Shown: positions 1-17,580 of the stretch, in pieces | How positions within the stretch are numbered: position 1 is the first letter of the stretch | Layout of the letters: the number at the start of each line of letters is the position of its first letter | NCBI GenBank assembly: GCA_039679545.1 | Contig: JBDKUT010000007.1 | Span: 1 to 17,580, forward strand | Reading direction: 5' to 3' | Length of the DNA stretch: 17,580 bases | From: Thermotogota bacterium | Lineage (GTDB): Bacteria; Bipolaricaulota; Bipolaricaulia; UBA7950; UBA9294 | Notes under the pieces: generated by a model | Databases searched by the model: none | What the model was told of the DNA's origin: nothing | Seen by the model: the letters and a program-made list of their open reading frames with translations, nothing else | Position numbers and translations under genes: made by a program

Positions 1-850
1 CGACGTCGATCCGAAGGAGCTTCGCCGGGCGTCCGAGGCGAAGGCCATCGAGCTTCTCGCCTGCGGAATCGATCCGGATCGGTCGATCCTGTTCGTGCAG
101 TCCGACGTCCCCGCCCACACCGAGCTCTGTTGGATCTGCGGGTGCGTCACGTCGTACGGCGACCTGTCCCGAATGACGCAGTTCAAGGACAAGTCGGACA
201 AGCAGGAGTTCGTGTCCGCCGGCTTGTTCACGTACCCGATTCTCCAGGCGGCCGACATCATCATCTACCGCGCCGACGGGGTGCCGGTGGGGGAGGACCA
301 GGTTCAGCACCTCGAGCTGTCACGGCGGATCGCACGCCGGTTCAACTCCCGTTTCGGCGAGTACTTCCCGGAGCCCGAGCCGATCGTGCGCAAGGGTGCG
401 CGGATCATGTCGCTCGCCGATCCAACGTCGAAGATGTCAAAGAGCGCTGGGGAGGTTCAGTACGTCGGGGTGATGGAGCCCGAGACGTCGATCCGGAAGA
501 AGGTCCGGTCGGCGGTCACCGACGTCGGCCTTGAGGCCGGGGCCGCGATGTCCCCGGGCGTCGCGAACCTGTTCGAGATCCTCGAGCTCTCGTGCGAGTC
601 CCTCGGCGACGCGGCGACCGTGCCGGAACTCAAGGCCGAGTTCGCGGACGGGAAGCTTCTGTACTCACGGCTGAAGGACACGACGTTCGAGCGGCTGATG
701 GACGTCCTGCGGCCGATTCAGGAACGGCGAGCGAAGCTCGCGGCGTCCGGCCACATTGTGGAGATTCTCCAATCCGGTGCCCGAAAGGCGACGAAGATCG
801 CGTCGACCACGATGGTCGACGTCCGGCGCCTCGTGGGGCTCGGGACGTAG
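1..850 (+). CDS. trpS: Tryptophanyl-tRNA synthetase (5' end outside the window)
   Basis: Frame is open from position 2 (DVDPKELRR...GIDPDRSILFVQSDVPAH). TrpRS motifs present: GLFTYPILQAADI, VPVGEDQVQHLE, KMSKS. Stop TAG at 848-850. Confidence 0.96.
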   Translation, partial: DVDPKELRRASEAKAIELLACGIDPDRSILFVQSDVPAHTELCWICGCVTSYGDLSRMTQFKDKSDKQEFVSAGLFTYPILQAADIIIYRADGVPVGEDQVQHLELSRRIARRFNSRFGEYFPEPEPIVRKGARIMSLADPTSKMSKSAGEVQYVGVMEPETSIRKKVRSAVTDVGLEAGAAMSPGVANLFEILELSCESLGDAATVPELKAEFADGKLLYSRLKDTTFERLMDVLRPIQERRAKLAASGHIVEILQSGARKATKIASTTMVDVRRLVGLGT

Positions 851-876
851 GCAGCGGCGCGGATCGGCTTGCCTAC
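847..876. terminator. Hairpin at the convergent trpS/nrdG junction
   Basis: GTAGGCA...TGCCTAC inverted repeat that includes both stop codons. No U-tract. Confidence 0.35.
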
Positions 877-1577
877 CCGCGGACGCCGCCTGCGGCGACG
901 AGCGCGCCGATAACGGTCCACGCTTGCCGCAGCTCATCGATCGACAGAGCCGGGCGGTTTTCCCAGGCGGGGTCGACGAGGCGCTTCTCCGACGGAACGC
1001 GGAACGGTTGGAGCATGTATCGGCGTGCTCCGCGGATCCACTTCGAAATCTCGACGAGGTCCCCCTCGCCGAGGCCGGGGGCCACCGTCGTTCGAAACTC
1101 GTAGTCGACGCCGCTCTCGCGAATGGCTCGCATCGACGCCTCGATCGCCCCGACGTCAATGTTGACTCCGGCGTACTCCGTGTAGCGGGCGGGCGGCGCC
1201 TTGACGTCCATCGCGACGTAGTCGACGAGATCTCTCGCGAAGAGCGCCGACAAGACCTCCGGCCGCGACCCGTTGGTGTCGAGCTTCGTCCGCAGCCCGG
1301 CCTCGTGGACGGCGGCAAGGAACGAGCCGAGGTCCGGCTGGAGCGTCGGCTCGCCGCCCGAAACCACAACCCCATCGAGGAACCCGTTTCGCTCACGCAG
1401 CTTCGCCAGAATCGCTTCCGCGGCGAGCGTCGGCCCCTGCGGCGCGAGCTCCGGCAAGACGAGCTCGTGGTTGTGGCAGAACGGGCAGCGAAGGTTGCAG
1501 CCGACGACGAACACCAGTGCCGACATCCTTCCAGGGTCGTCGGACAAGGACAGCGGACTGAATGCCCCCACGCGCAC
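873..1577 (-). CDS. nrdG: Anaerobic ribonucleoside-triphosphate reductase activating protein (radical SAM)
   Basis: GCNLRCPFCHN (CxxxCxxC), SGGEPTLQ, KLDTNGS, DYVAMDVKAP, YEFRTT. GTG start after GAGGT. Lies directly downstream of nrdD. Confidence 0.95.
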   Translation of the reverse strand: MRVGAFSPLSLSDDPGRMSALVFVVGCNLRCPFCHNHELVLPELAPQGPTLAAEAILAKLRERNGFLDGVVVSGGEPTLQPDLGSFLAAVHEAGLRTKLDTNGSRPEVLSALFARDLVDYVAMDVKAPPARYTEYAGVNIDVGAIEASMRAIRESGVDYEFRTTVAPGLGEGDLVEISKWIRGARRYMLQPFRVPSEKRLVDPAWENRPALSIDELRQAWTVIGALVAAGGVRG

Positions 1578-1589
1578 GGCGACCTCGCA

Positions 1590-3692
1590 CTACGCGGACC
1601 GAATTCCCGTCGTCACGAATGTCTTGCGGTCGGCGAATTCGGCCCGCTTCCCGTCGTTCCACTGCTCGACCGGGCGGAGGTACCCGACGATCCGGGAGTA
1701 GACCTCGGCCGGCGATCCACACGTCGGGCACGCCCGGTGCTCCCCGGCGATGTACCCGTGCTCGGGGCAGATCGAAAACGTCGGCGTCAGCGTGTAGTAC
1801 GGAAGGCGAAACGATTCGGCGATCTTCCGAACCAGGCGTCGCGTCGCGTCGGAGTTGGGAAGACGTTCGCCAAGGAAGCCGTGGAACACCGTCCCCCCGG
1901 TGTACTTCGCCTGGAGCGGGTCCTGGATTCGCAAGGCCTCGTACAGGTCGTCGGTGAACCCGACCGGTAGCTGCGTCGAATTCGTGTAGTACGGGGTCTT
2001 CCCGCCGTGCACCTCGAGGTTGTAGATCCGAAGGTCCGGGAACCGGTCGAGGTCCTTCTTCGCCAAGCGGTAGCTCGCACCCTCCGCCGGCGTGGCCTCG
2101 AGGTTGTAGATCTCACCGGTCTCTTCTTGGTAGGAGCCGAGCTTATCCCGCATCCAGTCGAGGACGCGGATCGCGAACATCTGCCCCGCCGGTTCAGCCA
2201 GCGAGCAGTCCATGAGGTTCAGGAGCGCCTCGTTCATGCCGAGGATGCCGATTGTGGAGAAGTGATTCCGCCAGTATCCGCCCTCCGCTTCCTTGATGCG
2301 CCGCAGGTAGAAGCGCGAGTACGGGTAGAGTCCCTGGTCCGTGAGCTGCTCGAGCGTCTTGCGCTTGATCTCGAGCGCCTTCCGGGATAGATCCATCAGA
2401 GCGCCGAGCCGACGGAAGAAGTCATCCTCGTCCGCGGCGAGATACCCAAGGCGCGGCAGGTTCAGCGTGACGACCCCGATCGAGCCGGTGAGCGGATGCG
2501 CGCCGAAGAGACCGCCCCCGCGGCTTCTGAGCTCGCGGTTGTCGATCCGCAGCCGGCAGCACATGCTGCGAGCATCCTCGGGGCGCATGTCGCTCCCGAT
2601 GAAGTTCGAGAAGTACGGGATCCCGTACTTCGCCGTCATCTCCCAGACCGGCTCGAGGACCGGGTTCTCCCAGTCGAAGTCCTCGGTGATGTTGTAGGTC
2701 GGAATCGGGAAGGTAAACGGGCGGCCCTGCGAGTCCCCCTCCATCATGACCTCGGCGAAGGCGCGATTGAACAAGTCCATCTCCGGCTGGTAGTCGCCGT
2801 AGCACGTCTTTCCGAGCGCGCCATTGAGGACGACGGGTTCTCCCGCCATGAACCGCGGCACCTTGAGGTCGAGGGTGATGTTCGTGAACGGTGTCTGGAA
2901 GCCGACGCGCGTCGGGACGTTCATGTTGTACACGAATTCCTGGATGTTCTGCCGCACCTCTTCGTAGGACAGCCCGTCGGCGCGGATGAACGGGGCGAGG
3001 TACGTATCGACGCTCGAGAACGCCTGGGCGCCCGCCGACTCGCCCTGCAGCGTGTACATGAAGTTGACGATCTGGAGCAGGGCGACACGGAAGTGCTTCG
3101 CCGGGCGGGACTCAATCTTGCCGCGCACGCCACGGAACCCGCGGAGGAGGAGGTCGCGGAGGTCCCACCCTACGCAGTAGGCGCCGAGGGTCCCCAGGTC
3201 GTGGACGTGCACGTCGCCGCTCTCGTGGGCCGTGCGGATCTGGACCGGGTAGATCTTGTGGAGCCAATACTGCGAGATGATCTTGTCCGTAATGTGGGTG
3301 TTCAGGCCTTGAAGAGAGAAGGTCATGTTGCTGTTCTCACGGACCCGCCAGTCGCGGTCGTTCAGGTAGTCCTCCACGAGGGGCATCTCGTCGAGCAGGC
3401 CGCGCATCGCGCGAAGATCTTCGTGCTGCTTGCGATAGAGAATGTACGCCTTGGCGGTACGGGCGAGGCCGCGGTCGATCAGCGTCTCCTCAACGGCGTC
3501 CTGGATCTCTTCGACGGTCGGCGGCTCGCCGACGAAGCGCTGTTCGAGGGTGCGTGTGACGCGCTCGGCCACGCCTTGGGCGAGGTATTCGTCTCCCTCT
3601 CCCACTTCTCGCATGGCCTTCCAAACCGCGGTTGTGATCTTCGTTTGGTTGAAGGAAACGACGCGGCCATCGCGCTTGACGATGCGATCCAT
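1590..3692 (-). CDS. nrdD: Class III (anaerobic) ribonucleoside-triphosphate reductase with N-terminal ATP-cone
   Basis: ATP-cone (IVKRDGRVVSF...VEEIQDAVE), SMCCRL finger loop, CPEH...CPTC metal site, glycyl-radical motif YSRIVGYLRP. SD GAGGGGG. Confidence 0.97.
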   Translation of the reverse strand: MDRIVKRDGRVVSFNQTKITTAVWKAMREVGEGDEYLAQGVAERVTRTLEQRFVGEPPTVEEIQDAVEETLIDRGLARTAKAYILYRKQHEDLRAMRGLLDEMPLVEDYLNDRDWRVRENSNMTFSLQGLNTHITDKIISQYWLHKIYPVQIRTAHESGDVHVHDLGTLGAYCVGWDLRDLLLRGFRGVRGKIESRPAKHFRVALLQIVNFMYTLQGESAGAQAFSSVDTYLAPFIRADGLSYEEVRQNIQEFVYNMNVPTRVGFQTPFTNITLDLKVPRFMAGEPVVLNGALGKTCYGDYQPEMDLFNRAFAEVMMEGDSQGRPFTFPIPTYNITEDFDWENPVLEPVWEMTAKYGIPYFSNFIGSDMRPEDARSMCCRLRIDNRELRSRGGGLFGAHPLTGSIGVVTLNLPRLGYLAADEDDFFRRLGALMDLSRKALEIKRKTLEQLTDQGLYPYSRFYLRRIKEAEGGYWRNHFSTIGILGMNEALLNLMDCSLAEPAGQMFAIRVLDWMRDKLGSYQEETGEIYNLEATPAEGASYRLAKKDLDRFPDLRIYNLEVHGGKTPYYTNSTQLPVGFTDDLYEALRIQDPLQAKYTGGTVFHGFLGERLPNSDATRRLVRKIAESFRLPYYTLTPTFSICPEHGYIAGEHRACPTCGSPAEVYSRIVGYLRPVEQWNDGKRAEFADRKTFVTTGIRSA

Positions 3693-3734
3693 GGATCCCC
3701 CCTCATCTTCGGCCTGCCGGCCGAACCCCGGACC

Positions 3735-3763
3735 ATCCTAGCCACGGACCCTGAAGCGGACAA
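3735..3763 (-). promoter_or_regulatory. Putative sigma70 promoter for nrdDG
   Basis: Minus strand TTGTCC (3763-3758), 17-nt spacer, TAGGAT (3740-3735), about 40 nt upstream of the nrdD ATG. Confidence 0.5.
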
Positions 3764-3816
3764 TCCTAGAATGTGGGGGAGGACCTCCGCGTAGCTCGCT
3801 CGATCACGCGCTCTCC

Positions 3817-3845
3817 TTGTCATCCATCGGCAGGCAGGGGACAAT
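3817..3845 (+). promoter_or_regulatory. Possible upstream promoter for rpsT
   Basis: TTGTCA-N17-GACAAT. Confidence 0.35.
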
Positions 3846-3921
3846 GGTCCCGATTCCGGGAGCGAGATCGATCCCGAGTCCGAGGCGCGACAGCGCGCCA
3901 TCGTCGCTCGGATCGACGTTC

Positions 3922-3950
3922 TTGATTCCCGATGCGGCCGTCGATACCAT
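3922..3950 (+). promoter_or_regulatory. Putative sigma70 promoter for rpsT-secF-recJ
   Basis: TTGATT (3922-3927), 17-nt spacer, TACCAT (3945-3950). Confidence 0.6.
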
Positions 3951-4004
3951 CTACCGGCACTTGTCCTGCTGATCGGATACGATCGCAACCAAGAGGTGAT
4001 TAAG

Positions 4005-4265
4005 ATTCCGAACATTGCTTCCGCAGCGAAGCGGCTGCGACAGAGCGAGAAGCGACGCGGGCTCAATCGGTCGCGTAAGGCGGCTTTGAAGCGCGTCGTC
4101 AAACAGCTTCGACTGCACATCGACGCCGGCGAGAAGAGCGACGCTATTGCGCTCCTTCCGCAGTTGTCCAAGGCGGCCGACAAGGCCGCGAAGCGCAACA
4201 CGATCCACAAGAACAGAGCCGCTCGGATCAAGTCCCGCTGGGTGAAGAAGGTCCAGGCTCTGTAG
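4005..4265 (+). CDS. rpsT: 30S ribosomal protein S20 (probable ATT start at 4005; track uses GTG at 3996)
   Basis: PNIASAAKRLRQSEKRR...N and DKAAKRNTIHKNRAARIKSR are S20 signatures. SD GAGGTGA at 3993-3999. Confidence 0.95.
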   Translation: MPNIASAAKRLRQSEKRRGLNRSRKAALKRVVKQLRLHIDAGEKSDAIALLPQLSKAADKAAKRNTIHKNRAARIKSRWVKKVQAL

Positions 4266-4276
4266 GAGGCCCTCGC

Positions 4277-5188
4277 ATGCGTCCGTACCGCTTCGACTTC
4301 CTCGGCAAGGCGAAGTACTGGGTTGCCATTTCCGTGATTGCGGTCCTGGCGAGCGTCACGCTCCTGCTCGTCAAAGGCGTCAACTTCGGCATCGACTTCA
4401 CGGGAGGACTCGAGTTCACCGTGAAGTTCCGCGACCCCGTCGCGACGGCGGACATCCGCCAGGCGCTAGGAACGATCGACGTCGAGGAGATCGATCTGCG
4501 GACCAGCAAGATCCAGCAGACCGAGGGCAACAAAGCCATCATCACGACGAAGCTCCTGAACGTCGAGGAAGACAACGCAGCGATTACCAAGATCGACGAA
4601 ACTCTCCGTTCGACGTTCCCGGTCGAAGACATCAGCCGGCGGCTGATCGGCCGGCAGGTGAGCCAGGAGCTGGCGCAGAAAGGGTGGCAGGCGATCCTCC
4701 TCGCGTTCGTCGCGCTTCTCATCTACGTCTCGTGGCGATTCCGCTTGCGCTACGCAGTCGCGGCGGTCGTCTGCCTCGTGCACGACGTCACCATCGCCCT
4801 CGGCATCTTCTGCCTGTTCGGACTCGAGATCGACCTCGAGACGGTGGCGGCGTTTCTGACGATCATCGGCTACTCGCTCAACGACACGATCGTCATCTTC
4901 GACCGCATCCGCGAGAACCTGAAGATCGAGCGGAAGATGCCGCTCTTCGACGTGATCAACCTGAGCGTGAACCAGTCCCTGTCACGAACGTTGAACACGA
5001 ACTTCACCGCAGTTGTTCCGGTGTTGATCCTCATGATCTTCGGCGGCAGCGTGTTACGCGGATTCTCGGTCGCCCTGTTCACGGGAATGGTGGTCGGAAC
5101 GTACTCGACGATGTACGTGGCAAACCCGATCCTCTACGCCTGGGCGAAGCGCGCCGACCGGACCGAGCGGGCGAAGCAGAAGGCCTAG
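4277..5188 (+). CDS. secF: Protein translocase subunit SecF
   Basis: GIDFTGG, HDV, IGYSLNDTIVIFDRIREN, SLSRT, GTYST. Six hydrophobic segments. SD AGGAGG. Confidence 0.95.
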   Translation: MRPYRFDFLGKAKYWVAISVIAVLASVTLLLVKGVNFGIDFTGGLEFTVKFRDPVATADIRQALGTIDVEEIDLRTSKIQQTEGNKAIITTKLLNVEEDNAAITKIDETLRSTFPVEDISRRLIGRQVSQELAQKGWQAILLAFVALLIYVSWRFRLRYAVAAVVCLVHDVTIALGIFCLFGLEIDLETVAAFLTIIGYSLNDTIVIFDRIRENLKIERKMPLFDVINLSVNQSLSRTLNTNFTAVVPVLILMIFGGSVLRGFSVALFTGMVVGTYSTMYVANPILYAWAKRADRTERAKQKA

Positions 5189-6919
5189 ATGCGCTCACTC
5201 CTCCGCGAGAGGAGGGAGTGGCGGGTCGCCCCCGCGCCGGACGAAGAGCTTGTTCAGACCATTCGAACCTCGCTCGGTTGCTCGCGAGCCATCGCGGTCC
5301 TTCTCGCGCAGCGGGGCGGCACTTCGTGGGATTCGCTCCTCGATCCGACGGGACAGCACTTCCACTCTCCCTGGGCGCTCGCCGACATGGACCGTGCCAC
5401 GAGTCGGCTCCTCCACGCCATTGAGGCCAAGGAGCGAATCTTCGTCCACGGCGACTTCGACGTCGACGGCCTGACGGGAGCCGCGGTCCTCTATCGCGGA
5501 CTACGGCCCCTTTTGCCGCCCAACTCCGTCAAGGTCGAAGTGGGAGATCGAGCGGCCGGGCATGGGCTGTCGCGCGCGTTCGTCCTGCGGGCCATCGACG
5601 AGGGATTCACCCTCGTCCTCACGACCGACTGCGGCGTGATGAACCACGCGGAGATCGCTGAGCTTGCCGACGCGGGGATCGACACGATCGTCACCGACCA
5701 TCATCTACCCGTCGGTGATCTGCCCCGCGCAATCGCCGTCGTCGATCCGCATCGGCCGGAGAACGCCTACCCGAACGTGAATCTCGCCGGTGTCGGCGTT
5801 GCCTACAAGCTCGTCGTCGCGTTGTACGAGCGCCTCGGCCAAGCGACGCCGCTCGCGCTCCTCGACCTCGTGGCGCTCGGGACGATCGCCGACCTCGTCC
5901 CGCTGTGCGCCGACGGCGACAACGAGAACCAGCGGCTCGTTCGCGAGGCCTTCCGTATGTTGGCCGACGGCCGGGGATCGTCGCTCGGGTTACGAACGCT
6001 GATGGCGAAGCTCTCCATCAACCCCAAGAAGCTCGGCACGTCGGACTTCGGGTATCTCGTCGCTCCGAAACTGAACGCCGCGAACCGCGCCGGCGATCCG
6101 AAAGTCGCGTTCCTTCTGCTCACCACCGAGGTGGCCGATCAGGCGGAGTACCTGGCCGAAATCCTCCTCGACTACAACCGCGATCGGGAGATCGCGCAGA
6201 ACGACCTCATCGCCCAGGCCGAAGACCTCATTCGTGCGGAGGGGCTCGACCCTCAGGAGGACGGCCTTCTCTTCCTTGTCGGCAAGTACTGGAATGAAGG
6301 GATCCTCGGGCTTGTCGCCTCCAACCTCGCGGAGCGGTACCGCGTGCCGACGATCATCCTGTCGCGCGGGGATCGGATCTCGCGCGGCTCATGCCGCAGC
6401 GTCGGCGACTTCGACATCAGCGCGTGCCTCGAAGCTCATCGTCAGTTCCTGCTGCAGTTCGGCGGACACAAGATGGCGGCCGGATTCTCCGTATCGAACG
6501 ACGGGCTCGCGGAGCTCGAAGAGAGGATGTTCGAGTACGTCGCCGATCACCGAACGTCGATCGCGGCGTTCAACCCCGAACAGATCGACGTGGAAGTCGA
6601 GCTGCGCGACGTCGACCTGCGCTTCTACACGAACCTCTCTTCGCTTGCGCCCTACGGCCCAGGAAATCCGTCACCGCGGTTTCTCCTGCGCGGGTGCACG
6701 TTCGACGGGCTCGGCCTCGTGGGAAACCGTAAGCAGCACCTCAAGGGCCGCGTGTCGCAGGATGGACATGCGCTCCCGTTCATCGGCTTTCGTTTGGGCA
6801 AGCACCTCGACACATTCGAGAGCGTCGCCGTGGCCGACCTCGTCTGCCAGATCGGCTTCGACGACTGGCGGAACGACATCCAGATCCAGGGCATCGACCT
6901 CGTCCAAGCCGCGGCGTAG
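5189..6919 (+). CDS. recJ: Single-stranded-DNA-specific exonuclease RecJ
   Basis: HGDFDVDG, TDCG, TDHH, LAGVGVAYKL, LGTIADLVPL, PKLNAANR, GSCRS, FGGHKMAAG, PYGPGNP. ATG directly follows the secF stop. Confidence 0.95.
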   Translation: MRSLLRERREWRVAPAPDEELVQTIRTSLGCSRAIAVLLAQRGGTSWDSLLDPTGQHFHSPWALADMDRATSRLLHAIEAKERIFVHGDFDVDGLTGAAVLYRGLRPLLPPNSVKVEVGDRAAGHGLSRAFVLRAIDEGFTLVLTTDCGVMNHAEIAELADAGIDTIVTDHHLPVGDLPRAIAVVDPHRPENAYPNVNLAGVGVAYKLVVALYERLGQATPLALLDLVALGTIADLVPLCADGDNENQRLVREAFRMLADGRGSSLGLRTLMAKLSINPKKLGTSDFGYLVAPKLNAANRAGDPKVAFLLLTTEVADQAEYLAEILLDYNRDREIAQNDLIAQAEDLIRAEGLDPQEDGLLFLVGKYWNEGILGLVASNLAERYRVPTIILSRGDRISRGSCRSVGDFDISACLEAHRQFLLQFGGHKMAAGFSVSNDGLAELEERMFEYVADHRTSIAAFNPEQIDVEVELRDVDLRFYTNLSSLAPYGPGNPSPRFLLRGCTFDGLGLVGNRKQHLKGRVSQDGHALPFIGFRLGKHLDTFESVAVADLVCQIGFDDWRNDIQIQGIDLVQAAA

Positions 6920-6969
6920 CTTGCCGGCCCTTCGCGCAGTGGTTGGTCAGCGCGGTCCCGGATCGGTCC

Positions 6970-6997
6970 GCCGACGCAACGACTCATCGGCGTCGGC
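6970..6997. terminator. Hairpin between convergent recJ and mnmE
   Basis: GCCGACGC-N12-GCGTCGGC, a perfect 8-bp stem. No U-tract. Confidence 0.35.
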
Positions 6998-7026
6998 CTA
7001 GCTATCTGCGGAGCCGCGCAAGCGGT

Positions 7027-8385
7027 CTATTTCCCCACGCAGAACCGTGAGAAGACGGCGTCGAGGATCGATTCGTTGACGTCGATTCCCTGAAGGTCAC
7101 CCGACGCCACGTACGCCGAGCGGAGCTCCTCCGCGATCATGTCGGGCGTCAGCCCTTCTCGCATCGCCGCAACCGAGCGCGCGACGCCGTCCCGCAAGCG
7201 TCGGAGCAGGTCGCGCTCCCACGTATCGAGGAGGAGAATCGTATTTCGGGACGGGACCTCCCCTCCGAGCAGGAGCTCGACGAAGCGCTCGGTGAGCGCG
7301 GCGAGATTCGCTCCATTCTTCGCGGAGATCTCGATCCGGCCGATCGCCGTGCCGTGGGGAACGTCGCCAGCGCGCGCCGGAAGGTCGCTCTTGTTCAGGA
7401 CGAGGAGGGCCGGCACCCCCCAATCGGTCTGGATGAGGTCCAGATCTTCGTCGGTCAGGGGTTCGCTTCGATCCACCAGGAGAAGAACGAGGTCGCTCCG
7501 CTTCGTCGCCTCTCTCGTCCGCCGGACTCCTTCGGCCTCGACAAGGTCGTTGGGAGTGCGCAGCCCCGCCGTGTCGATCAGACGGACGGGAACGCCGCCG
7601 ATCGACGCCACCTCCTCGACCGTGTCACGCGTCGTCCCGGGGATGGGCGTCACGATCGATCGCTCTTCGGCGAGAAGCGCGTTCAGGAGCGTCGACTTCC
7701 CGACGTTCGGCCGCCCGACAATGGCAACGGTGAGCCCCTCGCGGACGACGGCACCGCGCTCCGCGCGGGCAAGGAGGTCGGCGGCGCGCGCCTCGATCGC
7801 CTCGGCGCGAGGCAGGAGCTCGTCGATGACAACGTCGAGGTCCGGGAAGTCGATGTCGACCTCGAGGTCGGCGAGGAGGGCCGCGAGGTCGCCGCGCAGC
7901 GCAGCGATCGCACCCGAGAAGCGGCCTCCGAGTCGATCGACGGCGGCCTCGAGCCCGAGGCGCGTCTGCGCGTAGACGATGTCGGCGACGGCCTGGGCTT
8001 GATCGAGCGAGATCCGGCCGTTGAGGTAGGCGCGCTTCGTGAACTCGCCGCGCTCGGCGAGGCGGGCCCCGCGGGCGAGAACAGCATCAAGCACCGCCCG
8101 CGTCGCCACGATGCCGCCGTGGCAGCCGATCTCGACAACGTCTTCGCGGGTGTATGTCCGGGGCGCGCGCATGACGGAGGCGAGGACCTCGTCGACCCTT
8201 CGACCGTCGACGACGATGTGCCCATAGTGGATCGTGTGGGTCGGCGTGTCGGCGAGGCGGGACCCCTTGGGAGAGACAAACACGTCGGCGGCGATGCCGA
8301 TCGCGTCGGGGCCGCTCAACCGGACGATGCCGACGCCGCCCTCACCGATCGGCGTCGAGATGGCGGCGATCGTGTCCTCGTGCAT
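7027..8385 (-). CDS. mnmE: tRNA uridine-5-carboxymethylaminomethyl modification GTPase MnmE (TrmE)
   Basis: DTIAAISTP..GGVGIVRLSG, YTREDVVEIGCHGG, GRPNVGKSTLLN, GTTRD, DTAG, NKSD, C-terminal FCVGK. ATG at 8385 matches the family N-terminus better than the track's 8421. Confidence 0.97.
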   Translation of the reverse strand: MHEDTIAAISTPIGEGGVGIVRLSGPDAIGIAADVFVSPKGSRLADTPTHTIHYGHIVVDGRRVDEVLASVMRAPRTYTREDVVEIGCHGGIVATRAVLDAVLARGARLAERGEFTKRAYLNGRISLDQAQAVADIVYAQTRLGLEAAVDRLGGRFSGAIAALRGDLAALLADLEVDIDFPDLDVVIDELLPRAEAIEARAADLLARAERGAVVREGLTVAIVGRPNVGKSTLLNALLAEERSIVTPIPGTTRDTVEEVASIGGVPVRLIDTAGLRTPNDLVEAEGVRRTREATKRSDLVLLLVDRSEPLTDEDLDLIQTDWGVPALLVLNKSDLPARAGDVPHGTAIGRIEISAKNGANLAALTERFVELLLGGEVPSRNTILLLDTWERDLLRRLRDGVARSVAAMREGLTPDMIAEELRSAYVASGDLQGIDVNESILDAVFSRFCVGK

Positions 8386-8400
8386 AGCTACGTCTTCTCT

Positions 8401-8479
8401 TCCGGCTCCATCACGACGCATCGCCCTTCGCTGGGGCCGGCTCCGGCTCCATCACGACCCGCCGCCCCTCGCCGGAGCC
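8401..8479. repeat. Diverged tandem duplication (period 41 bp) of the jag 3' end
   Basis: 8401-8438 vs 8442-8479 match at 32/38 positions by hand, including an exact 17-mer TCCGGCTCCATCACGAC. Confidence 0.85.
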
Positions 8480-8884
8480 GACGCTGTAGGTCCGGACGCC
8501 CGGGAAGTTGGCAAGGGCCACGTGGACGGTCCGGCGCTCGTGGGCCGGCATCGCGTTCAGGCGAACCGTCTTCTTCTCGCGCACAACCTCCTCGGCCTTC
8601 GCGAGGGCGAAGCGGATCAGCTCGGCACGTCGGCGCTTCACGGCGCCGTTAGCGTCGACGATGACCTCGATCTCCTTCCCCGACTTGCGGCGCAGCGCGC
8701 CTCGGAGAAGGTGTTCCAGAGAGGTCAGGACCGGGCGTTCTTCGGGGAGCGAGAACAGGTTGCCGACGAGGTTGACGTAGAGGCCGTCCTCGCCGTCCTC
8801 CTCGATCTCGAGGGTCGCCTCCTCTTCGAGAAGCTCGAGCAGTCGCCGTACGAACGCCTCGGCCTCCTGCTTCAGTTCGTCCAC
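8411..8884 (-). CDS. jag: Jag/KhpB (EloR) family RNA-binding protein, short form with KH-like and R3H domains
   Basis: R3H motif LNAMPAHERRTVHVAL...VRTYSVGSGEGRRVV. Sits between yidC and mnmE, the classic synteny. GTG start overlaps the yidC end. Confidence 0.85.
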   Translation of the reverse strand: MDELKQEAEAFVRRLLELLEEEATLEIEEDGEDGLYVNLVGNLFSLPEERPVLTSLEHLLRGALRRKSGKEIEVIVDANGAVKRRRAELIRFALAKAEEVVREKKTVRLNAMPAHERRTVHVALANFPGVRTYSVGSGEGRRVVMEPEPAPAKGDAS

Positions 8885-10464
8885 GTCCCCCCGTCTCCGT
8901 CTCCCTTGGTCTCACTCGGGATCTCGCCCGACGTGTCGGCGGCCGGGGCGAGCTGCGCGGTCTTCTTCATCTGGCGATTGACGATCTCCTGCTGGACCAC
9001 CTGGACCGCCGTGGTCAACAGGTAGTAGAGCCAGAGGCCTGCCGGGAACTTCCAGAGCATGATCGCCATGACGACCGGGAAGATGTAGCCCATCCACTTC
9101 GCGCCCGGCGAACTCTCCACCGCCCCCTTCGGCGTCATCATCCACTGCTGCACGAGCATGACGGCCGTCGTGAGGATCACGAGAACGAAGTACGGATCGT
9201 GCAGCGAGAGGTCGGGCACCCAGAGGAATCCTGGAGACAAGTGGATCTGCTCGCCCGCGAGAAGGATCGCGCGCCAGATTAGCCAGATGATCGGGAGCTG
9301 GATGGCCATCGGCAGGCATCCGGAGAGCGGGTTGATCTTCTCCTTGCGATAGAGCTCCATCAACCGCTCCTGTTGCGCCTGCTTATCGTCCTTGTACCGC
9401 TCCTGGATCTGCTTCATCTTCGGGCCGAGCTCCTGCATCTTGGCCATGGAGCGGATCTGCTTCTGCATCAGCGGGTAGAGGAGGATGCGCACCAGGACCG
9501 TGAACAGGATGATGGCCCACCCGTAGTTTCCCGTCGCGCGGTACAGGATGTCGACGAACTGGATCACGGGGATCATCATCCGCGCGCCGACGCCGGGCTG
9601 GTCGAGCTTCTCGAGCCCGGCCTCCTTCATCAAGAGGAATCGGCGGCGTCCGCCGTAGAGCGAGCCGTCGAACTTCGTCGTTCCGCCCCCGGCTGACAGC
9701 GTCACCCCGAACTGCGCTGAGCCGGACGGCGTTCGAACGAGGAACGGGGCCGTCGCCTGCTTCGCCTTGGGAGAGAGGAAGAAGACGACGTTCTTGTTCA
9801 TCAGCCCGACCCCGTCGAACGAGGCGTACGAGCCCTTGGCGAGCTCAAGTTGGCCCGGCTCGCCGTCGAACAGGTAGTAGACCTCGAGTGGGTCCTTGTC
9901 TTTGGTCTTCAGGATGTAGTTCGCGACGGTCAGCTGGAGGTCGACGGGGCGGCCGGTCCCGTTCTCGACGATGAGGGAGAAGTCGATCGTGTACAACGCC
10001 TTGGGGCTGATCGTGTAGACCTTCCGCACCGTCATTCCGGCGAGCTTGCCTTGGAACTCCGCGCGGAAGACGCCGGTCTCGGCGTCGATCGAAGGACCGA
10101 CGAGCTGGTAGAGCCCTTCGGCAACGTCTCCCGTGGCCGTGGAAAGCGTGAACGGGAAGACCGCATCGGCGACGTACTGCCGGTTCAAGGTCTTGATGTT
10201 CGTCGTGGCACCCGGGACCAACTCCGCCGGGTTGGAGCCGTACGGCACGAAGTTGAGGAGGGCGGACTTCATCACGCCACCCTGCTCCGACAGGATGTAG
10301 TCCCCGAGCGGCGTCTTGACTTCAACGTCGCGGTAGCCCGGTTGGTCGGGCACCTCGCGGTGCAGGACCTCGTAGGTGATTTCGGGCTTCGCCGCCCAAA
10401 CGGCGGAGGATGAAAGAAGCGTCAGAAGCACAATGAGTCCCGTGACGACGAAGCGGTTGCGCAC
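8872..10464 (-). CDS. yidC: Membrane protein insertase YidC
   Basis: GNYGWAIILFTVLVRILLYPL, ELYRKEKINPLSGCLPMAIQLPI, FLWVPDLSLHDPYFVL, FPAGLWLYY. GTG start at 10464 has SD AGGAGGT, so it is preferred over the track's 10563. N-terminal signal/TM segment followed by a large extracytoplasmic domain. Confidence 0.95.
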   Translation of the reverse strand: MRNRFVVTGLIVLLTLLSSSAVWAAKPEITYEVLHREVPDQPGYRDVEVKTPLGDYILSEQGGVMKSALLNFVPYGSNPAELVPGATTNIKTLNRQYVADAVFPFTLSTATGDVAEGLYQLVGPSIDAETGVFRAEFQGKLAGMTVRKVYTISPKALYTIDFSLIVENGTGRPVDLQLTVANYILKTKDKDPLEVYYLFDGEPGQLELAKGSYASFDGVGLMNKNVVFFLSPKAKQATAPFLVRTPSGSAQFGVTLSAGGGTTKFDGSLYGGRRRFLLMKEAGLEKLDQPGVGARMMIPVIQFVDILYRATGNYGWAIILFTVLVRILLYPLMQKQIRSMAKMQELGPKMKQIQERYKDDKQAQQERLMELYRKEKINPLSGCLPMAIQLPIIWLIWRAILLAGEQIHLSPGFLWVPDLSLHDPYFVLVILTTAVMLVQQWMMTPKGAVESSPGAKWMGYIFPVVMAIMLWKFPAGLWLYYLLTTAVQVVQQEIVNRQMKKTAQLAPAADTSGEIPSETKGDGDGGTWTN

Positions 10465-10515
10465 AATGACCTCCTGAGGATAGGGTATCCGGGCTCCGAA
10501 GGCCGCGCAACTCCG

Positions 10516-10544
10516 TTGAACAGGGCATTCGGATGCACTACACT
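10516..10544 (+). promoter_or_regulatory. Putative sigma70 promoter of the rib-hisS operon
   Basis: TTGAAC-N17-TACACT, ending 11 nt before the riboflavin synthase ATG. Confidence 0.55.
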
Positions 10545-10555
10545 CGATCCCGCCC

Positions 10556-11146
10556 ATGTTCACGGGGATTGTGCAAGCGATCGGAGAGGTTCTCCGAGCG
10601 AGTCCGGGTTCCCTCGAAGTGAGTCTTCCCGCCCCGCTCGCCGGTTCACTCGCCGTTGGCGGAAGCGTCGCTGTGAACGGTGTCTGCCTGACCGCACGGT
10701 CGGTCGGGGCGGATTCCTTCGCGGCGGACGTGTCGTCGGAGACCGCGGCGCGGACGACGCTCGGCGCGTTGCGAGCCGGAGCGACGGTGAACCTTGAGCC
10801 CGCGGTCGGACCGGGCCGCGCCCTCGACGGCCACTGGGTCCTCGGGCACGTCGACGCGGTGGGGAAGATCGGCGGCCTCTACCGCGAGAAGGAGGGATGG
10901 AGTCTTATCGTCTCCTTCCCGCCGAAGTTCGCGAAGTATGTGGCCGACAAAGGATCGATCGCCGTCGACGGCGTCAGCCTGACCCCGTTCGCCGTGACGG
11001 GCGACTCGTTCCGGTGCGCGCTGATCCCGGAGACGTACGAAGCGACGATCTTCCACGAGCGGCGCCCGGGGGATCCGGTGAACCTGGAGTTCGATGTGCT
11101 CGCAAAGTATGTGGAGAGGATGATCGGGCATGTTCCTAGCCATTGA
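10556..11146 (+). CDS. ribE: Riboflavin synthase (alpha chain; called ribE or ribC depending on nomenclature)
   Basis: MFTGIV N-terminus, [49 protein letters not shown]. Confidence 0.96.
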
Positions 11147-12329
11147 GGAAGCGATTCGCCGCTACCGGGCGGGCGAGATCCTCGTCCTGGTCGACGACGA
11201 GAACCGTGAGAACGAGGGCGACCTCGTGATGGCCGCCGAACACGCGACGCCGGAGGCCGTCAACTTCATGGCGACCTACGGCCGCGGTCTGGTCTGCGTC
11301 CCGATCACCGAGGAGCGCGCCCACGGCCTTGGGCTCTCGGCGATGTGCCCGGACAACACGGCCCTTCACGGGACCTCGTTCACCGTGTCGGTCGACGCGC
11401 GGCACGGGATTTCCACCGGCATCTCAGCCTTCGACCGCGCCGAGACGATCCGTCTCCTCGTCGACGAGGAGACGTGCCCCGACGACCTCGCGCGCCCCGG
11501 CCACATCTTCCCGCTCGTCGCGCGAAGCGGCGGCGTGCTGCGGCGCGCCGGCCATACCGAGGCGACCGTCGACCTGGCACGGCTCGCCGGGCTCAAGCCG
11601 GCGGCGGTCTTGTGCGAGATCCTGAACGACGACGGCACGATGGCCCGCCTACCGCAGCTCGAGGTGTTCGCCGAGAAGCACAAGCTCGGCCTCGTCAACA
11701 TCGCCGACCTCATCGCGTACCGGAAGCGCACGGAACGCCTGATCCAGCGGGCCGCGGTCGCCGAGCTCCCCACCCGCTTCGGCAACTTCGTCATTCACAG
11801 CTACACGAGCCCGATCGAGGAAGACGAGCACGTCGCCCTCGTCATGGGCGACGTTGCGGGGAAGAAGAACGTCCTCGTGCGCGTCCACTCCGAGTGCCTC
11901 ACGGGCGACGTCTTCGGGTCGTACCGCTGCGACTGCGGCACACAGCTCCAGCGTGCACTCGAACGGATCGGCGAGGAGGGGCTTGGCGTCCTCGTCTACA
12001 TGCGCCAAGAAGGCCGCGGGATCGGCCTCTTGAACAAGGTCTGCGCGTACCAGCTCCAGGACCAGGGGCTCGACACCGTGGAGGCGAACGAGCGGCTCGG
12101 CTTCGACGCCGACCTGCGCGACTACGGGCTCGGAGCCCAGATCCTCTGCGACCTCGGCCTCACCTCGATCCGTCTCATGACCAACAACCCGAAGAAGGTC
12201 ATCGGACTCTCCGGTTACGGCCTCGACATCGTCGAGCAGGTGCCGATCGAGACGGCGCCCAACGACTACAATCGCAAGTACCTTCGGACGAAGAAAGAGA
12301 AGATGGGGCACAAGCTGGACAAGGTGTAG
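11130..12329 (+). CDS. ribBA: Bifunctional DHBP synthase / GTP cyclohydrolase II
   Basis: [63 protein letters not shown]. Confidence 0.97.
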
Positions 12330-12373
12330 GGCCGCGGGTCGGACGAAGCCGACGGCGGCCAGAGGAGGACATC

Positions 12374-12841
12374 GTGGGAAAGACCTTCGCAGGGAAGCTT
12401 GATGGGAAGGGGCTTCGCATCGGAATCGTCGTCTCTCGGTTCAACGACCTGATCACCGGACGGCTCCTCGAAGGCGCCGTCGACCGGCTGCGCCGCTCGA
12501 ACGTCGCCGAGGCGGCGATCGATGTCTGCTGGGTGCCCGGCGCGTTCGAGGTTCCGCGAGCGGTGAAGGACATGGCGGCCACGGGCCGCTACGACGGCGT
12601 CGTCGCGATCGCCGCCGTCATCCGCGGCGCCACGCCGCACTTCGAGTACGTGGCGAACGAGATCACGAAGGGCGTCGCCCGCATCAGCCTCGACGCCGAC
12701 ATCCCCGTCACGTTCGGCGTCATCACCGCCGACACCGTCGATCAGGCCATCGAGCGGGCGGGAACCAAGGCCGGGAACAAGGGCGTCCAGGCTGCCGAGA
12801 GCTTGATCGAGATGATCAACGTTCTGCGCGAGCTGAAATGA
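12374..12841 (+). CDS. ribH: 6,7-dimethyl-8-ribityllumazine synthase
   Basis: True gene is the 3' part of track ORF 11345..12841, with a GTG start at 12374 after SD GAGGAGG. Motifs IVVSRFN, WVPGAFEVP, IRGATPHFEYV, QAIERAGTKAGNKG. Confidence 0.96.
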   Translation: MGKTFAGKLDGKGLRIGIVVSRFNDLITGRLLEGAVDRLRRSNVAEAAIDVCWVPGAFEVPRAVKDMAATGRYDGVVAIAAVIRGATPHFEYVANEITKGVARISLDADIPVTFGVITADTVDQAIERAGTKAGNKGVQAAESLIEMINVLRELK

Positions 12842-14145
12842 CCTACGACCTGGTCCGAGGGATGTACGACATCCTCCCCGACGAAATGCCGTGGTGGCAG
12901 CTTGCCGAGGACGCGGTGCGCGAGATGGCGCGGCGCTACAACTACCGCGAGATCCGCGTTCCGCTCGTCGAGCACACCGAACTCTTCACCCGCGGCGTCG
13001 GCGAAGCGACCGACATCGTCACGAAGGAGATGTACACCTTCCAGGACCGCGGCGAGCGCTCCCTCACCCTTCGCCCGGAAGGCACCGCGTCCGTCGCCCG
13101 CGCCTACCTCACGCACGGGTGGCAGACAAGTGAGCCGTTCCAGAAGCTCTTCTACCTCGGACCCATGTTCCGCTACGAGAAGCCCCAGAAGGGGCGAAAC
13201 CGCCAATTCCACCAGTACGGGATCGAGGTCTTGGGCACCCTCGACCCGAGCGTCGACGCCGAGGTCATCGCCTTCGCCTGGTCGCTCATGGAGGTCCTCG
13301 GCCTCGGCGGCCTGCGGCTGCGCCTGAACTCGATCGGCTGCGCCGCCGATCGCGAGCAGTATCGCGAGATCCTGCGGAAGCACTTCGCCCCGTCAATCGA
13401 TCGGATGTGCGGCGACTGCCGCCGTCGGCTCGACGAGAACCCGCTTCGGATCCTTGACTGCAAAGAAGAACGCTGCCAGCCGTTCATCGAGGAGGCGCCG
13501 GGGAGCGCCGACCACTTGTGCCCTGAGTGCGCCGAGCATTTCGCCGCCGTGCGCGGCTGGCTTGACCGGCTCGAGCTTGCCTACGACATCGACCCGCGAC
13601 TCGTCCGCGGCCTCGACTACTACACCCGCACGGTGTTCGAGCTCATGTCGTCCGACCTCGGCTCGCAGGACACCCTCATCGGTGGCGGCCGCTACGACGG
13701 TCTGATCGAGATGCTGGGCGGGCCGCCGACCCCGGGGATCGGCTTCGCCGGCGGCCTCGAGCGTCTCGTGCTCGTGCTCCAGCAGCGCCAGCCCGACGCG
13801 ATCGAAGCCGAACGCCTCGATCTCTTCCTTGCGACTCTAGGCGACGAGGGACGTCGCACTGGCCTGAAGCTTGCGACCGACCTCAGAAGTTTCGGCATCT
13901 CCGTCGACGTCGACCACCGCGCCCGCGGCCTGCGCAAGCAGATGACCCAGGCCAACCAACTCCGCGCTCGCAACCTCCTCGTCCTCGGCGAAGACGAGGC
14001 CCGCGCCGGGAAGGGCAAGTTGAAAGACATGGATTCCGGCGAGGAGCGTGAAGTCTCGCTCGACCCCGAGAGCCTAGCGGAACTCCTCTATCCTGAGTGC
14101 GGCTGCGACCACGAGGGCGGCGGCAGCTGCGGGTGCAGTTCCTAG
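12838..14145 (+). CDS. hisS: Histidyl-tRNA synthetase
   Basis: RGMYDILP, KEMYTF, LRPEGTA, GPMFRYEKPQKGRNRQFHQ, LVRGLDYYTRTVFE, GGGRYDGL, GFAGGLERL. ATGA overlap with ribH. Confidence 0.97.
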   Translation: MTYDLVRGMYDILPDEMPWWQLAEDAVREMARRYNYREIRVPLVEHTELFTRGVGEATDIVTKEMYTFQDRGERSLTLRPEGTASVARAYLTHGWQTSEPFQKLFYLGPMFRYEKPQKGRNRQFHQYGIEVLGTLDPSVDAEVIAFAWSLMEVLGLGGLRLRLNSIGCAADREQYREILRKHFAPSIDRMCGDCRRRLDENPLRILDCKEERCQPFIEEAPGSADHLCPECAEHFAAVRGWLDRLELAYDIDPRLVRGLDYYTRTVFELMSSDLGSQDTLIGGGRYDGLIEMLGGPPTPGIGFAGGLERLVLVLQQRQPDAIEAERLDLFLATLGDEGRRTGLKLATDLRSFGISVDVDHRARGLRKQMTQANQLRARNLLVLGEDEARAGKGKLKDMDSGEEREVSLDPESLAELLYPECGCDHEGGGSCGCSS

Positions 14146-14154
14146 GAGGGTAGC

Positions 14155-14637
14155 ATGGACCTAAAGCTCGTAGAGATCGAGAACCCCGACAGCCTGAACC
14201 TGATCCTCGGCCAGTCGCACTTCATCAAGACCGTCGAGGACGTCCACGAAGCCCTCGTCGGCGCCGTGCCTGGGATTCAGTTCGGGCTCGCGTTCTGTGA
14301 AGCCTCCGGCGACTGCCTCGTCCGCCACTCCGGCACCGAGCCCAAGCTCGAACAGCTCGCGATCAAGAACGCACAGACCATCGGCGCCGGTCACTCGTTC
14401 ATCGTATTCCTCGGCAACGCCTTCCCGATCAACGTCCTCCAAGCCATCCAGCGCGTCCCCGAGGTCTGCCAGATCTTCTGTGCTACTTCGAACGCCGTCC
14501 AGGTCATCGTCACCGAGACCGAGCAAGGCCGCGGCATCCTTGGCGTCATCGACGGATCGACTCCCAAGGGCATCGAGGACGACAAGGGCATCGCCTGGCG
14601 CAAAGGCTTCCTGCGGAAGATTGGGTACAAGGGGTAA
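14155..14637 (+). CDS. Adenosine-specific kinase family protein (DUF355-like)
   Basis: [78 protein letters not shown]. Confidence 0.88.
   Translation: MDLKLVEIENPDSLNLILGQSHFIKTVEDVHEALVGAVPGIQFGLAFCEASGDCLVRHSGTEPKLEQLAIKNAQTIGAGHSFIVFLGNAFPINVLQAIQRVPEVCQIFCATSNAVQVIVTETEQGRGILGVIDGSTPKGIEDDKGIAWRKGFLRKIGYKG
14458..14637 (+). repeat. Left copy of a 180-bp direct repeat (3' end of the kinase-family gene)
   Basis: Aligns without gaps to 16503-16682. 156/180 identical by hand count. Confidence 0.95.
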
Positions 14638-14645
14638 TGTGAGCA

Positions 14646-14696
14646 GGCCGCAAGTGACACAGCTCGTCAGGCAGCGGGACTTGCGGCCAGGCTTTT
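14646..14696 (+). terminator. Hairpin downstream of the rib-hisS-kinase operon
   Basis: GGCCGCAAGT-N23-ACTTGCGGCC, a perfect 10-bp stem, followed by AGGCTTTT. Confidence 0.45.
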
Positions 14697-14723
14697 GTCT
14701 GCAACTCCCCGATGATGTAATAT
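14695..14723 (+). promoter_or_regulatory. Putative promoter for small ORF A
   Basis: TTGTCT-N17-TAATAT, overlapping an extended -10-like TGATGTAAT. Confidence 0.5.
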
Positions 14724-14768
14724 CGCGCGGATCGATTCGTTGCGTAGCGACTTGAGAGGTGGCTAGCG

Positions 14769-14885
14769 ATGACGAACGCTCTATTGAGGAAGCAACCATG
14801 CGACCGGGCAAGGTCAGAAGCCGCGCAGGCTGTATTAACAAGGATTGCTGGCCCGAGAGATGGTGATGGCCCTGGGCATCCGTAG
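14769..14885 (+). CDS. Small peptide A, 38 aa: MTNALLRKQPCDRARSEAAQAVLTRIAGPRDGDGPGHP
   Basis: SD GAGGTG 7 nt before the ATG, an upstream promoter, a downstream hairpin, and similarity to peptide C. Below the ORF track's length cutoff. Confidence 0.65.
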   Translation: MTNALLRKQPCDRARSEAAQAVLTRIAGPRDGDGPGHP

Positions 14886-14892
14886 AGTCGCC

Positions 14893-14925
14893 TAGGGAAA
14901 GGCCTTCATGCGGGCCTCTCTCCTA
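14893..14925. terminator. Hairpin between convergent peptide A and the 304-aa gene
   Basis: TAGGGAAAGGCC-N8-GGCCTCTCTCCTA, a stem with one bulge and one mismatch. Confidence 0.5.
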
Positions 14926-14936
14926 TCGGCGGTCGC

Positions 14937-15851
14937 TTACCACTGTGGCGCGACTCGCCGCCGCACGGTGTCAGCCAACCTACTTGCGGACAAGAAGAGG
15001 AGCAGGTTCACCCTTCGCCAACGACTTCGAATAGGCAGGCACCTGACTCGGTAGGAGTATGTGCCTTCCGCAGGCCCGAGGATGGTCCAGCAGACACCTC
15101 GCAAGCCCTGGCCGAGGTCCTCGATCTCTACCGTTCCTTGGCGTCTGTGGATAGGTCCCCGCCTCATCTCAAGCCTCTCTGCTGGAACACCTCGCGGCGG
15201 AATGAGGACAATCCTTAGTTCGTCCGCCAGGTCTCGTAGGTGGTAAGAGCAGCTCTTGTCGAGCCCTCGAGCCCGCAAGTCGCTCCAGAGCCCTCGAACC
15301 TTTGCCGAGACTAAGACGCTTCTCTTCTCGGACTCGCGAATGGATGGTAGGAACCAGGCACAGACTTTGATCCTGCCATTGGCCAAGGCGTCTTCGATAG
15401 GCAAGAGAAGGACCTCTGTACCGCTGTCGGATGAGGCAGTTAGCCCCAATTCATCGAAGGAGAGCGGTTTGGGACCGTGTACCCCAGTAGCGCCGAAGTC
15501 CAGTTCCTTGCCCAGGATCGGCTTTTCGCCGACTGCGACGGAAAAATCGTAGTGTCGCTCCTGCCAGTCGCTTCGTGCCGTTAGCCCAATGTGGTAGATG
15601 ACCGAGATTCGTCGCGCGTGGACCCTCGGGGGAATGAACTCCTCAATTGCTGTCCGGAAGTCCTCAATCAGCTCGTTTTGGCGCTCGCGGCAACGAACGA
15701 GTAGCCGGTGCTTACGCCACAGGTGCAACAGGGCGATGCCGAGTATTGCCGCCAGGCCTACGGTGACTCCACCCAGCGGATCTCCTCCAACAAGGTATAC
15801 GATCACCCCGGGGACAAAGGCTAACGCCCACTCGACCAACGAACGTACCAT
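14937..15851 (-). CDS. Hypothetical membrane-anchored protein D (two N-terminal TM segments plus a beta-rich soluble domain)
   Basis: 304-aa ORF in less GC-rich DNA. Hydrophobic segments WALAFVPGVIVYLVGG and GVTVGLAAILGIALLHLW, then basic RKHR, a helical linker and alternating beta-strand patterns. No family recognised. No clear SD. Confidence 0.8.
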   Translation of the reverse strand: MVRSLVEWALAFVPGVIVYLVGGDPLGGVTVGLAAILGIALLHLWRKHRLLVRCRERQNELIEDFRTAIEEFIPPRVHARRISVIYHIGLTARSDWQERHYDFSVAVGEKPILGKELDFGATGVHGPKPLSFDELGLTASSDSGTEVLLLPIEDALANGRIKVCAWFLPSIRESEKRSVLVSAKVRGLWSDLRARGLDKSCSYHLRDLADELRIVLIPPRGVPAERLEMRRGPIHRRQGTVEIEDLGQGLRGVCWTILGPAEGTYSYRVRCLPIRSRWRRVNLLLFLSASRLADTVRRRVAPQW

Positions 15852-15884
15852 AGAAGGCCCGCGCGTGATGTACCGCGCTTCGCA

Positions 15885-15992
15885 CTAGGCTCGTGTCGGC
15901 CCGTCACCGTCTTCCGGCCCCATCTTCTGCACTGACTTCCCCTCGCGGCGGGTAGTCGCGGCACACCTCACTGGTTGCCTGATCAGTGACAT
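15885..15992 (-). CDS. Small peptide C, 35 aa: MSLIRQPVRCAATTRREGKSVQKMGPEDGDGPTRA
   Basis: ATG overlaps the peptide B stop (TGATG), with GGTGG just upstream. Similar to peptide A. Corresponds to the 3' part of track ORF 15885..16157. Confidence 0.6.
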   Translation of the reverse strand: MSLIRQPVRCAATTRREGKSVQKMGPEDGDGPTRA

Positions 15993-16147
15993 CAGATACC
16001 ACCGTCCCGTGGCCCGTCGCCGAGGAGCAAACACCTGACCTCGAAGCCGGCGTGCGGACCACCCCGCACGGCTCCGCCGACCGCTGAAATCCCGAGGCTT
16101 CCGATAACTAGACAGCAGATCACGAACACACAAACCCGATCCCGCAT
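15992..16147 (-). CDS. Small putatively exported peptide B, 51 aa: MRDRVCVFVICCLVIGSLGISAVGGAVRGGPHAGFEVRCLLLGDGPRDGGI
   Basis: GGAGGG about 10 nt upstream. Charged n-region plus hydrophobic h-region like a signal peptide. C-terminal GDGPRDGG. Corresponds to the 3' part of track ORF 15992..16201. Confidence 0.65.
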   Translation of the reverse strand: MRDRVCVFVICCLVIGSLGISAVGGAVRGGPHAGFEVRCLLLGDGPRDGGI

Positions 16148-16343
16148 CTCCGGCCATCCCTCCGCCTGCTTCTTGTCAACTGACACTTCTCTCCGACCCA
16201 CGACTGCACGGAAAAGGCAGGGACCCGCCTTGGAGATCGTGGTTCCTAAGCACGATGCTCCCGCGGTTCCCAGGGTGTCTAGTAGAAGGTCAGGATGACA
16301 GTCCGCAACTCAGACAGATGATGTGCGGTCTCCATGACTTACC

Positions 16344-16371
16344 ACTATACATGTATGTGGTTCGAAGTCAA
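16344..16371 (-). promoter_or_regulatory. Near-consensus sigma70 promoter facing B-C-D, embedded in an inverted repeat
   Basis: Minus strand TTGACT (16371-16366), 16-nt spacer, TATAGT (16349-16344). Inverted repeat spans 16335-16370. Confidence 0.65.
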
Positions 16372-16502
16372 GAGATTGAATCGACAGGAGATAGTGTCTT
16401 CCGTGCGGCGTGGTTGCCGTCAACTCGGGATGCAGCACCGGACAAAGTGAGGAGGCTCCGGAAGGCGTGAAACGCGGCTGCCAACAGGCGATGTGACGAA
16501 GC

Positions 16503-16682
16503 CCCGAGGTCTGCTGCATCTTCTGTGCCACCTCGAACCCCGTAGAGGTCGTCGTCGCCGAGACCAAGCAAGGCCGCGGCATCCTCGGCGTGATCGACGG
16601 CGCGCCGCCGAAAGGCATCGAGGACGACAAGGGCATCGCTTGGCGCAAAGGCTTCCCGCGCAAGATCGGGTACAAGGGGTAG
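16503..16682 (+). pseudogene. Orphan 3' fragment (59 codons) of the adenosine-specific kinase family gene; right copy of the direct repeat
   Basis: Translates [59 protein letters not shown]. An in-frame TGA at 16494-16496 lies upstream and there is no 5' part. Confidence 0.93.
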
Positions 16683-16876
16683 GGTCCGCCGGTCGCAGAA
16701 CTGCGCCCGCTGCGTGGCAAACTACAGGCTACGAGCTGCCCAGTTCATTTCGGGCAGAAGCACTTGTGGAAACATCAGACTACGCGTCACGCGTTGCGTG
16801 TACGCTCTCGCGAGCGGCCAAACAGGGTTGGCCGATACCGGGCCAAGGGAGGAGGACGGCAAAACCGTAACGTTAG

Positions 16877-17428
16877 CACCTCCTCGAACTGGCCCGGTAT
16901 GTGGTGCTGAACCCCGTGCGGGCGCGAGCTGTGCGGAGCGTCCGCGACTGGCCGTGGTCAAGCTACCGCGCAACAGCAGGGATGGCGGAAGTACCCAAGT
17001 TCCTCACGACTGACTGGATTCTTTCGCAGTTCCATCGGACCCCACGCCGCGCAATCGAGCTCTACCACGAGTTCGTAAAGCAGGGCCGCGGCGTCAACGC
17101 CTGGACCGAGCTGCGGGGCGGCATCCTGCTCGGTACCGACGAGTTCGTCGACAAGCTGAAGCCGCTCCTCTCAGACTACGAGGCGCTGAAAGAGATCCCA
17201 CGCCGCGAGCGTCTTGCTGCCCGACCGAGCCTTGACGAGCTGTTCTCCAAGGTGCGTGACAAGAAGGCACGCAACAGGCAGATCCACGCGGCCGTCCGCG
17301 TTCACGAGTACACGCTTCAGGCGGTCGCCGACTTCCTTGGCCTTCACTACTCGACCATCAGCGTCATCGCCAAGCGCGTCGCCGCCGACCGGAGAACACA
17401 AAAAGTGAAGATCTCGTACATTGCGTAG
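16877..17428 (+). pseudogene. 5'-truncated Y1 (HUH) / REP-associated tyrosine transposase-like gene with C-terminal HTH
   Basis: HLLELARYVVLNPVRA...DWPWSSYRATAG...LG.DEFV...YTLQAVADFLGLHYSTIS matches the C-terminal half of RAYT-like Y1 transposases. In-frame TAG at 16874-16876. The N-terminal HUH part is absent. Confidence 0.82.
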
Positions 17429-17580
17429 GCGTTGACGAAGCCGGTTGCTCTCTAGACTAGTGACGGATGGAGAGTCTGTCGGGTGGGCAGGTCGGTGAAG
17501 ATCGGAACGGCACTTGTGCCAGTTCGTGGGTCAGATGGACCGCCCTCCCACAAGCCCGGACAGCATCTGGAGCGCAGCTC

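Follow-up and report, generated by a model that had tools for sequence, protein, structure and literature searches.

The main finding of this study is that a short mobile cassette in a Thermotogota genome carries the gene for a predicted membrane protein, D, together with three micro-ORFs, A, B and C, whose products end in a common GPxDG motif. Judged from sequence comparison, this pairing of D with GPxDG micro-proteins recurs in distant relatives and matches no described system. The cassette lies within a stretch of 17,580 nucleotides at the start of contig JBDKUT010000007.1, which we refer to as the window. We tentatively consider the pair to be a toxin-antitoxin-like module, and the evidence for and against this reading is discussed below. 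The coordinates of all features are collected in Table 1.

Table 1. Features of the cassette and of its borders, given as positions in the window.
Feature	Position	Strand	Description
Direct repeat, left copy	14457..14652	+	196 nt; Adenosine_kin 3' end + 15 nt; left insert border
A promoter	14695..14723	+	TTGTCT, 17 nt, TAATAT
Micro-ORF A	14769..14885	+	38 aa, ends GPRDGDGPGHP; convergent with D; motif GPRDGDGP at 14850-14873
Hairpin between convergent A and D	14888..14932	.	-24.9 and -25.6 kcal/mol
Gene D	14937..15851	-	304 aa, membrane-anchored (predicted)
Micro-ORF C	15885..15992	-	35 aa, ends GPEDGDGPTRA; motif GPEDGDGP at 15897-15920
Micro-ORF B	15992..16147	-	51 aa from ATG, ends GDGPRDGGI; GPRDG at 16001-16015
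B-C-D operon promoter-like site	16344..16371	-	TTGACT, 16 nt, TATAGT (10/12)
Direct repeat, right copy	16502..16697	+	displaced, decayed Adenosine_kin 3' end; right insert border

The four open reading frames lie where the first-pass annotation had placed them, with the codons it had quoted and the synonymous differences it had described. A, B and C are paralogous, and the C-terminal GPxDG(DGP) motif is their sole common feature. Our analysis also confirms that A has a promoter and a Shine-Dalgarno site of its own (GAGG, 9 nt upstream of the ATG) and converges on D. The A promoter is the sole match to TTGTC[AT]-N17-TAATAT in the 2.35-Mb genome, and it has GATGTAATAT in common with the homologous place in a metagenome locus, L013, where the promoter is kept as TTGTCA-17-TAATAT (1314-1286, minus strand). 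The proposed B-C-D operon behind its own promoter was found as well, and L013 has the same operon. The stop codon of B and the start codon of C overlap as TGATG, with base 15992 in common, and the two genes appear to be translationally coupled. C is basic (net +3) and starts at an internal ATG of a 90-aa frame, while B would have 69 aa if it started at the upstream GTG at 16201. Judged by hydropathy only, the N-terminus of B and of its counterpart in L013, B', is a hydrophobic helix (maximum KD15 2.8), which neither A nor C has, and the two proteins align as F..C..LG..PRDGG. Between A and D lies a modest hairpin, a possible two-way terminator, with z-scores of -1.8 and -2.3 on the two strands. 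None of these small ORFs is present in a collection of 5.8 billion proteins, a word-indexed protein search with the B alignment gave no matches, and a literature search on the motif strings and on micro-proteins generally found nothing relevant.

That the motif might be this frequent by chance, a concern raised at first pass, was addressed by shuffling and by counts. At least three GP.DG were reached in none of 5000 dinucleotide-preserving shuffles of 14653-16501 (mean 0.064), and the eight-residue form appeared in none of them. In six frames of the whole genome (2,353,244 bases) GP[RE]DG occurs 29 times, three of them at this locus, and GP[RE]DGDGP occurs twice, both times here. Among the four full motif copies, seven of the eight third codon positions vary, compared with two of the 16 first and second positions, and the arginine is encoded by AGA, CGA or CGG. 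The peptides of L013 end similarly (B' ...VVLGPRDGG, C' ...RRKGPRDGDGP..., A' ...GPKDGDGPG...). Since third codon positions vary and the independent L013 locus has the same layout, these comparisons support selection on the small ORFs as peptides rather than on a DNA repeat, as the first-pass annotation had argued. The motif is found in none of 44 D-family proteins themselves. Several candidate identities for it were considered and rejected, including a thrombospondin-type calcium loop, a sortase-like LPxTG tag and an EF-P-type stalling motif, each of which resembles it only partially, and the features that accompany them are absent. The possibility that the micro-ORFs are remnants of the duplicated target gene was also rejected, as the repeat encodes ...RKIGYKG and not the motif.

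Hydropathy analysis of D indicates two hydrophobic helices at about residues 5-21 and 26-45, and a long helix reaches residue 72. The second helix is followed by the basic stretch RKHRLLVRCRER, and the beta domain is predicted to be cytoplasmic. The structure model (pLDDT 91.9, pTM 0.83) shows a beta-saddle domain at residues 78-270 and a C-terminal helix at 277-300. Conserved positions of D include W189-x-x-L-R-x-x-G-x-D198, Y86 and D95. The fold of the modelled beta domain (residues ~75-272) resembles ribophorin I (Z 13.4) and the N-domain of M1 aminopeptidases (Z 9-11); the N-terminal beta domain alone aligns, and the catalytic zinc peptidase domain of M1 enzymes is absent from D, which has no Peptidase_M1 match in Pfam. 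Such a build, a transmembrane hairpin joined to a beta domain, looks effector-like in the model. Searches of D against Pfam at E up to 1 gave a chance-level match only, with no SpoIISA, TPR or RRNPP match, and SpoIISA was likewise missing from the Pfam matches of 36 D-family members at an E cutoff of 0.01. D also matches no family in NCBIfam, PADLOC or PHROGs; no BFVD fold matched at E up to 0.001, PDB sequences searched by profile gave only a chance-level match (E 0.27), and the Atlas holds 'hypothetical protein' clusters only. Two further statements of the first-pass annotation thus stand, namely that D is neither an RRNPP receptor nor a histidine kinase, given no such Pfam match and a model of a transmembrane hairpin with a beta-saddle, and that the system is not a described one. 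A search of 1.84 billion representative proteins yielded 35 representatives of the D family at E up to 0.001, among them an archaeal record, and none is annotated beyond "hypothetical protein". In the word-indexed protein search, D alone retrieved only P0001, and the family profile only P0001 and P0023. P0023 is a relative in which a patatin lipase replaces the membrane hairpin (E 7e-31; PADLOC phospholipase effector, 2e-10) and which has no transmembrane segment.

The accessory cassette of about 1.85 kb (14653-16501) contains D and the micro-ORFs only and is flanked by two copies of the 3' end of its target gene, an Adenosine_kin gene (PF04008; 14155-14637; Pfam E 1.9e-75). These copies are 85% identical at a spacing of 2045, and the right one retains a 30-aa remnant ORF at 16590-16682. 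None of 30 relatives matches the interval 14637-16877. At the same spot the sister genome G005 has a PemK/MazF and RHH pair, with this gene on one side and a duplicated 3' end on the other. The cassette is therefore a mobile, strain-specific insert. Its DNA was found in two wastewater sequencing runs and one landfill run; none of the matched runs carrying the cassette is an RNA sequencing run, and a metatranscriptome contig covers 14590-14630 only. Rfam gave no matches in 14400-17000 at E up to 1.

Our comparison of D loci covers five loci, out of a family with about 30 further representatives, and a D relative occurs in four of 184 genomes of the phylum. In L013, D' is 48% identical to D and is accompanied by the same B-C-D operon and a convergent A', whose stop codon abuts that of D'. 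Counterparts of A exist in L013, L015 and L016. Two D loci, those of G176 and G080, are remote (~23-25% identity); in each of them a small ORF that converges on D ends in a GPDDG motif. The ORF of G176 has 18 aa, ends in NGPDDGE and lies inside an insert of ~1.8 kb that is absent from six genus relatives and has a border at the hup stop codon; no direct repeats were found at the borders of this insert. G080 has a 37-aa ORF ending in AGPDDGT, then a 15-aa ORF, MSENFQNGPDDSTGG, with an AAGGAGG Shine-Dalgarno site and a 14-bp terminator, and its module is unique among 15 genomes of the genus. In G176, GGNCCNNNNGAYGGN has a background of 62 per 2.8 Mb, and in G080 one of 26 per 2.9 Mb; from these rates we compute that ~0.002 and ~0.0007 copies, respectively, would be expected per 160-nt zone on one strand. 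Scanning the flanks of D homologues for motif-bearing ORFs, as the first-pass annotation had suggested, found such ORFs in L013, G176 and G080. In L017 (G135), one of the five D loci, the 3.75 kb examined contain no GP.DG at all. ORFs of the upstream B and C types were not seen in the two remote loci, and what is conserved as a partner across the D family is not B but the convergent A type, which lacks a signal sequence. No further D loci emerged from a profile search of genome contigs with alignments A2 and A6, from viral contigs searched with A2, P0016, P0005 and P0031, or from tblastn of D against plasmids and phages. The loci compared support a link between the micro-ORFs and the D family, in keeping with the original claim that the small ORFs belong with D.

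The explanation that we favour, although tentatively and short of an even chance, is a toxin-antitoxin or abortive-infection-like module in which D, the membrane effector, would be bound and held in check by the GPxDG micro-proteins, by analogy with SpoIISABC. D would be anchored in the membrane by its N-terminal helical hairpin with the beta-saddle domain in the cytoplasm, and the motif would dock onto that domain as a short peptide. With A expressed from its own strong convergent promoter and B and C from the D operon, the micro-proteins would keep D inactive, and loss or displacement of the peptides would allow D to damage the membrane. Our data establish the ORFs, the motif with its conservation at the peptide level and its link to the D family, the mobility of the cassette and the modelled architecture of D; binding, toxicity and the direction of control are what we infer here. 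This explanation gains support because the peptides appear to be real, as suggested by L013, the codons, the A promoter and the B-C coupling, and because they are linked to the D family, in a mobile context, with an effector-like D and the precedent of SpoIISA. It is weakened by D having no counterpart among the toxin and defence families of Pfam, PADLOC, NCBIfam and PHROGs, by L017, which has no GP.DG, and by the remote loci, which have no upstream B or C types. Three antitoxins for one toxin would also be unusual. If the hydrophobic N-terminus of B led to export or to a C-out orientation, its motif would not meet the cytoplasmic domain.

In the SpoIISA-SpoIISB-SpoIISC system of Bacillus, SpoIISA is a membrane toxin that is neutralised by two small cytosolic proteins binding its cytosolic domain, and one of the small genes has an extra promoter of its own (PMC4926146; see also PMC4526809, PMC3057836). 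D likewise has N-terminal transmembrane segments, a predicted cytosolic C-terminal domain and small paralogous proteins adjoining it. However, there is no sequence relationship, D having no SpoIISA match in Pfam, and D has two hydrophobic helices instead of three and a beta-saddle as its predicted cytosolic fold. SpoIISB wraps the toxin with its whole chain, whereas the small proteins here share a short C-terminal motif only; one partner here is convergent and the module is mobile and patchy, whereas SpoIIS is core to a genus. Type I systems such as bsrG/SR4 and txpA/RatA of B. subtilis have convergent transcripts that overlap at their 3' ends. A and D also converge at their 3' ends, and the A promoter looks strong and constitutive, but the small partner here is conserved as a peptide and not as an RNA, and the product of the large gene, at 304 aa, is no small hydrophobic toxin. 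Among the membrane effectors of CBASS and similar signal-activated defence systems, Cap15 consists of two transmembrane helices and a beta-barrel, and CapV is a patatin. D resembles these in its transmembrane hairpin with a C-terminal beta-rich domain and in having a relative with a patatin in place of the hairpin. It differs in that neither a nucleotide cyclase, the operon partner of CBASS- and Pycsar-type effectors, nor any other signal-making enzyme is present within the cassette, that D has no PADLOC match, that its beta domain is ~200 aa and ribophorin- or M1 N-domain-like, and that the candidate ligand is a gene-encoded peptide.

Alternatively, the module of micro-proteins and D may be real and conserved but not toxic: the small proteins would then serve a membrane function of D as subunits, chaperones or regulators and would take no part in addiction or defence. 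MgrB, AcrZ and MgtS are known small partners of membrane proteins. The same linkage evidence that speaks for a toxin-antitoxin-like module speaks for this role, as do the lack of a recognisable toxin domain in D and its fold class, since ribophorin I and the M1 N-domain are known from protein- and peptide-handling scaffolds and not from killers. We nevertheless regard such a role as rather unlikely, because the patchy, strain-specific distribution, the insertion at a spot occupied by a MazF pair in the sister genome and the existence of the patatin-for-hairpin swap suit a selfish or defence module better than a housekeeping accessory.

The first-pass annotation had proposed peptide signalling, in which B would be secreted and processed to a C-terminal GPRDG signal, D would be its receptor, and A and C would be intracellular mimics or antagonists. 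RRNPP systems secrete a pro-peptide whose C-terminal end becomes the mature signal, and the hydrophobic N-terminal helix and conserved C-terminal part of B and B' could fit this pattern. As in Rap-Phr and AimR-AimP, small ORFs with a C-terminal functional part stand beside a candidate receptor on a mobile element. In contrast to those systems, D has no TPR fold and no DNA-binding, phosphatase or kinase output, the family-wide partner is the A type without a signal sequence, and several motif copies are present, one of them on the opposite strand. The two remote loci lack B-type ORFs, the beta domain of D is predicted to be cytoplasmic, the patatin-fused relative lacks transmembrane segments, and no peptide processing or import genes are present within the cassette. 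Signalling thus appears improbable, and the toxin-antitoxin or defence alternative, which the first-pass annotation had also named, is favoured over it because of the A-type partner, the insertion at the MazF/RHH spot and the patatin-for-hairpin relative. As a whole, that earlier interpretation is partly supported.

It is very improbable that the motif acts at the level of DNA or RNA, for instance as an inverted repeat around D for recombination, protein binding or long-range mRNA pairing, and that the ORFs are incidental. Around D, the motifs of A and C are indeed arranged as an imperfect inverted repeat of 24 nt (17/24 identical in the window, 16/24 in L013), and part of the B motif doubles as the Shine-Dalgarno region of C. 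The concentration of variation at third codon positions and the three different arginine codons argue against such an element, as do the one-sided copies in the remote loci. Throughout the phylum the 23-nt DNA pattern of the motif is at background level (seven matches, compared with five for a reversed control), and the five matches outside the locus fall within larger ORFs but out of their reading frame. Pairing of the two motif arms over a long range in the mRNA was rejected, as their mismatches lie at wobble positions and are uncompensated. It is equally hard to credit that the small ORFs are precursors of a ribosomal natural product or bacteriocin with D as an immunity or handling protein: several small paralogous ORFs do lie beside a membrane protein in a mobile cassette, but no modifying enzyme, leader protease or dedicated exporter was found between the repeats or in L013, the conserved part is a short C-terminal motif rather than a leader, and the A type is convergent with its own promoter.

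A broader reading, possible but doubtful, is that the GPxDG micro-proteins and the D family constitute a new, widely scattered, mobile two-part module, in which a gene-encoded peptide motif would be the specific ligand that gates an effector through a beta-saddle sensor resembling ribophorin and the M1 N-domain. Such a module would be a cell-suicide or defence switch unrelated to the known toxin-antitoxin, CBASS and RRNPP families, with micro-proteins invisible to standard gene callers. The effector in this peptide-gated reading would be a membrane protein, or a patatin lipase in one relative. If our favoured explanation is true, D and its partners would be new families, one of proteins and one of micro-proteins, among the membrane-acting toxin-antitoxin or defence modules, and their control would lie in a motif of five to eight residues that is simple to mutate. 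Conserved, functional genes of 15-50 codons can also be found from sequence alone through a motif that they share around an orphan gene.

The four ORFs of the cassette are present as the first-pass annotation described them, and A has a promoter and a Shine-Dalgarno site of its own, as had been claimed, the latter being GAGG 9 nt upstream of its ATG (Table). Base 15992 is common to the TGA of B and the ATG of C (TGATG), and such a stop/start overlap is the usual sign of translational coupling. The plus-strand 71-aa ORF gave no match in the family search and is probably not a gene. The recurrence of the motif around D exceeds chance. In six-frame translation of the 2,353,244-base assembly GP[RE]DG occurs 29 times, three of them at the cassette, and both occurrences of GP[RE]DGDGP in the whole assembly lie there. 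When the motif frequency was checked against 5000 dinucleotide-preserving shuffles of 14653-16501, none reached three GP.DG (mean 0.064) and none held the eight-residue form. Among 184 genomes of the phylum, a 23-nt back-translated pattern matched seven times, versus five for the reversed control; only the window contig carries two matches, and the other five fall within larger ORFs but out of their reading frame.

Features of the window and of related loci (L010, sister genome G005; L013, metagenome contig; L015 and L017, remote D loci in G176 and G135)
Locus	Feature	Position	Strand	Remarks
Window	histidyl-tRNA synthetase	12838-14145	+	unusual Cys/Gly-rich C-terminal tail ...ECGCDHEGGGSCGCSS
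Window	left direct repeat, 196 nt	14457-14652		3' end of Adenosine_kin gene
Window	A promoter	14695-14723	+	TTGTCT-17-TAATAT
Window	micro-ORF A	14769-14885	+	38 aa, ends ...AGPRDGDGPGHP
Window	gene D	14937-15851	-	304 aa
Window	micro-ORF C	15885-15992	-	35 aa, ends ...MGPEDGDGPTRA
Window	micro-ORF B	15992-16147	-	51 aa (69 aa with upstream GTG), ends ...LLGDGPRDGGI
Window	71-aa ORF	16255-16470	+	overlaps B-C-D promoter region
Window	promoter-like site	16371-16344	-	TTGACT-16-TATAGT, upstream of B-C-D
Window	right direct repeat, 196 nt	16502-16697		displaced copy
Window	transposase-like gene	16877-17428	+	C-terminal HTH, 5'-truncated
L010	insertion spot with toxin and RHH protein (contig C106)	1075-2611		
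L010	transposase-like gene	4011-4601		
L013	B'			5' end lost at contig end; ...VCFVAAVAIGGVA...FAQCVVLGPRDGG
L013	C'			starts 4 nt downstream of B' stop; MPEHKRSRSRKRRKGPRDGDGPVAKTE
L013	D'			16 nt downstream of C'
L013	A'			convergent with D', stops abutting; MCALDCLHGQSHSQASDPGPKDGDGPGRQSGNSFGFSYRPF
L015	149-aa polytopic membrane protein	942-1391	+	upstream of D gene
L017	second D-like ORF	2382-3284	-	directly upstream of D gene
L017	transposase-like gene	3435-3749		adjoins D-like genes

A word-indexed protein search returned a single close relative of D (P0001, 48% identity); when 1.84 billion representatives were searched exhaustively, 35 relatives emerged, eight of them at E up to 1e-10 and two at E up to 1e-30. 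The 2002-nt contig L013, the one read for a close relative, has the same gene layout as the window. Our alignment shows that B and B' share a hydrophobic helix and F..C..LG..PRDGG. The A promoter recurs in the same place as TTGTCA-17-TAATAT, with GATGTAATAT common to both, and TTGTC[AT]-N17-TAATAT has one match in the whole window genome. The motif is likewise kept, which upholds the earlier claim of synonymous encoding: in the four full motif copies seven of eight third codon positions vary, against two of 16 first and second positions, although constancy at the latter is built in because the copies were located by their peptide. Glycine is encoded by GGC, GGG, GGT and GGA, proline by four codons and arginine by AGA, CGA and CGG, and the DNA around the motif retains no meaningful alignment between the window and L013. 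The informative point of this comparison is that, beyond the peptide, nothing is conserved.

A profile search found D relatives in four of the 184 phylum genomes, the window's own included. In G176 a convergent 18-aa ORF (MLIRTVYVVLLNGPDDGE) lies 40 nt past the D stop and is followed by a strong hairpin (z -4.0). G080 (L016) has two convergent ORFs past the D stop, one ending ...FAGPDDGT and the other, MSENFQNGPDDSTGG, equipped with a Shine-Dalgarno site (AAGGAGG) and a terminator whose stem is 14 bp long. GP.DG was not found in the 3.75 kb of the G135 locus, where the second, very diverged D-like ORF matches the D-family profile with an hhalign probability of 95.9%. Thus, when the flanks of D homologues were scanned for motif-bearing small ORFs, four of the five loci read, window included, had a convergent one with the motif near its end. 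From genome counts on both strands (62 back-translated GP.DG patterns in G176, 26 in G080), about 0.002 and 0.0007, respectively, are expected per 160-nt zone on one strand. In six other genomes of the G176 genus, hup-side matches begin at the hup stop codon; two of the six also match the far side, with ~220 nt between versus ~1.8 kb in G176. The G176 motif ORF belongs to the D insert. The 149-aa membrane protein inside this insert, without a Pfam match, occupies the place of B and C and has an internal PADGE.

The cassette is mobile. It is bordered by two copies, 85% identical, of one sequence, the 3' terminus of an Adenosine_kin gene (PF04008, E 1.9e-75), and window 14637-16877 has no match in any of 30 relatives. 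In G005 this gene and a duplicate of its 3' end (~260 nt) enclose a toxin of PemK/MazF type (E 1.2e-20) together with an RHH protein. Different cargo is thus flanked by gene-end copies in the two genomes, and this gene end is an insertion hot spot. No integrase is present inside the flanked cargo of either genome, and the arrangement resembles what Campbell-type integration would leave if the integrating circle carried a diverged gene-end copy. The G080 module has multi-copy repeats on its flanks, and none of the 14 other genomes of the genus contains a match to it. The window cassette recurs near-unchanged in contigs from three runs, two of wastewater and one of landfill (X3). The X3 copy shows a few single-base differences, at 15935 (a Ser20Pro change in the variable region of C), 15702-15704, 15483 and 15113, and none in the motifs. 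The transposase-like gene, multi-copy in relatives, shares 97% identity with the copy in G005, versus 79-87% for neighbouring housekeeping genes; in its full-length form, that of G005, it matches nothing in Pfam at E up to 0.001.

D matched no family in Pfam, PADLOC, NCBIfam or PHROGs and no sequence in the PDB. In its confident model (pLDDT 91.9, pTM 0.83) two hydrophobic segments form a helical hairpin; a long helix then runs to residue 72, residues 78-270 make up a beta-rich domain, and a C-terminal helix follows. The beta domain is predicted to be cytoplasmic because a basic stretch follows the second hydrophobic segment (positive-inside rule). Structurally, the model most resembles ribophorin I/OST1 (Z 13.4 and 13.2), the M1 aminopeptidase N-terminal domain (Z 9-11) and a domain of the DUF3857 type (3kd4, Z 10.5). 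D contains no catalytic domain, and its shared fold does not give its function. Y86, D95 and W189 are invariant in the family, and at least 90% of members retain P151, L192, R193, G196, D198 and P219. In one relative, P0023 (499 aa), an N-terminal patatin phospholipase (Pfam E 7e-31; PADLOC phospholipase effector 2e-10) replaces the hairpin and is fused to the D-family beta domain. Defence effectors typically exchange one membrane-attacking module for another while keeping a shared C-terminal domain.

The first-pass observation is confirmed and extended; its interpretation is partly supported. We tentatively favour the possibility that the GPxDG motif would be a docking peptide for the cytoplasmic domain of D and that the micro-proteins would inhibit D. 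A would be produced from its own strong promoter, or in G176 by read-through from hup, whose stop lies 4 nt upstream of the ORF, and B and C would be co-produced with D; the convergent layout would also permit antisense interference between A and D transcripts. A non-toxic regulatory or assembly role for the micro-proteins and D is possible but less probable, and the peptide signalling originally proposed is unlikely. A natural-product locus and a nucleic-acid element are both very improbable. SpoIISB and SpoIISC, two small paralogues found in the cytosol, neutralise the SpoIISA membrane toxin by binding to its cytosolic domain, and an additional promoter serves one of the two (PMC4926146). 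We propose the same logic for D and its micro-proteins, although D is not a member of the SpoIISA family. The first-pass annotation did not recognise the D/GPxDG system as a described one, and the libraries and literature searched contain no description of it; by architecture, it is closest to membrane-toxin/small-protein-antitoxin modules.

Follow-up and report, generated by a model that had tools for sequence, protein, structure and literature searches.

Are two very short open reading frames (ORFs) on either side of an unannotated gene real genes, and, if so, what ties them to that gene? The stretch of DNA analyzed here (17,580 nt; the window) raises this question with small ORFs A and C, described in an earlier note as paralogues pointing at gene D (304 aa; 14937..15851, minus strand) from both sides. 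ORF A (38 aa; 14769..14885, plus strand) carries GPRDGDGP at 14850-14873, with GHP and a stop codon after it. ORF C (35 aa; 15885..15992, minus strand) stops 33 nt upstream of the ATG of D and carries GPEDGDGP at 15897-15920, after which come TRA and a stop codon. Both peptides had been read exactly, and the common GP[R/E]DGDGP stretch, the three residues after it, and the stop codon are present in each, as described. The image of two ORFs facing D holds for A, which is convergent with it; C lies upstream of D on the same strand. As had also been claimed, neither has a signal peptide: there is no hydrophobic stretch in either (best 19-residue hydropathy, -0.18 for A and -0.54 for C), nor does a helix follow the motif as in C-terminal sorting signals of the PEP-CTERM or GlyGly-CTERM type. 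A third small ORF, B (15992..16147, minus strand), encodes 51 aa from an ATG behind GGAGGG, with a GTG start at 16201 also possible. B contains one hydrophobic helix (hydropathy peak, 2.73) and ends GDGPRDGGI, and its TGA overlaps the ATG of C (TGATG).

The likeness of A and C exceeds that of shuffled sequences, a comparison that the earlier note had proposed. BLASTP aligned the two without gaps at 11/30 identities (E value of 9e-5, for a single comparison), and their local BLOSUM62 score of 49 was reached by none of 5,000 shuffles (20.2 +/- 4.3). The pair score alone is nevertheless not decisive, because 22 of 5,589 non-overlapping real ORF pairs (25 to 70 aa) from the same window, mostly Arg/Ser-rich and off frame, score at least as high. 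That count, together with 29 six-frame matches to GP[RE]DG alone, favors the view that A and C resemble each other by chance in a GC-rich genome rich in Gly, Pro, Asp, and Arg codons. The longer motif argues against it. GP.DGDGP occurs twice in the six-frame translation of the whole 2.35-Mb genome, in A and in C, ~1 kb apart, with no occurrence in the remaining 4,670,680 codon positions, and it recurs at the same places around the homologue of D described below. We consider chance very unlikely, to the point of being negligible, and the proposal that A and C are paralogues is borne out by the uniqueness of the motif and its recurrence around the close homologue of D. For the shorter motif, GP.DG with a stop codon no more than 2 residues away, the background is 8 per 4.67 million codon positions; the 8 other such frames of this genome are off frame and rich in Arg, and none contains a hydrophobic segment.

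The close homologous locus, L004, lies on a metagenome contig and has the same layout as the window, with B', C', D', and a convergent A'; the small ORFs are homologous, and gene order and orientation are conserved. B' (3-122, plus strand) is truncated at the edge of the contig; its last residues are CVVLGPRDGG, and 4 nt separate its stop codon from C' (127-210, plus strand), which carries GPRDGDGP and ends in GPRDGDGPVAKTE. A' (1124-1249, minus strand) carries GPKDGDGPG, and its frame abuts the stop codon of D'. Although GP[RE]DG is common, the copy in B is real, because B' ends in the same way; this also upholds the earlier remark that the GPRDG of A matches that of B. The N-terminal parts of A and A' and of C and C' cannot be aligned, and only the 5- to 8-residue motif is conserved; the L[L/I]R(K)QP and Cys resemblance that had been pointed out near the N termini of A and C is not retained in L004. 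Disrupted frames in relatives that keep D, which the earlier note had named as evidence against its claim, were not seen: the small ORFs are open in L004 (B' as far as the contig end), and the contigs of another study list no indel between 14769 and 15992.

The nucleotide differences among motif copies are of a coding type. Across the four 8-codon copies in A, C, A', and C', bases vary at third positions (6 of the 7 that lie outside the variable codon) or within the variable codon itself, and 0 of 14 first and second positions outside that codon vary. The probability that all six varying sites would fall at third positions, calculated by hand, is 7/54264. Variation confined to third positions is a coding signature, and the synonymous pattern is partly conditioned on how the motif was chosen, since it was found at the protein level. 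B and B' differ at 4 sites in 18 nt, all of them third-position and synonymous. Part of the conservation of B could lie at the RNA level, because its last codons (GAC GGN GGN) coincide with the expected ribosome-binding site of C.

More distant relatives of D were sought with a profile in 184 genomes from the phylum, and three further genomes had them, at loci L013, L014, and L015. At L013, a convergent ORF, MLIRTVYVVLLNGPDDGE, has its stop ~40 nt beyond the D homologue; at L014, two convergent ORFs, one ending AGPDDGT and the other being MSENFQNGPDDSTGG (behind AAGGAGGT), lie within 130 nt. Both loci have convergent small ORFs that end GPDDG[E/T] just beyond the D relative, and L013 and L014 each contain exactly one GP.DG in all six frames. 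No GP.DG ORF was found at L015, the most distant of the five loci, so that small ORFs are linked to D at 4 of the 5 loci whose DNA was examined, the four positive ones all being either members of a single phylum or part of an unplaced metagenome contig. All four have a motif-bearing convergent ORF with no same-strand gene downstream of it. The small ORF of L013 begins 2 nt after an HU gene, and six genus-mates carry that HU gene without a D homologue. Their DNA matches begin at positions 100-109 of the query, a short way inside the 3' end of the HU gene, and never reach the small ORF; the absence of the small ORF from HU-bearing genus-mates that lack D indicates linkage to D rather than to the neighboring gene. 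Conservation in the nine small ORFs is limited to the C-terminal G-P-x-D-G, the N-terminal parts being unalignable, and the motif is followed by 0 to 15 polar residues and a stop codon. In seven copies, the position of the R/E exchange between A and C, from which the earlier note had suggested two specificity variants, is simply the sole variable one (R, E, R, K, D, D, D).

Micro-proteins of fewer than 50 residues are routinely overlooked by gene callers, and A, B, and C are all missing from a catalogue of 5.8 billion predicted proteins. A profile of the peptides searched against those 5.8 billion proteins returned three candidates that share words with it, none at an E value of <=10, and Pfam and NCBIfam gave nothing significant for the small ORFs, which therefore show no sequence relation to described small-protein families in these collections. 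A full-text literature search, judged from its search listings, turned up nothing on either the GPxDG motif or the cassette.

The four genes lie on inserted DNA. An insert of 1.85 kb (14653-16501) holds A, B, C, and D, and it is bordered by direct repeats of the end of a host gene. On the left, the repeat (14457..14652, plus strand) is the 3' end of an intact gene of the adenosine-specific-kinase family (PF04008; 14155-14637), identified by repeat and family searches. On the right, an orphan second copy of that gene end (16502..16697, plus strand; 196 nt, 85% identical) forms the border. Both junctions are bridged by assembled contigs, and the flanking genes are those for HisRS, the PF04008 protein, and a truncated transposase-like protein. 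In a sister species (G005), the same site, again the PF04008 3' end with the gene end duplicated, holds a PemK and RHH toxin-antitoxin pair instead. The site is thus an insertion hotspot: in this genus, small accessory modules can make repeated use of the 3' end of the PF04008 gene as a landing site. The best explanation of the cassette is that it is compact and horizontally moved, and its location in a hotspot that elsewhere carries a toxin-antitoxin pair suggests an accessory module of a selfish or defence-like kind. The cassette resembles PemK/MazF and RHH cassettes in being a compact, patchily distributed accessory module at a site that they also use in G005, but its gene content is different and it includes a convergent unit. 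It does not qualify as a type II toxin-antitoxin system, every cassette ORF being without a family match, and D, A, and C matched no PADLOC 2.0 defence model at an E value of <=1.

Since the cassette is clearly inserted DNA, and since the motif lies upstream of D twice in direct orientation and downstream of it once, inverted, in what resembles a sub-terminal-repeat arrangement, the copies might formally be DNA sites in which the open frames are incidental, either targets of a regulator or recombinase or the decayed remains of the terminal inverted repeats of a small mobile element. Several observations speak against this. Family searches found no transposase or recombinase within 14653-16501, a repeat search (seed 9) found no DNA inverted repeat joining the A and C regions, and the cassette lacks the combination of transposase and terminal inverted repeats that defines an insertion sequence or transposon. 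At the DNA level, the pattern GGNCCNNNNGAYGGNGAYGGNCC has 5 matches in the 183 class genomes besides G000, compared to 5 for the reversed control in all 184, which is the level of chance. Variation among the copies is restricted to third codon positions in one frame, and L013 and L014 keep the amino acids of the motif at 54% and 39% GC, respectively. We therefore give little credence to the idea of DNA sites. The one match of that pattern that reads GPRDGDGP, at L009 (G178), was set aside as a chance occurrence, since it is out of frame inside two real genes.

Within the insert, the genes form two opposed transcription units, a B-C-D operon and a separate, convergent A. Upstream of the operon lies a promoter-like site (16344..16371, minus strand; TTGACT, 16 nt, TATAGT) with 10/12 matches to the consensus; the consensus scan found 2 sites, against 0.5 +/- 0.7 expected in shuffles. 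The promoter-like site of A (14695..14723, plus strand; TTGTCT, 17 nt, TAATAT) was recognized by eye from its hexamers and spacing and falls below the threshold of that scan. A nearly identical arrangement, TTGTCA, 17 nt, TAATAT, lies upstream of A' in L004, and the window and L004 each contain the 10-mer GATGTAATAT a single time (14714-14723, plus strand, and 1286-1295, minus strand, respectively), compared to 0.00 expected from shuffles. A Shine-Dalgarno-like sequence, GAGAGGTGG (14754-14762, plus strand), ends 7 nt before the ATG of A. The earlier suggestion of separately regulated copies fits this picture, with C in an operon that has its own promoter-like site and A behind another. Between the convergent stop codons of A and D lies a hairpin (14889..14931; -25.4 kcal/mol; z of -2.69 on the D strand) that is probably a two-way terminator; a terminator scan returned 0 sites, and the corresponding part of L004 has a weak fold (z of -0.36), which does not support conservation of the hairpin.

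The promoter-like site of A, its conservation, and the course of A toward the 3' end of D would also suit a transcript whose main role is that of an antisense RNA to the D mRNA at its 3' end, with coding secondary, on the model of type I toxin-antitoxin systems in which the antitoxin RNA is convergent. The abutment of the A' frame on the stop codon of D' in L004 and the presence of a PemK/RHH pair at the insertion site in the sister species are in keeping with that idea. It is nonetheless improbable in our judgment. What is conserved is a codon-periodic peptide motif and not a stretch overlapping D; the hairpin stands between A and D in the window; and Rfam yielded 0 matches over 14400-17000 at an E value of <=1. 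The toxins of type I systems, moreover, are short and hydrophobic, whereas D is a folded protein of 304 residues.

Residues 1-70 of D comprise a pair of N-terminal membrane helices together with a long helix; residues 78-270 fold into a beta-sandwich, and residues 277-303 make up an amphipathic helix at the C terminus. D is membrane anchored, and its beta-sandwich most likely faces the cytoplasm, since an Arg/Lys cluster follows the second helix. The AF2 model, built on a 45-sequence alignment, has a pLDDT of 93 and a pTM of 0.84. The best structural match of residues 76-273 is ribophorin I (OST1; 6s7o_E), with a Z score of 13.6 over 202 aligned residues (rmsd, 4.1), and a second OST1 chain gives a Z score of 12.8; in this search, the best Z score without a true match is typically 7 to 8. 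N-terminal domains of M1 aminopeptidases and LTA4H follow at Z scores of 9 to 11 (5fwq_A, 3qnf_A, and others), and Foldseek recovered the same set. D thus has the ribophorin I/M1-aminopeptidase N-domain fold, in the sense of fold similarity only, at 5 to 12% sequence identity to the matches. The beta-sandwich superposes on the membrane-proximal domain of ribophorin I, and the helix that follows aligns too. In contrast to ribophorin I and the M1 aminopeptidases, D is bacterial, has its membrane helices at the N terminus, and has no catalytic domain; in the model, its beta-sandwich is non-catalytic, and the fold shows no function. The N-domains of M1 aminopeptidases and the ribophorin I domains adjoin peptide substrates in their own complexes.

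The family of D is rare. Among 5.8 billion proteins there is one homologue at an E value of <=0.01 (D' of L004; 48% identity), and 45 family proteins were collected when weak matches were included. GP.DG is absent from all 45, which shows that the small ORFs are not fragments of D. D itself has no match in Pfam, NCBIfam, or PADLOC, the Pfam models of the ribophorin I and M1 families included, and PADLOC searches of the 45 members gave single weak matches for one member each (PDC-S42, 7e-05; PycC, 8e-04; mad1, 1.6e-03). Two weak family matches, P0042 and P0043, have the D-like domain behind a nucleotide cyclase domain and a helix-turn-helix (HTH), respectively, and without membrane helices, contexts that fit a binding or sensor module. 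The ESM Atlas returned only unnamed clusters of hypothetical proteins, a weak result, with the recognition value (2168) below the mark of 2300, and a BFVD fold search returned giant-virus proteins only, among them an M1-aminopeptidase-like protein and one of the inter-alpha-trypsin-inhibitor family (TMq, 0.31 to 0.36). No further D loci were found in a genome-contig collection (queries A2 and P0008), in viral contigs (A2, P0048, P0003, and P0012), in plasmids (tblastn with D, P0008, and P0009), or in phages (tblastn with D).

Taken together, these data lead us to hypothesize that A, B, and C are genuine genes, translated into micro-proteins of a single small family, and functionally tied to D, a reading that, with the docking mechanism included, we hold with somewhat better than even confidence. 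To judge from sequence, the three are probably partners of D, as its ligands; their translation, the topology of D, their binding to it, and any physiological role are inferred. The hallmark of the family would be the C-terminal G-P-x-D-G turn motif, lengthened to GPxDGDGP in A and C. One promoter would serve B, a single-helix membrane peptide, then C, a basic soluble peptide, and then D, and A would be separately promoted and run toward the 3' end of D. The GPxDG tail may act as a short docking motif bound by the beta-sandwich of D. C would then be made in step with D and A from its own promoter, the soluble A and C might act at one and the same site of D, as competitors or as modulators, and B may contact D within the membrane. 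A predicted complex of D (residues 60-304) with A scored 0.29 with alignment A5 and 0.10 with alignment A9, in runs without controls and against a mark of 0.32, values that bear on binding in neither direction. Going further, the cassette might be a new peptide-receptor module, in which a ribophorin-I-like membrane protein reads GPxDG micro-proteins; one peptide would be produced along with the receptor and its paralogue from the opposing promoter, and their ratio would determine whether the receptor, for example, damages the membrane or arrests growth as part of a mobile defence or addiction module; we regard this extension as speculative and rather unlikely. Three paralogous micro-ORFs whose position, orientation, and coding-type substitutions tie them to a rare, unannotated membrane-protein family would in any case provide a testable peptide motif and a probable receptor domain from an uncultured phylum. 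If binding proves true, GPxDG would be a new short linear motif, and the family of D would gain its first functional handle.

The same ORFs could instead act in cis, so that their translation, perhaps with stalling on ...DG(DGP), and not a free peptide is what matters, B and C tuning the translation of D by coupling and A tuning convergent transcription. In known arrest and leader peptides, such as SecM, MifM, and ApdA/ApdP, the C-terminal residues near the stop codon are conserved and the rest is variable, and the small ORFs likewise conserve a short Gly/Pro-rich C-terminal stretch. B also has the N-terminal membrane helix and the conserved tail before the next start codon seen in "monitoring substrate" leaders, and the TGATG overlap with C adds to the resemblance. 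B and C do occupy the place of a leader, on the same strand and directly upstream of the next gene, but A, A', and the ORFs of L013 and L014 do not: the convergent copy, the most widely conserved one, has no same-strand gene downstream to regulate at any of the four loci and so cannot be a leader for D. Furthermore, the end of the motif in C lies 41 to 53 nt upstream of the D start, too distant for direct coupling, the distance from motif to stop codon in ORFs of the A and C type varies from 3 to 15 codons, and D is not a gene of the secretion machinery, unlike the genes downstream of SecM, MifM, and ApdA/ApdP. We consider a cis-acting function unlikely.

The arrangement also recalls precursors of RiPPs, a likeness that the earlier note had drawn from a leader-plus-core shape. 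Several short paralogous ORFs are indeed clustered with an uncharacterized membrane-protein gene, which on this account would encode a modifying or exporting protein, and Asp-Gly is a chemically reactive dipeptide. The shape is nevertheless unusual for a leader and core and looks like the reverse of the common one, the invariant part being the C-terminal motif and the N-terminal part being free, with no conserved leader. The cassette contains no recognizable RiPP-modifying enzyme, protease, or exporter, in agreement with the earlier note as regards the enzyme, and the fold of D is a non-catalytic beta-sandwich. It is highly improbable, in our view, that A, B, and C are RiPP precursors.

Micro-proteins that bind D would find their nearest parallel in small proteins that act as binding partners and regulators of larger membrane proteins, such as MgrB with PhoQ, MgtS with MgtA, and AcrZ with AcrB. 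As in that class, very short ORFs adjoin a membrane-protein gene, and B has the single helix that is typical there. Unlike members of that class, A and C are soluble and basic, and there are three GPxDG paralogues, of which one always converges on the gene of the putative partner.

The small ORF A (14769-14885, + strand), the gene D for a 304-aa membrane protein (14937-15851, − strand), and the small ORFs C (15885-15992, − strand) and B (15992-16147, − strand, with a start possibly as far up as 16201) form one 1.85-kb insert (14653-16501) flanked by a duplicated host gene end. A histidyl-tRNA synthetase gene (12838-14145, + strand) is followed by an intact adenosine-specific-kinase-family gene (14155-14637, + strand; PF04008, E 1.9e-75) whose 3' end is duplicated at 16502-16697 (196 nt, 85% identical to 14457-14652). 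The drop in G+C between the two copies (0.57-0.61, against 0.64-0.69 outside) identifies the segment as an insert. Both junctions were spanned by independently assembled contigs (X1 record 2, 14142-15469; X2 record 14, 16121-17443), and a run from a second study carried 14866-16031 nearly unaltered (X3 records 19 and 20). The window is one entire contig of 17,580 nt, and the assembly comprises 2.35 Mb in 163 contigs. In a run from another study (X4), three short contigs linked 14241 or 14310 straight to 16501 or 16518, as though the kinase-family gene ran on into the second copy with the cassette skipped; the sides of these joints measure only 21-30 nt, and joints of this type frequently stem from other organisms, so they do no more than hint at a form lacking the insert. 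Beyond the second copy lies the C-terminal part of a gene resembling REP-associated tyrosine transposases (16901-17428; NF047646, a weak match at E 0.008 to the last 19 profile positions). Read over 16714-17428 it is a C-terminal remnant, with ...LLELARYVVLNPVRA... from near 16870 and then an HTH-like tail, and its N-terminal catalytic half is absent immediately after the orphan gene-end copy. The C terminus of the synthetase (14100-14145) is Cys/Gly rich (...CGCDHEGGGSCGCSS); the tail is longer in genome G001 and different in the sister species, G005.

In G005, the PF04008 gene likewise has a partial copy of its 3' end ~790 nt downstream (query 477-738, 82% identical; gene and copy at 1792-2274 and about 3061-3322 of locus L018), and within the insert of roughly 790 nt are genes for a PemK/MazF-type toxin (E 1.2e-20) and for an RHH antitoxin. 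No duplicated end accompanies the gene in G001. Duplicated around a different insert in each of the two species, the 3' end of this gene thus looks like a site where small accessory modules repeatedly land in the genus.

The earlier note had quoted the peptides of A and C exactly and taken them for paralogues pointing at D from both sides. A is indeed convergent with D, but C is co-oriented with D on the same strand, 33 nt upstream of its ATG. A single BLASTP comparison of A with C gave 11/30 identities without gaps (E 9e-5), and the resemblance withstood shuffling, a local score of 49 being reached in 0/5000 shuffles (mean, 20.2; standard deviation, 4.3). Against a fairer null of real ORFs of 25-70 aa in the window, however, 22 of 5,589 nonoverlapping pairs scored at least 49 (mostly Arg/Ser-rich off-frame ORFs), and the pair score by itself would not survive the freedom of choice with which the two peptides were picked out. 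The paralogy holds on other grounds: the 8-residue motif GP.DGDGP is unique to A and C genome-wide and recurs around the D homologue of another contig. In the whole-genome six-frame translation it occurs twice, in A and in C, ~1 kb apart and each time three residues before the stop, and it was found at none of the other 4,670,680 codon positions. In this GC-rich genome, the background of GP.DG with a stop within two residues is 8 per 4.67 million codon positions, and that of GPDDG is 4. We regard a chance resemblance as extremely improbable.

In a search of 5.8 billion proteins, P0001 (48% identity) was the one match to D at an E value of ≤0.01, and D had no genuine match in 60 relatives, two fragments from G005 (E ~0.007) being judged noise; Pfam, NCBIfam, and PADLOC assigned no family. 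By these searches, D is nearly an orphan. The 2,002-nt contig of P0001 (L004) repeats the entire arrangement: B' (3-122, truncated where the contig stops) contains a hydrophobic segment and terminates in ...CVVLGPRDGG; C' (MPEHKRSRSRKRRKGPRDGDGPVAKTE, then stop) lies 4 nt after B'; D' (227-1123) follows C'; and A' (...DPGPKDGDGPGRQSGNSFGFSYRPF, then stop) is on the opposite strand, abutting the stop of D'. The motif is encoded as GGC CCG AGA GAT GGT GAT GGC CCT in A, GGG CCG GAA GAC GGT GAC GGG CCG in C, GGC CCG CGA GAT GGT GAC GGT CCG in C', and GGG CCC AAG GAT GGT GAT GGC CCA in A'. Outside the variable codon (R/E/R/K), all six varying sites are third codon positions, and the 14 first and second positions are all constant; calculated by hand, six varying sites would all be third positions, of which there are seven, with a probability of 7/54264. 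Between the B and B' motifs, 4/18 bases differ, each in a third position and synonymously. This pattern points to selection on the amino acid sequence in this frame. A DNA site would not be expected to show such confinement to third positions, and no inverted DNA repeat between the A and C regions was found at seed 9; that the motif copies are DNA-level sites is improbable. The coding pattern was spotted at the protein level and is partly conditioned on that choice, whereas genome-wide uniqueness and recurrence in L004 are independent of it.

A profile of D and P0001 retrieved 44 proteins at ≤1e-3 from 1.84 billion representatives (12 at ≤1e-10 and 2 at ≤1e-30), mostly metagenome singletons, and Pfam recognized no family in their shared core. 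A profile search across 184 phylum genomes placed the family in 4, the home genome included. At L013 (genome G178), the homologue (1336-2352, + strand) has a convergent ORF (MLIRTVYVVLLNGPDDGE, then stop) ~40 nt beyond it. At L014 (genome G106, 39% G+C), two convergent ORFs follow the homologue (1474-2565, − strand), one ending in ...FFGPVKAFAGPDDGT and stop and the other, MSENFQNGPDDSTGG and stop, lying 7 nt from the gene end and preceded by AAGGAGGT; a phage-integrase fragment is nearby. Over six frames, GP.DG occurs exactly once at either locus. L015 (genome G151), the weakest match, has two tandem paralogues and no GP.DG small ORF. Its paralogues overlap (1456-2415 and 2379-3272, − strand), and the stop of the first is where a convergent ORF of 86 aa, encoding a hydrophobic helix, ends. 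GPxDG small ORFs thus occur at 4/5 D-family loci for which DNA was examined, and each of the four has one or more of them in convergent orientation immediately downstream of D. The L013 ORF begins 2 nt past an HU gene, but in six genus-mates with the HU gene and no D homologue, the DNA match starts at query 100-109, just inside the HU 3' end, and excludes the small ORF in 6/6; this ORF therefore travels with D and not with HU. L013 also encodes a 149-aa multihelix membrane protein (882-1331, + strand; no Pfam family), its gene separated by 4 nt from the D homologue that follows; in this branch of the family, it may be an additional partner. GP.DG is absent from all 45 D-family proteins, which excludes the small ORFs as fragments of D. 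In an alignment of nine small ORFs, G, P, and D are invariant. Their conservation is solid, and A, B, and C are, in our view, probably authentic coding ORFs that are conserved and linked to D.

An AF2 model of D built with a 45-sequence alignment (pLDDT 93, pTM 0.84) predicts helices at 2-22 and 25-70, with the first ~45 residues hydrophobic, a beta-sandwich spanning 78-270, and an amphipathic helix of basic character from 277 to 303. A run of Arg and Lys following the second helix suggests a cytoplasmic location for the sandwich. In a VIA search of 48,161 chains, the top match was ribophorin I/OST1 (6s7o_E; Z 13.6, 202 residues aligned, rmsd 4.1), with a second OST1 chain (6c26_1) at Z 12.8, followed by N-terminal domains of LTA4H, ERAP1, and other M1 aminopeptidases and by 3kd4 (Z 9-11); Foldseek returned the same set (TMq 0.35-0.42). 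The likeness is one of fold only, at 5-12% identity, and D has no catalytic domain. In two weak family matches, the place of the membrane helices ahead of the D-like domain is taken by a nucleotide cyclase domain of class III in P0042 and by an HTH in P0043, which fits a binding or sensing module.

No RNA run was found to contain the region, and its transcription and translation are inferred from sequence signals. GAGAGGTGG precedes the ATG of A by 7 nt, and upstream of A lies TTGTCT-17-TAATAT, matched in L004 by TTGTCA-17-TAATAT (read by eye); the window and L004 each contain the core GATGTAATAT a single time (at 14714-14723, + strand, and at 1286-1295, − strand, upstream of A', respectively), with a chance expectation of 0.00 for each. 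On the − strand, a promoter-like TTGACT-16-TATAGT lies at 16371-16344, and the TGA of B overlaps the ATG of C, the B'-C' gap being 4 nt. A strong hairpin between the stops of A and D (14889-14931; −25.4 kcal/mol, z −2.69) has a weak counterpart in L004 (z −0.36). It is purine rich (GGAGAGAGGCC...), as is a hairpin at 2340-2365 of L013 (GAGAGGAGC...; stem by eye), and the two lie on or just past the stops of D and of the L013 homologue. A transcript of A running toward D could act as an antisense RNA, and the small ORFs could be regulatory or arrest ORFs; we hold the latter to be unlikely and the former somewhat more so. We propose instead that A, B, and C are micro-proteins of one family that would work with D, C being coexpressed with D and A expressed independently, and that the GPxDG tail would dock on the beta-sandwich. 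As a whole, this reading is slightly favored; direct binding of A, B, and C to D in the proposed manner is a tentative element. The analysis establishes the homology of the small ORFs, their coding constraint, their conserved order and orientation, their linkage to D, and the fold of D; that they are translated, how D is oriented in the membrane, that they bind it, and what physiological role they play are inferred. The hypothesis is directly testable, and the D family is rare.

Comparison with described small-protein families, defense systems, toxin-antitoxin families, and RiPP classes gave no match to the cassette; that the small ORFs are RiPP precursors is very unlikely. The motif strings returned unrelated matches only in the full-text literature accessible to the search, and the cassette is undescribed in detail. 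It is alike in kind to small-protein regulators of membrane proteins and to compact accessory modules, and what sets it apart is that a membrane protein resembling ribophorin I is surrounded by three paralogous micro-ORFs that carry the motif, of which one is always convergent.

Follow-up and report, generated by a model that had tools for sequence, protein, structure and literature searches.

Peptide signals that are read inside the cell are well characterized in two groups, Bacillota with their TPR receptors and cyanobacteria with HetR (PMC12756182, PMC10075063, PMC9765709). In filamentous cyanobacteria, the exported PatX and the leaderless PatS carry one short motif for the cytoplasmic receptor HetR (PMC12756182). 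The RRNPP systems are defined, in PMC10075063, by a small propeptide (10-100 aa) secreted through Sec and by an adjacent gene for a receptor of 250-500 aa with TPR; their pathway, as described in PMC9765709, leads from propeptide processing through re-import by Opp to receptor binding. Leaderless communication peptides (LCP) are described in PMC10518010 as very short, devoid of a signal sequence and, for RopB, encoded beside the receptor gene.

Here we describe a cassette of ~1.9 kb in the window (the whole 17,580-nucleotide stretch of DNA analyzed, equal to contig C7 of genome G000), whose host belongs to the Bipolaricaulota. Members of the 90% clusters around the host's housekeeping proteins bear the names Ca. 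Bipolaricaulis or Bipolaricaulota. Its genes are arranged B→C→R←A: B encodes a small precursor, C and A encode leaderless peptides, and R encodes a putative receptor. B, C and A all fall below routine annotation size. The cassette resembles PatX/PatS/HetN-HetR in pairing putatively exported (B) with leaderless (C/A) carriers of one motif, a likeness that holds at five loci and is judged by sequence only. The motifs differ: RGSGR or HRGTGR in PatS, PatX and HetN, an acidic GPxD(G) here, with RG(S/T)GR absent from the cassette's peptides. HetR is a transcription factor, whereas R is a membrane-anchored beta-sandwich putative receptor, and all genes of the present system are gathered in one 2-kb mobile cassette in a Bipolaricaulota host.

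The RRNPP(A) systems (Rap-Phr, PlcR-PapR, NprR-NprX, AimR-AimP) are similar in that B is a small precursor with a Sec-signal-like start and a conserved C-terminus, B (51 aa) and R (304 aa) lie within the propeptide and receptor size ranges, the genes are neighbors and, as in Rap systems, several peptide genes accompany one receptor. In contrast to those systems, the cassette has no TPR domain and no DNA-binding or phosphatase output, its R is membrane-anchored, it contains leaderless paralogues with the same core, and it lies outside Bacillota. The first-pass annotation had likened B to Phr, AimP and PapR-type precursors; with a neighbor that lacks TPR and is modeled as a beta-sandwich, membership in that group does not hold. 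C and A are as short (12-41 aa for peptides of their type) and as signal-less as the LCP of RopB. RopB, however, belongs to the Rgg-type regulators of Firmicutes, a family to which R shows no match, and in the cassette a signal-peptide form accompanies the leaderless peptides.

A literature search, confined largely to papers open without subscription, found none on this system. What the cassette suggests is a third receptor domain with a motif of its own, unrelated to the other two and present in uncultured anaerobes; a single 2-kb unit holds both putatively exported and leaderless carriers of that motif. Judged from its sequence features, it is a credible candidate, from uncultured bacteria, for a new pair of peptide signal and receptor.

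B is a small peptide gene with a signal-like start

B (15992-16147, minus strand) comprises 51 codons, translated as MRDRVCVFVICCLVIGSLGISAVGGAVRGGPHAGFEVRCLLLGDGPRDGGI. A Sec-type signal-like region (approximately residues 1-24) is followed by a spacer of 15-20 residues that contains Cys and by the C-terminal core GPRDG(GI), in agreement with the first-pass annotation, which had described MRDR, a hydrophobic stretch, a short spacer and a polar tail. Across all six frames of the host genome (4.7 million codons), the pattern GDGP.DG turns up once, in B.

Signal-peptide-like starts were scored with a rule of our own, in place of SignalP: an uncharged 11-mer with a mean Kyte-Doolittle (KD) value of at least 2.4 near the start, a non-negative n-region and a small-residue site at -3/-1. 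B scored 3.63 under this rule, which 37 of 9,936 ORFs of 40-90 aa in the genome background passed. Shine-Dalgarno pairing favors the ATG at 16147 among three candidate starts, with -10.0 kcal/mol at 8 nt compared with -5.8 kcal/mol for the ATG at 16157 and +0.6 kcal/mol for a GTG at 16201. The B frame was also the best of nine frame pairs when compared with the homologue at locus L002 (z 3.4; 5 of 500 shuffles equally high); the frame opened at 16157 has no signal region and no match to L002. DNA contigs from runs X1 and X2, which may be the source sample, span B with zero differences, and one RNA run (n=1) touches, within the window, the kinase gene only. B is a real, conserved and unannotated peptide gene.

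A sigma-70-like promoter (16344-16371, minus strand; TTGACT-16-TATAGT, 10/12) lies ~190 nt upstream of B and is a consensus match only. Its proposed use as a reporter for added peptide finds no support, because the cassette encodes no DNA-binding domain. Unusual structure was sought in the leader (16140-16340) and was not found (z -0.74). An 18-codon ORF, METAHHLSELRTVILTFY (16279-16335, minus strand), starts ~9 nt behind the -10 box of this promoter without a ribosome site, and is a possible leaderless uORF.

C and A carry the same core without a leader

C, the only gene in the 140 nt between B and R, begins where B ends: the stop TGA of B (15994-15992) and the ATG of C (15992-15990) have one base in common in the string TGATG. 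This overlap was correctly noted before, and had been taken as translational coupling. Gaps of 4, 34, 54 and 71 nt separate B from C in the four other loci that have both; given these gaps and C's own ribosome site, coupling is at most local and not a feature of the system. C (15885-15992, minus strand) ends KMGPEDGDGPTRA, with GPEDGDGPTRA at its C-terminus, and is 35 aa long from ATG 15992 or 15 aa from GTG 15932. The latter may serve as an alternative start at this locus (pairing of -8.0 kcal/mol vs -7.3 kcal/mol).

A (14769-14885, plus strand) encodes a 38-aa leaderless peptide ending IAGPRDGDGPGHP, with GPRDGDGPGHP at its C-terminus, and is convergent on R. In the same 4.7 million codons, the pattern GP.DGDGP is present twice, in A and in C, both times three residues ahead of the stop. 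A promoter-like site precedes A (14695-14723, plus strand; TTGTCT-17-TAATAT); upstream of the A gene of L002 stands TTGTCA-17-TAATAT, its last 11 bases identical to the window site. Convergent counterparts of A were found in L002 and L004. None of the eight A/C genes has an uncharged hydrophobic stretch, in contrast to all five B genes (KD 2.8-3.6). The order of motif residues in B had been called a permutation of that in A; the permutation is literally present but is not meaningful, the B core GPRDG being A's first five motif residues in the same order. Candidate ligand peptides of the cassette are GPRDGGI, LLLGDGPRDGGI, GPEDGDGPTRA and GPRDGDGPGHP.

The Gly-Pro-x-Asp core recurs beside homologues of R

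Eight other R loci with DNA were compared, all selected via R alone: L002 (a metagenome contig); L004, L005 and L006 (from a search of the phylum); and L011, L017, L018 and L023, which are the profile-confirmed 4 of 20 matches to a DNA pattern for the R motif W-x-G-x-W..LR..G-x-D. L007, a weak match to the membrane part only, was left out before counting, and the pattern-only matches L009 and L025 were placed among 16 control loci. Within 600 nt of R, four of the eight loci have a B-type gene, defined by a signal-peptide-like start and a Gly-Pro-x-Asp core near the stop, and in all four a C-type leaderless gene with a GPxD core follows B. Any GPxD peptide was found at five of the eight, representing three other genomes and one metagenome contig; none was found within 600 nt at L006, L017 or L023, among which are the patatin fusion and the two loci from actinobacteria.

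L002 preserves the full arrangement: a B gene, cut at the contig end, that ends QCVVLGPRDGG, a C gene ending KGPRDGDGPVAKTE, R, and a convergent A gene with GPKDGDGP. L011 and L018 belong to one genome (G184) and carry GPDD and GPQDGDG cassettes, respectively. At L018, B ends HLCGPQDGDGPTGL and is followed by C (MEVKVTQGPQDGDGSKDGGH) and R; at L011, B (ending HTCGGPDDQGI) and C (MYIHASGPDDGT) are intact beside an R with in-frame stops. Both cassettes are followed by related ATPase genes, whose HerA-like matches are weak. At L005, B (ending KAFAGPDDGT) and C (MSENFQNGPDDSTGG) are both convergent on R; for this B to include the signal, translation must begin at an ATT (ribosome site -12.6 kcal/mol), since the first ATG yields a 37-aa form that lacks it. 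L004 has no B-type gene and a single leaderless convergent A-type peptide, MLIRTVYVVLLNGPDDGE, 2 nt after an HU-like gene, so a peptide can be paired with R without an exported form.

Three further features of these loci were recorded. The gene directly upstream of R at L004 (879-1328) encodes a 149-aa membrane protein with several helices that belongs to no Pfam family. L006 contains two tandem, highly diverged R-like genes (1474-3290) behind a transposase-like tail, and a convergent ORF (~1250-1477) with a hydrophobic start and no GPxD core. At L017, a short convergent ORF (2212-2285, plus strand) with GPNPSDG, ending GPNPSDGWAPDTGPHN, has a stop that overlaps that of R and is possibly an actinobacterial variant of the peptide.

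B-type homologues are 65-82 aa long. Including the window, all five B-type genes have a signal-peptide-like N-terminus by our rule (L002 being truncated and L005 read from its ATT start), and in the four complete ones the n-region is basic and small-residue -3/-1 sites come right after the hydrophobic core. Ribosome sites are strong for B and C in L005, L011 and L018. The spacer from signal to core is poorly conserved: a Cys stands 1-6 residues ahead of the core in four of five B genes, and apart from it a cleavage motif common to the B genes was not found. In the core, G45, P46 and D48 of B are invariant in 5/5 B-type genes, and across loci the cores read GP[RKEQD]D. The mature peptide proposed earlier, GDGPRDGGI, is not supported, since conservation is confined to GP-x-D(G) and L002, the closest homologue, lacks the GD in front of it. 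The first-pass annotation had named three outcomes that would speak against its reading of B: lack of a signal peptide, an unconserved C-terminus and use of the 16157 frame. Each was looked at; what we found was a signal-like start and an invariant core in every B-type gene, and a frame and ribosome site that favor B.

The statistical case rests on the window-derived patterns GP.DG and GP.D, GP[RKEQD]D having been shaped after the homologues were known. In 9,104 bp of flanks of the eight R loci, GP.DG occurred seven times within 12 residues of a stop, against a shuffle mean of 0.10 (maximum 1 in 200); near-stop GP.DG was absent from 78,894 bp of the 16 control loci. GP.D was observed nine times in the R-locus flanks (1.01 expected), and the scrambled motifs PG.D and D.PG two and zero times. 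A looser core pattern, with matches in 172 of 184 genomes, was too permissive and was dropped. The codons for G, P and D in 13 cores are constant at positions 1-2 but take every allowed base at position 3, which argues for selection on the peptide; on this ground a reading of the core as a DNA or RNA motif was rejected. Together, the comparisons show that B, C and A are conserved genes tied to R, the B-type genes joining a signal-peptide-like start to the core.

GP.DGDGP also occurs away from R, with four matches in three other genomes of the phylum and at 35 viral loci, none with an R match; the match in G177 lies inside a shadow frame of another gene. Two viral contigs (L072 and L086, match at 1501-1523) have in common a 35-aa acidic ORF with GPQDGDGP 12 residues before its stop and no R match nearby.

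R encodes a membrane-anchored beta-sandwich

R (14937-15851, minus strand) encodes a 304-aa putative receptor with two N-terminal transmembrane helices, a long helix, a beta-sandwich (~76-273) and a C-terminal helix. No Pfam or NCBIfam family matched it, the PADLOC library (2023) gave 0 matches at E 0.01, and no TPR family was found among 37 R sequences. R itself has no enzymatic or DNA-binding output domain. Representatives number 44 at E ≤ 0.001 among 1.84 billion, and atlas look-alikes were unnamed clusters only. A single-protein search returned 0 of 40 relatives; the A3 profile matched none of 401 genomes in the phylum of G187, and among 401 Acidimicrobiia-class genomes, and likewise among 18 of G184's phylum, it matched only its seed. 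No relatives of R were found in viral contigs, plasmids or phages.

The structure modeled from 37 sequences reached a pLDDT of 92.9 and a pTM of 0.84 (pLDDT 38 from two sequences only). Its beta-sandwich resembles the oligosaccharyltransferase subunit 6s7o_E, ribophorin I (VIA Z 13.2, rmsd 4.2, 202 aligned); M1 aminopeptidases resemble it in their N-terminal domain (Z 9-11; best Z 11.0, rmsd 3.7, 169 aligned). At 7-12% identity, these likenesses are no evidence of function. The M1 match spans target residues ~12-255 only, the N-terminal beta-domain, outside the catalytic domain, which has no counterpart in R.

A loop of 4 residues and a net charge of +5 behind helix 2 predict that the beta-sandwich is cytoplasmic. 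By rule, two transmembrane helices were called in 17 of the 37 R rows, one in 13 and none in 7. Elsewhere the R domain stands behind an XRE-type HTH (P0043), a class III cyclase (P0042) or a patatin (two proteins, P0050 and L023, the latter at 1169-2803). Because HTH, patatin and cyclase are cytoplasmic domains, these fusions suggest that the R domain is probably a modular cytoplasmic sensor. They do not show that the domain binds GPxD peptides, since L006, L017 and L023, the patatin fusion included, have no GPxD peptide. The R beta-sandwich is an unnamed modular sensor domain that deserves its own family definition. Residues D95 and W189 are invariant and R193 and D198 near-invariant; R99, K115, R177 and R193 are basic in 70-95% of the 37 rows, which suits an acidic ligand. 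In the R tree, the three long-form GPxDGDG loci form one supported clade (95/94), apart from the GPDD loci. With six loci and labels shared by kin, this match of clade and core type is suggestive of co-evolution of peptide and R, not proof of it.

A model for peptide-R signaling and its rivals

The reading we prefer, at about even confidence, makes R the receptor of a small family of neighboring peptides with the core Gly-Pro-x-Asp(-Gly), among which B is the exported one. B would leave through Sec and lose its signal, and the remaining 25-55 residues would be trimmed to a short acidic C-terminal peptide. That peptide would re-enter the same or a neighboring cell, probably through an oligopeptide permease, and bind the cytoplasmic beta-sandwich of R. 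Fifteen matches to oligopeptide-binding proteins (SBP_bac_5) make peptide import possible in the host, and such permeases are near-universal (11 of 14 control genomes). C and A, not being exported, would provide the producing cell itself with the same core, as a baseline or self signal, with A made from its own conserved promoter-like site (TTGTC-17-TAATAT in the window and L002). Since R has no enzymatic or DNA-binding output, peptide binding would act through its membrane hairpin, on oligomer state or on a partner.

Broader, and correspondingly more tentative, is the proposal that the cassette exemplifies an undescribed signaling class: a modular non-TPR beta-sandwich receptor for Gly-Pro-x-Asp peptides, with exported and leaderless sources in one mobile cassette and variant cores as specificity types, wired per lineage to a membrane hairpin, transcription factor, phospholipase or nucleotide cyclase. 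The ligand model can be tested without culturing the host, given candidates of 5-12 residues, a confident soluble-domain model and natural HTH, patatin and cyclase fusions as read-outs.

The main rival makes the cassette a toxin-antidote or defense module. R would be a two-helix membrane-damaging effector whose sensor domain is restrained by cytoplasmic C and A; B would carry the antidote out of the cell, to protect kin or to report cell density, and loss or dilution of the peptides, for example when a phage shuts off translation, would free R. It differs from the ligand model mainly in output, both needing peptide binding to R. The toxin-like cargo that G005 carries at the same chromosomal site (described below) accords with such a module, as do an R domain fused to a patatin part that matches PADLOC phospholipase effector models (L023; E 2.6e-61), a membrane hairpin as R's sole output, redundant peptide genes (three in the window), a broken R beside intact B and C at L011, and a patchy distribution. 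Yet no PADLOC model matches R itself, R genes are intact without a GPxD peptide at L006 and L017, an antitoxin has no need of B's conserved export signal, and the HTH and cyclase fusions point to general signaling; we therefore regard the module as unlikely, although it deserves to be kept in view. We are more skeptical that B stays unreleased, as an uncleaved anchor that forms a small membrane subunit pairing with the helices of R or displays the core at the surface of the cell. Its hydrophobic stretch, both long and strong (KD 3.63), would fit this, as would a spacer whose beta-strand-like and Cys-containing segments set it apart from the plain linkers in short pheromones; no common cleavage motif was found. 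Against this, the four complete B genes combine a basic n-region with small-residue -3/-1 sites, and an N-in anchor would put the core outside, opposite R's predicted cytoplasmic domain, when the core of C and A is cytoplasmic.

Still less probable is a minimal RiPP-like cluster in which the peptides are substrates and the R domain modifies or cleaves the GPxD core. The conserved D95, W189, R193 and D198, several precursor-like genes with one common core, and the fold likeness to oligosaccharyltransferase and M1 peptidase domains could be read in this way, but the M1 match stops short of the catalytic domain, no locus read contains a modifying enzyme or exporter, and the HTH, patatin and cyclase fusions suit a sensor better. 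Largely refuted, and barely meriting credence, is the view that B is an ORF open by chance, a shadow of the 16157 frame or the decayed remnant of some longer secreted protein. B has no family match, and GC-rich DNA is rich in GP and DG strings, as the viral and other matches of GP.DGDGP away from R illustrate; nevertheless, signal and core share one open frame at 5/5 loci of very different base composition, variation is synonymous, and both the frame test and the ribosome site favor B.

The cassette occupies a recurrent cargo site

The cassette is mobile, rare and patchy: R was found in 5 of 184 genomes of the phylum, counting the host (G000) and one weak match. Its left border is an adenosine-specific kinase family gene (PF04008; 14155-14637, plus strand), whose last 196 nt (14457-14652) recur as a diverged, 85% identical duplicate at the right border (16502-16697, plus strand). 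In G005, of the same genus, a similar duplicate of the kinase 3' end (L070, 237-1767) surrounds different cargo, a PemK/MazF-like pair followed by a DUF2971 gene whose product matches PADLOC PDC-S31; directly behind the kinase gene of G001 there is neither a duplicate nor such cargo. The duplicated 3' end around different cargo in two genomes indicates a cargo site for small accessory modules.

Beyond the right border lies a transposase-like gene (16901-17428), open in its 3' half only and presumably "RAYT-like". It has weak HTH matches only in Pfam, and a 70% identical stretch occurs on contig C150. The insertion site at the kinase gene thus presents, in two genomes of the genus, as a 3'-end duplication next to a transposase-like gene.
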